NCBI GenBank assembly: GCA_031459875.1
Contig: JAVKHQ010000004.1
Location: 66,609 to 130,608, forward strand
Direction: 5' to 3'
Origin: Candidatus Fervidifonticultor sextus
Lineage (GTDB): Bacteria > Sysuimicrobiota > Sysuimicrobiia > Sysuimicrobiales > Humicultoraceae
DNA length: 64,000 nt
Each line of letters opens with the position of its first letter. Positions within the stretch are counted from its first letter, which is position 1. Shown here one piece after another: positions 1-64,000 of the stretch. Position numbers and translations under genes: made by a program. The notes beneath the pieces are model-generated. The model was not told where the DNA came from. It saw nothing but the letters and a program-made list of their open reading frames with translations, and did no database searches.

Positions 1-244
1 ACAACAGCGTGGGCGCCCCCGGGGCGTCCAGCCAGTCCGCACGGACGATGGGATGGCGATCGGTGGGTTCGACGCGGGCGGCAAACCCGAGCCCCCTCAG
101 GTGTCCGGCCAGCCAGTCCGCGGCACGGGCCACGTCGCGGGCGTGTTCCGGCGCGGTGCTGATGCTGGGGATCCGGAGCAGGTCGATGAGTTCGGTACGG
201 AAGCGCTGGCGGTGCTGGCGCGCGTAGGCGATGGCCTGGTCCAT
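1..244 (-). CDS. M20 family dipeptidase/deacylase, 5' part (runs off the window)
   Basis: Manual translation MDQAIAYARQHRQRFRTELIDLLRIPSIST...HPIVRADWLDAPGAPTLL matches the typical M20 N-terminus. Not in the ORF track. Confidence 0.85.
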   Translation of the reverse strand, partial: MDQAIAYARQHRQRFRTELIDLLRIPSISTAPEHARDVARAADWLAGHLRGLGFAARVEPTDRHPIVRADWLDAPGAPTLL

Positions 245-322
245 GATGGTAGGCATTCGACGTGTCTCGAACCGTCCCTGGGGCACCATGGTTGTCCGCC
301 GCCCGGCCGCGGCGGCGCCTGG

Positions 323-895
323 CTAGGGCCCGCGCCGCAGCCGGACGCGCAGCCGGACCGTCACGGGGTCCTCGGCCACGAAGATCAGAAAGCGCGGGAT
401 GGGGATGCCGTACTCGGTGAGGCGGATCGTCACCTCGCCGGTGGCGCGGTATTCGTCGGCCAGCGCCGTCACGGCCAGCGGGATCTCGACCTCCCGGGTC
501 GTCTCGCGGATCGTCAGCCGGCCCCGCAGGAGGGTGCGCATCGTCGTCGCAGTGGGACGCACGCGACTTGCGATCTCACCGCGGAACACGATGAAGGGGT
601 ACCGGTCGGTCTGCAGGAAGTCGCGACGCATCTGCGCATCGCGCAGCCCGATGCCGGTGGTCAGTGTGCGGGCATCAACCCGGCCTTCGACGACCGCGCC
701 GTAGCTCTCGGAGTCGCCCGGGACGACGGTCACGGTCCCCTCGACGCGATCCGTCGACCCGGTGAAGCCGCCGCGGTTGTCCCGCATCACGAACTCGACC
801 CGGCTCTCCCCGGGCTCGATGCGGAACGTGCCCACCGGGAGCAGCGCCGGGGCCTGGACGATGAGGACGGCGGCGACGAGCCAGCGGACGACCAC
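323..895 (-). CDS. YceI family secreted lipid/polyisoprenoid-binding protein
   Basis: C-terminal part of ORF 323..1525: SRVEF, LTTGIGLRDAQMR, FLQTDRYPFIVF, GRLTIRETTREV. GTG at 895 follows GGAGG; signal-peptide-like N-terminus. Confidence 0.88.
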   Translation of the reverse strand: MVVRWLVAAVLIVQAPALLPVGTFRIEPGESRVEFVMRDNRGGFTGSTDRVEGTVTVVPGDSESYGAVVEGRVDARTLTTGIGLRDAQMRRDFLQTDRYPFIVFRGEIASRVRPTATTMRTLLRGRLTIRETTREVEIPLAVTALADEYRATGEVTIRLTEYGIPIPRFLIFVAEDPVTVRLRVRLRRGP

Positions 896-1051
896 GACCG
901 ACCTCCCCCCGACGGTCTCCGTCTCAACCAACGCCGGCAGCCCCACAGAAGTTCTGGCCCGCGCTCCCGCGTCCTGCAGGGGAGGCGGCGGGCACACCGT
1001 CGAAATCACCAGGCAGCCCCTGCTGCGAAAGAACCCGCAGGAGGCTCGCCG

Positions 1052-1918
1052 ATCGACGTCCGCGTCCTGATCAGTCACCTGGCCGAGTCCGGCGCGCGCC
1101 GCACGGCCGCGCGCTGGCTGGCGGCGGTGTGCGCCGCGGGCTTCGCGGTCACGCTGGCCACGATGGCCACCTTCGGCTACGGGCTCGACCGCTGGGTGTT
1201 CGCGCTGCTGGTCTGGGCCGCCCTGGTCTTCCTCCCGCTGCGGATCCTGCTCGATGCGTCGGAGACGCCCGCCGCCAGGATGCGGCGCGCGCTGGCCGGC
1301 AGGATCGCGAACGATCCCGGGCGCTACGATCGCCCGGGTTACCTGCCCGTCATCGTGGAGGAGCTGGCCGCCCGCAGGGTGGCCATGCCCCGGATCTGCC
1401 ATCCCCTGCACGGCCGGCAGGCGACCGCCGCCGCCGTCGCCCTCGTCACCCGCGCGTGGACGCGGCCGGATGCCGCGAGCGCATTGCGCCAGGCCATCGC
1501 GACCCTGGTGTCGGCCGTCTGGCACGACGCGACCTCTCTCAGCGCTGCCGCCACCGGGGCGTCGGCGGAAAACATCCAGGCCCGCTGGGGGGCGGCCCGC
1601 GCCCTGGGCGGGATGTCGGCGCTGACCACGATCCTCGCGGCGGTCTATGCGGACCGCTGGGGGCGCGACCCCGTCATCCGGGAACTGGAGGGGAGGACGC
1701 TCGACGGGTTCCTGGCGGCGGCCTCCGATTACTGCGACGAAGCCGCCCTGCAGGTGGACGCGCTCCCCTGGACCGAGCCCCCGGTGGCGTCCTCCGTCCC
1801 TGAGGCGACCGTCAACGAGGTCCGGGGCGCCTGGCAGGCGTTCCTGGCCGCCGGTCTGCCGGCGCCGCGGGCCCTGGACGCCTTCGTCCGCGCCGTGCTG
1901 CCGGCGGAGGGGCCGTAG
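1052..1918 (+). CDS. Hypothetical membrane protein (two N-terminal TM segments, helical soluble domain)
   Basis: 3' part of ORF 53..1918 has protein-like composition with two hydrophobic stretches. Start uncertain: AGGAGG at 1039-1044 precedes an in-frame ATC at 1052. Confidence 0.7.
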   Translation: MDVRVLISHLAESGARRTAARWLAAVCAAGFAVTLATMATFGYGLDRWVFALLVWAALVFLPLRILLDASETPAARMRRALAGRIANDPGRYDRPGYLPVIVEELAARRVAMPRICHPLHGRQATAAAVALVTRAWTRPDAASALRQAIATLVSAVWHDATSLSAAATGASAENIQARWGAARALGGMSALTTILAAVYADRWGRDPVIRELEGRTLDGFLAAASDYCDEAALQVDALPWTEPPVASSVPEATVNEVRGAWQAFLAAGLPAPRALDAFVRAVLPAEGP

Positions 1919-2012
1919 GCTGCCTGCGGCGATGCCTCCGGCCCGGGCTTCACGGGCGCTCGCCCGGGCTCACAGGCCCGGCCACCGTGCACTTCCCCGC
2001 GGATCCGTTGTT

Positions 2013-2026
2013 CGAACATCCGTTCG
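2013..2026. promoter_or_regulatory. Putative LexA (SOS) box
   Basis: Intergenic CGAAC-ATCC-GTTCG, a perfect Firmicutes/Actinobacteria-type CGAAC-N4-GTTCG palindrome. Confidence 0.65.
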
Positions 2027-2191
2027 TATATCGGAGGGCCGGTTCCCAGGTTCCGTAGTGTAGGCAGGGCGCGGGTCCCTCTCTGCGCAACTTCTCCGGG
2101 CCGGGTGTGGAGGAAGCCAATCGGATACTGGGGAACATTCCTGGCTATTGGACGTCCCTGACGATGCTGCGGCAGAGATAATCGGGCCTCA

Positions 2192-3217
2192 ATGACACTG
2201 CTGATCCGCGAAGCCGACGTCGCCGCACTGCTGACCATGGACGACGTGCTCGCGGCGGTGGAAGCAGGATTCCGCGCGCTCGGCGAGGGAGCAGCGGTCA
2301 ACCAGCCGCGCACCCGATCGGCGACCGCGGCGGGTGTGCTCCACGTCATGCACGCCGCGGCGCCATCGGTTGGGGTGATGGGCGTGAAGGCCTACGCCAC
2401 GACGCCGCGCGGGTCGCGGTTCCTCGCCATCCTCTACCGCCTGGAAGACGGCGAGGCGGCAGCCATCGTGGAAGCCGACCTCCTGGGCCAATTGCGCACC
2501 GGCGCGGCCAGCGGGGTGGCCACGAAGTACCTGGCCCGCGACGACGCGGGCGCGCTGGGCGTGATCGGCGCGGGCTTCCAGGCGCGCAGTCAGGTCCGGG
2601 CGATCTGCCGCGTCCGGCCCATCGCGCTCGTCAAGGTCTACAGCCGCTCCCCGCAGCGCCGGGAAGCCTTCGCCGCCGAGATGGTCGCCGAACTGGGCAT
2701 GGAGGTGGTCGCGACGGCCAGCGCCGAGGAGGCGGTCGAGGGCACGGACATCGTCGTGACCGCCACATCATCGCGCGATCCGGTGTTGCAGGGAGCGTGG
2801 CTTCGACCCGGGATGCACGTCAACGCCATCGGGTCCAACGCGGCGTGGCGGCAGGAGCTGGACACCGAAGCGGTCCGCCGCGCCGATGTGATCGCCGTCG
2901 ATGCCCTCGACCAGGCCCGCGTGGAGTGCGGCGACCTCATCGCGCCGGCGGAGGCGGGCCAGGCGGTCTGGGACCGGGTGATCGAACTGGGCGCCCTCGT
3001 CGCCGGACGCCACCCGGGTCGCACGGACCGGCGCCAGATCACCCTCTTCGAGTCGCAGGGCATCGCGCTCGAAGATGTGATGACGATGGAGGTGCTGCTC
3101 CGCCGGGCCCTGGCCGCCGGTGTCGGCCACGAGGTGCCACTGTCGCCGGGGGGCGGCCGTATCCGCCGGGACCCGCAGGGTGGCCCCGGGAGGCCGGGAG
3201 GGAAGACGACGTCGTGA
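2192..3217 (+). CDS. Ornithine cyclodeaminase/mu-crystallin family protein
   Basis: LRTGAASGVATKYLA, GVIGAGFQA, PGMHVNAIGSN, ITLFESQGIALED. Confidence 0.92.
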   Translation: MTLLIREADVAALLTMDDVLAAVEAGFRALGEGAAVNQPRTRSATAAGVLHVMHAAAPSVGVMGVKAYATTPRGSRFLAILYRLEDGEAAAIVEADLLGQLRTGAASGVATKYLARDDAGALGVIGAGFQARSQVRAICRVRPIALVKVYSRSPQRREAFAAEMVAELGMEVVATASAEEAVEGTDIVVTATSSRDPVLQGAWLRPGMHVNAIGSNAAWRQELDTEAVRRADVIAVDALDQARVECGDLIAPAEAGQAVWDRVIELGALVAGRHPGRTDRRQITLFESQGIALEDVMTMEVLLRRALAAGVGHEVPLSPGGGRIRRDPQGGPGRPGGKTTS

Positions 3218-3233
3218 CCGAGGAGGACAGGCA

Positions 3234-4721
3234 GTGACCGTCCGCGTGACCGTCGCCGACCCGCTCACGCACCGCTGTGATGTGCTGGCGCTGGGCGTCT
3301 TCTCGGCGCCCGGCCGGCTCGAGGGGATCGCCGCCAAGGTGGACCAGGCGTTGGGCGGCATGCTGGCCCGCGCGCTCCACGAAGAGCGGTTCACCGGTGA
3401 ACTGGCCCAGGTGTTCCTCCTCCACACGCATGCCCGCCTGCCGGCCGGACGGATCGGCGTCGTGGGACTGGGCGGGCGGGATCAGTTCACCCTGGAACGA
3501 CTGCGCCTCGCCGCAGCGGCGGTCGCGCGGGCGGCCCAGGACCGCCGGCTGACACGGCTGGCCTACCCCCCGCTGCAGCACCGGGACTGGGAGCCCGCAG
3601 CCATCGCGGCCGCGCGGACCGAAGGCGCATTGCTGGGCACCTACCAGTTCACGAAGTACCGCAAGGACAAGGGCACCCAGGTGGACATCGACCTGCTGGC
3701 CGCGAACCGGGCGGAGTCGGCGGCGGTCGAGATCGGCCGGCGCCGCGGACAGGTCACGGCCGACGCCGTCAACTACGCGCGCGACCTGGTGAACGAGCCC
3801 GCCAACGTCCTGACCCCGGAGGCCCTGGCCGCGGAGGCGCGCCGCATCACCCGGGGCACCAAGCTCAAGGTCCAGGTGTGGGGCCCCCAGGACCTCAAGA
3901 AGCGGGGCATGGAGGTCATCCTGGCGGTCGGCGGCGCCAGCGCCCACACGCCGCGCATGATCCTCCTGGACTACGCCCCGTCCAAGCCCCGGCGTGCCGT
4001 GGCGCTGGCCGGCAAGGGCGTCACCTTCGACACCGGCGGGGTGAACATCAAGTCCTTCGAGGGGATGTCCACCATGAAGACCGACATGGCCGGGGCCGCG
4101 GCGGTGCTGGCCACCATGCGCGCGCTGCCGCTGCTGCAGCCGCCGGTGCGGGTGACCGCCGCCATCGTCGCGGTCGAGAATGCGCTCGGCAGCCGCGCCA
4201 TGCGCCCCGGCGATATCCTCACCGCGGTGAACGGCACGACCATCGAGATCACCAACACCGACGCCGAGGGCCGGCTGATCCTGGCCGAGACCGTCGCCCA
4301 CCTGGCCGCCGGCAAGCCCGACGAGATGATCGACGTGGCGACCCTGACCGGCGCCGCGTCCATTGCCCTGGGCCCCTACGCGGCCGCGATCATGGGCAGC
4401 GACCAGGGGCTCGTGGACCGGCTGGTGGCCGCCGGCGGCCGGGCGGGCGAACGCCTGGTGGCGCTGCCACTGTACGAGGAATACCGGCAGGCGATGCGCA
4501 GCGAGACCGCCGACATCAAGAACTCGGGCACCCGGCCGGGCGGAGCCCAGAAGGGCGCCATCTTCATCCGGGAGTTCACCGGCGGCGTGCCCTGGGCGCA
4601 CCTCGACATCGCGCCCGTAGCCTACTTCGAGCGCGAGGAGGGCACGAGCCCGCTGCAGCCCAGGGGCGCCTCGGGATACGGCGTGCGGACGCTGCTGGAA
4701 TACCTGACGGCGCGGAGTTAG
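3234..4721 (+). CDS. pepA: Leucyl aminopeptidase (M17)
   Basis: GKGVTFDTGG, MKTDMAGAA, NTDAEGRL, DVATLTGA, WAHLDIA. GTG start after GAGGAGG. Confidence 0.95.
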   Translation: MTVRVTVADPLTHRCDVLALGVFSAPGRLEGIAAKVDQALGGMLARALHEERFTGELAQVFLLHTHARLPAGRIGVVGLGGRDQFTLERLRLAAAAVARAAQDRRLTRLAYPPLQHRDWEPAAIAAARTEGALLGTYQFTKYRKDKGTQVDIDLLAANRAESAAVEIGRRRGQVTADAVNYARDLVNEPANVLTPEALAAEARRITRGTKLKVQVWGPQDLKKRGMEVILAVGGASAHTPRMILLDYAPSKPRRAVALAGKGVTFDTGGVNIKSFEGMSTMKTDMAGAAAVLATMRALPLLQPPVRVTAAIVAVENALGSRAMRPGDILTAVNGTTIEITNTDAEGRLILAETVAHLAAGKPDEMIDVATLTGAASIALGPYAAAIMGSDQGLVDRLVAAGGRAGERLVALPLYEEYRQAMRSETADIKNSGTRPGGAQKGAIFIREFTGGVPWAHLDIAPVAYFEREEGTSPLQPRGASGYGVRTLLEYLTARS

Positions 4722-6106
4722 ACGGTCTTCAACTCCTGCAGGATGCGCACCAGCGCCTCCCGTCCGTCGGCGAAGAACATCCGCGTCTTGTCCATGTAGA
4801 ACAGGTCGTTGTCCACGCCGGCGAAGCCGGGGGCCAGGCTGCGTTTGATCACGATGACGTGCTTGGCCCGATCCACATCCAGGATCGGCATGCCGTAGAG
4901 CGGGCTGGAGCGGTCGGAACGCGCTGCGGGGTTGACCACGTCGTTGGCCCCCAGCACCAGCGCCACGTCCGCATCGGGGAACTCGCCGTTGATGACCTCC
5001 ATGTCCACGAGTTTGTCGTAGGGGATGTCGGCTTCGGCCAGCAGCACGTTCATGTGCCCTGGCATCCGGCCGGCCACGGGGTGGATGGCGAATTTCACGG
5101 AGACCCCGCGGGCTTCCAGCGCCTTCATCAGTTCGCGGACCTCGTTCTGCGCCCGCGAGACGGCCAGGCCGTAGCCGGGCGCGATGATCACGTTGCGCGC
5201 GTAGGCCAGCAGCGTCGCCGCCTCGTCGGCCTGGATGGACTGCGCGGTCCTGCCCGCTGCCGCACCCGTGGCCTGCACGGTGGCGCCGAAGGCCCCGAAA
5301 AGGACGTTGGCCACCGACCGGTTCATCGCCCAGCACATGATCCGGGTCAGCAGCACGCCCGACGACCCCACCAGGGCGCCGCTCACGATGAGGACGTGGT
5401 TGTGCAGCACGAAGCCGGCCCCGGCAGCCGCCAGGCCCGAAAAGGCGTTGAGCAACGCGATCATCACCGGCATGTCCGCGCCGCCCACCGGCAGCACGAA
5501 GAGCACTCCGAGGGCCAGCGAGAGGGCCAGTACCACATAGAAGGGTGCCATCACGGGGCCTGAGACGGTGGCCTGCAGGATCAGGTAGACCGCCAGACCC
5601 GCTGCCGCCAGGAAGACCGCCGCGTTGCCCGCCTGCTGGAACCGGTAGATGATGGGACGGCCGGAGACGAGCTCCTGGAGCTTGGCGAAGGCCATCACCG
5701 AGCCTGAGAGGGTGGCGGCGCCCACCAGGGTGGTGAACATGATGCTGATGGGCACGTCCAGCGCGACCCGCCCCGGGGTCAGGACCCAGAACTCCGCCCA
5801 GGCGACCAGCATCGAGGCGCCGCCGCCGACCCCGTTGAACAGCGCCACCATCTGCGGCATCGCGGTCATCGCCGCCTTTCGCGCGGCCACCGCCCCGATG
5901 GTCGACCCGAGCAGCATCCCCGGGATGATGTACTCGAAGCGGGCAATCCCCTGGTGGAACAGGGTGGCCACGATGGCGATGGCCATGCCCAGGGCGCCGA
6001 CCAGGTTCCCGGTGCGGGCGGTCCTGGGTGAACTCAACCACTTGAGGGCGATGATGAAGGTGACGCCGGCCAGCAGGTACGCCAGTTCGATGAAGATGAT
6101 CGTCAT
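4718..6106 (-). CDS. pntB: NAD(P) transhydrogenase subunit beta
   Basis: MPQMVALFNGVGG, GGADMPV, HPVAGRMPGHMNVLLAEA, GANDVVNPAA. Confidence 0.97.
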   Translation of the reverse strand: MTIIFIELAYLLAGVTFIIALKWLSSPRTARTGNLVGALGMAIAIVATLFHQGIARFEYIIPGMLLGSTIGAVAARKAAMTAMPQMVALFNGVGGGASMLVAWAEFWVLTPGRVALDVPISIMFTTLVGAATLSGSVMAFAKLQELVSGRPIIYRFQQAGNAAVFLAAAGLAVYLILQATVSGPVMAPFYVVLALSLALGVLFVLPVGGADMPVMIALLNAFSGLAAAGAGFVLHNHVLIVSGALVGSSGVLLTRIMCWAMNRSVANVLFGAFGATVQATGAAAGRTAQSIQADEAATLLAYARNVIIAPGYGLAVSRAQNEVRELMKALEARGVSVKFAIHPVAGRMPGHMNVLLAEADIPYDKLVDMEVINGEFPDADVALVLGANDVVNPAARSDRSSPLYGMPILDVDRAKHVIVIKRSLAPGFAGVDNDLFYMDKTRMFFADGREALVRILQELKTV

Positions 6107-6411
6107 CTCCGCGGCTGCGTCCCGTCGTCGCCCGGCTTGCGCTTGAACATCTCCAGCATCCGGTCGGTGACCACGAAGCCACCGACGACGTTGATCATGG
6201 CCAGGGTCACGGCGACGAATCCCAGGACCGAGCGGGCCGGCTCGCCCACGGCGCCGGCAATCAGGAGCGCGCCGATGATGGCGATGCCAGAGATGGCGTT
6301 GGACCCCGACATGAGTGGCGTGTGGAGCAGCCGCGGCACCTTGGAGATGACCTCGAACCCCACAAAGGTGGCCAGGATGAAGATGTTGAGGGCGAAGAGC
6401 AACTCGGCCAT
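6103..6411 (-). CDS. pntAB: NAD(P) transhydrogenase subunit alpha part 2
   Basis: LHTPLMSGSNAISG, INVVGGFVVTDRMLEMF. Confidence 0.96.
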   Translation of the reverse strand: MAELLFALNIFILATFVGFEVISKVPRLLHTPLMSGSNAISGIAIIGALLIAGAVGEPARSVLGFVAVTLAMINVVGGFVVTDRMLEMFKRKPGDDGTQPRR

Positions 6412-6414
6412 GGC

Positions 6415-7572
6415 TCAGGCTCCTCCCCCGGCCGACGCCGCGGCGGCGGCCGGGACGCCGGGGGGCCGGCCGTCGCGCACCACGCAGCTTTCGCGGACGA
6501 TGGGGTCGTCGAAGTCCAGCGCCAGGGCACCGTCCCTGGTCATGTTGAGCAGGAAGGTGGAGATGGTCCGCGCGTAGAGCTGGCTCGCCAGCGCCGGCAT
6601 GGTGGCAGGGAGGTTCACCGGGCCGATGATGGTCACGCCGGTGCGCTGGACGGTCTTCCCGGCCTCCGTCCATTCGCAGTTGCCGCCGTGTTCGGCGGCC
6701 AGGTCCACGATCACCGATCCCGGCTTCATCTGGGCGATCATGTCGGCCGCGATGAGCACGGGCGCCTTCTTGCCCGGCACCAGCGCCGCCGTAATGACGA
6801 TGTCGGCCTCCTTCACCGCCCCGGTCATCAACTCGCGCAGGCGGCGCTCCTCTTCCTCGGCAATGCCCCTGGCATAGCCGCTGGCGTCGGCTTCGCTGAC
6901 AATGCCCAGGGCGAGGAAGCGGGCGCCCAGGCTCTCGACCTCCTGCTTCACGGCGGGCCGGACGTCGTAGGCCGAGACCACCCCGCCCAGCCGGCGCGCG
7001 GTGGCGACGGCCTGCAGACCGGCCACGCCGCACCCCACGACGAGGACCTTGGCCGGCGCGATGGTCCCGGCCGCCGTGGACAGCATCGGGAAGAGGCGGT
7101 GGTAGGCGCCAGCCGCCAGGATCACGGCCTTGTAGCCCGACAGCGTGCTCATCGCCGAGCGGGCGTCCATTGGCTGGGCGCGGCTGATGCGGGGGATCAG
7201 GTCCATGCTGAAGTAGGTCACGCGACGATCAGCGAGCCGGCGCATCAGGTCCATCTCGGCCGAAGGCACCAGGAAGCTTATGACAACGGCCCCGGGCGCC
7301 AGCAGGTCCACCTCGTGGGCGCCGGCCGCCTCGTTCATCCGCAGCGGGGCAACCTTGAGGACGACCTCGGCCTGACGGTAGAGGCTGGCGGCATCCGGCA
7401 TGATCCGGGCGCCAGCCTCAGTGTAGTCCCGGTTGTGGTAGAGTGCCGCCTCGCCGGCGCCGGCCTCCACCAGGACCTCCATCCTGGCCTTGACCAGGCG
7501 CTCGACCACGGCCGGGACCAGCCCGACGCGGGTCTCGCCAGGCGCAATTTCCTTCGGAACCCCGATCTTCAC
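6415..7572 (-). CDS. pntAA: NAD(P) transhydrogenase subunit alpha part 1
   Basis: MKIGVPKE...ETRV, PRISRAQPMD, GCGVAGLQA, DLAAEHGGNCE. Confidence 0.96.
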   Translation of the reverse strand: MKIGVPKEIAPGETRVGLVPAVVERLVKARMEVLVEAGAGEAALYHNRDYTEAGARIMPDAASLYRQAEVVLKVAPLRMNEAAGAHEVDLLAPGAVVISFLVPSAEMDLMRRLADRRVTYFSMDLIPRISRAQPMDARSAMSTLSGYKAVILAAGAYHRLFPMLSTAAGTIAPAKVLVVGCGVAGLQAVATARRLGGVVSAYDVRPAVKQEVESLGARFLALGIVSEADASGYARGIAEEEERRLRELMTGAVKEADIVITAALVPGKKAPVLIAADMIAQMKPGSVIVDLAAEHGGNCEWTEAGKTVQRTGVTIIGPVNLPATMPALASQLYARTISTFLLNMTRDGALALDFDDPIVRESCVVRDGRPPGVPAAAAASAGGGA

Positions 7573-7768
7573 GGGAACCTCCCGGGTGCAATGGTGGGAC
7601 AGGACCGAGTGCGGGAATCACGCCGCGTCTGGGGAAACTGCGGCCGGAGTGGGTGGGGAACCATCACCTGCACCATCATCATAAATTACAGAGGAGCCCG
7701 GCCGGCGCCTATCCTGTCCAGACCCGATCTCCGGTCTGCCCCCAAGCCCCGGTGGCGGCCGGAGCGAC

Positions 7769-8425
7769 CTAGACCGGCGCCCAGATCTCCCGCCGGGCGG
7801 GCAGTGAGGACGGGGTGATGGTCACCGACGATCCCACCCGCTTGACCCCGGTCTTGCCTTTGAGGTAGTCGTCCAGGGTCCCGATGGGCCAGGAGGCGTT
7901 GGCCTGGGTCTTGAAGTGCATGGGAATTGCCACCCGGGGCTGCAACTGGTCGATGACCTGGTCGGCCTCGGCCGGTCCGATGGTATAGTACCCGCCGACC
8001 GGGACCATCAACACATCCACCTTGCCGATTGCCCGGACCTGCTCGTCGGTGAGGACGTGGCCCAGGTCGCCCAGGTGCACGAGCCGCAGTCCCTCGACCT
8101 CGTAGATGGTCACGGTGTTCTTGCCGCGGGCGGCACCCTGCTCCGTATCGTGATAGGTGGGGACGCCGGTGATGCGCACGGGCCCCACCCGCTCGTCGAG
8201 TGCCGCCCACGCCTTCCCCTCCTGCGCGAGCCCGCGGATGACCCGCGGCCTGCCGCCGCACAGCCCCACGTTGTTATGGTCGAAGTGCTCGTGGCTGACA
8301 ACTACGGCGTCGGGCGCCACGTTGGGCTTCGGGTGCCCGATGTCGTCGTTGAAGGGGTCGATGGCGATCGTCACGCCACCCGAGGAGAGAGTGAACATCG
8401 AGTGCCCGCAGTGCCGCAGTTCCAC
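7769..8425 (-). CDS. MBL-fold metallo-hydrolase
   Basis: GHS, IDPF, SHEHFDHN, HLGDLGH, VPVGG, IPMHF. Confidence 0.92.
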   Translation of the reverse strand: MELRHCGHSMFTLSSGGVTIAIDPFNDDIGHPKPNVAPDAVVVSHEHFDHNNVGLCGGRPRVIRGLAQEGKAWAALDERVGPVRITGVPTYHDTEQGAARGKNTVTIYEVEGLRLVHLGDLGHVLTDEQVRAIGKVDVLMVPVGGYYTIGPAEADQVIDQLQPRVAIPMHFKTQANASWPIGTLDDYLKGKTGVKRVGSSVTITPSSLPARREIWAPV

Positions 8426-8450
8426 TCCCGGTCACCTCCAGCCAGATCAT

Positions 8451-9128
8451 CTATGACGGACGGAACACACTGTGATACACCCATCCGGCCACCACACCGC
8501 CGATGAGCGGACCGACCCAGTAGACCACGTGGTTCGTCCAGACCCCGGCGAACAGCGCGGGCCCAAACGCCCGCGCCGGGTTCATCGCCGCCCCGGTCAG
8601 GGGGCCGCCGGCCAGGATGTCCATGGCCAGCACCAGCCCGATGAACAGCCCGCCCGCCGCCCGGGGGCCCCGCTCGTCCACGGCGGTTCCGAACACCACG
8701 AAGACGAGGAAGAAGGTCAGAAGGGCCTCCACCACGATCCCGGTGCCGGCGCTGGCGCCCTCGGCGAGGACCGGCGTTCCCAGGACCGCAGCCTGCCGAA
8801 CGGCCTCCGGGAACGAGGCGGTGAGGAAGAACGCGCCGAGCGACGCCCCGACCAACTGCGCCAGCGCGTACGCCGCGCCGGTGCCGGGCGCCATGCGGCC
8901 GGTCGCCACGAAGGCGGCGGTCACCGCGGGGTTGATGTGCCCGCCCGAGAGATGCCCGGTCGCCGAGACCATCGTGGCCAGCGCCACGGCGTGCGCCAGG
9001 GCGATGCCCACCGGCCCCACCTTGCCGCCGGTCAGCGCGTCGGCCAGGATGGCTCCCGAGCCGATGAAGACCAGCGTGAACGTGCCGACGAGTTCCGCGA
9101 CCAGGGCTTTCCAGACGGGTTGGGACAT
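8451..9128 (-). CDS. MIP family channel (aquaporin)
   Basis: Two NPA motifs (SGGHINPAVT, GAAMNPARAFGP). Start at MSQPVW after AGGAGG. Confidence 0.95.
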   Translation of the reverse strand: MSQPVWKALVAELVGTFTLVFIGSGAILADALTGGKVGPVGIALAHAVALATMVSATGHLSGGHINPAVTAAFVATGRMAPGTGAAYALAQLVGASLGAFFLTASFPEAVRQAAVLGTPVLAEGASAGTGIVVEALLTFFLVFVVFGTAVDERGPRAAGGLFIGLVLAMDILAGGPLTGAAMNPARAFGPALFAGVWTNHVVYWVGPLIGGVVAGWVYHSVFRPS

Positions 9129-9240
9129 GGCCGGCCTCCTCTCCCTGTTGCCTTTCAGCCTCCGGCGGGCCGTTCCTGCCTCGGGCGTGCGGCGAGACGG
9201 TGGGACGTCGTCCGCGCGGCCCCATGATAGAATGGGCGCC

Positions 9241-10986
9241 GTGAAACGCACCTTCCGCACCCTCGACGAGACGTACCGGCTCCTCGCCGTCGCGCGCGGG
9301 GAGGCCCCGCCCGACCTGCTGATCGCCGGCGGTGAGGTCCTCAACGTGTATTCCGGCGAGGTCTATCCCGCCGTGGTGGCGACCTCCGGCGGGCGGATCG
9401 CCTACGTGGGCACCCACCCGATCCCCCCCGGACCCGCCACGACGGTGATCGACGCGCGCGGCCGCCTCGCGGTACCTGGCTACATCGACCCGCACGCGCA
9501 TCCCATGGCACTGGTCACCCCGGTGGCGTTCGCGCGCGCCGTGCTGCCGCGCGGAACCACGGCCGTGGTGGCCGACACGCTGCTGCTGCTCGGCCTCTTG
9601 GCTCCGGAGCGCGTGCGCCAGGTCGTGGCGGCGCTGGCCGCGCTGCCCTGCCGGTTCTTCTGGTTCCTGCGGCTGCACGCCCAGACCCACGATCCCGAAG
9701 ACTCCCTCGTGACCGACGAGCGCCTGGGGGACCTGCTGGCCCTCGACGACGTGCGCGCAGTCGGCGAGCTCACGCGGTGGCCGCAGGTCTACGCGGGCGA
9801 TCCCGCGCTGCTGACCCGCATGAGCCGCGGGCTGGCCGCCGGCCGCCGCGTGGAGGGTCACGCGCCCGGCGTCTCGGGGGATCGGCTCCAGGTGCTGGCC
9901 GCCGCCGGGATCTCCTCCGACCACGAGGCGATCTCCGCGGACCAGGCGCTCGACCGCCTGCGGGCCGGACTCTACGTCATGCTGCGCCACGGCTCGCTGC
10001 GCGCCGACCTGCCCGCGCTGGCGGCCGCCACCACCCTCCGCGCCTCCTCCGGCCGCCTCATGCTGACCCCTGATGGCCCTGATCCGGTCTTCATCCACTC
10101 GAAGGGCTATATGGACCACCTGGTGGATCTCGCCATCCGCCTGGGCATCGAACCTGCGGCGGCCTACCAGATGGCGACGGTCAACCCGGCGACCTACTAC
10201 AGCCTGGATGAGGAGCTGGGCGGCCTGGCACCGGGTCGGCGCGCTGACATCCTGCTGTTGGAAGGGATCGCCCGCCCCCAGCCCCAGACCGTCGTCGCCG
10301 GTGGCCAGGTGGTCGCGGCAGACGGCCGTCTGGTGGCCGACGTGCCGGACCTGCCCTGGGAGGCATGGGTGCGCCCCTACACCCCCGGACCGTGGCGCCC
10401 CGACCCCTCGGTGTTCGCGCTGGACGGGATGCCGTCGCCGGCCCCGGCCATGCACCTGGAGAACGCGGTGATCGCCAGCCGCAGGGACGTCGCCCTCGAC
10501 AGGGAGCCGCCGCCCGGCGTGTTGCGGCTGATCCTCCTGGATCCGGCGGGCCGCTGGCGGTGCCGGGCGTTGCTCTCGGGGTTCGCCGATGATCTGGGCG
10601 GCCTGGCCTCCACGTGGACGACGGGGGCCGGGATGTACGTCATCGGGCGCCGCCCTCGGGACATGGCCGCAGCCGCCTCGCGCGTCCTGGACCTGGGCGG
10701 CGGCATCGTCTGGGCCGAGGACGGCCTCGTGCGGTTCGAACTGCCGCTGCCGCTGGGCGGAAAGATGTCCCCGGACTCCGTCGTTGATGTGGCCGCGGCC
10801 GTCGAGACGCTGACCGCTCTCCTGCGTGCGAGAGGGTACCGGCACCAGGACCTGACCTACACGCTGCTGTTCCTGGGATTCGACTCGCTGCCGTACCTGC
10901 GCCTGACCTACCGGGGGGTGTGGGACGTCCTGGCGGGGCAGGTGCTCCTGCCCCGCGAAGTGCTCGCTGGGGACGCGAAGAGGTGA
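9241..10986 (+). CDS. Adenine deaminase-like amidohydrolase (YerA-type)
   Basis: PGYIDPHAHP, GHAPG, SDHEA, YQMATVNPA, GGLAPGRRADI and C-terminal LPLPLGG. Confidence 0.88.
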   Translation: MKRTFRTLDETYRLLAVARGEAPPDLLIAGGEVLNVYSGEVYPAVVATSGGRIAYVGTHPIPPGPATTVIDARGRLAVPGYIDPHAHPMALVTPVAFARAVLPRGTTAVVADTLLLLGLLAPERVRQVVAALAALPCRFFWFLRLHAQTHDPEDSLVTDERLGDLLALDDVRAVGELTRWPQVYAGDPALLTRMSRGLAAGRRVEGHAPGVSGDRLQVLAAAGISSDHEAISADQALDRLRAGLYVMLRHGSLRADLPALAAATTLRASSGRLMLTPDGPDPVFIHSKGYMDHLVDLAIRLGIEPAAAYQMATVNPATYYSLDEELGGLAPGRRADILLLEGIARPQPQTVVAGGQVVAADGRLVADVPDLPWEAWVRPYTPGPWRPDPSVFALDGMPSPAPAMHLENAVIASRRDVALDREPPPGVLRLILLDPAGRWRCRALLSGFADDLGGLASTWTTGAGMYVIGRRPRDMAAAASRVLDLGGGIVWAEDGLVRFELPLPLGGKMSPDSVVDVAAAVETLTALLRARGYRHQDLTYTLLFLGFDSLPYLRLTYRGVWDVLAGQVLLPREVLAGDAKR

Positions 10987-10992
10987 GGGAGA

Positions 10993-11436
10993 GTGAAGAC
11001 GCAGATCACCTGGACTCCACCGATGCGGTTCGACGGCACCGCCGAGAGCGGCGGGACGCTGGTCATGGACGCCAGACCCGAGCACGGCGGCAGCGGCGCC
11101 GGCCCGTCCCCGATGGAGACGGTCCTGATGGCCATGGCGGGATGCACCGGCATGGACGTGGTCAGCATCCTCCAGAAGATGCGCGCGCCGCTGAAACATC
11201 TGACGATCACGGTCGACGGTGAGCGGGCTGCCGAGCACCCGAAGGTGTTCACGAACATCCACATCCGCTACGAGGCCTCCGGAGCGGGGTTGACACGCGA
11301 GCAGGTGGAACGGGCCGTGACGCTGTCGCTGGAGAAGTACTGCTCGGTGACGGCCATGCTGCGCCAGACCGCCGAGATCACCCACGAGATCGTGCTCCCG
11401 GCGGACGTGCCGGCCCGCTCGCACCCCGGCGTCTGA
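10993..11436 (+). CDS. OsmC family protein
   Basis: GPSPME, AGCTGMDVVSIL, SLEKYCSV. Confidence 0.93.
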   Translation: MKTQITWTPPMRFDGTAESGGTLVMDARPEHGGSGAGPSPMETVLMAMAGCTGMDVVSILQKMRAPLKHLTITVDGERAAEHPKVFTNIHIRYEASGAGLTREQVERAVTLSLEKYCSVTAMLRQTAEITHEIVLPADVPARSHPGV

Positions 11437-12577
11437 TGCCCGCGATCCCCACGACCGCACGACCCGACATCCGGCGGACGAGCCGCCGCAGGGCGCCGGC
11501 ATAGGTCTGGTCGCCGCGCACGATGCGGCAGGCCAGCCCCCAGGCGCGCGGGGTCTGGCGGATGAGGCCCACGACGATCCACGGCGCCAGGTGCATGACC
11601 GCGTGGACCCGGCCGGCGATGCGCAGGTCGGGCAGGAGGCTCTTGGCGATCTCGGCCTCATATCCGTTCAGGTCCGACACCTGGCCGCTCAGATACGCCG
11701 CCAGGTGGGTGGCGGCGGCGCGGCCGCTCCAGATCGCCGGGTAGATGCCGTCGCCGGTGAGGGGTTCCAGCAGACCGGCCGCATCTCCAACCAGCACGAC
11801 GGGCCCGTCACGAAGCGGTGCCTCCGGCGCCCGGATCGGCAGGTGATATCCCCGCAAGCCCCGCAGGCCGGCGGGATCGAAGCCACAGAAGCGAACCAGT
11901 TGCTCCAGGCGGCCGCGCAGCCCTGCCGCGTCCGGCCGCCAGCCGCCGACCCCAATATTGAGGTGGTCGCCCTTCGGGAAGATCCATCCATAGCCGCCCG
12001 GCGGGGCACCGACGTCCAGCCCGAAGAGGTCCTCCCACTCGCGCGGGATGCCCCCGCGTGGCGTGAGGGTCGCCTCCAGGGCCACCGCCAGGCGTCGCTT
12101 CACCACCACGCCGGCCATACGGGCGGTCTGCCCGTTGACCCCGTCGGCCACCACCAGCGTGCGGCCCTCGAAGGCCTCGCTCCCGGCCCGGACCACGAGG
12201 TGCGTCCCCTGCCGCTCGACCGTCCGGACCGGCGCGCGCTCGCGCAGCGTCACGCCCGCGCACAGGGCCTCCTCGACCAGGAAGCCATCCAGGCGGCTCC
12301 GCTGCGTGAGGTACGCGATCGGCTCGGGAGATCGGAGGTCGACCCACGGCGACCCACGCACGCTGACCCGTGCGCCGTAGATCACGCGCTCCACGACCGG
12401 TGTCAGCGCGAACGGGAGGTGGCGAGCCGCCCGCAGGGTGACCCCGCCGCCGCACGGCTTGTCGCGCGGGAAGGCGGCGCGGTCCAGCAGGATGACCGAC
12501 AGGCCGTGCAGGGCGCACTCGCGGGCTGCCGTGGCCCCCGCCGGACCGGCGCCGGCGACAACGACGTCATAGCGCAC
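11378..12577 (-). CDS. Geranylgeranyl reductase family FAD-dependent oxidoreductase
   Basis: GAGPAG, FPRDKPCGGG, GYGWIFPKG, VGDAAGL, TGDGI. Confidence 0.92.
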   Translation of the reverse strand: MRYDVVVAGAGPAGATAARECALHGLSVILLDRAAFPRDKPCGGGVTLRAARHLPFALTPVVERVIYGARVSVRGSPWVDLRSPEPIAYLTQRSRLDGFLVEEALCAGVTLRERAPVRTVERQGTHLVVRAGSEAFEGRTLVVADGVNGQTARMAGVVVKRRLAVALEATLTPRGGIPREWEDLFGLDVGAPPGGYGWIFPKGDHLNIGVGGWRPDAAGLRGRLEQLVRFCGFDPAGLRGLRGYHLPIRAPEAPLRDGPVVLVGDAAGLLEPLTGDGIYPAIWSGRAAATHLAAYLSGQVSDLNGYEAEIAKSLLPDLRIAGRVHAVMHLAPWIVVGLIRQTPRAWGLACRIVRGDQTYAGALRRLVRRMSGRAVVGIAGIRRRGASGPARPPGARSRG

Positions 12578-12782
12578 GCGGGGTCTCTTCGCGGCCTACG
12601 GCCCCTCTTCCCGTGAAGCGTGGGGGAGTGCTCAAGGTCGTCCCACCGATGCCTGGTCTGCATTGCTGCGCGCCGCCAGGGGGACTGCGTTGCCGGTCCG
12701 GCAGCACCTGGGCACACCACCACAGTCCGCGGGAGGGTCGGGGAATTTCAGCGGGTCCCGACGAAAGATGTCTGGGAAAGCA

Positions 12783-12858
12783 TGGTGCCGGGGGACGGAA
12801 TCGAACCGCCGACGCGCGGCTCTTCAGGCCGCCGCTCTACCAACTGAGCTACCCCGGC
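12783..12858 (-). tRNA. tRNA-Phe (GAA)
   Basis: GCCGGGG...TAGCTCAGTTGGTAGAGC; anticodon arm GCGGC-CTGAAGA-GCCGC; GGTTCGATTCC; CCA encoded. Extended -10 TGGTACACT upstream. Confidence 0.98.
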
Positions 12859-12976
12859 GAGGCAATACGGAGTGTACCAACCCCCTCGAGCAGGCGTCAA
12901 CACGTCACGCGGGGTCACGGGGCCCCTGGCGGCGGGAGGGGCCCACCCGGAGTTCCCTCCAGAGGGGAGGTTCGTG

Positions 12977-14029
12977 ATGCGCGTCACCATCGTCGGCGCC
13001 GGCGCCATCGGCGGCACGCTGGGCGCCTACCTGGCCCGGGCCGGCCACGAGATCACCTTCGTGGACGCCGCCGCCGACCACGTGGCCGCCATCAACGCCC
13101 GCGGCCTGACCATCGAGGCCCGGGAGGAGACGTTTGCCGTCCGGGCGCCGGCGCTGCGGCCGGACGAGGTCACCGGCCCGATGGGCACCGTCTTCCTGGC
13201 GGTCAAGACCATGCACACCGACGCGGCGGCCCGCCAGATCGCGCCCCACCTGGCCGGCGATGGCATGGTCGTGTCGATGCAGAACGGGTTCAACGAGGAG
13301 CGGATCGCCGCAGTCGTCGGGCGTGAGCGGACCATCGGCGCGTTCGTCAACTTCGGAGCCGACTACCTGGAGCCGGGACGCATCCTGTACGGCGGTGCGG
13401 GCGCCCTCTACATCGGTGAACTCGACGGCACCGTGACCGAGCGCGTGCGCGCCCTGGCCGACACCCTGCGCCTCGCCTTCCTGCCCACCACCCGGGCGAC
13501 GTCCAACATCTGGGGCTACCTCTGGGGCAAGCACGCCTACGGCGCCATGCTGACCGCCACGGCGCTGGTGGATGCGCCGATCGCGGAGGTCCTGGCCGAT
13601 CCGACGGCCCGCCCGGTCATCGCCAATCTGGCGGCGGAAGTGCTGGCGGTGGCGGCCGCCGAGGGCGTGCGGCCGGAGGGCTTCGACGGCTTCGAGCCGC
13701 AGGCCTTCGTGTTCCCTCCGCACCGCGACGCGGCCCGTATGGAGGCCAGCCTGGATGCCCTGGTGGCCTTCAACCGGAAGTCGCTCAAGGCCAAGAGCGG
13801 GATCTGGCGCGACCTGGCGGTGCGCAGGCGCAAGACGGAAGTCGAGTCTGTGGTGACCGAACTCCAGGCGCGGGCCGCCCGCCACGGCGTTCCGATCCCG
13901 TTGGTCGAGAACGTGGGCCGCATGATCCTGGAGATCGAGGCGGGCCGCCGTCAGATGTCCTGGGACAACGTCTGGGCCCTGGCCGACCTCAACGTCCGCA
14001 CGTACGGCGCGGGGACGCGGCATGGCTGA
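12977..14029 (+). CDS. Ketopantoate reductase (PanE/ApbA) family protein
   Basis: GAGAIGG, LAVKT, SMQNG, YLWGK, SGIWRDL...RKTEV. Confidence 0.88.
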   Translation: MRVTIVGAGAIGGTLGAYLARAGHEITFVDAAADHVAAINARGLTIEAREETFAVRAPALRPDEVTGPMGTVFLAVKTMHTDAAARQIAPHLAGDGMVVSMQNGFNEERIAAVVGRERTIGAFVNFGADYLEPGRILYGGAGALYIGELDGTVTERVRALADTLRLAFLPTTRATSNIWGYLWGKHAYGAMLTATALVDAPIAEVLADPTARPVIANLAAEVLAVAAAEGVRPEGFDGFEPQAFVFPPHRDAARMEASLDALVAFNRKSLKAKSGIWRDLAVRRRKTEVESVVTELQARAARHGVPIPLVENVGRMILEIEAGRRQMSWDNVWALADLNVRTYGAGTRHG

Positions 14030-15396
14030 CGCGCCATACGGTCAGGTCAGCGCCCGGCGGCTCATGGCCGACGACGCCGTCAGGTCCGGTCGGCGCGGCG
14101 AAGGAATGGGTGATGCAGGGAAAGGCCGGCGGTCGGTCACCGCTCCGCGCGGCGACCAGCGAGGCCGCCCCCGGAAGACTGATGAAGGCGTCGTGGAGGA
14201 TGAGGCGCGTGCTGCGATCGTCTCTGCGGTACGGGGCAGTCCGGCGCCCGACGACCTCTCCCGCCTCCCCCGGCTGCCCGTGGTAACGGTGGCCAGGGCC
14301 GAGGGCGACCGCCTGCGCGAGATGGCGCGCGCCGGCGGGCTTCGGCTGCGCATCACCGCGCAGGTCGACACCCGCTGGCGCAAGACACCGCTGCTGACCG
14401 GCGATCTCCCCGGCGCCGTGGAGGACACCTTCGTGCTCGTCTCGGGCCACCTGGACGCCTGGCACCGCGGCGCGATGGACAACGGTACGGCCAACGCCAC
14501 GATGCTGGAGGTCGCGCGCCTGATGGCGCGGGTGCGTCGCTACCGGGGCATCCGGTTCGCCTTCTGGTCCGGCCACTCGCACGGCCGGTACTCGGGCTCC
14601 GCCTGGTACGCGGACCACTTCTGGCATGACCTCCACACCCGGTGCGCCGTCCACATCAACGTGGACTCGACGGGCGGCCGGGGCTCGGTCATCAACCGGC
14701 ATGGCTGCGCCATGCCCGAGACGCGCAGGGTGGCCGACCGAGCAGCCGCCTGACTCGCCTGACGCGAGTCTGGACTTCAGCCTTCGCACCGGCGGGGCGA
14801 CCGGGGGGCTCGGGTGGTGGTGGCACACGCCCGAGGACCTGCCGGACAAGATCGATCCCGACGTCCTGGTGCGCGACTGCCGGATCTACCTGGGGATCGT
14901 GCACGCGTTCGCGACGGAGGCGATCCTCCCGCTCGACTACGGCGCCACCGCGCGCCGGTGGCAGGCCGCGCTGCGCGCGCTGCCCCGGGAGGTTGGCCGG
15001 CACGCGGACCTCAGGCCGGTGGTGGCGGAGGCCCAACGGCTGGTGGACGCCACCGGGACGCTGGAGCGGACCATCCGGCGGGTCCGGGCCGACCCGTCGC
15101 GGCGCGCCGTGCGGGCGGCCAACGCCGCGCTGCTCGCCATGGGGCGGGCGCTGATCCCCATCGGGCACACGCAGGCCGGCCCGTTCCACCCCGACCCGGC
15201 GCTGGAGCTGCCCGAGATGCCGGTGCTGGCCGCCGCCCGGGCGCTGGGCGGCGCCGCAGGCGACGAGGCCAGGCACCTGGCGGTGCGGGCCGTCCGGGAC
15301 CTCAACGCGGTGCGGGGCGCCCTCGCGCAGGCTGCAGACGCCGCGGAAGACGGCGCCCGGACGGTGCGTGGCGCCCTCAGCCGGTCACGCCGATAG
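14022..15396 (+). pseudogene. Disrupted M28 family peptidase (internal inversion plus frameshifting deletion)
   Basis: GHLDAW..GAMDNGT and FWSGHSHGRYSGS lie in one frame that stops at 14753. WWWHTPED and the C-terminus lie in another frame. An N-terminal piece reads on the opposite strand at about 14067-14215. Confidence 0.8.
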
Positions 15397-16330
15397 CGAA
15401 GAGCGGATCCCCCGGGTTGGTCGCCGGGGTCGTCACCACGAACAGGACCACGCCCGAGGCCGGGCTGGTGAGGCGTGCGAGGGTCTGCCCGTACCAGTCG
15501 CGGATCTCGCCGGCGGGCTCCCCCGACGCAACCTCCGCCCCGACCCGGAGGCGCGGGTAGAACAGCCCGGCGTACTCCGAGCGCACCCACACGAAGGAGG
15601 ACACCGCCACCGGGGCTTCGACGGCGTGGGGCTGCGCTGGGATCATCCCCAGCAGGCCCAGCACGTTGCGGATCCCGCGCAGGTGCAGGCCGACCATGAC
15701 CTCGTCCAGGACCCCCTGGCCGCCGGCCTCCGGCAGGATGGAGGGGATGCCGGCGGCGGCGGCGGCCGCGAACGCGGCGCCGGGGATCGATCCCGCGACG
15801 ACGTAGCGCAGCCCGAAGGCCTCAGCCATCGCCCGCGAGCGCGCCACCACCCGGGGGGCTGCCTCCCGGGAGTAGATCACGAAGGGCACCAGGGCCTCGT
15901 TGAGGTCGCCCCCGTGCAGGTCGACGTGGGCGTCGGCGCGCGAGATGGCCTCGGTGAAGAGCGCGTGCGCGATGCGTTCCGATGCGCTGCCGTCCGTGCT
16001 GCCCGGGAAGACCCGGTTGAGGTTCTTGCCGTCCAGCGGGCAGACGTAGATCGATCGGGCGGCAAAGGCCGGGGGGTTGGCCACCGGGACGACGACCACG
16101 GTCCCCCGCAGGGTGCGCGGATCGAGACCATTCGCCGTGCGGATGGCCGCTTCGATCCCGACGTACTCAGCGCCGTGCACCCCGGCCGTGATGCAGACGG
16201 TCGGGCCCGGTCCGCCGCCGCGCACCACGACCACCGGAAGGGCCGTCTCCAGCCCGGGCACCGGGATCCCGCCAGCGACCCGCTGACCGGGCCGCGCCAG
16301 TACCGTCCCTACGGCAAGACCTTCGTCCAC
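15377..16330 (-). CDS. Succinylglutamate desuccinylase/aspartoacylase family protein
   Basis: AGVHGAEY, NLNRVFPG, DLHGG, EAGG and a C-terminal lipoyl-like hairpin. Confidence 0.92.
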   Translation of the reverse strand: MDEGLAVGTVLARPGQRVAGGIPVPGLETALPVVVVRGGGPGPTVCITAGVHGAEYVGIEAAIRTANGLDPRTLRGTVVVVPVANPPAFAARSIYVCPLDGKNLNRVFPGSTDGSASERIAHALFTEAISRADAHVDLHGGDLNEALVPFVIYSREAAPRVVARSRAMAEAFGLRYVVAGSIPGAAFAAAAAAGIPSILPEAGGQGVLDEVMVGLHLRGIRNVLGLLGMIPAQPHAVEAPVAVSSFVWVRSEYAGLFYPRLRVGAEVASGEPAGEIRDWYGQTLARLTSPASGVVLFVVTTPATNPGDPLFAIGVTG

Positions 16331-16373
16331 GGGACCATCGAGCCCCCGTTCAGGGCAGGCGGCTCACCAGCGC

Positions 16374-17270
16374 CTACACCGTCATCTTCGGATCCAGGGC
16401 GTCCCGCAGCCCGTCGCCCAAGAGGTTGAACCCCAGGACGGCCAGCGCGATGGCCAGCCCGGGGAACGTGGCGATGTGCGGGGCGATGGTCAGGAAGTCC
16501 CGCCCCGTGCTGACCATCAGCCCCCACGACGGCGTGGGCGGCTGGACGCCGAGCCCCAGGAACGAGAGGGCCGCCTCCAGCAGGATGGCGCTGGCCATGT
16601 AGAGGGCCGAGTAGACCACCAGGACCGAGATGCAGTTGGGCAGGATGTGGCGGACGACGATGCGGGCCGCACCCGCGCCGATCGCCCGCGCCGCCAGCAC
16701 GTACTCCTGCTCCTTGATGGCCAGCACCGACCCGCGGACCACCCGGGCGAACCCCGGCGTGGCCCAGATCCCCACGGCCAGGATGGTGTTCTGGAGCCCC
16801 GGCCCCAGCGCGCTCACGATGGCGATGGCCAGCAGCAGGTAGGGGAAGGCCAGCAGGACATCGAGCCCCCGCATGATCACCTCGTCTGCGACCCCGCCGA
16901 CGAACCCCGCCGTCGTGCCCAGGACCGTCCCGAGCAGCAGCGCGATCAGGACCGACACCAGCCCGACGGCCAGGGCCACCCGGCTGCCGTAGATCAGCCG
17001 GCTGGCGATGTCGCGTCCGAACTCGTCGGCACCCAACCAGTACCTGGCGCCGGGCGGCATCCGCTTGTCCTCCAGCACCTGGCGGGCCGGGTCGGCCGGC
17101 GCGAGATGAGGGGCGAAGACCGCCGCAAGCACCAGCAGGGCGACGACCACAAGGCCGATCAGGGCCAGGCGGTTGCGCCGGAACCGCTTCCACATGGCGG
17201 CCCCGGCGGAGCGGTAGACCTCCGGCCGACGGGGGACATCCTTCTCGAACGACTGGACCCGATCGGCCAT
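16374..17270 (-). CDS. Peptide ABC transporter permease (DppC/OppC family)
   Basis: LGADEFGRD, EYVLAARAIG, EAALSFLGLG...PSWG. Confidence 0.95.
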   Translation of the reverse strand: MADRVQSFEKDVPRRPEVYRSAGAAMWKRFRRNRLALIGLVVVALLVLAAVFAPHLAPADPARQVLEDKRMPPGARYWLGADEFGRDIASRLIYGSRVALAVGLVSVLIALLLGTVLGTTAGFVGGVADEVIMRGLDVLLAFPYLLLAIAIVSALGPGLQNTILAVGIWATPGFARVVRGSVLAIKEQEYVLAARAIGAGAARIVVRHILPNCISVLVVYSALYMASAILLEAALSFLGLGVQPPTPSWGLMVSTGRDFLTIAPHIATFPGLAIALAVLGFNLLGDGLRDALDPKMTV

Positions 17271-17284
17271 CCTCGTCCGCCCGC

Positions 17285-18205
17285 TCAGCGATAGGTGATG
17301 CGCGGGTCCAGCATGGCGTACGAGAGGTCCACCAGCAGGTTGATCACCACGAAGGTGACGGCCAGAATCAGCACCCCGCCCTGCAGCAGCACGTAGTCGC
17401 GCGCGAAGATGGCCCGCACCAGCATGCGGCCGATCCCCGGCCAGGCGAACACCGTCTCCGTGAGGACGGCGCCGCCCAGCAGCTGTCCCGTCTGCAACCC
17501 CAGCACGGTCACCACGGGGATCAGCGCGTTGCGCAACGCGTGGGTGGTCAGCACGCCGCGGACGCCCACGCCCTTGGCCCGCGCCGTCCGGATGTAGTCC
17601 TCGCGCAGGACCTCCAGCATCGTCGAGCGCGTCATGCGGGCCAGCATGGCAATCGTCGGGGTCGCCAGGGTGACGGACGGGAGCACCAGGTGGGCCCAAC
17701 CTCCCCGACCGCCGGCAGGGAACCATCCCAGGTGCAGGCTGAACACCACGATGAGCACGATCCCGGTCCAGAAGATGGGCATGGAGAGGCCGAACAGCGA
17801 GAGGACCCGCACCAGGTTGTCAAGCAGCGAGTGGGGCCAGCGGGCGGAGAGGATCCCCAGGGGGATGCCCGCCGCGATGGCGATCCCCAGCGCGGCTAGC
17901 CCGAGTTGCGCCGTGGCAGGCCAGACGTCGGCCACCTCCTCATTGACCCGACGCCCCTCCCGGATGGACCGGCCCAGGTCGCCCTGGAGCAGGCGGCCGA
18001 GGTAACGCGCGTAGCGGACCGGCAGCGGCTGGTCGAGGTCCAGCGAGGCGCGGAGCCTGGCGATCATCTCCGGCGTCGCACCCTCGCCGAGCATCAGGGC
18101 GGCGGGATCGCCGGGGATCAGGTCGATGGTCACCATAATCAGCAGGATCACGCCCAGCAGGACGGGGACCATCACCAGGAGCCGACGGACGAGGTAGCGC
18201 GGCAT
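17285..18205 (-). CDS. Peptide ABC transporter permease (DppB/OppB family)
   Basis: PGDPA, GDLGRS, DYIRTARAKG, ETVFAWPGIG, LDPRI. Confidence 0.95.
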   Translation of the reverse strand: MPRYLVRRLLVMVPVLLGVILLIMVTIDLIPGDPAALMLGEGATPEMIARLRASLDLDQPLPVRYARYLGRLLQGDLGRSIREGRRVNEEVADVWPATAQLGLAALGIAIAAGIPLGILSARWPHSLLDNLVRVLSLFGLSMPIFWTGIVLIVVFSLHLGWFPAGGRGGWAHLVLPSVTLATPTIAMLARMTRSTMLEVLREDYIRTARAKGVGVRGVLTTHALRNALIPVVTVLGLQTGQLLGGAVLTETVFAWPGIGRMLVRAIFARDYVLLQGGVLILAVTFVVINLLVDLSYAMLDPRITYR

Positions 18206-18253
18206 CGCCTACCGGGACGGGGCAGGGACGAATCGCTTCCGTGGCGTGGGAGT

Positions 18254-18282
18254 GGGACCGGGTCGTGCACCGACCCGGTCCC
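18254..18282 (-). terminator. Intercistronic hairpin after the substrate-binding protein gene
   Basis: GGGACCGGGTCG-tgcac-CGACCCGGTCCC, a 12-bp stem. No U-tract, so it may be an mRNA-stabilising element rather than a terminator. Confidence 0.55.
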
Positions 18283-18312
18283 GCCTGATGCGGCGCCCTC
18301 CGAGGATGCCGG

Positions 18313-19902
18313 CTATTTCTGGAGCCACACGTAGTGGAAACCCTGATTGTACTCGATGGGGTGCGGCACGAAGCCCTTCACGTACGACCGCATCACCGCA
18401 ATCTCCTTGGTGGTGTAGAACGGGACGAACATGATGTCGCGCGCGATCATGTCCTGGGCGCGGCCGTAGAGCTCCTCGCGCTCGCGGGGGTTCATGCTGG
18501 TGCGCGCCTGGTCCACGAGTTTGTCGAACTCCGGATTGATGTACCGCCAGGTGTTCCAGCCGCGGGGCGGGGCCTGGTCCGAGCGGAACATGGGCAGCAG
18601 GCTGTAGTCCGCGTCGGCCGTCGTCGTCACCCATCCCAGGGTGAAGAGGTGGTAGTCCAGGGTGGCGGCACGGACCGTGGTGAAAACCGTCGCCCACTCC
18701 AGGAAGGAGATGTCCAGCCGCACGCCGATCTGGCGCAACTGGGCCTGGTAGGCCTCGGAGATCTCGGCGTCCTTGAAGTACCGGCCGCGGGCGCTGATCA
18801 GGGACACGACCAGCGGGATGCCGTCGCGCTGCATGACGCCGTCGGGCCCCGGGCGGAACCCGGCCTCCTGTAGCAGGGCCCGGGCGCGCTCCGGGTTGTA
18901 GGGGTACAGGGTGTCCAGCCCCATGGGCTTGTAGCCGAAGACGCCCGGGGCCAGGATGCCGTCGGCCGGCCCGGCGGCACCTTCCAGGATGTTGTCCAGG
19001 ATGGCCTTGCGGTTGGCGGCCATCACCAGGGCCCGGCGGACGCGGACGTCCGTGAGCGGCGGTCGGGTGAGGTTCATGCCGATGAAAACGACCCGCAGCC
19101 CGGTGGCCTGGGCCACCGTGAAGTTGGGGTCCCGCGCGAAGGCCGGGAGCTGTGCCGGCGCGGGCACCAGCACCATGTCCGCCTCACCGGTGCGCAGCGC
19201 GATCATCCGGGCCGATTCCTCGGGCACCACCCTGAAGACGATGCGGTCGAGATGGGCCTTCTGGCCCCAGTAGTCGTCGTGGCGCACCACCACGATTCGG
19301 TCGTTGGTCCGCCACTCCTCGAACTTGAACGGCCCGGTCCCCACAGGCCGCCGGCTGAACTCGGCCCCGAGGCGCTGGACCGCCGTGGGGCTGACGATGC
19401 CGGCGTAGACCATGGCCGCGCTGTAGAGGAGCGGCGCATACGGCTCGGTGGTGACCAGGTCCACGGTGTAGTCGTCCACGACCTCCGCGCCCTTGATGGG
19501 GCCGGCCAGGCTCGCCCACCGGCCGGGCGAGCGGGGGTCGAAGGCCCGGTCGAAGGTGAACTTGACGGCAGCCGCGTTGAACGGCGTCCCGTCGTGGAAC
19601 TTCACATCACGGCGCAGCGCAAACCGGATCCGCGTCGGCGAGAGCACGCGCCACCCGGTGGCCAGTTTCGGCTGGACCTTCATGTCGGGCCCCATGACCA
19701 CCAGGGGTTCGAGGATCAACTGGTAGACCCACGCGCCGGGCGCGGTGGTCTCGAAATGCGGGTCCAGCGAGACGGCGTCCACCGGGCGGGCGATGGTCAG
19801 GGTCCCTCCCCGGACCGGCCCCGCAGGAGCCGGATGAGCAGGTGGCCCGCTCAGGACGAGGATGAGGCCGACGGCGACGAGCGCCCAGCGTACAGTCCGC
19901 AT
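18313..19902 (-). CDS. Peptide ABC transporter substrate-binding protein (family 5)
   Basis: Signal peptide, LDPH, VKFHDGTPFNA, PVGTGPFKF, DVRVRRAL. Confidence 0.95.
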   Translation of the reverse strand: MRTVRWALVAVGLILVLSGPPAHPAPAGPVRGGTLTIARPVDAVSLDPHFETTAPGAWVYQLILEPLVVMGPDMKVQPKLATGWRVLSPTRIRFALRRDVKFHDGTPFNAAAVKFTFDRAFDPRSPGRWASLAGPIKGAEVVDDYTVDLVTTEPYAPLLYSAAMVYAGIVSPTAVQRLGAEFSRRPVGTGPFKFEEWRTNDRIVVVRHDDYWGQKAHLDRIVFRVVPEESARMIALRTGEADMVLVPAPAQLPAFARDPNFTVAQATGLRVVFIGMNLTRPPLTDVRVRRALVMAANRKAILDNILEGAAGPADGILAPGVFGYKPMGLDTLYPYNPERARALLQEAGFRPGPDGVMQRDGIPLVVSLISARGRYFKDAEISEAYQAQLRQIGVRLDISFLEWATVFTTVRAATLDYHLFTLGWVTTTADADYSLLPMFRSDQAPPRGWNTWRYINPEFDKLVDQARTSMNPREREELYGRAQDMIARDIMFVPFYTTKEIAVMRSYVKGFVPHPIEYNQGFHYVWLQK

Positions 19903-20051
19903 CACGACTTCCCCCCTTGTGCTCGACGGATGCCGCAGACCGGCAATCACTCACGCAAGGTTCGCCGTGCTCCGGCCGTTCCCTCCGCCAGGGGCCGATC
20001 CCGCCGGTCACGAAGAGAGAGGGTGCACCCATGCTTCCGTGGGAGGTCCCT

Positions 20052-21563
20052 ATGTGGTGGCGTACGCGGTGGCACCGATGGATCGTCGTCGCGGCCGTCC
20101 TGGGCCTGCTGGTCCCGCCGTCGGCGGCCCAGGCCCCGATCACCCTGACCTTCATGCACTTCAACGACGTCTACCAGCTGGGTCCCGTAGACGGGGGCAG
20201 GGCGGGAGGCCTCGACCGGCTCGCCTTCGAGATCAAGCGCATCCGCGCCGCCGATCCCCAGGCGCAGCTGCTCTTTTCGGGCGACCTGATCTCGCCGTCG
20301 CTGGAGTCGTCGGTCTTCAATAAGGGGGCCCAGATGATCGAAGGGGCCAACGCGCTGGGCATCGACGCGGCGACGCTGGGCAACCACGAGTTCGACCACG
20401 GCCCCGACGTCCTGCAGCAGCGGCTGGCCGAATCCACCTTCCCCTGGATCGTGACGAACCTCTACCAGGCCGACTTCTCCCGCGTGCCCCGCACGCGGTT
20501 GGTGCTGATCAAGCCCGTCCGGGGCGTCGTCGTCGGCTACTTCGGGCTGCTCACCCGGGACACGCTGATCTCCTCCAGCCCGGGGCCGAACATCCGCATC
20601 GTGGACGAACTCGGGACCGCGCGCGGCGTCCTGCCGGTCCTGCAGCGCGGAGGCGCCCGGGTCGTCGTGGGGGTCACGCACCTCCCCATGGCCCTGGACC
20701 AGCAGATCCTGCGCGAGGTACCCGGCATCCACTTCATCGCCGGCGGCCACGACCACGACCCGATGCGGGCGACGGTGGGCGGCGCCCTGGTCGCCAAGGC
20801 CGGCTCCGACGCCAGGTGGCTGGGCGTCGTCCGCCTGCAGGTGACGCCTGACGGCCGCCTGCTCGGGCTGCGCGACCAACTCATTCCCATTACGGATCAG
20901 ACCCCTGCCGACCCGGAGGTCGCGGCCATCGTCAAGAAGTATGCCGACCGGTTGAGCCGGGAGATGGACGTGGTCATCGGCCGGACCACGGTGCCGCTGG
21001 ATGCCCGCAACGTCACCGTGCGGACGGCCGAGGCGCCCCTGGGCAACTTCATCGCCGACGTGATGCGCCGGGCTGCAGACGCCGACGTCGCCATCACCAA
21101 CGGCGGCGGGATCCGGACCAACGCCATCTTCCCGGCAGGCGAGATCAGACGCCGGGACGTGCTGGCCTGGCTGCCCTTCGGCAACGTCGTGGTGAAGGTG
21201 CGGATGACCGGCGCGGCGATCCGCGCGGCGCTGGAGAACGGCGTCAGCCAGGTGGAAGGCCTCAGCGGCCGGTTTCCCCAGGTCTCGGGCCTGGCCTTCA
21301 CCTTCAGCCGCAGCCGGCCGCCGGGGGCGCGCGTCGTCTCGGTCACGGTCGGCGGGCGGCCGCTGGATCCGGACGCCCTCTACACGGTGGCGACCAACGA
21401 CTTCATGCGCCGGGGAGGGGACGGTTACGAGACCATCAAGAGCGCCGAGGTCGTCATCGATGAGGCCGGCGGACCGGTCATGGCCACCATCGTGGCGCAG
21501 GCGATCCAGCAGGACGGGGCCATCAGCCCCCGCGTGGAGGGCCGCATCACCGTCACGCCGTAG
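20052..21563 (+). CDS. Secreted bifunctional metallophosphatase/5'-nucleotidase
   Basis: HFNDVY, SGD, LGNHEFD, GGHDH, NGGGIR, LPFGN, GRFPQVSG. GGAGG precedes ATG 20052. Confidence 0.94.
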   Translation: MWWRTRWHRWIVVAAVLGLLVPPSAAQAPITLTFMHFNDVYQLGPVDGGRAGGLDRLAFEIKRIRAADPQAQLLFSGDLISPSLESSVFNKGAQMIEGANALGIDAATLGNHEFDHGPDVLQQRLAESTFPWIVTNLYQADFSRVPRTRLVLIKPVRGVVVGYFGLLTRDTLISSSPGPNIRIVDELGTARGVLPVLQRGGARVVVGVTHLPMALDQQILREVPGIHFIAGGHDHDPMRATVGGALVAKAGSDARWLGVVRLQVTPDGRLLGLRDQLIPITDQTPADPEVAAIVKKYADRLSREMDVVIGRTTVPLDARNVTVRTAEAPLGNFIADVMRRAADADVAITNGGGIRTNAIFPAGEIRRRDVLAWLPFGNVVVKVRMTGAAIRAALENGVSQVEGLSGRFPQVSGLAFTFSRSRPPGARVVSVTVGGRPLDPDALYTVATNDFMRRGGDGYETIKSAEVVIDEAGGPVMATIVAQAIQQDGAISPRVEGRITVTP

Positions 21564-21584
21564 CCCTCGGCGCGGCAGCAGGCC

Positions 21585-22058
21585 TCAGGGCCGGGCCGCC
21601 TGCCCGGTGAGGGCATCCAGCACCTCCTCGACGTGCCCCTCCACGCGGACCCGGGGAAAGATACGGGTGATCACGCCTCGCTCGTCGATGATGAACGTGG
21701 TGCGCGCGGTGCCCATGGAGGTCCGGCCGTAGCGGCTCTTCCTGACCCAGACGCCGTAGGCCCGGACGATTTTGCGCTCGGGGTCGGCCAGCAGCGGGAA
21801 GGGCAGGCCGTGTTTCTCCTTGAACCGCGCATGCGAGGCGGCAGTGTCGGTGCTGACCCCCAGCACCACGGCGCCGCGATCCTGGATCGCACGGTAGTGG
21901 TCGCGGAGGGCGCACGCTTCCTTCGTGCAGCCCGGCGTGTCGTCTCTGGGATAGAAGTAGAGGACGACCTTCCGCCCCCGGAAGTCCCGCAACGAGACCG
22001 TCTTGCCCTCATCGGTGATGGCGGTGAACTCCGGGGCCCGGTCTCCCACCTTCAGCAT
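21585..22058 (-). CDS. bcp: Peroxiredoxin BCP/PrxQ
   Basis: [17 protein letters not shown]. Confidence 0.96.
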
Positions 22059-22103
22059 AGTGTCCTCCTTCGACCGCCCGCCGCCGGCATCGCCGCGCGG
22101 GCG

Positions 22104-23000
22104 TCACCGGGTGAGCAGGCCTTCCAGCGCAGCCCGCAATCCGGTCCAGCGGAACGCGAACCCCTGCGCCTGCAGCTTCGCAGGGACCACCCGCTGGCTG
22201 GCCAGGACCATCTCGTCGGCCATCGCCCCCAGCACCAGCCGCAAGGCGAACGCCGGGGCCGGCAGCACCGCCGGGCGGCGCAGCACCGCCGCCAGGGTCC
22301 TGGCGAACTCGCGGTTGGTCACGGGCGTCGGTCCGACGACGTTGACCGGCCCGGCCAGCGCCGGGTTCTGGATGGCCGCCAGGATCGCCGCCACCGCGTC
22401 GTCGAGATGGATCCAGGACCACCACTGCCGGCCGGCGCCCAGCGGCCCGCCCAGTCCCATCCGAAAAAGCGGCACGAGCGGCGCGAGCGCGCCGCCCTCC
22501 CGCGCCAGGACGAGCCCGAAGCGGGTGCAGACGACCCGCACCCCCCGCTCCTCGGCGCGACGGGCCTCCGCTTCCCAGGCCCGTGTCACGTCCGCCAGGA
22601 ATCCCCGGCCGGGCGGCGACGACTCGTCGAGCACCTCGTCGCCGCGATCGCCGTAGTAGCCGATCGCCGAGGCGGAGACCAGGACCGACGGCCGCGCGTC
22701 GGCTCGCCTGAGCGTGTCCACGAGGAGGCGGGTGGAACGGACGCGGCTCTCGAGGATCTCGGACCGCGTCCGGGCCGTCCACCGGCCCCTGGCAATGCTG
22801 CGGCCCGCCAGGTTGACGACGGCGCTCGCGCCCTCGAACACGCCCGGATCGAGATACCCGGTCTGGGGATCCCAGGCGATCTCGTCAGGCCCCACGGGAG
22901 GCCGGGCCAGGCGCGCCACCTCCACGCCCTGCGCGCGCAGGACCGCGACCAGCGCCGTGCCAATCATGCCCGAAGCCCCCGCGATGACGATGCGCCGCAT
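22104..23000 (-). CDS. TIGR01777 family NAD-dependent epimerase-like oxidoreductase
   Basis: GASGMIG, VVNLAG, SASAIGYYG, GGPLGAGRQWWSWIH. Confidence 0.93.
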   Translation of the reverse strand: MRRIVIAGASGMIGTALVAVLRAQGVEVARLARPPVGPDEIAWDPQTGYLDPGVFEGASAVVNLAGRSIARGRWTARTRSEILESRVRSTRLLVDTLRRADARPSVLVSASAIGYYGDRGDEVLDESSPPGRGFLADVTRAWEAEARRAEERGVRVVCTRFGLVLAREGGALAPLVPLFRMGLGGPLGAGRQWWSWIHLDDAVAAILAAIQNPALAGPVNVVGPTPVTNREFARTLAAVLRRPAVLPAPAFALRLVLGAMADEMVLASQRVVPAKLQAQGFAFRWTGLRAALEGLLTR

Positions 23001-23237
23001 CGAGGCTCCCGCTGCGAACCGGGGTGGCTGGCAAGAAGAATCTCCGTTCCCCCATGCCTTTCGGCGATTGGGAAGACCTCTCCTGGCCCTCCGGCTCCTG
23101 CGCGGTGGCCCGCATCAGGCCGCGACCCGATGTAGGATCACCACGGCATCCATAGAGTGTGAAATGGGCAGACGCGCCTACCCAAGTGGAGGGGTGTCGA
23201 GTGTCCTGTCTATCGCCTGGGCAAGGGAGGGATCGAG

Positions 23238-24404
23238 ATGCGCAGCACGCTCGGGCGGCTGACTGTCATGGCCGCCTTGCTCATGGTCGTGGTCGCGGTG
23301 CCGGCTGCGCTGGGCCAGGTCCCGACCATCAAGATCGGCTTCTTCGCGCCGCTGACGGGTCCGGCGGCGCCCGACGGGACCAGTTCCCGCAACGGAGCCC
23401 AGATGGCCGTCGACGAGATCAACGCGGCCGGCGGCGTGCTCGGTCGTCCCTTGGGGCTGGTGGTCTATGACGACCGGCTGTCGGCCAGCGAGGCCGTAGC
23501 CATCGCCCACCGGTTGATCGAGCGCGACCGGGTCGTGGCGGTGGTGGCCGGTTCCTACAGCGGGCCCACCCGGGCCACCGCGCCGATCTTCCAGAGCGCA
23601 GGGATTCCCACCGTCGCCGCCTACGCCGTCCACCCGGACATCACCAAGGCCGGCGATTACGTGTTCCGCAACAGCTTCCTGGGAACGATCCAGGGCAAGG
23701 CCGGCGCGTATCTGGCGGCCAGGATCCTCAACGCGAAGACCGCCTCGATCCTGGTCATGGACATCGACTTCGGACGGGCGCTGGCCTCGGGGTTTAGGAC
23801 CCAGGCCGCGGCCTACGGGCTGCGGATCGTCTCCGAGGACACCTATCCCCTCGGGGAAAAGGAGTTCGCGCCGCTGCTGACCAAGATCAAGGGATTGAAC
23901 CCCGACGTCATCTATGCCACGGCGTACTTCGCCGAAGCCGCACAGATCGTCCGGCAGGCGAAGGCGCTGGGGATCACCAGCAGGATCATCGGTCAGGAGG
24001 GCTACGACTCTCCCAAGTTCCTCGAACTGGCCGGACCGGCTGCGGAGGGGGTCATCATCACCACCAACCTCAACCGGGACGACACCCGGCCGGTGGCGCA
24101 GCAGTTCCTCGGTCGCTACAAGGCCCGGTTTGGGATCGACGCGGACATGGTCGGCGCCTCCAGCTACGATGCGGTGCGGATCATTGCCGCCGCCATCGAG
24201 AAGGCGGGCGTGGTCTCGCCGCCGCGGATCCGCGACCAGATCTACCGCATTGCGAACTTCGACGGCGTCACCGGGATCATCCGGGGCTACAACAAACTGG
24301 GCGAGGTCCTCAAGACGGTGCAGGTGCAGATCGTCAGGGAGGGCCGCTTCAGGTACTTCGCGGTCATCGACGACCCGGCAGTGATCACGCCGCCGACGGA
24401 GTAG
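23238..24404 (+). CDS. Branched-chain amino acid-type ABC substrate-binding protein
   Basis: Signal peptide, IKIGFFAPLTG, AVDEINAAGGVLGR. Confidence 0.94.
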   Translation: MRSTLGRLTVMAALLMVVVAVPAALGQVPTIKIGFFAPLTGPAAPDGTSSRNGAQMAVDEINAAGGVLGRPLGLVVYDDRLSASEAVAIAHRLIERDRVVAVVAGSYSGPTRATAPIFQSAGIPTVAAYAVHPDITKAGDYVFRNSFLGTIQGKAGAYLAARILNAKTASILVMDIDFGRALASGFRTQAAAYGLRIVSEDTYPLGEKEFAPLLTKIKGLNPDVIYATAYFAEAAQIVRQAKALGITSRIIGQEGYDSPKFLELAGPAAEGVIITTNLNRDDTRPVAQQFLGRYKARFGIDADMVGASSYDAVRIIAAAIEKAGVVSPPRIRDQIYRIANFDGVTGIIRGYNKLGEVLKTVQVQIVREGRFRYFAVIDDPAVITPPTE

Positions 24405-24413
24405 TCGCCAGGG

Positions 24414-24444
24414 GAGGCGGGGCACGGCGGCTCTGCCCCGCCTC
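24414..24444 (+). terminator. Intercistronic hairpin after the substrate-binding protein gene
   Basis: GAGGCGGGGCA...TGCCCCGCCTC, an 11-bp stem without a U-tract. Confidence 0.5.
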
Positions 24445-24459
24445 TCCCCACTCCGCCCG

Positions 24460-25323
24460 ATGATCGGGTTCTGGCAGCAACTTATCAACGGCGTCACCGT
24501 CGGCAGCACCTACGCCCTGATCGCCCTGGGCCTGGCCATGGTCTACGGCGTGCTGCGCATCCTCCACATTGCGCACGCCGGGGTCTTCACCCTGGGAGCC
24601 TATGTGGGGCTGGTGCTGCACGCGCGGACCGCCAGCCTGCCCACGGCGTTCCTGGGTGCCATGCTGGCCTGTGGGGTTGCCGGCGTCCTGATCCAGCGCT
24701 GGCTCTACCGGCCGCTACTGAACCAGCCGCGGATCGTTCCCCTCATTGCCAGCATCGGCCTGTTCATCTTCATGGAGGACCTGTTCCGGCTGCTGGCCGG
24801 GCCCTACGTCCTGGCCTTCCGCCTCGATGCCGAGGTCCGGCCGCTGGAGATCGCGGGCGCCGCCGTCACCGGTGTCCAGGTCATGACGCTGATCGTGACG
24901 GCCGTGCTGCTGGGCGCAGTCTGGCTGCTGGTGGGGAAGACGTGGCTGGGGCTGGGATGGCGCGCGGCGGCGCAGGACCTGGGGATGGCCGCAGCGGTGG
25001 GCGTGAACGCGCACCGCGTCGTCGCCCTCAACTTCGCCTTCGGCTCGGCCGTGGCGGGGGCAGCCGGGGTGTTGATCGGCGCGCTCTACAACGCCGTCTA
25101 CCCCACGATGGGCAGCGTCCCCGCCTACAAGGCGCTGGCCGTGATCGTGCTGGGCGGACTGGGAAACGTGTGGGGCACCGTCGTGGCCGGGGTGCTGCTG
25201 GGGCTGGTGGAGACGTTCCTGGTGGGAATCGTCGGCGGTCTGCTGCCCCGCGACTCGATCGCCTTCGTCGCCCTGATCCTGATGCTGCTGTTCCGGCCCA
25301 CCGGACTGTTCGGGGAGCGCTAG
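24460..25323 (+). CDS. Branched-chain amino acid ABC permease, LivH family
   Basis: QQLINGVTVGSTYALIALG, IVLGGLG, LLFRPTGLFG. Confidence 0.94.
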   Translation: MIGFWQQLINGVTVGSTYALIALGLAMVYGVLRILHIAHAGVFTLGAYVGLVLHARTASLPTAFLGAMLACGVAGVLIQRWLYRPLLNQPRIVPLIASIGLFIFMEDLFRLLAGPYVLAFRLDAEVRPLEIAGAAVTGVQVMTLIVTAVLLGAVWLLVGKTWLGLGWRAAAQDLGMAAAVGVNAHRVVALNFAFGSAVAGAAGVLIGALYNAVYPTMGSVPAYKALAVIVLGGLGNVWGTVVAGVLLGLVETFLVGIVGGLLPRDSIAFVALILMLLFRPTGLFGER

Positions 25324-25327
25324 GCGC

Positions 25328-26260
25328 ATGCCGGAGGTCGGGCTGTACTACTACACGCTGGGCATCACGGTCGGGATCTGGATGATCCTGGTCATGGGCC
25401 AGAACATCATCACGGGATACGCGGGCCAGATCTCCCTGGGGCATGCCGCCTTCTTCGGGGTGGGCGCCTACGCCTCTGCGGTGTTGAGCACCACGTACGG
25501 GGTCGTCTTCTGGCTGGCCCTGCCGGCCAGCGTGCTCATCACGGCGGTCGTGGGGGCCCTTCTGGGATCGGTCAGCCTGCGCCTGCGTCACGACTTCCTG
25601 GCCATCACCACCATCGGGATCAACTTCGTGGTGGTCTCGGTGTTCCTGTACTCGGAGTACTTCGGCGGGTCGCTGGGTATCGGCGGCATCCCCCTCCCCC
25701 GGGCGATGGGCGTGGTGTTCACCAAGCCCCTCTACCTGGGCCTCGTGGTGGCGGCCCTGGGCCTGGCCGCCGCCGCGGACCGGCTGCTCAAGCGGTCCTG
25801 GCTGGGGCTGAGCCTGGAGGCCATCCGCGAGGAGGAGACGGCCGCCGCGGCCTCGGGGCTGAACGTGAGCGCGCTGAAGATCACGGCCTTTGCGGTGGGC
25901 ACCGGCTACGCGGGCCTGGCCGGCAGCCTGTACGCGCACTTCATGACCTTCATCAGCCCGCACGACTTCGCGTTCCCGGTCTCCATCACGATCCTGTGCA
26001 TGGCGGTGCTCGGCGGTCTGGGGACGCTGCGAGGCGCCCTGGTGGGTGCGCTGCTGCTGGGCCTGGCGCCCGAACTGTTCCGCTTCCTGAGGGACTACCG
26101 CATGCTCACCTACGGCGCGCTGCTAGTGCTGCTGATGCGCTACCTGCCCTCGGGCCTGCTGGGGGATGCCAGCCCGCTCTGGCAGCGGCTGATCACGCGC
26201 CCGCGCGGTGTGCGCGGAGGGGTCGCCTATGGCGGTGCTGTCGATCCGCCAGGTCTTTAA
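25328..26260 (+). CDS. Branched-chain amino acid ABC permease, LivM family
   Basis: GYAGQISLGHAAFFGVGAY, AIREEETAA. Confidence 0.94.
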   Translation: MPEVGLYYYTLGITVGIWMILVMGQNIITGYAGQISLGHAAFFGVGAYASAVLSTTYGVVFWLALPASVLITAVVGALLGSVSLRLRHDFLAITTIGINFVVVSVFLYSEYFGGSLGIGGIPLPRAMGVVFTKPLYLGLVVAALGLAAAADRLLKRSWLGLSLEAIREEETAAAASGLNVSALKITAFAVGTGYAGLAGSLYAHFMTFISPHDFAFPVSITILCMAVLGGLGTLRGALVGALLLGLAPELFRFLRDYRMLTYGALLVLLMRYLPSGLLGDASPLWQRLITRPRGVRGGVAYGGAVDPPGL

Positions 26261-26976
26261 GCACTTCGACGGCGTCGCGGCCCTGCGGGGGGTGAGCCTC
26301 GACGTTGAGGCGGGGGAGATCCTGGGCCTCATCGGTCCCAACGGTGCCGGGAAGACGACGCTGTTCAACGTGATCAGCGGGGTCTTTCCGCCGTCGGCCG
26401 GGGCCGTGCTCTACGAGGGCCGGCCGATCCACGGGCTGCCGGCGCATGCGGTCGCCAGAATGGGCATCGGCCGCACCTTTCAGATCCCGCGGCCTTTTGC
26501 GGATCTCAGCGTCCTGCGCAACGTGCTGGTGGCGCTGGGGCACCGGGCGGTGCAGCACCCGCTGACTGCGTTGCGACCCTGCGAGCAGGCCGAGGCGCTC
26601 GCAGAGGCCCACCGCATCCTGTCGCGGGTCGGGTTGAGCGAGCACGAGGCCACGCCCGCCCGGTTCCTGCCGCTGGGGCTGCAGCGGCACCTGGAAGTGG
26701 CGCGGGCCCTGGCGCTGCGCCCCCGGCTGCTCCTGCTGGACGAGCCCACCGCCGGGGTGAGCGGCCGCGAGGCAGACGCCATGATGGCGCTCGTCCGCCA
26801 GCTCCGAGACGAAGGGCTGACGTGTGTGCTGGTGGAGCACAACATGCGCGTGGCCATGGGGCTGTGCAGGCGGATTGCGGTCCTCCACTACGGCGAGAAG
26901 ATCAGCGAGGGGCCCCCGGAGGCGGTGGCGCGGGACCCCCGGGTCATCGAGGCGTACCTGGGCACGGAGGACGAAC

Positions 26977-26990
<14 letters not shown>
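26229..26990 (+). CDS. ABC ATPase, LivG family
   Basis: GPNGAGKTT, RTFQ, LLLLDEP, EHNM, VIEAYLG. Confidence 0.94.
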
Positions 26991-27684
<694 letters not shown>

Positions 27685-27711
27685 ACACCGGCAGAAGGGG
27701 AGGAGTCGCCC

Positions 27712-29379
27712 ATGGCTGACGGCGTGCAGCACCGCGTGATCCGCGCCCCGCGCGGCACCGCCATCTCCTGCCGGGGGTGGCCGCAGGAGGCCGCGCTGCG
27801 CATGCTGATGAACAACCTGGACCCCGAGGTCGCCGAGAGGCCAGACGAACTCATCGTCTACGGCGGCACGGGCAAGGCCGCCCGGGACTGGGCCGCCTTC
27901 GACGCGCTGGTCGCGTCGCTGCGCGCCCTGGGAGGCGACGAGACGCTGCTGGTGCAGTCGGGCAAACCGGTCGGGGTCTTCCGCACCCACGAGTGGGCGC
28001 CGCGGGTGGTGATCAGCAACAGCATGCTGGTGCCGGCCTGGGCCACCTGGGAACACTTCTGGGAGTACGAGGCCAAAGGGCTGACCATGTTCGGCCAGAT
28101 GACGGCCGGCTCGTGGATCTACATCGGCACCCAGGGCATCCTTCAGGGCACCTACGAGACGTTCGCGGCGGTCGCCCGCCAGCACTTCAGGGGGTCGCTG
28201 GCGGGCCGGCTGGTGCTGACCGCCGGCCTCGGCGGGATGGGCGGTGCGCAGCCGATGGCCATCACCATGAATGAAGGAGTCGCGCTGGTGGTCGAGGTGG
28301 ATCCGGCGCGCATCTACCGGCGGAAGTCCCAGGGGTGGGTGGACCGGACGACGGACTCGCTGGACGAGGCACTGATCTGGGTGGAAGGGGCGCGGCGGGC
28401 GCGGACGCCGCTGTCGGTGGCCCTGCTGGGCAATGCCGCCGACGTCGTCCCCGAGATCGCGCGCCGCGGCGTGCCCGTCGACGTCGTCACCGACCAGACC
28501 TCCGCTCACGACCCGCTGGGCGGCTACATCCCCTCCGGCGTCGGCCCCGAAGAGGCGCCGCGCCTCCGGGCGGAGGATCCGGCAGGATACGTACAGCGCT
28601 CCCGCGCCTCCATGGCCCGCCACTGCCACGCCATCGTGCGGCTGATGCGCGCCGGGGCGGTGGCCTTCGACTACGGCAACAACCTCCGCGGCCAGGCGAG
28701 GGAGGGCGGCTTCGCCGACGCCTTTGCCTACCCGGGGTTCGTCCAGGCCTACATCCGGCCGCTGTTCTGCGAGGGCAAGGGACCCTTCCGCTGGGTCGCC
28801 CTCTCCGGCGATCCGGCCGACATCGCCGCCACCGACGAGGTCATCCTGCGGCTGTTCCCCGACGACGCGGCCCTGGGTCGCTGGATCCGACTGGCGCAGG
28901 ACCGCGTGCCCTTCCAGGGCCTGCCAGCCCGCATCTGCTGGCTGGGCTACGGCGAGCGCGCGCGGGCCGGGCTGGCGTTCAACGACCTGGTGCGCACCGG
29001 GCAGGTTGCCGCGCCAATCGTGATCGGTCGAGACCACCTGGACGCCGGGTCGGTGGCCTCGCCGCTGCGCGAGACCGAGGGGATGCTGGACGGGTCCGAC
29101 GCCATCGCCGACTGGCCGATCCTCAATGCGCTGGTGAACACCTGCGCCGGCGCGACCTGGGTGGCGGTCCACCACGGCGGCGGCGTGGGGATCGGGTACT
29201 CGATCCACGCCGGGCAGGTGAGCGTCGCCGACGGGACTGAGCTCGCCGCCCGGAAGCTCGAACGGGTCCTGACCACCGACCCCGGCACGGGGATCATCCG
29301 GCACGCCGATGCGGGATACGAGCGCGCGCGCCAGGTCGCCCGCGAGCGCGGCGTGCGCATCCCGTCGCTGGAGGCCTGA
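27712..29379 (+). CDS. hutU: Urocanate hydratase
   Basis: [52 protein letters not shown]. Confidence 0.97.
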
Positions 29380-29391
29380 GGTTCCCGCCCG

Positions 29392-30294
29392 ATGAGGGCC
29401 GCCCCGGACACCGCCAGCGCCGTGGGGCTGCTGGCGGTGGCGGCCGCGGCCTTCCTGTGGGCCACCCTGGGCGTGGCAGGCAGGGCGCTCTATGCTGCAG
29501 GGGCCGAGCCGCTGGTCGTGGTGGCCTGGCGGGCCATCCTGGCCGTCCTGGTCCTGGGGGCCGGGCTGGCGATCCTGGGGCCCGGGCTCCCGCGCCTCCC
29601 GCCGCGCGAACTCCCGTTCTTCGCCCTCTACGGCCTGGTCGCCGCGTCCAACTATGCGTGTTACTTCCTGGCGTTACGCCATGTCCCCGTCGCCGTGGCG
29701 ATCATTCTGCTGTACACCTACCCCGCGTTTGTCGCGGTGGCGGCCCGCTTCCTCTTTGCGGAACCGCTCAGCCCGGCCAAGACGCTGGCCCTGGGCCTGT
29801 CCTTCGCCGGCGTGGTGCTGGTCGGCGGCGGGCTCTACGTCGGGACGGCGCGCCTCAGCCTCCCGGGCGTGGTCTACGGGCTGGGGGCCGCAGTCACGAT
29901 GGCCGCCTACAGCCTGCTGGGGAAGCGCGCCACGCGACACCACGATCCGTGGACGGTGACCCTGTTCTCGCTGGCGTTTGCAGCGCTCTCGCTCGCCGCC
30001 GCCCTGGGCCCGCGGCTGGCGCGCGCATTCGCGTATACGCCGCCGATGTGGGCAGGGTTGGTCTACCTGGCGGTCGGCCCGACGCTGCTGGCCTACGGCC
30101 TGTTCCTGTGGGCGCTGGGGCGCGTCGAGGTGAGCCGGGCCAGCGTCTGGACCACGCTGGAACCCCCCATGGCCGCCGCGCTGGCGTTCCTGTGCCTGGG
30201 CGAAGTCCCAAGCGCCGTGCAGGTGGTGGGCGGGGTGCTGGTCCTGGCCGGCGTCGGGGTCCTCCAGTGGCGGCCGGCTACTCCAGCAGCGTGA
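29392..30294 (+). CDS. EamA/DMT family transporter
   Basis: About 10 TM segments in two repeats; LLYTYP, LEP...LGE. Confidence 0.92.
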   Translation: MRAAPDTASAVGLLAVAAAAFLWATLGVAGRALYAAGAEPLVVVAWRAILAVLVLGAGLAILGPGLPRLPPRELPFFALYGLVAASNYACYFLALRHVPVAVAIILLYTYPAFVAVAARFLFAEPLSPAKTLALGLSFAGVVLVGGGLYVGTARLSLPGVVYGLGAAVTMAAYSLLGKRATRHHDPWTVTLFSLAFAALSLAAALGPRLARAFAYTPPMWAGLVYLAVGPTLLAYGLFLWALGRVEVSRASVWTTLEPPMAAALAFLCLGEVPSAVQVVGGVLVLAGVGVLQWRPATPAA

Positions 30295-30307
30295 CAGGGC
30301 CCCGACC

Positions 30308-30832
30308 CTAGCGGACCACCGGCGGGCGCGACGCCACAGCGCGCGGCATGAAGACGCCGATGATGCGTACGGTGATCCCCCGATCTCCCGGACCCACCTC
30401 GACGCTGAGGCCGCGGCCGTCCCACCGCAGCTCGATGCCCTGCCCGCTGGTGTAGAGCCCGAACGTCCGCAGGAAGTCCAGCAGCGGCTGGCCGACGGCA
30501 TGGCCGCCCGTGTCGGTGATGAACCGGGTGTCGTCGGTGATGATGAAGGCCACCGTGCCGGCACCCTCCAGGCCGAGGCGCTGGACGCGGTCGAAGGCGC
30601 AGATCCCGACGCCGCGCTCCGGGTTGCACATCCCGTGGAGCGCGGGGGTGTCCACGGACTCGACCGGGCCGTACTGCTCCATAAGCGTCTTCGCGCGCTC
30701 CAGCGGCATCCCGATCTCAAACGGCCCGATGGCCCTGCCGGGGACGATCATCGTCGACGACTGGGCCGCGACGGAGGATCCGAGGGCGGCGACGAGCGCC
30801 AGGGCCACCGTGACGGTCGCATGATGATGCAT
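30308..30832 (-). CDS. Hypothetical secreted protein
   Basis: Signal peptide ending VAA-Q; IVPGRAIGPFEIGM; one Cys pair; SD AAGGAG. Confidence 0.8.
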   Translation of the reverse strand: MHHHATVTVALALVAALGSSVAAQSSTMIVPGRAIGPFEIGMPLERAKTLMEQYGPVESVDTPALHGMCNPERGVGICAFDRVQRLGLEGAGTVAFIITDDTRFITDTGGHAVGQPLLDFLRTFGLYTSGQGIELRWDGRGLSVEVGPGDRGITVRIIGVFMPRAVASRPPVVR

Positions 30833-30871
30833 GGCCTTCGCTCCTTCCCCGAGGCGCGCCCCTGGCCCCTC

Positions 30872-31540
30872 TCACCCCTGGGACGGCCGTGCCGCCTCGT
30901 CTGACGGTCTGCCCACGAGCGTGCGAAACTCCTCGTACTCCTTGGCCAGCATGTCGGCGGTGCGTTGGGCGAAGGCGTCGGTCCTGCCCACCATGTTGCA
31001 CGTGCGGAGCATGTTGACCGTGAGTTCGAGGATCGAGTTGGCGGGTCCTTCGATGACCACCTGCTCCCCGTTGTACTTGTCGATCAGCACCTTTACCAGC
31101 AGGCGCTCGTTGAGCAGGTCGTAGCGGATTTCCCGCGTGATCAGGCTCCAGTCATCGGGCAGTTCGTTCCACCGGGTGTAGGCCTGCGCCAGTTCCGCCC
31201 CGTACATCCCCAGGATGGCCCGCAGGAAGGCCGCCACGCGGGGCGAGGCCGTGGCCTCCACCTGGGCGATGCGGTTGACCTGGTCGGTCCGCGTCACCCA
31301 CGCCACGAGGTAGGCGGGATCCTGACCGAGGTAGCTGGACAGGGCGGTGTGGACTTCGCCCAGGGTCTTCACGCCGACCCCCGTCCCCAGGCGCCTGCCG
31401 ATGACCGCCAGGACCTCCGAGTCCGCCTGCGGCCGGGCCTGCAGGAACGCATCGAGCACCCCGGCGGCCTCCGCGATCAGCGGTCCCGGATCCGACACCT
31501 GCCCGGCCAAGAGGGATGACCAGTCGGCCATGTCCTTCAC
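30872..31540 (-). CDS. Hypothetical protein (helical N-domain plus short beta/alpha C-domain)
   Basis: 222-aa ORF coupled by a GTGA overlap to the upstream gene; alternative ATG at 31531. Confidence 0.85.
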   Translation of the reverse strand: MKDMADWSSLLAGQVSDPGPLIAEAAGVLDAFLQARPQADSEVLAVIGRRLGTGVGVKTLGEVHTALSSYLGQDPAYLVAWVTRTDQVNRIAQVEATASPRVAAFLRAILGMYGAELAQAYTRWNELPDDWSLITREIRYDLLNERLLVKVLIDKYNGEQVVIEGPANSILELTVNMLRTCNMVGRTDAFAQRTADMLAKEYEEFRTLVGRPSDEAARPSQG

Positions 31541-32628
31541 GCTCCCTTCCCCGCGGTCCTCTCGGTCCGCGCCGACACCTGAGGCCAGATCTTGGCGGGG
31601 ACATCTCCGGCGCGTTCGGTGAACCGCTGCCGGGCGTGCCGCGCCTTCTCGATCTGCCCAAAGATCTGGTTGATCACATCCCGCAGCTCTCCCAGGGTCT
31701 TGTCGGCCTTGGGGGGACAGAGCGTCCCTATCTCGTCGAGCGCATTGCGGATGTCGGCCAGGTGCCGGGCCAGCGCCTCGGCCATCTCGTCGGGTGCGCC
31801 TTTCGGGGGGCCGCTCATGGCCGCGCGCACGACGCTCCGCGCGTCCCTGACCGCGCTGTCCAGGCTCCCCACCGGTTCCCGGAAGTCGTCCTCATCGCCC
31901 TTGAACGCCGGGCCGAGCCCCGTCACCATCCCCCGCATCTCGTTGACGAATCTCCGCACACGCTCCCAGTCGGTGGGCCTCAGCCCCCTGGCCCGGGCTT
32001 CTTCGAATGCCGTGCGGGCCTCGTCACACCGGGCCGACAACGCCTGGCAACTGATGTAGCCCTGGATGTAGTCCCCCAGCCGCTCCTGATGGGCCTGGAG
32101 CTGGCCCAGGAGCAGCGGGCTGACCGCCACCACGGCGGGTTCCTCCAGTTCCGCCTCGACGGCTTCCCGTCCGGTCTGGGCCCTCGGGGCCCACGCCGCG
32201 TCGGGGGCATCCCGCTCCTCCCTGCGGCTCTCGGAGTGCACGTCGGCCGCGCGCGCCGCCTGCACGTCCTGGAGGATCCTGTCCAACGCCTCGGCCTCCG
32301 GCCTGCCGTCGAAGTCGCGGCGGAGCCGCTCCAGGGCGGGGGTGAGTTCCACGGCGCAGTACGTGGCCACGGCCTCGATGGTCTCGTAGTGGACATTATA
32401 CTGATCCGCCAGGGTGGGGTTGGCTCCGGTCCGGTCGCGGGACTTGAGTGCGTCGAGGGCCGTCAGCGCAGTCCTGAGGGCCGTCAGTTTCCCGTGGACG
32501 GTCTCCTGCACCTCGGTCACCCTCTCGGTCAGCGGCGGCTGGTCCGGCGCCAGCCTCTGCAGGGCCTGGGCGATCCTGGTCAGCAGGGCCCGATTCTGCC
32601 TAGCCTCCGCAAGATAGTCTGACGCCAT
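31537..32628 (-). CDS. Hypothetical all-helical protein
   Basis: 363-aa ORF with heptad-like amphipathic helices. The N-terminal ~105 aa are similar to the upstream gene product. Confidence 0.85.
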   Translation of the reverse strand: MASDYLAEARQNRALLTRIAQALQRLAPDQPPLTERVTEVQETVHGKLTALRTALTALDALKSRDRTGANPTLADQYNVHYETIEAVATYCAVELTPALERLRRDFDGRPEAEALDRILQDVQAARAADVHSESRREERDAPDAAWAPRAQTGREAVEAELEEPAVVAVSPLLLGQLQAHQERLGDYIQGYISCQALSARCDEARTAFEEARARGLRPTDWERVRRFVNEMRGMVTGLGPAFKGDEDDFREPVGSLDSAVRDARSVVRAAMSGPPKGAPDEMAEALARHLADIRNALDEIGTLCPPKADKTLGELRDVINQIFGQIEKARHARQRFTERAGDVPAKIWPQVSARTERTAGKGA

Positions 32629-32650
32629 CTCGGCCTGCCTCTGTCCCGCG

Positions 32651-33184
32651 CTACGGTACCGGGATCCCGATCAGGAGTCCCAGGGCCTTCACCAGCGCAT
32701 AGGCCCTGGTCGCGACCTGCACGGCCTTCGCCCCCTGCTCCACCAGATGCTCTGCGGTCTCTACCACCCGTTGGACGGTCCACCGATCGCCCGAGGGTGG
32801 CGGAGGCAGCGCGCTCGTGTCCAGCGTGGCGGGGGGATGGGTCCTGGCCTGTTCGACTACCTGACTCGTCAGCCGATCCAGCGCGGGAACGATCTCGGTC
32901 TCGAAGACGACCTTCGACGCTTCGATGTTTCCGATCAGGACATACCGCCTGGTGGCCAGGGTGGGGTCGGTTTTGAAGACATCGGCCCGGTCGACCTCCG
33001 CCAGGTTCTCCAGGTTCGTCCGAAACCGCTCGAGCACATCAGCCACCCTGGCGCGCAGGTCACTGACGTCAGACGCGTACACTCTATTGAGTCTGTCGCT
33101 GGCCAGGAGCGTGTCCAGTTGTACCAGGGTCTTGAGGATCTGATCCGCTTCCTTCCGCGAGGCCTGCTGGTAATCCTGGGGCAT
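32651..33184 (-). CDS. Hypothetical helical protein with hydrophobic C-terminal tail
   Basis: MPQDYQQ... start after GGGAGG; ends ALVKALGLLIGIPVP. Confidence 0.85.
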   Translation of the reverse strand: MPQDYQQASRKEADQILKTLVQLDTLLASDRLNRVYASDVSDLRARVADVLERFRTNLENLAEVDRADVFKTDPTLATRRYVLIGNIEASKVVFETEIVPALDRLTSQVVEQARTHPPATLDTSALPPPPSGDRWTVQRVVETAEHLVEQGAKAVQVATRAYALVKALGLLIGIPVP

Positions 33185-33290
33185 GGCGCACCCTCCCGGG
33201 AGGTCTCCATCGGTGAACTCACTCTCGCACTGGCAGCCACGCGGAATGCAGGCCCAGGCGCGCGGGGTGCGAAAAGCCTGCAGATCAGAC

Positions 33291-33369
33291 TGGCGGGAGC
33301 GACGGGATTTGAACCCGCGATCTCCTGCGTGACAGGCAGGTGTGTTGAACCAGGCTACACCACGCCCCC
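33291..33369 (-). tRNA. tRNA-Asp (GTC)
   Basis: Acceptor GGGGGCG/CGCTCCC; anticodon arm CCTGC-CTGTCAC-GCAGG; GGTTCAAATCC; GCCA end. -10 TACAAT upstream. Confidence 0.97.
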
Positions 33370-33474
33370 GCGAGGGCGACTCCCGCCAGCAGTCATTGTA
33401 CCGCCCGCGACCTACCGGGGCAATGACCGGCGCAGGCCCACGTCCGCCGGCGGGCCGAGGCGGCGACGGGGGCC

Positions 33475-34350
33475 TCATGGTTCCACGCTGACCGTGACGG
33501 TTGCGGTCTTCCCGCTGTAGGCCGGGCTCTCGATGTGGATCTCCAGCGTGTCGGCCTGCAGCAGCCGGATCATCCCCTCGGGGGTCACCTCGTAGGAGGC
33601 GCCCCCGGCGGCCACGACGATCCGGGACGGCTGGCCGCGGTCGCCGCGACGCAGGAAGAGGTGCTGTCCGACCCGGGCGCGGAACGCCCGCCCCCCGACC
33701 ACCCACGGTCCGCGGACGCCATCGACGAAGTACTCGATGGTCACCGTCCCGGCCGGCAGCGGCGGCGTGTACTGGCTGGCGAGGTCCTCGGCCTGCCACC
33801 CCGCCTGGCTCCAGCGGTAGATGCGGTCGATGTCGCTGCGGGTCTCCAGCAGGCCCTCAGGGATGAAGCGGATCCGACCGGCCGGCAGGCCGTGGTTCTC
33901 GGCGGTGACCTGGACCTGGCGGCGGCGCTGCTGGACCACGATGTAGCCGAGGAATCCGGCGCTGCCCCCGCGCGTGGCGAACACGGCCGCCACCGGCGCG
34001 TCATCGGACGGCCGCCCGGTCTGGATTGGCTCCCAGGTCTCGCCGGCGAGCCGGCGCTGGAACAGCCGCTCCAGGCGGCTGCCCGGACCGACCCCGAAGA
34101 CGAAGGCGGTCGGGGCCCGATCGCGTCCCGTCTGCGCCGCCGAGGCGGGCACGGTCGCGGCGACCAGGACCTCGTCGCGGCCGTCCCCGGTCAGGTCCGC
34201 ATAGGCGATCTCGTTGATCGCCGTCCCTGGCGGCAGCAGGGGGAGGACCTGGGCGGCCGTGGGCATCTCGCCGCGCTCCTGAGGCCGGCAGCCAGCGAGC
34301 CCCACGGCGGCCACCGCGCAGCAGCAGACCAGGACGACCCGGGTGGACAC
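33475..34350 (-). CDS. Hypothetical lipoprotein
   Basis: Lipobox LAGC; DLTGDGRDE FG-GAP-like motif; SD AAGGAG before GTG. Confidence 0.82.
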   Translation of the reverse strand: MSTRVVLVCCCAVAAVGLAGCRPQERGEMPTAAQVLPLLPPGTAINEIAYADLTGDGRDEVLVAATVPASAAQTGRDRAPTAFVFGVGPGSRLERLFQRRLAGETWEPIQTGRPSDDAPVAAVFATRGGSAGFLGYIVVQQRRRQVQVTAENHGLPAGRIRFIPEGLLETRSDIDRIYRWSQAGWQAEDLASQYTPPLPAGTVTIEYFVDGVRGPWVVGGRAFRARVGQHLFLRRGDRGQPSRIVVAAGGASYEVTPEGMIRLLQADTLEIHIESPAYSGKTATVTVSVEP

Positions 34351-34430
34351 CGCTCCTTCTCAGGCGTCTGCCGTAATGCCTATTCGGAGGGGTCCTGCCC
34401 CGCGCCTGCAGGGGCTAGACCGGTGCGGGC

Positions 34431-35501
34431 TCAGGAGAGGAGGGCGGCGACGCGGTCACCGAAGGCGGCGGTCGACAGCGCCGGCCGGCCCGCGGCGATG
34501 TCGGCGGTGCGCGCCCCCGATGCCACGGCGGCATCCACGGCCCCTTCGACCGCGGCGGCCTCGTCAGCCAGGCCCAGGGCGTACCGCAGCAGCAGCGCCG
34601 CGCTCAGGATGGCGCCGATGGGGTTGGCCAGCCCCTTGCCGGCGATGTCCGGGGCGGTGCCGTGCACGGGCTCGTACAGCGAGGGACCGTCGGCGCCCAG
34701 GCTGGCCGAGGGCAGGAACCCCAGCGATCCGACCAATCCGGCGGCCTCGTCGCTGAGGATGTCCCCGAACATGTTCTCGGTCACGATGACGTCGAAGGTG
34801 GCCGGGCGACGCACCAGATGCATCGCGGCAGCGTCCACCAGCATGTGGTCCAGCGTGACGTCGGGGAACTCCCGCGCCACCTCCCCGGCGACCTCGCGCC
34901 ACAACTGCGACGAGTGCAGGACGTTGGCCTTGTCGACGGAGGTCAGGTGCCTTCGGCGGCGCTGGGCGGCGCGGAAGGCTGTGCGCACGACGCGGGCGAT
35001 CTCGTCTTCGGCGTAGGCGAGGGTGTCGATCGCCGCGCGCCGGCCGTCGCGCACGGCCCGACCTCGCGGCTCGCCGAAGTACAGCCCGCCGGTGAGTTCC
35101 CGGACGATCAGGAGGTCGGTCCCCGCCAGCACCTCGGTGCGCAACGGCGCCGCATCGAGCAGCGCCGGGTACGCGCGGACCGGACGCAGGTTGGCGAAGA
35201 GCCGCAGCGCCCGACGCAGGGTCAGCAGCCCGGCTTCCGGCCGGCGGTCCGGCGGCAGGCCATCCCACTCCGGGCCGCCGACGGCGCCGAGCAGCACGGC
35301 GTCGGCCCGTCGGCAGGCCTCCAGCGTGGCGTCCGGCAGCGGGGGCCATCCGGCGCGGATCGCCGCGCCGCCAAAGGGCGCTTCCTCAAAGGTCAACGTG
35401 TGGCCGCGCAGGCGCGCGACCGCGCGCAGGACCTTAACGGCCTCTGCCGTGACCTCCGGCCCGATGCCGTCGCCCGGCAGGAGGACGATCCGGGCCTTCA
35501 T
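34431..35501 (-). CDS. leuB: 3-isopropylmalate dehydrogenase
   Basis: [54 protein letters not shown]. Confidence 0.97.
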
Positions 35502-35544
35502 CCTGCAGGGCCGGCGAGTCGTCCCGCCCGACCCACGCGGCCGG

Positions 35545-35703
35545 TCAGTAGGCTTCCTGGATCTGCCGGCAGACCCAGACCGCGGCGTCCTGCTCGTCGC
35601 CGGCACCATGGCTCGCGCGCGCCAGCTCCAGGGTCAGGGCGGCCCAGTCTACATCACCGTCCCATCCGCAGAAGACCGTCCGCCAGATCTTTCCCCACTC
35701 CAT
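35545..35703 (-). CDS. Small 52-aa Trp-rich protein inside the leu operon
   Basis: Manual translation [54 protein letters not shown]3-rich codons; fills the cimA-leuB gap. Confidence 0.6.
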
Positions 35704-35721
35704 CGCCTGCCCCCGTTCCTC

Positions 35722-37296
35722 CTAGCTCGCCGGCTGCGGCGCCGCCACCAGCGACGCGTACTCCAGGCTGTCGGCCAGTGCCCGCGCGCTGGCCAGCACC
35801 ACGTTTTCCGAGACGCCCACCGTGCCCCAGTGCCGCTGGCCGTCGGTCGAGGTGATCAGCACGCGCACCCGTGCCGCCGTCGCGGCCTCGGCGTTCAACA
35901 CCCGCACCTTGTAGTCCACCAACCGCACCCGGGCCAACTCGGGGTGGAAGCGCTCCAGCGCCGCCCGCAGCGCCCTGTCCAGGGCGTGGACCGGGCCGTT
36001 GCCCTCGGCGGACGCGCCGGCCTCCTGGCCCCGGACCGACACGCGGACGATGGCCCGCGCGGTGCACTGCCCGTCGTGCTGGTCGACGGCGACGTGGAAG
36101 GCCTTGATCTCGAACCCGGGCACGTAGCCCAGGGCCGCCCGCCGGAGCAGCAGTTCGAAGGAGGCCTCGGCGCCCTCGAACTGGTACCCCTCAAACTCCA
36201 GGCGCTTCAGGTCGTCGAGCACCGCCTGGACCTCGGGCCGCGAGCGGTCGAGGTGCAGGCCCATCTCTGTAGCCTTGTAGAGCACGGTGGCCCGCCCCGA
36301 GAGGTCGCTGACCACCACGCGCCGGGCGTTGCCGATCACCTCCGGCGGGACGTGCTCGTACATGACCGGATCGGCCATCACCGCACTGACGTGCACGCCG
36401 CCCTTGTGGGCGAAGGCGTTGGCCCCGACGTAGGGCTGATAGTCATCGGGGGCCATGTTGGCCAGCTCGGCGACCAGCCGGCTCAACCCGGTCAGGTGCA
36501 CCAGGGCGTCGGGGTGGAGGGCGTCCAGGCCCAACTTGAGCCGGAGCCCCGGGACGACCGAGCACAGGTTGGCATTGCCGCACCGCTCGCCGTAGCCGTT
36601 GATGGTGCCCTGGACGTGGACGCACCCGGCCTCCACGGCGGCGAGGGTGTTGGCGACGGCCAGCTCCGCATCGTTGTGCGTGTGGATGCCGATGGGTCCA
36701 CCCACTTCGCGGGCGACCACCGCCACCCCGTCGCGGACCTGTGCGGGGAGGCTGCCGCCATTGGTGTCGCAGAGGACCAGGCAGTCCGCCCCGGCCTCCC
36801 GGGCCGCCCGCAGGGTCGCCAGCGCGTAGTCGCGGTTCGCCCGCAGGCCGTCGAAGAAGTGCTCGGCGTCGTAGATGACCTCGCGGCCGGCCGCGCGCAA
36901 GAACGCCACCGACTCCCGGATCATCGCCAGGTTCTCCTCCAGCGTCGTGCGCAGGGCCTGCCGGACGTGCAGGTCCCAGGACTTGCCGAAGATGGTCACG
37001 GTGGGTGTGTTGGCGTCGACCAGCAGCCGGAGGTTCGCATCCTCCTCCGCGCGCACGCCAGCCCGCCGGGTGCTGCCGAAGGCGGCGATCCGCGCGTGGC
37101 GCCACGGGACATCCCGCGCCTGCTCGAAGAAGGCCAGGTCCTTGGGGTTGCTGCCCGGCCAGCCTCCCTCGATGTAGTCGAAGCCCAACTCGTCCAGCCG
37201 ACGGGCGATCCGCACCTTGTCCTCGGCGGAGAAGGCCACGCCCGCGGCCTGCGTGCCGTCGCGCAACGTCGTGTCGTAAACGGCGATGCGTCTCAT
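35722..37296 (-). CDS. cimA: Citramalate synthase
   Basis: YDTTLRDGTQ, EGGWPGSNPKD, FGKSWDLHV, YDAEHFFDG, HKGGVHVSAV, EGAEASFELL. Confidence 0.94.
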   Translation of the reverse strand: MRRIAVYDTTLRDGTQAAGVAFSAEDKVRIARRLDELGFDYIEGGWPGSNPKDLAFFEQARDVPWRHARIAAFGSTRRAGVRAEEDANLRLLVDANTPTVTIFGKSWDLHVRQALRTTLEENLAMIRESVAFLRAAGREVIYDAEHFFDGLRANRDYALATLRAAREAGADCLVLCDTNGGSLPAQVRDGVAVVAREVGGPIGIHTHNDAELAVANTLAAVEAGCVHVQGTINGYGERCGNANLCSVVPGLRLKLGLDALHPDALVHLTGLSRLVAELANMAPDDYQPYVGANAFAHKGGVHVSAVMADPVMYEHVPPEVIGNARRVVVSDLSGRATVLYKATEMGLHLDRSRPEVQAVLDDLKRLEFEGYQFEGAEASFELLLRRAALGYVPGFEIKAFHVAVDQHDGQCTARAIVRVSVRGQEAGASAEGNGPVHALDRALRAALERFHPELARVRLVDYKVRVLNAEAATAARVRVLITSTDGQRHWGTVGVSENVVLASARALADSLEYASLVAAPQPAS

Positions 37297-37802
37297 CGCC
37301 GGGCCGTCCCGCCGGCCACCTTCTGGCGCGTGTAGGCGATGATGCCGCCGGCGGCGACCAGCCGGCGCATGAAGTCCGGCAGGGGCGCCGCGGCATGCAC
37401 GGTCCCCCGGGTCTCGTTGATGATGCGGCCGGCCTCCTGGTCCACGGCGATCTGATCGCCGCTCTCGGTGACGGCGTGGAGGTCTGCGCACTCAAAGAGG
37501 GGCAGCCCGATGTTGAAGGCGTTGCGGTAGAAGATGCGGGCGTAGGACTTCGCGACGATGCAGGCAACCCCCAGGCCCTTGATGGCGATCGGCGCGTGCT
37601 CGCGTGAGGAGCCCTGGCCGAAGTTCTCGCCGGCCACCAGGATGTCGCCGGGCCGGATCCTGGCGGCCAGGGAGGGGTCCAGGTCCTCGAAGCAGTGCGG
37701 CGCCAGGGCCGCGGCATCGGCGGTGACGAGATAGCGCGCCGGGATGATGACATCCGTGTCCACGTGATCGCCCAGCTTCCAGGCGGTCCCCCGGAAGATC
37801 AT
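37293..37802 (-). CDS. leuD: Isopropylmalate isomerase small subunit (type 2)
   Basis: [35 protein letters not shown]. Confidence 0.96.
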
Positions 37803-39078
37803 GCCCCCACCTCCAGCGCCGTCTTCCCCAGGACCTCGTCGGGGTGCGCGAGCCGGCCGAGCACCGCGCTGGCGGCGGCCACAGCCGGACCGGCCAGGTA
37901 GACCTGGCTCTCCCGGTGCCCCATCCGGCCCACGAAGTTGCGCGACGACGTGCTGACGCAGACCTCTCCCGCTGCCAGGACGCCCATGTGTCCGCCGATG
38001 CAGGGTCCGCAGGTGGAGGTGCTGACCGCGGCGCCGGCGTCGATGAAGATCTCGATCAATCCCTCGGCCAGGGCCTGGCGGTAGATCGCCGGGGTCGCCG
38101 GGATCACCAGCAGCCGCGTGCGGGGGTGGACCCTGCGGCCGGCCAGCAGCCGCGCCGCCACCCGCAGGTCCTCCAGCCGGCCGTTGGTGCACGTACCGAT
38201 AAAGCACTGGTCCACCAAGACGCCGGCCGCTTCGCGCACCGGCACCACGTTGCCGGGCGACGACGGCGCCGACACCACCGGCTCCAGCCGGCTCGTGTCG
38301 TACTCAAAGACCTTCGTGTACTCGGCGTCGCGGTCGGCATAGACCGGGACGAAGGGCCGCTTCGCGCGGGGCGCCACCCACTCCAGGACCACCTCGTCGG
38401 GCTCCATGATGCCGTTCTTGCCGCCGGCCTCCACCGCCATGTTGGTGATGCTGAAGCGTTCGTCCATCGTCAGGTGCCGCAGGGCCTCGCCGGCGAACTC
38501 CATGGCGCAGTAGCGGGCGCCGTCCACGCCGATGTCGCCGATGACCCGCAGGACCAAGTCCTTGCCGGTGACCCAGGGCGCCGGGCGTCCGTGGAAAACA
38601 AAGCGCAGCGTCTCCGGCACCCGGAACCACAGTTCGCCGGTCGCCATGACCGCCGCCAGGTCCGAGGAGCCGACCCCGGTGGCAAAGGCGCCGAGCGCGC
38701 CGTGGTTGCACGTGTGGGAGTCGGCCCCCACAAAGACCTCGCCGGGCAGGACCAGCCCCTCCTCGGCCAGCAGGACGTGGGCGATCCCCGCGCGGCCGAT
38801 CTCGTAGTAGTGGGGGATCTCGTGGCGGCGGGCGAACTCCCGCATGACCTTGCACTGCTCGGCCGAGGCGATGTCCTTGTTGGGCGCGTAGTGGTCGGGC
38901 ACCAGGGCCACGCGGTCGCGGTCGAAGACGGTCGGCACCCCGATCTTCTCGAACTCGCGGAAGGCCAGCGGCGCAGTGATGTCGTTGGCGAAGCAGAAGT
39001 CCACGCGGGCCTCGATGAGATCGCCCGGCCGCACGCGGGGTGCGCCCGCGTGCGCGGCCAGGATCTTCTCGGTCAGCG

Positions 39079-39082
<4 letters not shown>
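37799..39082 (-). CDS. leuC: Isopropylmalate isomerase large subunit (type 2)
   Basis: [39 protein letters not shown]. Confidence 0.96.
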
Positions 39083-40620
<1,538 letters not shown>

Positions 40621-40635
40621 CGGGTGCCTCCGACC

Positions 40636-41133
40636 TCAGGTGTTCTGGGCTCCGCGCACCAGCGTCACCTGCCCGGTGCGGGCCATCTCGCGGATCCCGT
40701 GCTTGGCGAGCAGGGAGACGATCGCGTCGATCTTGTCGGTGCGGCCGGTGACCTCCAGGGTGATGGTACGGTCGGTGAGGTCCACAACGCTGGCGCGGAA
40801 GACGCTGGCGATTTCCATGATCTCCATGCGCGTCCCGGGATTCACGTTGACCTTGATGAGGGCCAGCTCGCGGTCCACGGTGGGCGTGCCGTCCACGGCG
40901 GTGGCCCGCAGCACCTCCACCAGCTTGCGCAGTTGCTTGGCGAAGGACTCCGTCCGGTCCGGCGGCGTGTCCACCACGATGGTCATGCGCGAGATGCTGG
41001 GATCCTCGGTGGGCCCCACCGACAGGCTGTGGATGTTCACCCCGCGGCGCCGGATGAGCCCGGCCACCCGGACCAGGACCCCCGGCTGGTTGCGGACCAG
41101 GACCGAAATGGTCGCGGTGTGCGGCTCGCTCAT
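40636..41133 (-). CDS. ilvN: Acetolactate synthase small subunit
   Basis: ACT domain NQPGVLVRVAGLIRRRGVNIHSL, SRMTIVV, RELALIKV, EMARTG. Confidence 0.95.
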   Translation of the reverse strand: MSEPHTATISVLVRNQPGVLVRVAGLIRRRGVNIHSLSVGPTEDPSISRMTIVVDTPPDRTESFAKQLRKLVEVLRATAVDGTPTVDRELALIKVNVNPGTRMEIMEIASVFRASVVDLTDRTITLEVTGRTDKIDAIVSLLAKHGIREMARTGQVTLVRGAQNT

Positions 41134-41165
41134 CTCGTCGACTCCCTCCGCCTGGGCCACCGGCC

Positions 41166-42680
41166 TCACCGGACGGCGATGTCCACGGGCGGCCGCATGG
41201 CGGCCAGCGTGGCCAGCACCTCGTGGATCGGGTGGGCGCGGAAGGCCTCGAGGAGCGCCCCGCCGGCGCGCGGCTGCTCGTCGGCCGCAGGGTAGGCGAT
41301 CTGGGACAGCAGGGCCTCGAACCGCGGCCCCCACTTGCGCGTGCCCAGGCGCGCCGTCGTGGAGCAGTTGTCCACCATGTAGGCGACGCCGCGGGCGTGC
41401 ATGTAGGGGAGCAGGGAGTCCACGGCCTCGATGACGGACTCGTTGGCGATCTCGGAATAGGGGTGCCCCCGCTCCACGAGCACGTCCACCTGGGCCATCA
41501 TCGTCCCCAGGAAGGTCCCGGCGGTGAAGGCGTGGACCTCGGCCCTCAGCCGCCCGCGCTGCCGGCGGACGTCGGCCCCCACCTTCCACATCCGGCTCCC
41601 CTCGATGGGCGGGATCGGGTACTCGGCCAGGCGCTTGCCGGCCAGGATCACGCTGCGCAGTTCGTTGCCCGAGGCGACCTCGTCGTAGATCTCGACCATC
41701 AGCGGCTTCGTCGTGGTGTAGGCGGCCGCATAGGCCCGCTCGAAGTCCGCCCGCTCCGGCCCCGACAGCCCGTCGTAGACGGCGCGCAGTCCCTCCCGGG
41801 AAATCCGCTGTGCGATCGGACCGGTGATGCTCTCGCAGGCGTGGACGAAGGCCTCCTGCTCCGAGTAGCCCTGGGCGAGGTAGCGGCGGTAGAGGCTCTC
41901 GACGATCCCCCAGACCGCGCCCAACAGGATCGCCCGCTCGCCGAAGATGTCGGAGAGGTACTCGGAGGTCAGCGTCGTCTTGAACGTATACGGCGCCCCC
42001 AGCGCCACCGACCAGGCCAGGGCGACCTCGGTGGCGCGGCCGTCGATGTCCTGCTCGACTGCGAAACTGGTGTTGATCCCGGCGCCGTTGGTCTCGCGGC
42101 CCTGTTCGTAGAGGCGGCGGACCGAGGGGCCCATGCCCTTGGGGCACACGCCGATGACGTTCACCGTCGGCGGGAACCGGTCGCCCGTGTTGCGCAGGTG
42201 GCCCACCAGGAAGCCGTGGGACAGCCCCAGCGTGGCGCCCGGCCGCAGCGCCTGGAAAATGCGCGGGTACAGCTCGGCCTGCGCGGCGTCGGCGATCAAC
42301 AGCAGGACCAGGTCGGACCGCTCGATGACCTCGAACATTTCGCCCAGTGTGCCGCCGGCCTCGGTGAACCCCGCCTGGCGGGCCGCCTCGAATGAACCCG
42401 ACCCTTCCCGCAGCCCGACGACCACCGTGATCGGGGTGCCCTCCAGCGACTCGCGCAGGTTCATGGCCTGGGCCGGGGCCTGCGAGCCCCAGCCGATCAC
42501 GCCGATGGTGCGGATGCCCGCCAGCGCCTTGGGCAGCAGGGGGAACAGGTGCCGCCCGCCACGCACGAAGGACTCGCGCCGGCCCGCCAGGTCCAGCGTC
42601 TCCACCGGGAAGATCGCCGAGGTGAAGGTGTTCTCGCCGGCGGCGGCCGCGGACTTTGGAGCGTGGGACGCCATGGTCAT
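41166..42680 (-). CDS. ilvC: Ketol-acid reductoisomerase, long class II (plant-like) form
   Basis: VIGWGSQAPAQA, LSHGF, CPKGMGPSVRRLY, SDIFGER, NCSTTARLG; about 500 aa. Start may be 42674, 42680 or 42692. Confidence 0.94.
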   Translation of the reverse strand: MTMASHAPKSAAAAGENTFTSAIFPVETLDLAGRRESFVRGGRHLFPLLPKALAGIRTIGVIGWGSQAPAQAMNLRESLEGTPITVVVGLREGSGSFEAARQAGFTEAGGTLGEMFEVIERSDLVLLLIADAAQAELYPRIFQALRPGATLGLSHGFLVGHLRNTGDRFPPTVNVIGVCPKGMGPSVRRLYEQGRETNGAGINTSFAVEQDIDGRATEVALAWSVALGAPYTFKTTLTSEYLSDIFGERAILLGAVWGIVESLYRRYLAQGYSEQEAFVHACESITGPIAQRISREGLRAVYDGLSGPERADFERAYAAAYTTTKPLMVEIYDEVASGNELRSVILAGKRLAEYPIPPIEGSRMWKVGADVRRQRGRLRAEVHAFTAGTFLGTMMAQVDVLVERGHPYSEIANESVIEAVDSLLPYMHARGVAYMVDNCSTTARLGTRKWGPRFEALLSQIAYPAADEQPRAGGALLEAFRAHPIHEVLATLAAMRPPVDIAVR

Positions 42681-42684
42681 GCCG

Positions 42685-44448
42685 TCACGCATCGAGGATC
42701 ATTTCCTTGACCGACTGCCCCGAGGGGATCATCGGGAGGCAGTTCTCCTCGGGGTCGCAGAGCACGTCCACCACGCAGGGGACGCCCTCGGTGGCCAGGG
42801 CCTCGCGCAGCGCGCCCTCGACCTGCTCCGGCCGCTCCACCCGGATCCCCCGCGCCCCGTACACCTCGGCCAGCCGGGCGAAGTCGGGGTTGCGCAGCAG
42901 TGACGCCGACAGCCGGCCCCGGTAGAAGAAGCTCTGCCACTGGCGGACCATCCCCAGGGCGCCGTTGTTGAGGATGATGATCGGCAGGCTCAGCCGGTGT
43001 TCCACCGCCGTGATCAGGTCCTGCAGGGTCATCTGGAACCCCCCGTCGCCGACCACGGCGAAGACCTGCCGGTCCGGACAGGCGAATTTGGCGCCCATCG
43101 CCGCCGGGAAGCCGAACCCCATGGCCCCCAGCCCCCCGGAGGTGATGAACGACCGCGGCGCCCGCGGCCGGTACCACTGCGCCAGCCACATTTGATGCTG
43201 CCCCACGTCGGTCACCGCGATGGCCCGCCCCTCGGTGAGCCGGTTGAGCAGGTCGCAGACGTACTGGTGGCTGATGCGGTCTGCGCCCTGGCGGTACCGG
43301 AAGGGGTACCGCGTGCGCCACTCGTCGATCTGCTGCCACCAGGCGTCGATCTGCGGGGGGCGCACCTGCGGCAGCAGCGCCGCCAGCACCCGCCGGGCGT
43401 CGCCGACGATCGGCACGTGCGCCGGCTTGTTCTTCCCGATCTCCGCCGGGTCGATGTCGATGTGGATGAACCGCGCCCCCGGCGCGAAATCCTTCAGCCG
43501 CCCGGTCACCCGGTCGTCGAACCGCACCCCCACGGCCAGGATAACATCCGCCCCGTTGATGGCCCAGTTGGCATAGGCGCTGCCGTGCATGCCCACCATT
43601 CCCAAGCACAGCGGGTTCGTCTCGTCCATCGCCCCCTTGCCCATCAGCGTCAGCACCGTCGGGATCCGCGTTCGCTCCACCAGCGCTGTCAGTTCCCGGC
43701 TGGCCTCCGAGGTGATGATCCCCCCGCCGGCGTAGATGACCGGCCGCTGTGCCGCCGAGAGCAACTCGGCCGCCGCCGCGATCTGGCCGGGACTGCCCTC
43801 GGTGATCACCCGGTAGCCGGGGATCTCGACGGCGTCGGGGAACTCCGGCTCGACCAGTTCCTGCGAGACGTCCCGCGGGATGTCCACCAGCACCGGTCCC
43901 GGCCGGCCGGTGCGGGCCAGGTAGAACGCCTCGTGAATCGCCCGCGGGATGTCGGCCGCCCGCATCACCAGCGTGTTCCACTTCGTGATGGGCATCGTGA
44001 TGCCGGTGACGTCTGCCTCCTGGAAGGCGTCGTTGCCGATCACCGGCCGGGCCACCTGCCCCGTGATGGCCACGATCGGAATGGAGTCCATCATGGCGTC
44101 GGTGATCCCCGTCACCAGGTTCGTCGCCCCCGGCCCCGAGGTCGCCGTGCACACCCCCACCCGGCCCGAGGCCCGCGCGTAGCCCACCGCCGCGTGCGCG
44201 GCCACCTGCTCATGGCGGCAGAGGATGTGCCGGATCCCGTCGGCGTCGTAGATGGCATCGTAGATCGGCAGCGACGCCCCACCGGGATGGCCGAACATGA
44301 GCTCGACCCCTTCCCTGCGCAGCGCCTCCATCAGCACCTGGGCGCCGTTCATCCTGGGCGCGGGGGCGGGGCCGCCCGCCTCGCTGGCAGCCGGCCGCGC
44401 CGGCCGACGCGCCGTTCGGGTCCGTGGTGCCGTCATCTGCCGGGCCAT
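42685..44448 (-). CDS. ilvB: Acetolactate synthase large subunit
   Basis: FGHPGGA, RHEQ, TSGPGATN, FQEAD, GMHG, DVGQHQM, GDGGF...NN, GMVRQWQ. Confidence 0.97.
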   Translation of the reverse strand: MARQMTAPRTRTARRPARPAASEAGGPAPAPRMNGAQVLMEALRREGVELMFGHPGGASLPIYDAIYDADGIRHILCRHEQVAAHAAVGYARASGRVGVCTATSGPGATNLVTGITDAMMDSIPIVAITGQVARPVIGNDAFQEADVTGITMPITKWNTLVMRAADIPRAIHEAFYLARTGRPGPVLVDIPRDVSQELVEPEFPDAVEIPGYRVITEGSPGQIAAAAELLSAAQRPVIYAGGGIITSEASRELTALVERTRIPTVLTLMGKGAMDETNPLCLGMVGMHGSAYANWAINGADVILAVGVRFDDRVTGRLKDFAPGARFIHIDIDPAEIGKNKPAHVPIVGDARRVLAALLPQVRPPQIDAWWQQIDEWRTRYPFRYRQGADRISHQYVCDLLNRLTEGRAIAVTDVGQHQMWLAQWYRPRAPRSFITSGGLGAMGFGFPAAMGAKFACPDRQVFAVVGDGGFQMTLQDLITAVEHRLSLPIIILNNGALGMVRQWQSFFYRGRLSASLLRNPDFARLAEVYGARGIRVERPEQVEGALREALATEGVPCVVDVLCDPEENCLPMIPSGQSVKEMILDA

Positions 44449-44514
44449 CTCAATCCCTCCGTCCCACTCTCATGGCGTCCCTCCATGCCTCCTCGCCGAA
44501 GCGACAAGCCCCTG

Positions 44515-44748
44515 CGCAAACACAAACGGGACCATCCCAAGGACGGGATGCTCCCGCGGTACCACCTTAGTTCCCTCCCGGCGTCGCGGCCGGGTGGGCC
44601 CTCTCACCCGTCTCGGGGGCGACCGGCGGGTCCTACTCGCGGTTCAGACCCGCAGCTCGGGGACGAGGTTCGGCGGTCTTGGAGACCGGCTCACACCACA
44701 CCCGGTTCGCTTCCTCCGCGAGCCCGCCTACTGCTTCCCGTCGTCGCT
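44515..44748 (-). promoter_or_regulatory. T-box riboswitch, Leu (CUC) specifier, with terminator
   Basis: Stem I with GA motif, AGUAG, AGCGA and GGUGUGA loop; specifier GAAC-CUC-G (44667-44665); Stem II with GAA/AGUA; T-box AAGGUGGUACCGCG (44568-44555); terminator GGGAGCAUCCC/GGGAUGGUCCC followed by GUUUGUGUUU. Confidence 0.93.
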
Positions 44749-44757
44749 CATCTGCTG

Positions 44758-44810
44758 GATGAAGAAGCCTGAGCGATAGGCACCGGTGAGGAACCTATCC
44801 CTCAGGCTTC
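44758..44810 (-). terminator. Expression-platform terminator of the ykkC-type riboswitch
   Basis: GAAGCCUGAG-G-GAUAGG ... CCUAUC-G-CUCAGGCUUC hairpin overlapping the aptamer 3' end; weak U-tract. Confidence 0.75.
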
Positions 44811-44902
44811 TATCCTGAAGGTGTAACGGCGCGATCCGCCGCCTGCGCCGCTTGGACCAGCCCGGCCCGGGTTGGACCGCGGAACCCTAGGCGCACTCCC
44901 TC
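44788..44902 (-). promoter_or_regulatory. ykkC-family riboswitch aptamer, probably subtype 2a (ppGpp)
   Basis: P0 GAGGGA/UUCCUC; P1 UGCGCC/GGCGCA; CUAGGGUUCCG; CUGGUCCAAGCGG; ACACC; P3 loop AUAGAAG; 3' GGAUAGG. Confidence 0.88.
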
Positions 44903-44929
44903 GAAATCAGGCCCTTTGAAATTGCCTCT

Positions 44930-44959
44930 AATCTACCGAGGCGGCAGCCGCCTTGTCAA
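44930..44959 (-). promoter_or_regulatory. Sigma-70/SigA-type promoter of the ilv-leu leader
   Basis: TTGACA-N18-TAGATT on the minus strand, about 27 nt upstream of the aptamer. Confidence 0.8.
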
Positions 44960-45021
44960 GCCCCGAACCCTCCGGGTCGCGTCGGCGGTGACGCGGATCC
45001 GACGCCGCCGCGCCTGCCTGG

Positions 45022-45786
45022 CTACTGTCGCCAGATCAGATGCAGGAAGGGCCCCTCCAGCGTGTGCTCCAGGATGTCAGTCGGGCGACGGAAATCGATA
45101 CGCTGGAACCGCCAGCCGGCCTCGCCCGCCAACCGCGCGCTCCGTTCGTAGCGGATCGCGAACTGGGCATCGGTGAGCGTCCCGCCGTAGGTGGTGGTCG
45201 TCGTCGTGCCGCCGCTGACGAAGTTCTCGGTCACGTTCATGGCGAACGCGTGGGCCAAAAACAGGCGCGCCGACCACGGCCCGCGCAGCGGGATGTGCGC
45301 CTCGGCGCCCAGGCGCGGCCCGCCGGCCCGCGCCTCGTCGCTGGTCGCCAGAGCCGAATCTTCGGTGCGGGCGCGGTAGTACTGCCAGCCGGCCAGCAGA
45401 TCGACGGCCAGCGGCCCCGGTCCCACCCGGTAGCGCACGTCCACGCTGGAAATCGTCACGTTGCCGCTCACCGACGCCGGGGCGGGCACGTCGCTGAAGG
45501 TGATGTTGCGCCACGAACCGCCGGCGTAGTCGAAGGCCAGCCACCATCGGTCGCGGAGTCTGAGCCGCGCGTCGAGCACCAGCAGGGTGTTGTCGGCCTT
45601 GACGTCCACCGGCCCCACGAACCGCCACTTCCCGCGGCCGAACCACGCGCCGACGCTGAGGGCGAAGCGCTGGTCGGGGGCCTGGTAGGCGAGAAGCGAG
45701 TGGTCCGGCCAACTCTGCCCGCGCGCCGACGCCGGCAGGACCAGCACGAAGGTCAGGACGAGTGTTACGGCCAGAATGCGTGTCAT
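45022..45786 (-). CDS. Putative outer-membrane beta-barrel protein
   Basis: Signal peptide; repeated alternating hydrophobic strands with aromatic ends; last strand GPFLHLIWRQ. Confidence 0.75.
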   Translation of the reverse strand: MTRILAVTLVLTFVLVLPASARGQSWPDHSLLAYQAPDQRFALSVGAWFGRGKWRFVGPVDVKADNTLLVLDARLRLRDRWWLAFDYAGGSWRNITFSDVPAPASVSGNVTISSVDVRYRVGPGPLAVDLLAGWQYYRARTEDSALATSDEARAGGPRLGAEAHIPLRGPWSARLFLAHAFAMNVTENFVSGGTTTTTTYGGTLTDAQFAIRYERSARLAGEAGWRFQRIDFRRPTDILEHTLEGPFLHLIWRQ

Positions 45787-45812
45787 GTCAGCTCCTCCCT
45801 GGCGGCCCGCCG

Positions 45813-46844
45813 TCACAGCGTCTCCGACTGTCCTGCGTTCAGGGTGGGGATGCGGAACACAAACGTGCTGGAGAAATCGCCGGCCCCGTCGTTGGGATCG
45901 TTGTTCCCGAAGACGTCCGGGTCGGTGTCGTAGAAGGTGAGCCCGTCGGTCACAGCCAGCCGCGGCGAGCGGGAGGCAATCGCGTAGTAGCGGGGGTTGG
46001 CGGCGGCCCCGCGGCCGCGCACGATGGCGTTTACGCCCCCGACCTGGATGACATCCCATCGGTCGGCGCTAAACGACCCGCCGCCGGCCCTATCGATGTC
46101 GAAGTCCAGCGACCGGGCGAAGCGGAGGTTGGTGATGGGCGACGTCCCGGTGTTGGTCAGGGTGATGTTGAAGCTGGCATAGCGGTCGCCCCGGCGAAGG
46201 CCGATGACCAGGGTCACGCGCAGCGGCCCCACGTCCACGACGGACCGCATGGCGAAGTTGGTCCCGTCAGAGGACACCTCGGCCGAGACCAGGGTCGTCG
46301 TTCCGGCCCCGGCATTGAAGAGTCCGGGGTCGCCCAGGTTCCCGTCGGCCCCGCCATGGTAGAGCGAGCCGCCATAGTCGAACTTGACGCTCCAGCCCTC
46401 ACAGGAACAGCCGGGGATCATGACGTCGAACTCGCTGGGGCTGGTCGGCAGCTGCCGCGAGGCGAACCCGATGCTGTTGGCCGGTGCCGGGTTCACGCCG
46501 GGCGAGAGGAAGGGCGTGGGCTGGATATCGCCGCCGGGGGTGACCATCGCGCCGCCGCGGTTCAGCCCGATCTGGATGAAGTCACCCGTCAGGACCTGGG
46601 GACCCGACACAGGGGTCCAGGTCCCAGGCACCGGGAACGGGATGGAACTCTGGTAGATCGCCAACAGATCGGCGTCGTCCACCCCGCCCATGATAATGAA
46701 GGGGATGCCTGGGGTGATCTGCGGCCCGCCCCCGTAGGGGAGCGGGATGGGCGTACCGGCCAGGTTGCCGATCGTGCATGCCGAGGTGAACAGGGCAAAG
46801 ACAACTAGTACACCTGCCTGGATCCTCCGGCTGAGATCCGGCAT
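45813..46844 (-). CDS. Hypothetical beta-rich lipoprotein
   Basis: Lipobox TSAC; Gly/Pro/Thr/Asp-rich beta-type composition; SD AGGAGG. Confidence 0.8.
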   Translation of the reverse strand: MPDLSRRIQAGVLVVFALFTSACTIGNLAGTPIPLPYGGGPQITPGIPFIIMGGVDDADLLAIYQSSIPFPVPGTWTPVSGPQVLTGDFIQIGLNRGGAMVTPGGDIQPTPFLSPGVNPAPANSIGFASRQLPTSPSEFDVMIPGCSCEGWSVKFDYGGSLYHGGADGNLGDPGLFNAGAGTTTLVSAEVSSDGTNFAMRSVVDVGPLRVTLVIGLRRGDRYASFNITLTNTGTSPITNLRFARSLDFDIDRAGGGSFSADRWDVIQVGGVNAIVRGRGAAANPRYYAIASRSPRLAVTDGLTFYDTDPDVFGNNDPNDGAGDFSSTFVFRIPTLNAGQSETL

Positions 46845-47028
46845 ATCAACCTCCTGGGTTATCCGCCGTGGAACCTCCCGACGTTTTTGAGAACGGACTG
46901 TGCCCGCCGGGCACGCTCGTTCAGTACGGGAATTCTATGCGCCGCCGCCAATTCCTGCCCGCGGGCACGACTTGTGAGCAGGAATCGGGGGCGTCGGAGC
47001 CCAAGTTTTCAGCACGCCCTTGATGAGG

Positions 47029-48531
47029 ATGGAGCAGGTGCGCGTCGGCTGGTTTGTGATCCTGACGCTTGCGGCTGCTGCTGCCGGATGCGGCTCGGTC
47101 GGCGGCCTCATCGGCGTCCCGCCGGGGAGCTCCGAAGGCCCCTCCCCCGCGGTGGCGTCGGTGCAGCCGCCAGCAGACGCCCTGGCACCGCCGGACGCCC
47201 CGATCAGCATCACCTTCACCAAGCCAATGCGCCACGGCACCCTCGAGATCGCCGCCGAACCGCCCCTGGCGTTCGGGGAGCCGCAGTGGTCGGAGGACGC
47301 CAGGACCGTCACGGTCCGACCCGCCTCGCCGCTTCTCCCGGGCGTGATCTACACGGTCCGCGTGCGCGGCCGCGACCGGCTGGGGAACCCGATGGCCGAG
47401 GACTTTGTGTGGAGTTTTTCAGCCGGCGCGCCCCGCGAGGGACGGCTGCGCATTGCCGAGCGGCTCGAGGTGGGCATGGACGCGCGCCTCTTCACCTTCT
47501 TTGTCGCCCGGCTGGCTGCGGGAGAGACAGGAGGGGCCGAACCCAACCCCCTGCGGAGCGCGGTGCGGGCCCGGCTCGCTGAGCTGCCCGCGCGCGTGGT
47601 GGATCCGGTCCGGAGGTTCTTTGCTGATCATCCAGCATCAGCCGACGAATACCTCGCGGCCGTACTGGCCCTGTCGGCACCGCCGGAGTTCCGCGAGGCC
47701 GCTCCTCTGCCTGCGTTTCAGGGGGCGTCGGGCCCGCCGGGGCAGTCCGGCGGCACGGAGCGCTCACCGCCGCCGAGGCAGCAGCCGGGCAGCCGGCCGG
47801 CTACCCGGCCGCAGGCGTCTCCCGCGCCCGCCGGATCGCCGGCCCTCCAGGCCTCATCCCCTGCCCTCTCAGGACTCGGTCCGCTGCTGGCACAGTTCTA
47901 TGCCGGCGCGAACATCGCCGAGTTGTGGCGGTCGGCGGGAACGGCGTATGCGGAGGCGCTGGAGAACCAGCGCAAAGAGGCACCCGTAATCCTGGGCCAG
48001 GCGGCAGACTACCTCCGGGGACCGGCGAGGCCGGTCAGCCGGCTGGTCGTCCTCCCCAACCTCCTGGGGCGGCCCGGTGAGGGGTACCTCGTCCAGCAGT
48101 CCGAGCGCGTGATCTTCGTGGTGGCGGCCTCGCCAGCGCCAGACCGGCTGGCGCTCATCAGGCCGTTCGTGCGCCTGGTGCTCGGTCCGATTCGGGGGAC
48201 CGCCGGAGACGCCGTGGCGCGCGCGGAACCGGTGTACGCACCGGTGCGCGAGATCGCCGCGGCGCGCTCGGGGCTGCGGACGTGGCCCGAGGTGGTGGCA
48301 GAGAGCCTGTTCGAGGCTGCGGCCATCCGGCTGGCCCTCTCCGGCGAGGAGGCGCAGGCCGCCCTGCGGGCCGGATACGACCGCGGGCTGATCCTCGTCC
48401 ATCACTTCACGGCGCAACTCGCCGACTACGAGCGGAGCACCGTTCCCCTCGCGGCCTACTACCCTACCATGATGGCGGCGGTGGACAATGACCTGGAGTT
48501 GCGCCGATGGGCCGAGCATCGGCGGAACTGA
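47029..48531 (+). CDS. Lipoprotein with an N-terminal bacterial Ig-like (Big_5/SbsA-type) domain and a helical C-domain
   Basis: Lipobox AAGC; ISITFTKPM...YTVRV..RDRLGNPM..DFVWSFS. Confidence 0.8.
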   Translation: MEQVRVGWFVILTLAAAAAGCGSVGGLIGVPPGSSEGPSPAVASVQPPADALAPPDAPISITFTKPMRHGTLEIAAEPPLAFGEPQWSEDARTVTVRPASPLLPGVIYTVRVRGRDRLGNPMAEDFVWSFSAGAPREGRLRIAERLEVGMDARLFTFFVARLAAGETGGAEPNPLRSAVRARLAELPARVVDPVRRFFADHPASADEYLAAVLALSAPPEFREAAPLPAFQGASGPPGQSGGTERSPPPRQQPGSRPATRPQASPAPAGSPALQASSPALSGLGPLLAQFYAGANIAELWRSAGTAYAEALENQRKEAPVILGQAADYLRGPARPVSRLVVLPNLLGRPGEGYLVQQSERVIFVVAASPAPDRLALIRPFVRLVLGPIRGTAGDAVARAEPVYAPVREIAAARSGLRTWPEVVAESLFEAAAIRLALSGEEAQAALRAGYDRGLILVHHFTAQLADYERSTVPLAAYYPTMMAAVDNDLELRRWAEHRRN

Positions 48532-48579
48532 CCCGCAGGGAACGGCCGGAAGCCGCGGGCGCGTCCTGCGCGGCTCGGG

Positions 48580-49173
48580 TTATGGCGTCGTCAACCGGAG
48601 TTCGCCGCCGGCCAGGGCGAAGTTGGGATCAGGCCTGGGCCGACCCATCGGCGGCGGAATGCGCAGGTAGACGTCGCGACCCACCGTGACGGTCACGAAC
48701 CCGAACCGGTCGCCCGGACCCTGGCCCAGGGCATCCAGCGGCCGGTTGAGTTCGTCGGTGGTCACGAAGTTAAGCATGAAGCGGGTTGGCAGCGCCGTCC
48801 CGGTCGCCAGGTCGGTCAGGGGGAGGTTCACACGGAGGGCACGCCGATCCGGCAGCACCTGACCGAAGGGGAACGGCGCCGGCGGCCGGATCGCCGTGAA
48901 TCCGAAAGGCTGCAGGCTCGTCGGCGGGACGATGCCAAAGAAGAACCGGCCCTCGCGGTAGACGATATAGTGGGTCCAGTTGGTGCTGTCGGGCTGCGGC
49001 CCGGCCAGGAGGGATTCCCCCACCGTGAAGGCGATGTAGTATGCCCCCCCGCGGTCCTGGATCGTCCCGACCACAGCCATGGTGATCACCACCTGGGGCC
49101 CCGATTGGGCCCTGGCAGGACCGGACACCGACACCGCCAGCGCCGCAGCCGCCGCCAGCAGGATCGTCCTCAT
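48580..49173 (-). CDS. Hypothetical secreted protein at the end of the lpt-like operon
   Basis: Signal peptide ARA-Q; beta-rich; SD GGGAGG. Confidence 0.8.
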   Translation of the reverse strand: MRTILLAAAAALAVSVSGPARAQSGPQVVITMAVVGTIQDRGGAYYIAFTVGESLLAGPQPDSTNWTHYIVYREGRFFFGIVPPTSLQPFGFTAIRPPAPFPFGQVLPDRRALRVNLPLTDLATGTALPTRFMLNFVTTDELNRPLDALGQGPGDRFGFVTVTVGRDVYLRIPPPMGRPRPDPNFALAGGELRLTTP

Positions 49174-49194
49174 GGCGTCTTCCCTCCCATCCGC

Positions 49195-51282
49195 CTATGG
49201 CCGCGGAGACAGCCACGGCTGCTCGAACAAGATGTTCCCCTGCGATCCCACGCCCACCCGGCCGCGGGCCCAGGGGAGCGCGGTCAGCCAGGTCTCCAGC
49301 CAGATCTCCCGTGTCCGACCCCGATACGTCACCGCCGTCGCCAGGCAGTCCTCCCAGAACCTGGTGATCGTCAGGCGATCGTGGAACACCTCGCGGCTGA
49401 ACCCATCATAGAACCCGTAGTAGGAGGCGTGCCAGTCCGGACTGAGTCTGACGTCAAACGAGAGTTCGGCGCGGGCCAGTTGACCCAGAACCGGCTCGTA
49501 CGACAGCGCCGACGCCACCACCCAGTCGGGACGTGGCGCGTACTGGGCCCGCACGACCACCGGGGCCAGGCGGCCGGCCATCGCGTCGAAGGAGGTGTTC
49601 CCGGCCACGGTCAGGTTGAGTCGCCGATAGGTCAGGGTCGCTTCCGCCTGCGCCACGCGGGTGAAGAGCCGGTCGAACGTGAACGGGGTGCGCCCGGCCT
49701 CGTCCTGATACGTCAACCCGACCTGCAGCGTCCACACGTCCCCGAGGTATCGCGTGAACTCCGCACGGCCTGCCGCAAACCCCCGCACATCGCCGGTCGT
49801 GTAGCCCGAGAGGCGCGCCTCGGCGTATAGGGTCAAGACCTCCCGGTCGGACTCGATGAGCGGGCCGCTCAGGTTGAGCCCCAGATCGGTCCGCACGGCC
49901 TCTATGGTGGACGCGAACTGGACCTGGCGGAAGCGACCGACCCCTCCGAGGAGGCGATAGCCCAGTTGTGTCCCGCCCAGCGGCCGGAGTTCCGTCGCGA
50001 ACGTCAGTTCAGGCAGCCGCTCGGTCACCGCACGGAAATCGCCCGGGAACCGATCAGCGTCGAGGTCAATGCGACCCTCGGCGATCAGCGAGGCGGTGTA
50101 GCCCGGCCCCTGGTACTGGAGGGTCAGCCGCGGGAAGAGTTCATCGTCCGCCCCCAACATCGAGGTGCTGCGGGAGAAATCCGCCAGGATCTCGGCCCGG
50201 AGCGCGGGCGCCAGCTGATGGGTGTGGAGCACCCGTGCCGCGTACGTCCAGAATCCGAACCCTCCGAAATCACGATCGGTGAAGCTCTGGTAGAGGGTCG
50301 TCGAGAACCTGGGCCCCGCATAGTAGGAATCCAGGGAGAGGAAGGTGTCGGTGGTCCTGAAGAACGGCCCCGACCGGGTCAGGTAGTCGGTGTACAGCCG
50401 CGCGTTGACCTCGCCCAGGCGCTGCTGGTGGTTGAGGACCAGGCGGAAGTCGTTCCCTGAAGTCCGCCGGTTGTCCAGCCGGTAGAGAAAGGCCGACCCC
50501 GTCGCCGAGGTGGAGCGGTAGGTGTGCTCGAGCCCGTAGCCCGTGCCGAGCCGCTCCATCAGGTCCAGACGCAGGTAGCCGAACTGGTCCGGGTTGAGGG
50601 CGTACGTGTAGAACGTCTTGAGGTAGTAGCCCTCCACCTCGGAATAGCCCGCGACGGGCAGCAGCTGGCTGGCCCGTGGCTCGCGCAGGAACACGATGAA
50701 GTACGGCCAGGTCAGGAGGCGGCGGCCCCCGATCCAGACGCTCACCTGACGGCCGATGATCTTGTCGTTGGGGAACACCTGGAACTCGCGCGCGGTCAGG
50801 TAGACGAGCGGGGCAAGGCCGTCGCACGTGGTGCAGAATCCTTCCCGGGCGGTCGTGACGCCGCCGAGGAGGCCCTCGACGACCGCCGCCCGCAGGTGCA
50901 CCGTGCCCAGCACCGGCGGTCCGCGGTAGTCGGCTTCAGCCTGCTGGATGCGGCCCCTGCGGGTTGTCAGGTTGTACTCCAGTACAGTCCCCCGCACCTG
51001 TGAACGGCCCACCTCGATGGCCACGTGGCCTTCGGCCAGCACGTCGTTGGTGGCCAGATTGGCCTGGAGCCGGTCGGCGGAGATGGTCACATCCTGATAC
51101 ACGACGACCACGTCTCCGGTCGCGACGAGGGTGCGCGTCGCGCGGTCGTACTGGAACCTGCGGGCCCGCAGGGTGACCGGGATGTCCTCTTGGGCACCGG
51201 CCTCGGGCGAACCCACCAGCAGGACTGCCAGGAGGATGGCCGGCACCACCTGGGCACGCCGGCCGGCGGCCCGTGAATTCAC
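49195..51282 (-). CDS. LptD/OstA-like outer-membrane assembly protein
   Basis: N-terminal beta-jellyroll (ATGDVVV, AEGHVAI, YNLTTRRG), TTCD motif, then a large beta-barrel. GTG start overlaps the upstream stop. Confidence 0.82.
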   Translation of the reverse strand: MNSRAAGRRAQVVPAILLAVLLVGSPEAGAQEDIPVTLRARRFQYDRATRTLVATGDVVVVYQDVTISADRLQANLATNDVLAEGHVAIEVGRSQVRGTVLEYNLTTRRGRIQQAEADYRGPPVLGTVHLRAAVVEGLLGGVTTAREGFCTTCDGLAPLVYLTAREFQVFPNDKIIGRQVSVWIGGRRLLTWPYFIVFLREPRASQLLPVAGYSEVEGYYLKTFYTYALNPDQFGYLRLDLMERLGTGYGLEHTYRSTSATGSAFLYRLDNRRTSGNDFRLVLNHQQRLGEVNARLYTDYLTRSGPFFRTTDTFLSLDSYYAGPRFSTTLYQSFTDRDFGGFGFWTYAARVLHTHQLAPALRAEILADFSRSTSMLGADDELFPRLTLQYQGPGYTASLIAEGRIDLDADRFPGDFRAVTERLPELTFATELRPLGGTQLGYRLLGGVGRFRQVQFASTIEAVRTDLGLNLSGPLIESDREVLTLYAEARLSGYTTGDVRGFAAGRAEFTRYLGDVWTLQVGLTYQDEAGRTPFTFDRLFTRVAQAEATLTYRRLNLTVAGNTSFDAMAGRLAPVVVRAQYAPRPDWVVASALSYEPVLGQLARAELSFDVRLSPDWHASYYGFYDGFSREVFHDRLTITRFWEDCLATAVTYRGRTREIWLETWLTALPWARGRVGVGSQGNILFEQPWLSPRP

Positions 51283-52910
51283 CGGGGCGTCGGCGTGGGA
51301 CGGGCCGTCGGGTTGGGGCTCGGGGCGAGAGGTCGGACGACGAACTCTGTTTGGACATCCCCCTCGGCCTCGAAGGTCTCGTGGTCGAGGGAGATCACGA
51401 CGCGGTCGGCCCGCAGGCGTTGTCCATCGGCATCCTGCATCCGGACGTTGCCGGTCACCACGAGGACCCGGGTCGCCTCGGTGTAGGTCGCGCGGTCCCC
51501 CGAGACTGATCGCTCCTTTTGCGTCACGGTCAGCGGCCCGTCGGCCGTGATGTCGCGCTCCCGCAGGGTCATGGTCAGCCGGGTGCAGGTCAGGCGCGTG
51601 ACCGAGGCCAGCGCCTGCTGGTCCCGCGGATCGCGGGGCGGAGCCACCAGGCCCTCGCGGACCAGCCACTCGCCGCTCGTCTGCTCCAGGACCACCCGGC
51701 CGGTCAGGACGAGCCGGTTGGCCGGCTCCGAGTACGTCATGCGGTCGGCCCACGCGGTCTTGTCGCGCTGTCTGACCTCGACGCGGTCCTCGGCCTCGGC
51801 CTCGTTCGCCGCCCAGAGGAAGACGATCCGGCCGGCCGTGACGGTGGTCTCCTCCTTGGCCAGGGCACCCAGGACGCGGTCGGACGGACTCGGCGGCGGC
51901 CCCGGCGACCGGACCAGCACCACCTCGCCGCGCACGTCGGCCCGCCGGGCCTGCAGGTTGGCCAGCAGCCGACGGCCGGTCAACTTCACGCCGGGCCGCG
52001 TGAGGGAAACCCCGCCTTCGGCGACCACATCGCCGGAGGGGGCCTCGTAGCGGAGCCACGATGCGGTCAGCAGGCCGTCGGCCTGTTCGACCGCGACGCC
52101 GCCCGACGCCGTCGTGACCTCGTGGCGCAGGTCGAAATGCATCTCTGGCGACCGCACCGTGGCGTCCGGTCGCCTGAACACCGCGCCGCCCGTGGCCGTG
52201 GCCTGGTCCGTGCGGAACTCGTACCTGACGACAGGCGCCACCAGCGTGGCCTCACGGCGGCGGACGCTCACGGCGCCCTCCGCCGTGGCGACCTGGGCTC
52301 TCGTGTCCACCCGCAGAACGTCGGCGCTCATCGTGACCTCGCCAGCCTCCAGCTGGACATGGCCCGACGCGACGATGAGGTGCGCTCGGGTGTCGTAACG
52401 GATGCGGTCCGCCCGAAGGCGTCCAAAGCCGACCGGGATCTCCTGGGAGCCCCCGGTCGGTGACGGGCGCGTCGTGGTGCCGGTGACCTGACCGACCAAC
52501 TCGATGAGGTGGGAATCTTGATCCCAGGTGGCCGCCTGGGCGGTGAGCCGATCCCCTCGGGCCGTGACCAGCGTCAGACCGCCGTCGACGCGCACGGTCC
52601 GGCGGGCGCGATCGAGCACGATGTGGGCGCCCCTCGCTTCTGCGGCCTGCCTGTCGCCATCGAAGAACATGGCTCGGGTGCGGCCGGTAAAGACCGTAAA
52701 CCGCCGGTCCGCGCTGACCTCCACGCGGTCGGCAGTGATCTCGGCCCGCCGGACGCCCCGGTGTCGAAGGACGATGGACGTCCCCGTGGCCCGAACGGCT
52801 GTGCGTTCCACCGGCTGCTCGGGTGCTGCCTGCTCGGTCCGCACCAGCCAGAGGAACCCACCGCCGGCGACCGCCACGGCCACCGTCACGACGGCCAGCC
52901 GCCGCCTCAC
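51279..52910 (-). CDS. Membrane-anchored multi-jellyroll LptC/LptA-like protein
   Basis: N-terminal TM followed by about 10 'ADRxxY..A.G.V' OstA-type repeats. GTG overlaps the upstream permease stop. Confidence 0.8.
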   Translation of the reverse strand: MRRRLAVVTVAVAVAGGGFLWLVRTEQAAPEQPVERTAVRATGTSIVLRHRGVRRAEITADRVEVSADRRFTVFTGRTRAMFFDGDRQAAEARGAHIVLDRARRTVRVDGGLTLVTARGDRLTAQAATWDQDSHLIELVGQVTGTTTRPSPTGGSQEIPVGFGRLRADRIRYDTRAHLIVASGHVQLEAGEVTMSADVLRVDTRAQVATAEGAVSVRRREATLVAPVVRYEFRTDQATATGGAVFRRPDATVRSPEMHFDLRHEVTTASGGVAVEQADGLLTASWLRYEAPSGDVVAEGGVSLTRPGVKLTGRRLLANLQARRADVRGEVVLVRSPGPPPSPSDRVLGALAKEETTVTAGRIVFLWAANEAEAEDRVEVRQRDKTAWADRMTYSEPANRLVLTGRVVLEQTSGEWLVREGLVAPPRDPRDQQALASVTRLTCTRLTMTLRERDITADGPLTVTQKERSVSGDRATYTEATRVLVVTGNVRMQDADGQRLRADRVVISLDHETFEAEGDVQTEFVVRPLAPSPNPTARPTPTPR

Positions 52911-54028
52911 GGGCGCGCCCCCTGGGGCCGCGCGGTGGCGACCATCGGTGCCGAAAGACGGATCCACCCTTCGGCCCAGGCCACCAGGACGACCCCTGCG
53001 GCGAGGAACAGCAAGTTGGGTGCCCAGGCGGCCAGCAGGGGCGAGAGCACCCCCGTCGACCCCAGGGCCCTGCCCACAGACATCACGGCGTAGTACAGGA
53101 ACAGCAGCACCACGCTGGCGGCCACCCCGGCGAAGCGGCCGCCGCGCATCGCCAACAGGCTCAATGGCGCGGCCACGAACGCGAAGACGAGGCTCGCGGC
53201 TGGAATGGCGAACTTGCGGTGGTACTCCATCACCGCCCGGGGCGGCAGGCCGGCGCGGAACAGATCCACCTGGGACCGCAGTTCCCTGATCGTCATCTCC
53301 TCGGGGGTGCGTTGCGCCTCGAAGAAGCCCGACGCATCGAGGCCGACGTTGATCTGGAGGGTGGCAAACGCCGCCTCGTGGGTGGTGAATCCTTCGGCAT
53401 CCAGCTCGCGCAGCACCCCATGGTGCAGCACCCACGTCCGGGTGGACCACCGGGCCCGCTTGGCCGTGATGAGCCGCGGGAGCGGTCCTGCCGATTCAAA
53501 GATCATCACATCGCGCAGTACGCGCGCCTCCCGGTCAATCTGGTTCACGTACAGGACGCGGTTGCCGGGGGCGCGCAGGAAGACCTGTTCGCGCACCTCG
53601 GGAAAGGCCTCCCCCAGCAATGCCCGACGGATCAGCGCATTGGCTCGCTGGTTGGCCCACGGGGAGATGACCTCATTGGTCGCCAGGGTGAGGCCGGTGA
53701 CGCCCAGTCCGAAGGCGATGACCGGCGCGAAGAGCCTCGGCAGGCTCATGCCCATCAGGCGCATGGCCTGCAACTCGCAGTCGCGTGCCAAGCGGCCCAG
53801 GCCCAGCAGCGTCCCGAACAGCGTCGAGACGGGGAAGGTGATGACCATGATGGCCGGCATCTTGTAGGCGAGCAGCCGCATCACGACGGCCAGGGAGACC
53901 CGCCCGCTGGCGATATACTCCGCCAGAGTATAGAAGACGTCCCCGACGAGAATGACGAGGAATCCCCCGAGCCCGAGGACGAAGGGGGGCAGGAGCTCTC
54001 GGACGACGTACCGGTCGATGATGCGCAT
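52907..54028 (-). CDS. LptF/LptG family permease
   Basis: MRIIDRYVVREL, RLARDCELQAMRLMG, PEEMT, YHRKFAIP, AAWAPN. Alternative start at 54055. Confidence 0.93.
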   Translation of the reverse strand: MRIIDRYVVRELLPPFVLGLGGFLVILVGDVFYTLAEYIASGRVSLAVVMRLLAYKMPAIMVITFPVSTLFGTLLGLGRLARDCELQAMRLMGMSLPRLFAPVIAFGLGVTGLTLATNEVISPWANQRANALIRRALLGEAFPEVREQVFLRAPGNRVLYVNQIDREARVLRDVMIFESAGPLPRLITAKRARWSTRTWVLHHGVLRELDAEGFTTHEAAFATLQINVGLDASGFFEAQRTPEEMTIRELRSQVDLFRAGLPPRAVMEYHRKFAIPAASLVFAFVAAPLSLLAMRGGRFAGVAASVVLLFLYYAVMSVGRALGSTGVLSPLLAAWAPNLLFLAAGVVLVAWAEGWIRLSAPMVATARPQGARP

Positions 54029-54068
54029 GGGCCGGTCTGGCGAGACCGCGGACATGAGTCTTCAGCCC

Positions 54069-54103
54069 GCGCACAGGACTCTCCTGCCGGGAGTCCTGTG
54101 CGC
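54069..54103. repeat. 13-bp perfect inverted repeat in a divergent intergenic region
   Basis: GCGCACAGGACTC-N9-GAGTCCTGTGCGC. Confidence 0.8.
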
Positions 54104-54192
54104 CCACTGCGGACCGGCCCCCGGAGGTCTGAAGGGCCGTCGTCTGGGGCATAAGTCTTCGTCGGATAGTACCCCAGATCTGGGGGGCACGG

Positions 54193-54357
54193 ATGACGGC
54201 TGCACACAACTCGTTGTTCATGAGCCTCGCAGGGTTTGGGGTCGGCTGGATCCTGGCCCTGCGGGCCCTCAGCCAGATCGGGCTCCTGGAGACCATGCTC
54301 GGGGTGACGTTCCTCGTCCTGGTGGCCTGGGCCCTGTTCCGGTCGGCCAGATTCTAG
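54193..54357 (+). CDS. Small 54-aa membrane protein
   Basis: Manual translation MTAAHNSLFMSLAGFGVGWILALRALSQIGLLETMLGVTFLVLVAWALFRSARF*; two hydrophobic segments. Confidence 0.65.
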   Translation: MTAAHNSLFMSLAGFGVGWILALRALSQIGLLETMLGVTFLVLVAWALFRSARF

Positions 54358-54403
54358 CGTCCACCCCGGGACTCCCCGAGCAGGAGCCAGGGCTCCCCGG
54401 CGT

Positions 54404-54417
54404 CGAACCTGTGTTCG
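54404..54417. promoter_or_regulatory. LexA (SOS) box upstream of mrfAB-like genes
   Basis: CGAAC-CTGT-GTTCG, 24 nt before the helicase ATG. Confidence 0.8.
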
Positions 54418-54441
54418 CATGGCCGGCGACCGGGGAGTCCG

Positions 54442-56706
54442 ATGACCCTCGAGCAGATCCTCGACCGTCTCCGCAGCGACCCGTCCACCGGGCGCCACTT
54501 CACGGCCTGGCACCATGTCCCCGCGCGTCCCGGCCGCTATGCCCCCATCCCCCATGACGTCGACCCCCGCCTGGCCGCGGCCCTGCGGCGGGCAGGCATC
54601 GAGGCGCTCTACAGCCATCAGGCCGCGGCCTTCGAGGTGGTGCGCTCAGGCCGGCACCTGGTCGTGGTCACGCCGACCGCATCGGGCAAGACCCTGTGCT
54701 ACAACCTCCCGGTCCTCAACGCCCTGCTGGCGGCCCCTGAGACCCGCGCCCTCTATCTGTTCCCGACCAAGGCCCTGTCCATGGACCAGGTGGACGAACT
54801 GCAGACGCTGATCCAGGCCCTGGACGCCCCGATCCGGACCTTCACGTACGACGGCGACACGCCGGGCCCCGCGCGGCGGGCGATCCGGACCGCCGGCCAC
54901 ATCGTCGTCACCAACCCTGACATGCTGCACGCCGCGATCCTGCCGCACCACACCAAGTGGCTGCGCCTCTTCGAGCACCTCCGCTTCGTCGTCGTCGACG
55001 AACTGCACACCTACCGCGGCTTGTTCGGCAGCCACGCCGCCGACGTGCTGCGCCGACTGCGGCGCATCTGCCGCTTCTACGGGACGGCGCCGCAGTTCAT
55101 CTGCACGTCGGCCACCATCGGCAACCCCAAGGAACTCGCCGAGCGCCTGCTGGAAGACGACGTGGCCTTGATTGACGACAACGGCGCGCCGTCGGGGCCG
55201 AAGGTCTTCGCCTTCTACAACCCGCCCGTCATCAACCGCGAGTTGGGCATCCGGCGCGACGCCCTGGCCGAAGCCGAGCGGCTGGCGGATGAGTTCATCC
55301 GAAACCGCATCCCCTTCATCGCCTTCGCGCGCAGCCGCCGATCGGCCGAACTCCTCACCACCGGCTTCAAGCGCCTCGCCAGAGACCACCACATCCCCAG
55401 CGGGCGCATCGCCGGCTACCGGGCGGGCTACCTGCCCGGCGAACGCCGCGCGATCGAGCAGGGCCTGCGCAGCGGCGACGTGCTGGCGGTGGCCGCCACC
55501 AACGCCCTGGAGCTGGGCATCGACATCGGCCGGCTCCAGGCGGCACTGCTGGTCGGCTACCCGGGGACCGTGGCCTCGACCTGGCAGCAGGCCGGCCGCG
55601 CGGGCCGCACGCAGGACCTGGCCGCCGCCATCCTGGTGGCGACCAGCGATCCGCTGGACCAGTACATCGTGCGGCACCCCGAGTATTTCTTCGGCCGGTC
55701 GCCCGAAGCGGGGCTGATCAACCCCGACAATCTCTATGTGCTCACCAGCCACGTGCGCTGCGCCGCCTTCGAACTACCCATCGACGACGGCGAGCGGTTC
55801 GGCCCGAGCACGCTCCCTGAGATCCTGGACTACCTGGCCGGACAGCGCATCGTCCACCACGAAGGCGGCCGCTGGCACTACATCGCCGACGCCTATCCCG
55901 CGCAGGACGTCTCGCTGCGCAGCGCGTCCACCGAGAACGTCGTCATCATCGACACCACCGAGCCGTCGCCACGGGTCGTCGGCGAGGTGGACCTGGCCAG
56001 CGCCCCGGGATTGGTCCACGAGGACGCCATCTACCTCCACCTGGGCCAGCAGTACCACGTGGACCGGCTTGAGTGGGAGGAGCGCAGGGCCTACGTCCAC
56101 CGCGTCGACGTCGACTACTATACGACGGCCCAGATTGCCACCGATATCCGGGTGCTGGCCGAGTTTGCCAGAGGCGACGCCTCGCCGCCCCCGGCCCACG
56201 GCGAGGTCGCCGTGACCTACCGGCCGACGATCTTCAAGAAACTGACGCTGGAGCGCCACGAGACCGTGGGCTGGGGCCCGATCCACCTGCCCGAGTCGAC
56301 GCTGCACACGACCGCCTACTGGCTGGCCCTGCCCGAGCTGCCGATCCCGCGCGAGGAGGTGGAGGGCCTGCTCGTCGGCCTCTCGCACGCGCTGGCCCAT
56401 GTGGCGGCGCTGTTCCTGATGTGCGACCCGCGCGACCTGGGGCGGGCCTGCGAGGTGCACTCGCCGCACACCGGCCGGCCAACGATCTTCCTCTACGATG
56501 CGATCCCCGGAGGCGTGGGGTTCGCCGAGCGCCTCTTCCGCCTGCATCCCCACGTGCTGGCGGCCGCCCGCGACCTGATCGCTGCGTGCCCCTGCGAGGC
56601 CGGCTGCCCGTCCTGTGTGGGACCGGTCTTGGAAGTCGGCAGCCGCGGGAAGGCGCGCGCGCTGGAGGTCCTCGATGCCCGACTGGTGCCCGGGGCTGCG
56701 GGATAA
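54442..56706 (+). CDS. mrfA: DEAH-box helicase with DUF1998 (MrfA/YprA/SftH/Hrq1 family)
   Basis: PTASGKT, DELH, SAT, ALELGIDIG, QQAGRAGR, C-terminal MCD...CPCEAGCPSC. Confidence 0.93.
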   Translation: MTLEQILDRLRSDPSTGRHFTAWHHVPARPGRYAPIPHDVDPRLAAALRRAGIEALYSHQAAAFEVVRSGRHLVVVTPTASGKTLCYNLPVLNALLAAPETRALYLFPTKALSMDQVDELQTLIQALDAPIRTFTYDGDTPGPARRAIRTAGHIVVTNPDMLHAAILPHHTKWLRLFEHLRFVVVDELHTYRGLFGSHAADVLRRLRRICRFYGTAPQFICTSATIGNPKELAERLLEDDVALIDDNGAPSGPKVFAFYNPPVINRELGIRRDALAEAERLADEFIRNRIPFIAFARSRRSAELLTTGFKRLARDHHIPSGRIAGYRAGYLPGERRAIEQGLRSGDVLAVAATNALELGIDIGRLQAALLVGYPGTVASTWQQAGRAGRTQDLAAAILVATSDPLDQYIVRHPEYFFGRSPEAGLINPDNLYVLTSHVRCAAFELPIDDGERFGPSTLPEILDYLAGQRIVHHEGGRWHYIADAYPAQDVSLRSASTENVVIIDTTEPSPRVVGEVDLASAPGLVHEDAIYLHLGQQYHVDRLEWEERRAYVHRVDVDYYTTAQIATDIRVLAEFARGDASPPPAHGEVAVTYRPTIFKKLTLERHETVGWGPIHLPESTLHTTAYWLALPELPIPREEVEGLLVGLSHALAHVAALFLMCDPRDLGRACEVHSPHTGRPTIFLYDAIPGGVGFAERLFRLHPHVLAAARDLIAACPCEAGCPSCVGPVLEVGSRGKARALEVLDARLVPGAAG

Positions 56707-57820
56707 CCTGCTGCGGAACGACGACGGTCCGTCCTACGAGGTACGCCGCCACGCCCGATCCGTGCGCGAGGTCTTCGGTCGGGAAGGACCCCACCCGTCG
56801 GACGCCGGGGCGCTGTTCCTCGACACCGAGACCACCGGCCTGGCCGGCGGCACCGGCACCACCCCGTTCCTGATCGGGCTGGCGGCCGTCGACGACGATG
56901 CGGTGGTCATCGAACAGTTCTTCCTGCGCCGTCTGTCGGGCGAGGCCGCGATGCTGGAAGCCGTGCGGGGCCGCCTCCAGGAGGCCGAGACCCTGGTCAC
57001 CTTCAACGGCCGGCGCTTCGACTGGCCGATCCTGGAGGCACGCTACGTCATGAGCCGCATGCCTCTCGACCCGCCGGCCGACCACGCCGACCTGATGAGC
57101 GCCGCGCGGCGCCTGTGGCACCGGCCGCTGGGCACCTACCGGTTGACTGCCGTCGAACGGCTCGCGCTGGGCATCGAGCGGTTGGCCGACGTGGACTCCG
57201 CCGAGATCCCGGGACTGTACCTCGACTACCTGCGCACCGGCGACCCGGGGCCGCTCGAGCCGGTCTTCGCCCACAACCAGCAGGACGTCCTGTGCCTGCT
57301 GCAGCTGCGCCGCCGCGTCCGGCGGTGGGTCGAGGACGGCGAGGACCCCCCGCCGCCGGTGGACTGGGAAGGCCTAGGCGTGCTGCGGCTCCAGGCTGCC
57401 GAGGAAGCCGGGGCGCTGGCCGCGCTGCGGCGGGCGCTGACGGTGGAGGACGATCCGGCAGTGCGGTGGCGGATTGCCGGCCGGATCGCCCGGCTCCTGC
57501 GACGCCGGGCAGGCTGGGACGACCTCCTGGCGCTGTGGGAGCGCGAGGTCGGCGGGAAGGGGCCCTGGCGGGTCCGGGCGCTGGTCGAGGCTGCGAAGGT
57601 CTACCAGCGTCGGCTGCGGCAACCCGACCGCGCCATCGCGGCGCTGGAGGAGGCCCTGGCCGTCACCGAGTGGCTGCGCCTGTGCGGCGATCCGGCGGCC
57701 GCGGAGCTGGAGGGGCTGGTCCTGGCGCGCCTGGACCGCATGCGTACCGTCGCGGCGCGGCGCGCCGGATTCAGCCTGTCGGCCACGCACGAAGGTACGC
57801 CGCAGACTCTGCAGATGTGA
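56675..57820 (+). CDS. mrfB: YprB/MrfB RNase H-like exonuclease with a TPR-like tail
   Basis: FLDTETTGL, TFNGRRFD, HNQQDV; directly follows the helicase. Confidence 0.9.
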   Translation: MPDWCPGLRDNLLRNDDGPSYEVRRHARSVREVFGREGPHPSDAGALFLDTETTGLAGGTGTTPFLIGLAAVDDDAVVIEQFFLRRLSGEAAMLEAVRGRLQEAETLVTFNGRRFDWPILEARYVMSRMPLDPPADHADLMSAARRLWHRPLGTYRLTAVERLALGIERLADVDSAEIPGLYLDYLRTGDPGPLEPVFAHNQQDVLCLLQLRRRVRRWVEDGEDPPPPVDWEGLGVLRLQAAEEAGALAALRRALTVEDDPAVRWRIAGRIARLLRRRAGWDDLLALWEREVGGKGPWRVRALVEAAKVYQRRLRQPDRAIAALEEALAVTEWLRLCGDPAAAELEGLVLARLDRMRTVAARRAGFSLSATHEGTPQTLQM

Positions 57821-60213
57821 AGACCCTCAAACTGGTGGCCGCCCTGCGCTTTGTCGGCGTATCGGGCGTCGCCCGATCGGTGCACTACTCGATCGTCAGG
57901 TGGCTGGTCGGCCAGCGCTATCGCAGGCCGCAGGCGAGGGGGCTGCCAAAGCCACCTGGACGATGCCAGAGCGCGGAACCGCTGGCGGGCGGGGCGCGGT
58001 TCCGTTTCGACCACGCCGACCTCGAGATTCGATTTCTGGCCGCCGACCTGGTCCGCGTCACCTGGGGCCCGGGAACCCTCCCGCTTCCCTATGCGCTGGC
58101 GAAGACGGACTGGCCCGAGGTGCCTGTCGGCCTGCGCCAGGAGGCCGGCCGGTGGGTGCTGCCCAGTGAAGCCCTCCGGGTCGAGGTCGGGTTGGACGGC
58201 GCTCTGCGGTTCCTCGATCCATCCGGTCGGGTGCTGCGTGAGGATGCCCCGCCGCGGCGCCGCGGGGAGGAAGTGACCCTCCGCACCGCCCTGCGGACGG
58301 AAGAACACGTCTACGGGTTGGGCAACCGCACCGTCCCGCTCAACCTCCGCGGCCGGACCTACCAGATGTGGAACCGCGATCCGGGCGCCGGGTACAGTCC
58401 GATGGATGACCCGATCTACCTGTGTCTCCCGGTGTACCTGACGGTGCACGCCGATGGGAGTTGCCTGGTCTTCCACGAGAACCCTCATCGGGGCACCTTC
58501 ACCTTCGCCGAGGCGGCCGAGGTGCGCTTCGAGGGCGGAGCTTTGCGCTACTACGTCATTCCCGGGCCGCCGGCACGGGCGCTGGAGCGCTACACGGAAC
58601 TGACCGGCCGGCCGCCGCTGCCGCCCCGCTGGGCGCTGGGCTATCACCAGTCCCGCTGGTCCTACGACACCCAAGCCGAGGTGCGCGAGGTGGCGGACCG
58701 CTTCCGGGGCCACGGGCTCCCCCTCAGTGCCATCCACCTGGACATCGACTACATGGACGGCTTCAGGGTGTTCACGGTGAGCCCTGTGCGCTTTCCCGGC
58801 CTCACTGCGCTGGCGCGCGCATTGCTGGAGCGGGAGATCCGGCTGGTGGCGATCATCGATCCAGGCGTGAAGGTCGACCGCGGGTACGACGTCTTCACCG
58901 ACGGGGACCGCGAGGGCGTCTTCTGCCGGCTGCCCGACGGGTCGCTGGCGACCGCGCCAGTGTGGCCAGGGTGGTGTGCGTTTCCCGACTTCACCGATCC
59001 CCGGGCGCGCGCCTGGTGGGGCCGGTGGTACCCGCGCCTGCTGGATGCCGGCATCGCCGGCTTCTGGCACGACATGAACGAACCGGCGGCGTTTGCGGCA
59101 TGGGGCGACCCGACCTTACCGGATGCCGCCCGCCACGCCATGGACGGCCGGGGTGGCGACCACCGGGAGGCGCACAACCTCTACGGCTTCCTGGAGAACC
59201 TGGCCGGCTACGAAGCCCTGCGGGCGCTGCGGCCGGATGCGCGACCGTTCATCGTGTCCCGTTCGGGATGGGCGGGCGTCCAGCGGTACGCCTGGACCTG
59301 GACCGGGGACATCGAGAGCACCTGGCGGGCTCTCCGGCAGACGGTCGCGACGGTGATCAATCTCGGGCTGTCGGGAGTTCCCTACACCGGGCCGGACGTC
59401 GGCGGATTCTCCGGCGCGCCGTCGGCCGAACTCTACCTGCGCTGGCTGCAACTCGCGGCCTTCCTGCCCTTCTTCCGGACGCACTCGGCGAAGGGCACGC
59501 CGCGGCGCGAGCCGTGGGCATTCGGCACCGAGGCGCTCCAGATCGCGCGCGAGGTCCTGCGGCTGCGCTACCGCCTGCTGCCGTACCTGTACACGCTGGC
59601 GTGGGAAGCCAGCCGCACCGGGCATCCGCTGGTGCGCCCGCTGTGGTGGCCGGACGCAGGTGATCCGGCGCTGTGGGACGTCCAGGACGCCTTCTTCCTG
59701 GGCGACGCGCTGCTCGTCGCGCCGGTCCTCGACGAAGGGGCGCGCTCGCGGGACGTCACGCTCCCTGAGGGGACCTGGTACGAGGTGGACAGCGACCGCG
59801 TCCACCGCGGCCCGGGTCGGGTCACGCTGGATGCCCCCCTGGACCGCGTCCCGGTGCTGGCGCGCGCCGCCAGCGTGCTGCCCATGACGGAGCCCCCGGG
59901 GGGATCGGCCAGCGCGCCGCTGGTCCTGCAGGTCTACCGGCCCGACGGATCCCCGGGCGGCGGAGTCCTCTACTCCGACGCAGGCGACGGCTACGGCCCG
60001 GGCCGGCTGGATCACTTCGTCCTCCACCCTGACGGCGGAGGATTGCGGGTCGCCTGGACCGGCGAAGGGGCGTACCCCTTCCCCTACGGGGAGGTGGACG
60101 TGCACATCCGCGGGATGCCGGTCCGGCAGGTGACCGTCGACGGCGGCCGGGTTCCCTGCGAGCACAACCGATTCCGCACGCGCCCCTTCAGGGAGGTGTC
60201 GTGTGAGCCCTGA
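57817..60213 (+). CDS. GH31 alpha-glucosidase
   Basis: LDIDYMD, IIDPGVK, WHDMNEP, WTGD, DVGGF, FFRTHS. GTG overlaps the mrfB stop. Confidence 0.95.
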   Translation: MKTLKLVAALRFVGVSGVARSVHYSIVRWLVGQRYRRPQARGLPKPPGRCQSAEPLAGGARFRFDHADLEIRFLAADLVRVTWGPGTLPLPYALAKTDWPEVPVGLRQEAGRWVLPSEALRVEVGLDGALRFLDPSGRVLREDAPPRRRGEEVTLRTALRTEEHVYGLGNRTVPLNLRGRTYQMWNRDPGAGYSPMDDPIYLCLPVYLTVHADGSCLVFHENPHRGTFTFAEAAEVRFEGGALRYYVIPGPPARALERYTELTGRPPLPPRWALGYHQSRWSYDTQAEVREVADRFRGHGLPLSAIHLDIDYMDGFRVFTVSPVRFPGLTALARALLEREIRLVAIIDPGVKVDRGYDVFTDGDREGVFCRLPDGSLATAPVWPGWCAFPDFTDPRARAWWGRWYPRLLDAGIAGFWHDMNEPAAFAAWGDPTLPDAARHAMDGRGGDHREAHNLYGFLENLAGYEALRALRPDARPFIVSRSGWAGVQRYAWTWTGDIESTWRALRQTVATVINLGLSGVPYTGPDVGGFSGAPSAELYLRWLQLAAFLPFFRTHSAKGTPRREPWAFGTEALQIAREVLRLRYRLLPYLYTLAWEASRTGHPLVRPLWWPDAGDPALWDVQDAFFLGDALLVAPVLDEGARSRDVTLPEGTWYEVDSDRVHRGPGRVTLDAPLDRVPVLARAASVLPMTEPPGGSASAPLVLQVYRPDGSPGGGVLYSDAGDGYGPGRLDHFVLHPDGGGLRVAWTGEGAYPFPYGEVDVHIRGMPVRQVTVDGGRVPCEHNRFRTRPFREVSCEP

Positions 60214-60262
60214 CCTTCATGCACTGTGCCCGGCCGGCCGGGCCTGGAGGGGAGGACTGCCG

Positions 60263-61150
60263 CTACGCCTCCACCCCCGCCAGCGACTCGACAAACCGCG
60301 CAATCCCGGAGTGGTCCAGGTCCCCCAGCCCCTGCGCCGCCATGGCCCCCAGCACTTCGTGCACGAGGGCCGTCGTGAACAAGGGGACGCCGTGGGCTTC
60401 CCCGGTCGCCAGGGCGATCCCCAGGTCCTTGTGATGGAGTCGGACCCGGAACCCGGGCTGGAAGGTCCGGTCGAGCATGCGCTGGCCGTGCACCTCGAGG
60501 ATCCGGCTCTGCGCGAACCCGCCCAGCAGCGCCTGGCGGACCCGGGCCGGATCGACCCCGGCCTTCCTGGCCAGGGTGAGCGCCTCGGCCACCGCCATGA
60601 TGGTGATCCCCACGATGATCTGATTGCAGGCCTTGGCGATCTGCCCGGCGCCGGGTTCCTCGCCGATGTGGATGATGTTCTTCCCCATGGCCTGGAAGAC
60701 GGGCAGCACGCGGTCGAAGGCGGCCCTGGGCCCGCCGACCATGATCGACAGCGTGGCCTCGATGGCGCCCTTCTGCCCGCCGCTGACCGGCGCGTCCAGC
60801 GCCTGCACGCCCCGGGGCGCCAGCGCCTCGGCCACCTCCCGGCTCGTCTGGGGGGAGATCGTGCTCATGTCCACGACGACCTGGCCACTGCGGGCCCCTT
60901 CGACGACGCCGTTGGCCCCCAGGAGCACCTCCCGCACCTGGGGGGAGTCGGGCAGCATCGTGATCACCACGTCGCTTCGCTCCGCCACCGCCTTCGGGGA
61001 GCCCCCGTCGGTCGCGCCGGAGGCGACCAGTTCGTCGACGGGACCGCGCGACCGGCTGTGGACGACGACGGGAAACCCGGCTTTGCGCAGATTGAGGGCC
61101 ATGGGCTTGCCCATGATGCCCAGCCCGATGAATCCAATCCGTTCGGCCAT
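60263..61150 (-). CDS. garR: 2-hydroxy-3-oxopropionate (tartronate semialdehyde) reductase
   Basis: GFIGLGIMGKPM, MLPDSPQV, DAPVSGG, KACNQ, GGFAQSRIL, PGFRVRLHHKDL. Confidence 0.88.
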   Translation of the reverse strand: MAERIGFIGLGIMGKPMALNLRKAGFPVVVHSRSRGPVDELVASGATDGGSPKAVAERSDVVITMLPDSPQVREVLLGANGVVEGARSGQVVVDMSTISPQTSREVAEALAPRGVQALDAPVSGGQKGAIEATLSIMVGGPRAAFDRVLPVFQAMGKNIIHIGEEPGAGQIAKACNQIIVGITIMAVAEALTLARKAGVDPARVRQALLGGFAQSRILEVHGQRMLDRTFQPGFRVRLHHKDLGIALATGEAHGVPLFTTALVHEVLGAMAAQGLGDLDHSGIARFVESLAGVEA

Positions 61151-61162
61151 CCTCGCCTCCTC

Positions 61163-61951
61163 CTACGCGCGCGCGTAGCCCATCGCCTCGATCCAGTCGA
61201 AGGACTCGTCCGTGGGCCCGGTGGGCCTGTATTCCAGCCCGACCTCGCCTTCATAGTCGGTCCGGTCCAGGACGCGGAACAGGTACGAGAAGTTGATCTC
61301 GCCGGTGCCCGGCTGGTTGCGGTCGGGGGCGTCCGCCACCTGGATGTGCCCGATCCGGCCGATGTTGTTCCGCAACGTGTAGGTCAGGTTCCCCTCCATC
61401 CGCTGGGCGTGGTAGACGTCGTACTGCACCTTGAAGTTGGCCGCCCCCACCGCGTCCTGCAGGGCAAATGCCTCGCCCGAGGTGCGGAGGAAGAAGCCCG
61501 GGATGTCGAAGGTGTTGATCGGCTCCACCAGCAGGACCAGCCCCTCCCGTTCGAAGGCGCCTGCGGCGTACTTCAGGTTGTCCACCAGGCACGCCCACTG
61601 CTCGGCGAGCGGGACGCCGTCGAGTTGCTTGCCCACCAGGCAGTTGACGCGGGGACAGCCCAGCCGGCGCGCCACATCCATGGCCAGGCGCACGCCGTCG
61701 CGGAACTCCTGACGGCGTCCCGGGTCCGTGGCGATCCCGCGGTCGCCGGCCGCCCAGTCGCCGGCCGGGAGGTTGAAGAGGACCTGGCGCAGCCCCAGCC
61801 GGCGCAGCTCCCCGGCGATCGCGTCGACGTCGTGCTCGTAGGGAAACATGTACTCGACCGCGGAAAATCCGGCACGGGCCGCCGCATCGAAGCGGGCCAT
61901 GAACGGTCGGTCGGTCCACAGGAACGTCAGGCTGGCAGAAAACCGCGGCAT
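61163..61951 (-). CDS. hyi: Hydroxypyruvate isomerase
   Basis: AVEYMFPY, LFNLPAGDW, EPINTFDIPGF, YDVYHAQRMEG, HIQVADAP, GTGEIN. Confidence 0.93.
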   Translation of the reverse strand: MPRFSASLTFLWTDRPFMARFDAAARAGFSAVEYMFPYEHDVDAIAGELRRLGLRQVLFNLPAGDWAAGDRGIATDPGRRQEFRDGVRLAMDVARRLGCPRVNCLVGKQLDGVPLAEQWACLVDNLKYAAGAFEREGLVLLVEPINTFDIPGFFLRTSGEAFALQDAVGAANFKVQYDVYHAQRMEGNLTYTLRNNIGRIGHIQVADAPDRNQPGTGEINFSYLFRVLDRTDYEGEVGLEYRPTGPTDESFDWIEAMGYARA

Positions 61952-62182
61952 CGGCACCTCCGCCATGTGGTGTGCAAACCCGCCTTCCAGTATACGACAC
62001 GCGCCCCCGCCGCCATCGGGCCTCACCCCGATGCCGGCGGCACGCGCGGCGGCTATCCTGAATGGGTGGGGCCGCCCGGCGTGCCTGCTCGGGCGCGCGC
62101 CTTCCTGACGGGACACGAATCCGGCAGGGGAAGGCCCGCGCGCGGGAGAAGCGCGATAGGGCCGAGCGCAGGAGGGACGACA

Positions 62183-63238
62183 ATGGCCGTGGTGACCTAC
62201 GAGATTGGCACCTATACGTTCAAGCCCCAGGAGTTCTTCCCCAGGGACCTCTTCGACCGCATCACCGAGGTGCGGGTGACGCGGCCGGGGGTCGTGGAGG
62301 AGGAAGCCCGCCGGCGGCAGCGCCGGAGCCGGCTTGCCACCGACGGCCGCCTGGTCATCCTGGCCGCGGACCACCCGGCGCGCAACGTCACCGCCGTGGG
62401 AGACGACCCCATCGCCATGGGGAACCGGTGGGGCCTGCTCGGGCGCATCCTGCGGGTGGTGACGGCCCCGGATGCCGACGGCGTGATGACGACCCCGGAC
62501 ATCATGGAGGAGTTGTTCATCGTCAGCCATCTGGTCCGCGAGTTGGGCGGGCCGTCGTTTTTGGACGGCAAGGTCCTGCTGGGCTGCATGAACCGCGGCG
62601 GGCTGGCGGGCGCGGTGTTCGAGCTGGACGACCGAATGACCGCCTTCACGCCGGAGCGCATCGCGCAGCTGGGCCTCGACGGGGCCAAGTTGATGTTCCG
62701 GCTCGACCTCGGCGAGCCGGCCGCCCTCGACACGATCGAGGCCTGCGCCCGGGCGATCGACCGGCTGACCGACCTGGGCCTCCCGGCCTTCCTGGAGTGC
62801 CTGGCGGTCCAGAAGAGCGAAGGCAAGTACAGGATGCTCAAGAGCGCGCCCGAACTGGTCAAGGTCATCGGCGTGGCCTCGGCGCTGGGCAAGTCGTCGC
62901 TGGGCACCTGGCTGAAGATCCCCTACTGCGACCACTACGACCTGATCGCCCAGGCGACCACCTGTCCGATCCTCATGCTGGGCGGTGAGGCCAGAGGCGA
63001 CCCGACGGGGATTCTGACCGAGTTCGCCGCCGGGATGCGCGCCGGCGCCTCCATTCGCGGGGCGCTGGTGGGTCGCAACGTCACCTTCCCCGGCCGCGAC
63101 GACCCCCGGGCCGTCGCCCATGCGGTGGCCGGGATCGTCCACCGGGGCTGGGACGCCTCGCAGGCCGCTGCGGCGCTGCCGTCCGTGCGAGACCAGGAGA
63201 TCGACTTCTTCACGCGCCTGCTGGCGCGCGGGAGGTGA
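62183..63238 (+). CDS. Class I TIM-barrel aldolase-like protein (Cgl0159-like)
   Basis: ILAADHPAR, MNRGGLAGAVFELDDR, WLKIP, LMLGG, GALVGR. Confidence 0.82.
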   Translation: MAVVTYEIGTYTFKPQEFFPRDLFDRITEVRVTRPGVVEEEARRRQRRSRLATDGRLVILAADHPARNVTAVGDDPIAMGNRWGLLGRILRVVTAPDADGVMTTPDIMEELFIVSHLVRELGGPSFLDGKVLLGCMNRGGLAGAVFELDDRMTAFTPERIAQLGLDGAKLMFRLDLGEPAALDTIEACARAIDRLTDLGLPAFLECLAVQKSEGKYRMLKSAPELVKVIGVASALGKSSLGTWLKIPYCDHYDLIAQATTCPILMLGGEARGDPTGILTEFAAGMRAGASIRGALVGRNVTFPGRDDPRAVAHAVAGIVHRGWDASQAAAALPSVRDQEIDFFTRLLARGR

Positions 63239-63245
63239 GACGCGC

Positions 63246-64000
63246 ATGGCGCCGCTGCGCGGCAACCTGATCGTCGGCCAGTCGGGCGGGCCCACCGCCG
63301 TAATCAACAGCAGCCTGGCCGGCGTGATCCACGAGGCCCTCGAGCACGACGCGATCGAGGAGATCTACGGGATGCGCCACGGCGTCGAAGGGCTGCTGGC
63401 CGAGCAGATTGTGGACCTGGGCCGCCAGAGCGCCGCGGTGATCGAAGGGCTGCGCGCGACGCCGTCTGCGGCCCTGGGCTCGTGCCGACACAAACTCACC
63501 GCCACCGACTACGAGCGACTGCTGACAGTGCTGCAGGGGCACAACATTCGTTACTTTCTCTATATTGGCGGCAACGACTCGGCCGATACCGCCTGGCGCC
63601 TGGGCCGGCTGGCGGCGGAGCGCGGCTACGACCTGCGCGTGATGAGTGTACCCAAGACGGTGGACAACGACCTGGTGGACACCGATCACTGCCCGGGGTA
63701 CGGCAGCGTGGCCCGGTGGCTGGCCGTCGCCGTCCGCGACGCCGGACTGGACACCGAGGCGATCGGCGTGGTGGACACCGTCAAGGTCATCGAGACCATG
63801 GGCCGCAACACCGGGTGGATCACGGCCGCCACCGCCCTGGCGCGGGACCACGAGGACGCCGCCCCGCACCTGATCTACCTGCCGGAACGCCCGCTGATCC
63901 GCGATAGGTTCCTGGCCGACGTCGACCGTGTCTACCGCCGACTTGGCTACGCGGTGATCACGGTCTGTGAGGGGCTGAAGGACGAGCGTGGCGAGTACCT
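63246..64000 (+). CDS. PfkA-family phosphofructokinase-like kinase, PPi-type signature (partial)
   Basis: Manual translation: GQSGGPTAVIN, LGSCRHKL, IGGNDS, PKTVDNDL, ETMGRNTGW. Runs off the window. Confidence 0.92.
   Translation, partial: MAPLRGNLIVGQSGGPTAVINSSLAGVIHEALEHDAIEEIYGMRHGVEGLLAEQIVDLGRQSAAVIEGLRATPSAALGSCRHKLTATDYERLLTVLQGHNIRYFLYIGGNDSADTAWRLGRLAAERGYDLRVMSVPKTVDNDLVDTDHCPGYGSVARWLAVAVRDAGLDTEAIGVVDTVKVIETMGRNTGWITAATALARDHEDAAPHLIYLPERPLIRDRFLADVDRVYRRLGYAVITVCEGLKDERGEY

Follow-up and report, generated by a model that had tools for sequence, protein, structure and literature searches.

A three-gene cassette combining a prokaryotic COMMD-like protein with two copies of an unnamed helical domain, a candidate conflict module

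Introduction

What could be the function of three tightly linked genes directly behind a tRNA-Asp gene, the first two of which start alike and none of which has an evident family? The question arose in a 64,000-nt stretch of DNA from Candidatus Fervidifonticultor sextus, the whole of which is called the window here. An earlier note, made from the letters alone, had described the three genes as the best candidate for an undescribed, possibly membrane-active system (defence or conflict effector, pore former or scaffold) at a typical integration hotspot, and had named co-occurrence elsewhere, proximity to defence islands and Foldseek searches with AlphaFold models as ways to check it. We followed these points by profile searches, structure prediction and comparison of loci.

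Organization of the locus

The cassette measures 2.3 kb (Table 1), and the coordinates and spacing in the earlier note are right: 106 nt lie between the tRNA CCA and the ATG of gene 1 (33184), genes 1 and 2 are separated by a 22-nt gap, and genes 2 and 3 overlap in GTGA, provided that GTG is the gene 3 start. The true start of gene 3 may be 9 nt later, without the overlap, because 6 of the 8 closest homologues begin there, at an alternative ATG (31531, MADW). In a simple scan, no terminator-like site was found on the minus strand from 30200 to 33600, as had been claimed for the piece between the tRNA and gene 1, and a single promoter-like site turned up, located upstream of the tRNA (9 of 12 matches; 0.2 expected), so that read-through from tRNA-Asp into gene 1 would be possible. 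In the sister genome G002 the spacer is longer and differs from that of the window. Compared with G002, dN/dS is 0.25 for gene 1, 0.48 for gene 2 and 0.24 for gene 3, and thus all three are real coding genes under purifying selection.

Table 1. Features of the cassette and its immediate surroundings
Feature	Position	Strand	Remarks
tRNA-Asp(GTC), outside the cassette	33291..33369	-	found by ARAGORN; ends in CCA
106-nt spacer	33185..33290	-	ribosome-binding-like GGGAGG before gene 1
Gene 1, 177 aa	32651..33184	-	shared domain, linker and hairpin
Gene 2, 363 aa	31537..32628	-	shared domain, acidic linker and C-terminal domain
Gene 3, 219-222 aa	30872..31540	-	prokaryotic COMMD-like protein
174-aa gene, hydrophobic N-terminus, outside the cassette	30308..30832	-	39 nt behind gene 3

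The 174-aa gene can be classed as the resident neighbour of the tRNA and not as a cassette member, since it has matches in 28 of the 34 genomes of the family; it also lies close behind tRNA-Asp in G001, G004 and G014. The close homologues carry the source label Armatimonadota. Besides, DNA of the window is present in four hot-spring metagenome runs, all from one study, and none of the RNA datasets listed contains it.

Gene 3 and the COMMD-like family

For the three window proteins, nothing above the cut-off was obtained in Pfam, NCBIfam, PADLOC and PHROGs; housekeeping families are thus not among their matches. The best Pfam match of 142 gene-3 relatives is no better than E 0.0035, the Pfam COMM_domain model has zero matches in G000, PDB sequence searches with the gene-3 and shared-domain profiles gave weak or coiled-coil matches only, and the Atlas has no match for gene 3. 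The earlier note, which called the operon uncharacterised, nevertheless missed the COMMD-like fold of gene 3. The AlphaFold2 model, built from 9 sequences (mean pLDDT 72.5), contains seven helices, three strands and two further helices. The helices 7-11, 19-35, 39-51, 59-71, 73-82, 87-97 and 100-124 (pLDDT mostly 75-93) form the six-or-seven-helix bundle of an HN domain (about 7-124). It is followed by a COMM domain (about 128-185) with its three strands (131-141, 146-155, 160-166) and helix (168-183), in a region where pLDDT is only 52-74; the domain opens at the near-invariant Trp131 (141 of 142 rows), and an extra C-terminal helix (187-210) comes after it.

In Foldseek, all 13 rows listed to rank 20 for this model are COMMD, COMMD-like or CT584/Cpn0803 structures (E 3.6e-4 to 0.052, TM about 0.3), including human COMMD chains, the bacterial COMMD-like proteins 9q6a/9q6c and Chlamydia Cpn0803/CT584. 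In VIA, with 48,161 chains compared, the first five places go to the same set (Z 9.2-5.9, rmsd 9-12, 133-161 aligned). These structural scores are modest on their own and the rmsd is high, and the sequence link is the decisive one. The gene 3 profile search collected 340 representatives at E<=0.001, and one cluster among these relatives contains P0210, which is UniProt A0A1M5BE07 (Desulfacinum infernum). Gene 3 is 34% identical to it over 222 aa (E 3e-48), and the accessible part of Liu et al. (Nat Commun 2026, PMC13392464) lists A0A1M5BE07 among the bacterial COMMD-like proteins. Because of this identity to a published member and the match of the model to COMMD structures, gene 3 is almost certainly a prokaryotic COMMD-like protein, with the same two-domain architecture (HN plus COMM) as PDB 9q6a/9q6c.

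The best structural match of gene 3 is Chlamydia CT584/Cpn0803 (PDB 3q9d, 4mlk; Foldseek E 3.6e-4; VIA Z 9.2, rmsd 8.8, 133 aligned), to which identity is 11-14% and the profile match to CT584 is weak (E 0.13). CT584/Cpn0803 are described, in the sections of PMC13392464 that were available, as Chlamydiales-only hexamers built via the HN domain. The sequence comparison points to the COMMD-like set, rather than CT584/Cpn0803, as the kin of gene 3.

According to the same sections, COMMD-like proteins form homo-rings of 8-10 subunits with no predicted partner and with their function unknown, and gene contexts are given there for Myxococcota, Chlamydia and haloarchaea only. Gene 3 is predicted to be ring-forming as well, and 8-10 subunits would be expected from its family membership. 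Unlike the proteins described in those sections, it has the extra C-terminal helix and, at all 6 loci, a dedicated helical-domain gene in front of it. For Myxococcota COMMD-like genes near injection-machinery genes a link to secretion has been suggested, and by analogy gene 3 could be a chaperone or accessory protein with genes 1 and 2 as its cargo. We consider this highly improbable; no secretion-system gene was recognised by eye among the ORFs of L003, L010, L011, L013, L014 and L016 or of the window between 24 and 42 kb.

The shared domain and the proteins of genes 1 and 2

That genes 1 and 2 have an N-terminal domain of about 105 residues in common (about 2-115 in gene 1, about 1-125 in gene 2) was well seen in the earlier note, and the motifs quoted there are present. 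BLASTP aligns the two N-termini with 33% identity over 66 aa (E 3e-5), profile-profile comparison gives a probability of 98.5% (E 3.8e-15, 103 columns), and 0 of 2000 block shuffles scored as high. By these measures the likeness is beyond chance and the two domains are homologous. In the gene 1 model the domain consists of three long helices (2-28, 41-67, 74-115). It has zero family matches, and no enzyme family was matched by the domain or by gene 1; it is small, non-enzymatic and mostly alpha-helical.

The AF2 model of gene 1 reaches pLDDT 89.5 and pTM 0.84. Beyond the domain, the protein has a proline-rich linker and a two-helix amphipathic/hydrophobic hairpin, and ends in GIPxP. A hydrophobic tail had been reported, and hydrophobicity is indeed there, but marginal: the best 19-residue Kyte-Doolittle mean is 1.34-1.56 in 21 of 21 homologues (21 clusters), and the last helix carries two conserved lysines. 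For these two reasons the tail is an amphipathic hairpin rather than a clear membrane anchor. A membrane anchor or pore is at most putative here; the tail lies under the usual transmembrane hydrophobicity, and it is doubtful that gene 1 acts on the membrane.

The structure searches, which matched gene 3 to COMMD structures, gave no specific fold for gene 1, for which PDB and BFVD contain no match at E<=0.001. In VIA, the best match of gene 1 is to designed three-helix bundles (Z 10.3), a non-specific helical match that was not used; the same generic range includes NINJ2 (Z 9.8, rmsd 5.4) and, at Z 8.2, the N-terminal domain of a plant NLR, neither of which was used. CCDC22/93 are not among the matches listed in the gene 1 fold search. 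In the Atlas, gene 1 has three unnamed clusters of about 186 aa at 0.88-0.89, which are leads only.

Gene 2 continues after its acidic linker with a C-terminal domain (about 165-335) that looks helical by sequence. A repeat of the shared domain was considered for this part and dropped, as 125-283 of 2000 shuffles scored as high. The C-terminal parts of both genes have no family match. Full-length orthologues of gene 2 exist at L003, L013 and L014. We infer that gene 1 is a candidate effector and gene 2 a candidate adaptor. A complex prediction for gene 2 (1-128) with a pair of gene 3 chains (4-212) gave 0.00 in two runs, with controls not folded, and speaks neither for nor against binding.

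Co-occurrence of the three genes

To summarize the gene order elsewhere, we collected the loci with a strong gene-3 match whose surroundings were available, a small part of the family of 340 representatives. It turned out that a shared-domain gene lies directly upstream of gene 3 in all of them (6 of 6: window, L003, L010, L011, L013 and L014), so the genes do co-occur outside the window. L010 and L011 were located by gene 3 alone and L013 and L014 by gene 1 alone; the six loci stand for about three lineages, in two phyla by source labels. Among 94 genomes of the phylum, 4 have a strong gene-3 match (G000, G002, G077 and G078) and 3 have gene 1; a weak gene-3 match in G046 (E 2.8e-4, 45 positions) was left out of the counts. 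The shared domain occurs in the same 4 of 94 genomes, a count in which only the 90 blanks are informative, the domain profile (A4) being derived from these loci. G002 has the complete cassette at the same tRNA. In G077, gene 1 is missing and a 125-aa protein that is the shared domain only stands directly before gene 3. G078 has a gene 1 broken by a frameshift, the 125-aa protein, a longer one of 246 aa that opens with the domain, and gene 3.

Gene 1 was also searched for in metagenomes, which yielded five loci (L012-L016); of these, L015 is truncated soon after gene 1 and its match is weak (E 0.003-0.007). L013 and L014, whose cluster members are labelled Chloroflexota, have the full three-gene order before lepA, without a tRNA. 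A second shared-domain gene follows directly downstream of gene 1 in 7 of 8 gene-1 loci, the eighth, L012, ending about 200 nt on. L016 has a gene 1 orthologue and then a 1259-aa protein with the shared domain at about residues 16-130 (E 5.6e-14; 0 of 2000 shuffles reached the score). This protein contains nSTAND1 above the Pfam cut-off (E 1.3e-9) plus TPRs, and its residues 141-398 have no match. The STAND link comes from this one locus, whose 7.8 kb contain no COMMD-like gene. The shared domain was not found inside gene-3 family proteins either (0 of 150 representatives).

Gene 3 and genes 1 and 2 could be separate modules that have been co-travelling since one old transfer. Only three lineages were sampled, the gene 3 family is apparently far larger than that of gene 1 (340 against 21, by methods that differ), and L016 has genes of the type of genes 1 and 2 but lacks gene 3, all of which would suit such hitch-hiking. 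However, gene 3 and the domain gene have stayed neighbours in three distinct chromosomal settings and with protein identities of 25-37%, and G077 has lost gene 1 yet retains the domain gene and gene 3. Hitch-hiking is therefore improbable in our view, and the three genes very probably act together.

The same loci bear on an addiction module of toxin-antitoxin type, in which gene 1 would be a toxin, the related domain on gene 2 (or on the STAND protein) would keep it inactive, and the COMMD-like ring would have a regulatory role. The second domain copy after gene 1 (7 of 8 loci) agrees with this, and so does the survival of that copy and gene 3 without an intact gene 1 in G077 and G078, because a toxin can go but its antidote cannot go first. 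On the other hand, known modules are unmatched, the putative toxin heads the operon, and the window has no mobility genes that need stabilisation. An addiction module is thus quite unlikely. Such a module would be compatible with a role in defence.

Mobility and exchange of gene 1

The tRNA-Asp site varies among five congeners: G002 has the cassette, G001 and G004 are empty, and G003 and G005 carry other DNA. Because two congeners have an empty site, the cassette appears to be an accessory element inserted where the flank of the tRNA varies; overall it is patchy and located at three unrelated sites. The integration hotspot proposed at first therefore stands as far as the variable site is concerned, but just 2 of the 6 gene-3 loci lie beside a tRNA, which makes this link a local one. 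No integrase was recognised in the ORF list of the window and the 20 largest repeat families include no second copy of the tRNA 3' end (att repeat), so that site-specific integration is only a putative route. The site of G077 was compared in the same way, and in all 5 congeners its two flanks fall on separate contigs. No relatives were found in viral contigs, plasmids and phages.

Gene 1 has a history of its own. GC3 is 0.81, 0.89 and 0.91 in genes 1, 2 and 3 compared with 0.90-0.96 in 8 nearby genes, by which only gene 1 stands out in the window; GC3 is also below that of the flanking genes at L013 and L016. When G000 is compared with G002 in 150-nt bins from 27.6 to 35.5 kb, DNA identity is 72-79% in gene 1 and its spacer and 89-98% in every other bin, and dS is 0.69 for gene 1 against 0.08-0.17 for the neighbours. 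A further homologue, P0165, is 80% and 77% identical to the G000 and G002 forms, which are 73% identical to each other. The contigs of X3 and X4 skip 32810-33283, as expected of a G002-like form, and run X3 also contains the form of the window, i.e. both gene 1 alleles (one study). Recombination seems to have replaced gene 1 in one of the lineages, in a recent exchange between sister species. Allele replacement is common in conflict genes, yet it is no proof of a conflict role.

Comparison with known systems

In the accessible text of Kaur et al. (eLife 2020, PMC7159879), conflict systems coupled by effector-associated domains (EAD systems) have a small helical domain on adjacent genes and one copy of it on an NTPase. 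The cassette is similar in that a small non-enzymatic helical domain sits on two adjacent genes (7 of 8 gene-1 loci). A copy joined to an NTPase, here of STAND type and with TPRs, occurs at L016 only and neither in the window nor in the other COMMD loci. Since these adjacent copies and the one fusion match the coupling principle described there, we propose the unnamed three-helix domain as a likely docking adaptor. Several features differ from EAD systems: Pfam EAD models gave none at E<=0.1 for the 21 gene-1 homologues or other domain carriers, no enzymatic effector was identified, and the core COMMD-like protein of the window does not carry the domain itself. Besides, the two N-terminal domains of the window score 74 with each other, while those of genes 1 and 2 score 111 and 107 with the L016 copy (gene 2 also scores 107 with the G077 copy). 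The adjacent copies are thus not each other's closest, contrary to the tendency given for EADs in that text, and this counts against coupling of the EAD type. The shared domain may work like an EAD, though it is not classed as one.

The eukaryotic CCC complex (COMMD1-10 with CCDC22/CCDC93; PDB 8f2r, 8p0w) has the COMMD fold in common with gene 3, and both the complex and the cassette would combine a ring with two paralogous helical proteins; unlike the complex, the cassette has a single COMMD-like gene, and no similarity to CCDC22/93 was detected in genes 1 and 2. By this analogy alone, one might think of a scaffold outside defence, in which the ring and its two helical partners might organise a cytoplasmic or membrane-associated structure. 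Eukaryotic HN domains bind CCDC proteins according to the part of 10.64898/2026.02.02.703414 that was available, the flanks are housekeeping genes, and the three-gene order is kept across two phyla. Yet the patchy distribution (4 of 94 genomes of the phylum) with parts lost in G077 and G078, and the exchange of gene 1 alleles together with the STAND fusion, fit conflict better, and no prokaryotic CCDC22/93 were found according to the accessible part of PMC13392464. A scaffold of this kind is unlikely.

As for known anti-phage systems, PADLOC 2.0 recognised 0 families for 10 proteins. The earlier proposal of a defence or conflict effector gains from the nSTAND1-TPR protein bearing the same domain but not from PADLOC, and defence islands, proximity to which had been named as a check, were seen around none of the loci. 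Genes 1 and 2 remain without a family match, while gene 3 belongs to a published COMMD-like family, by which the system is in part a described one. Known already are the COMMD-like family and the adaptor principle; this domain, the cassette and the link between the two did not turn up in the literature on bacterial COMMD-like proteins and defence outside subscription papers.

A possible mechanism

The explanation that we prefer, tentatively and with somewhat less than even confidence, is a conflict module (defence or cell suicide) in which clustering of the shared domain, by a COMMD ring or by a STAND oligomer, activates gene 1. The evidence for it is the gene 3 fold, the domain homology, the gene order, the patchy distribution and the STAND fusion. 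Gene 3 would dimerise via its COMM domain and build a ring of 8-10 subunits, as its family membership suggests. The ring would dock and cluster the shared domain of gene 2, a step suggested by their invariable adjacency, and the clustered domains would then recruit gene 1 by like-with-like contacts, following the EAD pattern. In the weakest step, the C-terminal hairpin of gene 1 would be freed, with the membrane or something else as its target. In the L016 variant, the nSTAND1-TPR sensor with the same domain would replace genes 2 and 3 as clustering platform.

We lean slightly towards a conflict role for the cassette as such. Against it count the zero PADLOC families, the housekeeping-type flanks without defence islands in all loci read, and the absence of a COMMD-like gene from the 7.8 kb of the single STAND-linked locus. 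The missing gene 1 of G077 and the frameshift in G078 imply that the proposed effector is dispensable or that these copies are decaying. Release of the hairpin is at odds with the low hydrophobicity of the tail and with a chain that folds as a unit (pTM 0.84). The more specific idea that the COMMD ring and the NLR-like STAND oligomer are interchangeable clustering devices in an undescribed immune or cell-death pathway, with a membrane-active gene 1 as executioner, is rather unlikely.

Conclusion

In conclusion, the cassette offers named candidate partners for bacterial COMMD-like proteins, a two-gene minimal version in G077 and, through L016, a connection with an NLR-like ATPase. Even if the conflict reading is false, the gene 3 branch is still a new COMMD-like subfamily, accompanied by an unnamed helical domain. 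If the interchangeable platforms were real, they would give the first function and the first partners for prokaryotic COMMD rings, and if the conflict reading is true, bacteria would use the ancestor-like form of the eukaryotic Commander ring in immunity.

Divergence of gene 1 and a possibly altered cassette

Gene 1 and its spacer share 72-79% DNA identity (dS 0.69) between the window and the cassette locus of the sister genome (L003), while their neighbours in the same two genomes share 89-98%, all well above gene 1. Because divergence there far exceeds that of any neighbour, the sequences point to an allele replacement at gene 1 and spacer; both forms are contained in the metagenome run X3.

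In the G078 copy, a frameshift near residue 100 splits gene 1, and the two shared-domain genes between it and the COMMD-like gene encode 125 aa and then 246 aa, the latter with a low-complexity tail. This arrangement is possibly a decaying cassette, an expanded cassette or an assembly error.

The STAND protein of the metagenome locus L016 contains, in order, the shared domain, a region of about 260 aa whose search gave no match, nSTAND1 and TPRs. The COMMD-like protein P0040 (319 aa) carries its N-terminal helical domain in duplicate, with an internal score of 134 that 0 of 2000 shuffles reached; another, P0143 (345 aa), has a C-terminal extension of about 140 aa. P0143 also has a weak HTH_23 match (E 0.022) and what looks, by eye, like a winged helix.

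Features of the cassette and tRNA-Asp site
Feature	Locus	Positions	Remark
174-aa protein gene	window	30308-30832	hydrophobic N-terminus
Gene 1 and spacer	window	32651-33290	
291-aa lipoprotein-like protein gene	window	33475-34350	upstream of tRNA-Asp
Gene 1 and spacer	L003	9410-10121	
Possibly altered cassette, G078	L011	8422-10215	split gene 1 copy, two shared-domain genes, COMMD-like gene
1259-aa STAND protein	L016	1997-5776	directly behind gene 1 orthologue
Stretch behind tRNA-Asp, G003	L050	~700-1370	
Two genes, G005	L049	963-2863	

The tRNA-Asp site and its resident genes

In the congener G003, about 670 nt behind tRNA-Asp lack a long ORF, and a short stretch there is, in translation, presumably similar to the beginning of a tyrosine recombinase. 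Two other genes occupy the same site in G005, one putatively encoding a D-2-hydroxyacid dehydrogenase, the other a putative regulator of the RpiR type.

The 291-aa protein, with weak FG-GAP matches (E about 0.02), is conserved in congeners. The 174-aa protein gave no family match, and it has 4 matches in its own genome and matches in 28 of the 34 family genomes; in several genera it lies close to different tRNAs (Asp, Gly/Tyr, Pro).

Follow-up and report, generated by a model that had tools for sequence, protein, structure and literature searches.

The leader of the ilvB-leu-cimA operon, on the minus strand of the window (the whole stretch of 64,000 nucleotides analysed here), is probably a two-input transcriptional AND gate, at which (p)ppGpp and uncharged tRNA-Leu(GAG) would both be needed; we put the probability of this reading at about 85%. 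The order on the minus strand is a sigma-70-type promoter, a ykkC-family aptamer, a terminator hairpin, a Leu(CUC) T-box, a second terminator and ilvB-ilvC-ilvN-leuACD-cimA (Table 1), so that the two elements share a leader and have separate expression platforms. The initial annotation had proposed this order as far as ilvB, and every part is found where it was placed. Its AND-type layout, with both switches and their separate terminators in one leader, likewise agrees with the sequence features and the gene context, which suggest such a gate. Sequence and comparison reveal the order of the parts, the pocket residues, mutually exclusive folds for each switch, the CUC specifier with a matching tRNA, and a RelA/SpoT gene. 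A gate in which a ppGpp switch precedes a T-box is already published; the addition made here is its wide presence in the uncultured phylum Sysuimicrobiota.

Table 1. Features of the ilvB-leu-cimA leader and operon (positions are those of the window; homologs are the 69 aptamers of related genomes).
Feature	Position	Strand	Basis
Sigma-70/SigA-type promoter, TTGACA-18 nt-TAGATT	44930..44959	-	promoter scan
ykkC-family aptamer, predicted subtype 2a ((p)ppGpp type), P0+P1+P2+P3	44788..44902	-	RF00442, fold, covariation
A5/G6 equivalents	44896..44897	-	sequence; kept in 67/69 homologs
G48/C49 equivalents	44850..44851 (44851/44850)	-	kept in 69/69 homologs
ACAC motif	44821..44824	-	kept in 67/69 homologs
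P3, continuous 8-bp hairpin, no G96 bulge	44799..44821	-	folding, homolog comparison, covariation
P3-P0 linker AUAGG, 5 nt	44794..44798	-	matches (A)NARG consensus of binding aptamers
Terminator 1, absorbs the 3' strands of P3 and P0, ~-35 kcal/mol	44759..44810	-	folding; hairpin 44810-44764
Transcriptional T-box, Leu class: Stem I, II, IIA/B, III, antiterminator	44536..44753	-	RF00230
Specifier codon CUC (Leu)	44665..44667	-	sequence, RF00230 alignment
T-box bulge UGGUACC	44558..44564	-	complementary to A-CCA end of tRNA-Leu(GAG)
Terminator 2, interrupted U tail	44517..44557	-	-24.4 kcal/mol vs -9.7 for the antiterminator
ilvB, acetolactate synthase large subunit, first regulated gene	42685..44448	-	TIGR00118, 786 bits, above cut-off
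ilvC, ilvN, leuA, leuC, leuD, cimA (remainder of operon)	35722..42692	-	starts/stops abut or overlap

A promoter scan of positions 44200-45300 returned a single site, compared to 0.1 expected in shuffled sequences, and thus the SigA promoter proposed earlier is confirmed; a similar promoter lies upstream of 27 of the 29 ilvB-linked aptamers. From its position we infer that transcription would start near A44923, and an A at this start could allow control by the GTP level, as in B. subtilis. At the other end of the leader, a frame of seven codons (44473-44450, minus strand) with its own Shine-Dalgarno-like motif stops just upstream of the ilvB start, and a similar frame is present in the closest relative (L007). 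Moreover, an extra gene is found between the tandem leader and ilvB in L089 (G010; thiamine-enzyme-like) and in L008.

The ykkC and T-box models of Rfam, the use of which had been suggested for this locus, both match by E-value, slightly below their gathering cut-offs. RF00442 matches 44901-44797 over its full length (61.1 bits, E 2.6e-10; 2 bits below the gathering value of 63), and RF00230 matches 44753-44536, also over its full length (model positions 1-219; 83.8 bits, E 1.4e-18; 9 bits below the gathering value of 93). At the gathering threshold both elements are missed, and two tRNAs are the sole Rfam matches in the window. Thus, standard annotation misses or misnames the two elements, since they fall below the Rfam cut-offs or are labelled 'Guanidine-I'.

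In agreement with the RF00442 match, the isolated aptamer folds into P0-P1-P2-P3 (-53.6 kcal/mol), which bears out the earlier identification of a ykkC-family aptamer with a P0 helix and a terminator of its own. The P0 helix is present with A5 and an unpaired G6, the residues which in published structures contact the 5'-phosphate and stack on the guanine of the ligand (PMC6031431, PMC9881157). C75 of the ACAC motif is free, its G96 partner being missing (13-nt tail without a bulge), and its equivalent, C44823, is the predicted pairing partner of the guanine of ppGpp. The AUAGG linker also occurs in the binders C17, C57 and C65, and all the residues listed for the (p)ppGpp pocket in PMC6031431 and PMC9881157 are present. 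The fold is further supported by covariation: 18 of 35 pairs show two-sided change, as do four of the six pairs of P0, and none of 500 shuffles scored as high, although this count is not a probability, because the aligned kin are not independent. The underlying alignment comprised 66 of the 69 aptamers (64 distinct), excluding two long copies and one at a contig end. Together with the gene context in 61 genomes, these features back the assignment to subtype 2a made in the initial annotation, which we consider probable.

That annotation had moreover noted an A at 44802, in the position of G96 of PRPP aptamers, and had read it as a G96A change. The letter is there, and the Rfam alignment does put the G96 slot at A44802; the reading as G96A, however, is less apt than that of a missing bulge. 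In the fold, 44821-44814 are fully paired with 44799-44806, and A44802 pairs with U44818 inside a continuous 8-bp P3, which argues that the G96 slot is absent rather than occupied by A. We therefore dropped 'A at G96' as a determinant of the ligand on the basis of fold and homolog comparison; the sequence is better read as a deletion of the bulged nucleotide, in line with the statement that the G96 position is sometimes missing from ppGpp aptamers (PMC6031431). As had been suspected, the 3' strand of P3 indeed lacks 1 nt relative to the T. mathranii aptamer. The further suggestion that the short P3 marks a new variant was ruled out: the same form is known from C94 and C101, two published natA aptamers, and from the environmental candidate C89. 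Among the 69 aptamers the tail from P3 to P0 measures 13 nt in 62, 12 nt in six and 14 nt in one. The last is the gltB aptamer of G004 (G004:C34:6101-6205), which besides its atypical tail has no good terminator tail and is possibly decaying.

For the second element, the earlier description of a complete Leu T-box with a CUC specifier and a bulge matching discriminator A stands, and the same genome encodes a tRNA-Leu(GAG) ending in A-CCA. The CUC specifier is found in all 29 ilvB tandems, and the UGGU bulge in 28 of 30 T-boxes. Elsewhere in the genome, another Leu(CUC) T-box lies upstream of an ilvE-like gene (L114; G000:C8:18263-18570, minus strand) and carries a complete tRNA-Ala(GGC) gene in the slot of Stem III. 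By a strict motif test, such nesting occurs at 21 of 30 fetched homolog loci.

Aptamers of this type are widespread in the relatives. RF00442 matches were found in 46 of 61 related genomes (69 matches) and in 70 of 94 genomes of the phylum; named IlvB loci from the database come from a similar collection and were not added to the counts. The gene downstream of the 69 aptamers is gltB in 35 cases, ilvB in 29 and cimA in three, the remaining two lying at a contig end, so that the context fits subtype 2a for 67 of 69. The ilvB aptamers alone are paired with a T-box: it is present downstream of each of the 29 and absent after the 38 that lie upstream of gltB or cimA. In family f2 (G034:C13, G040:C7, G058:C1), single 2a-type aptamers stand immediately upstream of a separate cimA gene. 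A model built from 66 aptamers of the phylum finds only two copies in the genome under study (150 of 7399 candidates scored). The second 2a-type aptamer there (G000:C65:26114-26230, plus strand; L160/L216) has its own hairpin and no T-box and precedes a GltB-like gene of 1521 aa, and it is likely that the same type of aptamer controls gltB alone in this genome. One related RNA run yielded only contigs of less than 99% identity.

Not all ilvB operons have both elements. In the 54 genomes with IlvB, the tandem is present in 29 (f1 20, f2 8, f7 1), a promoter and T-box without an aptamer in 22 (f1 6, f4 7, f5 8, f6 1), and three loci are cut by contig ends. Since the T-box is kept without the aptamer, the ppGpp input is dispensable in the lineages of these 22 relatives. 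At the 31 aptamer-less ilvB loci the aptamer model gave no significant match, and an Rfam search of the upstream slot in 17 of them returned nothing named. In family f5 (L199, L201, L202, L203, L207, L211) a GC-rich stretch of ~150 nt, conserved and closed by an invariant helix, lies between promoter and T-box, in the place of the aptamer. It matches neither Rfam nor the phylum aptamer model; position and branching would fit an eroded aptamer, which the model search does not confirm. Other hairpin-like stretches are found between promoter and T-box in L191-L193 (f1, genus g8) and in L198 and L208 (f4), where the aptamer is missing.

How would such a gate work? (p)ppGpp is predicted to pair with C44823, in the place that G96 occupies in PRPP aptamers, and to stabilise P0 and P3, so that terminator 1 would not form in time. 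RNA polymerase would then pass terminator 1 and transcribe the T-box, whose antiterminator would be held by uncharged tRNA-Leu. With a single input, one terminator would still be active. The AND logic itself is a prediction in the source papers (PMC6003355, PMC9481103), and in a published screen weak or no binding was seen for five of the 30 aptamers predicted as 2a (PMC9881157).

The alternative that survives best is a sub-case of the AND gate, in which the same aptamer would favour pppGpp over ppGpp. C94 and C101, which were tested and have a continuous P3 and a 5-nt linker as here, prefer pppGpp (PMC9881157), and in C94, as in our aptamer, the P1-ACA motif is replaced by GCA. However, the linker of C94 and C101 is ACGAG, whereas the AUAGG found here is that of C17, C57 and C65, which bind both ligands, and with 52 nt P1 belongs to the long group, which bound ppGpp and pppGpp alike (PMC9881157). 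A preference for pppGpp is a minority possibility.

A further alternative concerns terminator 1. The aptamer with its 3' flank folds at -81.4 kcal/mol with the terminator, compared to -65.8 kcal/mol when P0 and P3 are forced, which makes terminator 1 ~15 kcal/mol more stable than the fold that contains the aptamer. The poor U-tract that the initial annotation had pointed out is real and typical of the phylum: the tail has five U of eight, and the U count averages 5.3 in ilvB and 4.6 in gltB aptamers. Given this energy advantage and the five U of eight, the switch must operate under kinetic control, possibly with some leakage. (p)ppGpp could thus be bound without effective gating, terminator 1 either leaking too much or dominating too strongly; the T-box would then control the operon and ppGpp would only tune it. 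Apart from tail and energy gap, the lack of an aptamer upstream of ilvB in the 22 relatives and the modest published in vitro range (PMC6003355) speak for this possibility. Against it, a strand complementary to the 3' side of P3 is kept 28-102 nt downstream, at variable distance, in all 68 non-truncated homologs (a raw count with no chance control), and its sequence tracks the change in P3 between ilvB and gltB aptamers. Moreover, the T-box terminators of the same ilvB leaders have U tails as interrupted as those of terminator 1, so that interrupted tails look like the norm of the lineage, and the U run is interrupted in the validated switch of D. hafniense as well (PMC6003355). A terminator that takes up strands of P3 and P0 is the design of validated switches (PMC6003355, PMC10687018). 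The terminator pairs are 98% kept in the 28 aligned ilvB leaders (28/29), yet we rejected covariation as evidence for them, since within these leaders 43-213 of 500 shuffles were as high. Overall, control by the T-box with mere tuning by ppGpp seems improbable, and less probable than the pppGpp sub-case.

Few substitutions suffice to change the ligand of the ykkC scaffold (PMC6031431), and an aptamer with a compact P3 might therefore sense ADP/CDP (subtype 2c), guanidine or an unknown ligand. Guanidine-I is excluded by the C at position 49, where that class has A (PMC6031431): C44850 gives a C-A mismatch in the Rfam alignment, and P0 is present, whereas subtype 1 has A49, an equivalent of G96 and no P0. 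The 2c and 2d switches precede NUDIX/HAD hydrolases and EamA/TauE transporters (PMC5912903, PMC7266159, PMC7583486); neither gene context is seen downstream of the 69 aptamers, and this speaks against both subtypes. The environmental aptamer C89, by eye near-identical, was grouped with 2a by its authors (PMC9881157). We thus regard a different nucleotide ligand as very unlikely. For the PRPP riboswitches of subtype 2b, a comparison class was available in the class of G064, whose 95 genomes contain 36 RF00442 matches in 33 genomes, of which 30 loci were fetched and 27 parsed; in all 27 the tail measures 14 nt and the G96 position is a G, and they lie mostly upstream of purine genes (by eye). 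That the aptamer studied here is such a riboswitch is hardly credible, even though it shares P0, the AUAGG linker and most of its sequence with PRPP aptamers and three ilvB relatives have a G, without a bulge, in the column of 44802, since PRPP preference requires G96 (PMC6031431), the 14-nt tail with a bulged G96 that would pair with C75 is missing in 68 of 69 aptamers and a purine gene is downstream of none of the 67 classifiable ones.

An AND gate responding to (p)ppGpp and tRNA-Leu is thus the reading we prefer, and its host, by marker-gene identity, falls in Sysuimicrobiota (CSP1-3), outside the Firmicutes. The best IlvB matches (75-98%) come from Ca. Fervidifonticultor, Ca. Calidihabitans, ANGP1, an 'Armatimonadota bacterium' and unclassified MAGs, followed by Limnochordales at 58%; the genera Ca. 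Fervidifonticultor, Ca. Calidihabitans and ANGP1 belong to Sysuimicrobiota, the phylum CSP1-3 (PMC11604079). A comparison of RpoB with five genomes, one of which gave no match, shows 95% identity to Fervidifonticultor (residues 1-137 only), 87-89% to two other members of the phylum and 76-81% to a Limnochordales genome. The IlvB and RpoB matches rule out a diderm Firmicute, and the non-Firmicute host presumed in the initial annotation is upheld by this check of the taxonomy. So is its Lpt-bearing diderm: the window contains LptF/G-like, LptC/A-like and weakly LptD-like genes (49195-54055, minus strand), consistent with a diderm envelope, and an Omp85 gene lies elsewhere on the same contig. The genome (96% complete) encodes RelA/SpoT and Rho and has no CodY-domain match. 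Of the 94 genomes of the phylum, 91 encode RelA/SpoT and three have a CodY domain above the Pfam cut-off (G006:C29, G039:C1, G035:C112; candidate CodY).

With slightly better than even odds, these diderm, mostly CodY-less Sysuimicrobiota would exert stringent control of amino-acid genes through a phylum-wide ppGpp-riboswitch regulon (ilvB-leu, gltB, cimA) with a compact, bulge-less aptamer. If true, it would be the first regulon of its sort described outside the Firmicutes, and the families, which carry a two-input gate, only a T-box, or another element in the upstream slot, would form a natural series for the gain and loss of RNA gates. It would also fit the idea that ppGpp riboswitches are older than CodY, and the finding that CodY is mostly not found in Sysuimicrobiota would be relevant to the proposed replacement of ppGpp switches by CodY. 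Moreover, the phylum offers ~30 natural leaders with two inputs, and a variant of P3 without the bulge, for studying AND logic and the preference between ppGpp and pppGpp. The species named in Table S1 of PMC9881157 are, we presume, all Firmicutes in the broad sense. If binding is confirmed, the range would grow from ~50 firmicute species (PMC9881157) to 70 of 94 genomes of another phylum. Six other lineages, searched by term in the supplement of PMC9881157 (for Table S2, 13 rows were covered), were not found, and searches of literature listings returned no report of a ppGpp riboswitch in Sysuimicrobiota. The range and the regulon in this phylum are thus apparently previously unreported; of the range extension claimed in the initial annotation, the non-Firmicute phylum stands, whereas the gate itself was in print.

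Among known systems, the PRPP riboswitch of T. mathranii (2b, PDB 6CK5; G96A mutant 6CK4) has the scaffold, P0 and the AUAGG linker in common with our aptamer. It keeps the bulged G96 and regulates purine genes, whereas here the nucleotide is missing, not changed as in G96A. The validated 2a switches T. oceani ilvE, D. hafniense ilvE and P. fermentans glxB share P0, A5/G6, G48/C49 and ACAC with it, as well as a terminator competing with P3/P0 and BCAA or glutamate-synthase contexts; genes of both kinds in the same organisms are the signature of 2a (PMC6003355). By eye, they differ in a P3 3' strand of 9-10 nt and a linker of 4 nt, compared to 8 and 5 here. These dimensions, and a fully paired P3, recur in the natA aptamers C94 (Clostridium sp. 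BL8) and C101 (by eye; PMC9881157 Table S1), both of which bind (p)ppGpp (PMC9881157), but unlike our aptamer these two have the ACGAG linker, a short P1, the natA context and the preference for pppGpp. The environmental 2a candidates C86, C88 and C89 are by eye near-identical to the gltB aptamers of family f4 (G041, G053, G056), including the short P3, and in Table S1 of PMC9881157 they carry no taxon or gene, no test mark and no mention of a T-box. The compact variant of the phylum was therefore probably contained in the original alignment without a taxon.

Finally, tandems of a ppGpp switch and a Leu T-box are on record 15 times in the present order and 16 times in the reverse (PMC9481103 Table 2). 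A Leu T-box adjoins ~40% of the BCAA-linked ppGpp switches, with Firmicutes as the predominant hosts (PMC6003355), as the initial annotation had it, and such pairs in Bacillota are listed elsewhere under the label guanidine (PMC12452182). The hosts of the published gate typically have codY, whereas ours belongs to Sysuimicrobiota, with no CodY domain found and a bulge-less P3. Element order, separate terminators, Leu specifier and BCAA operon, in contrast, are the same here as in the published gate (PMC6003355, PMC9481103).
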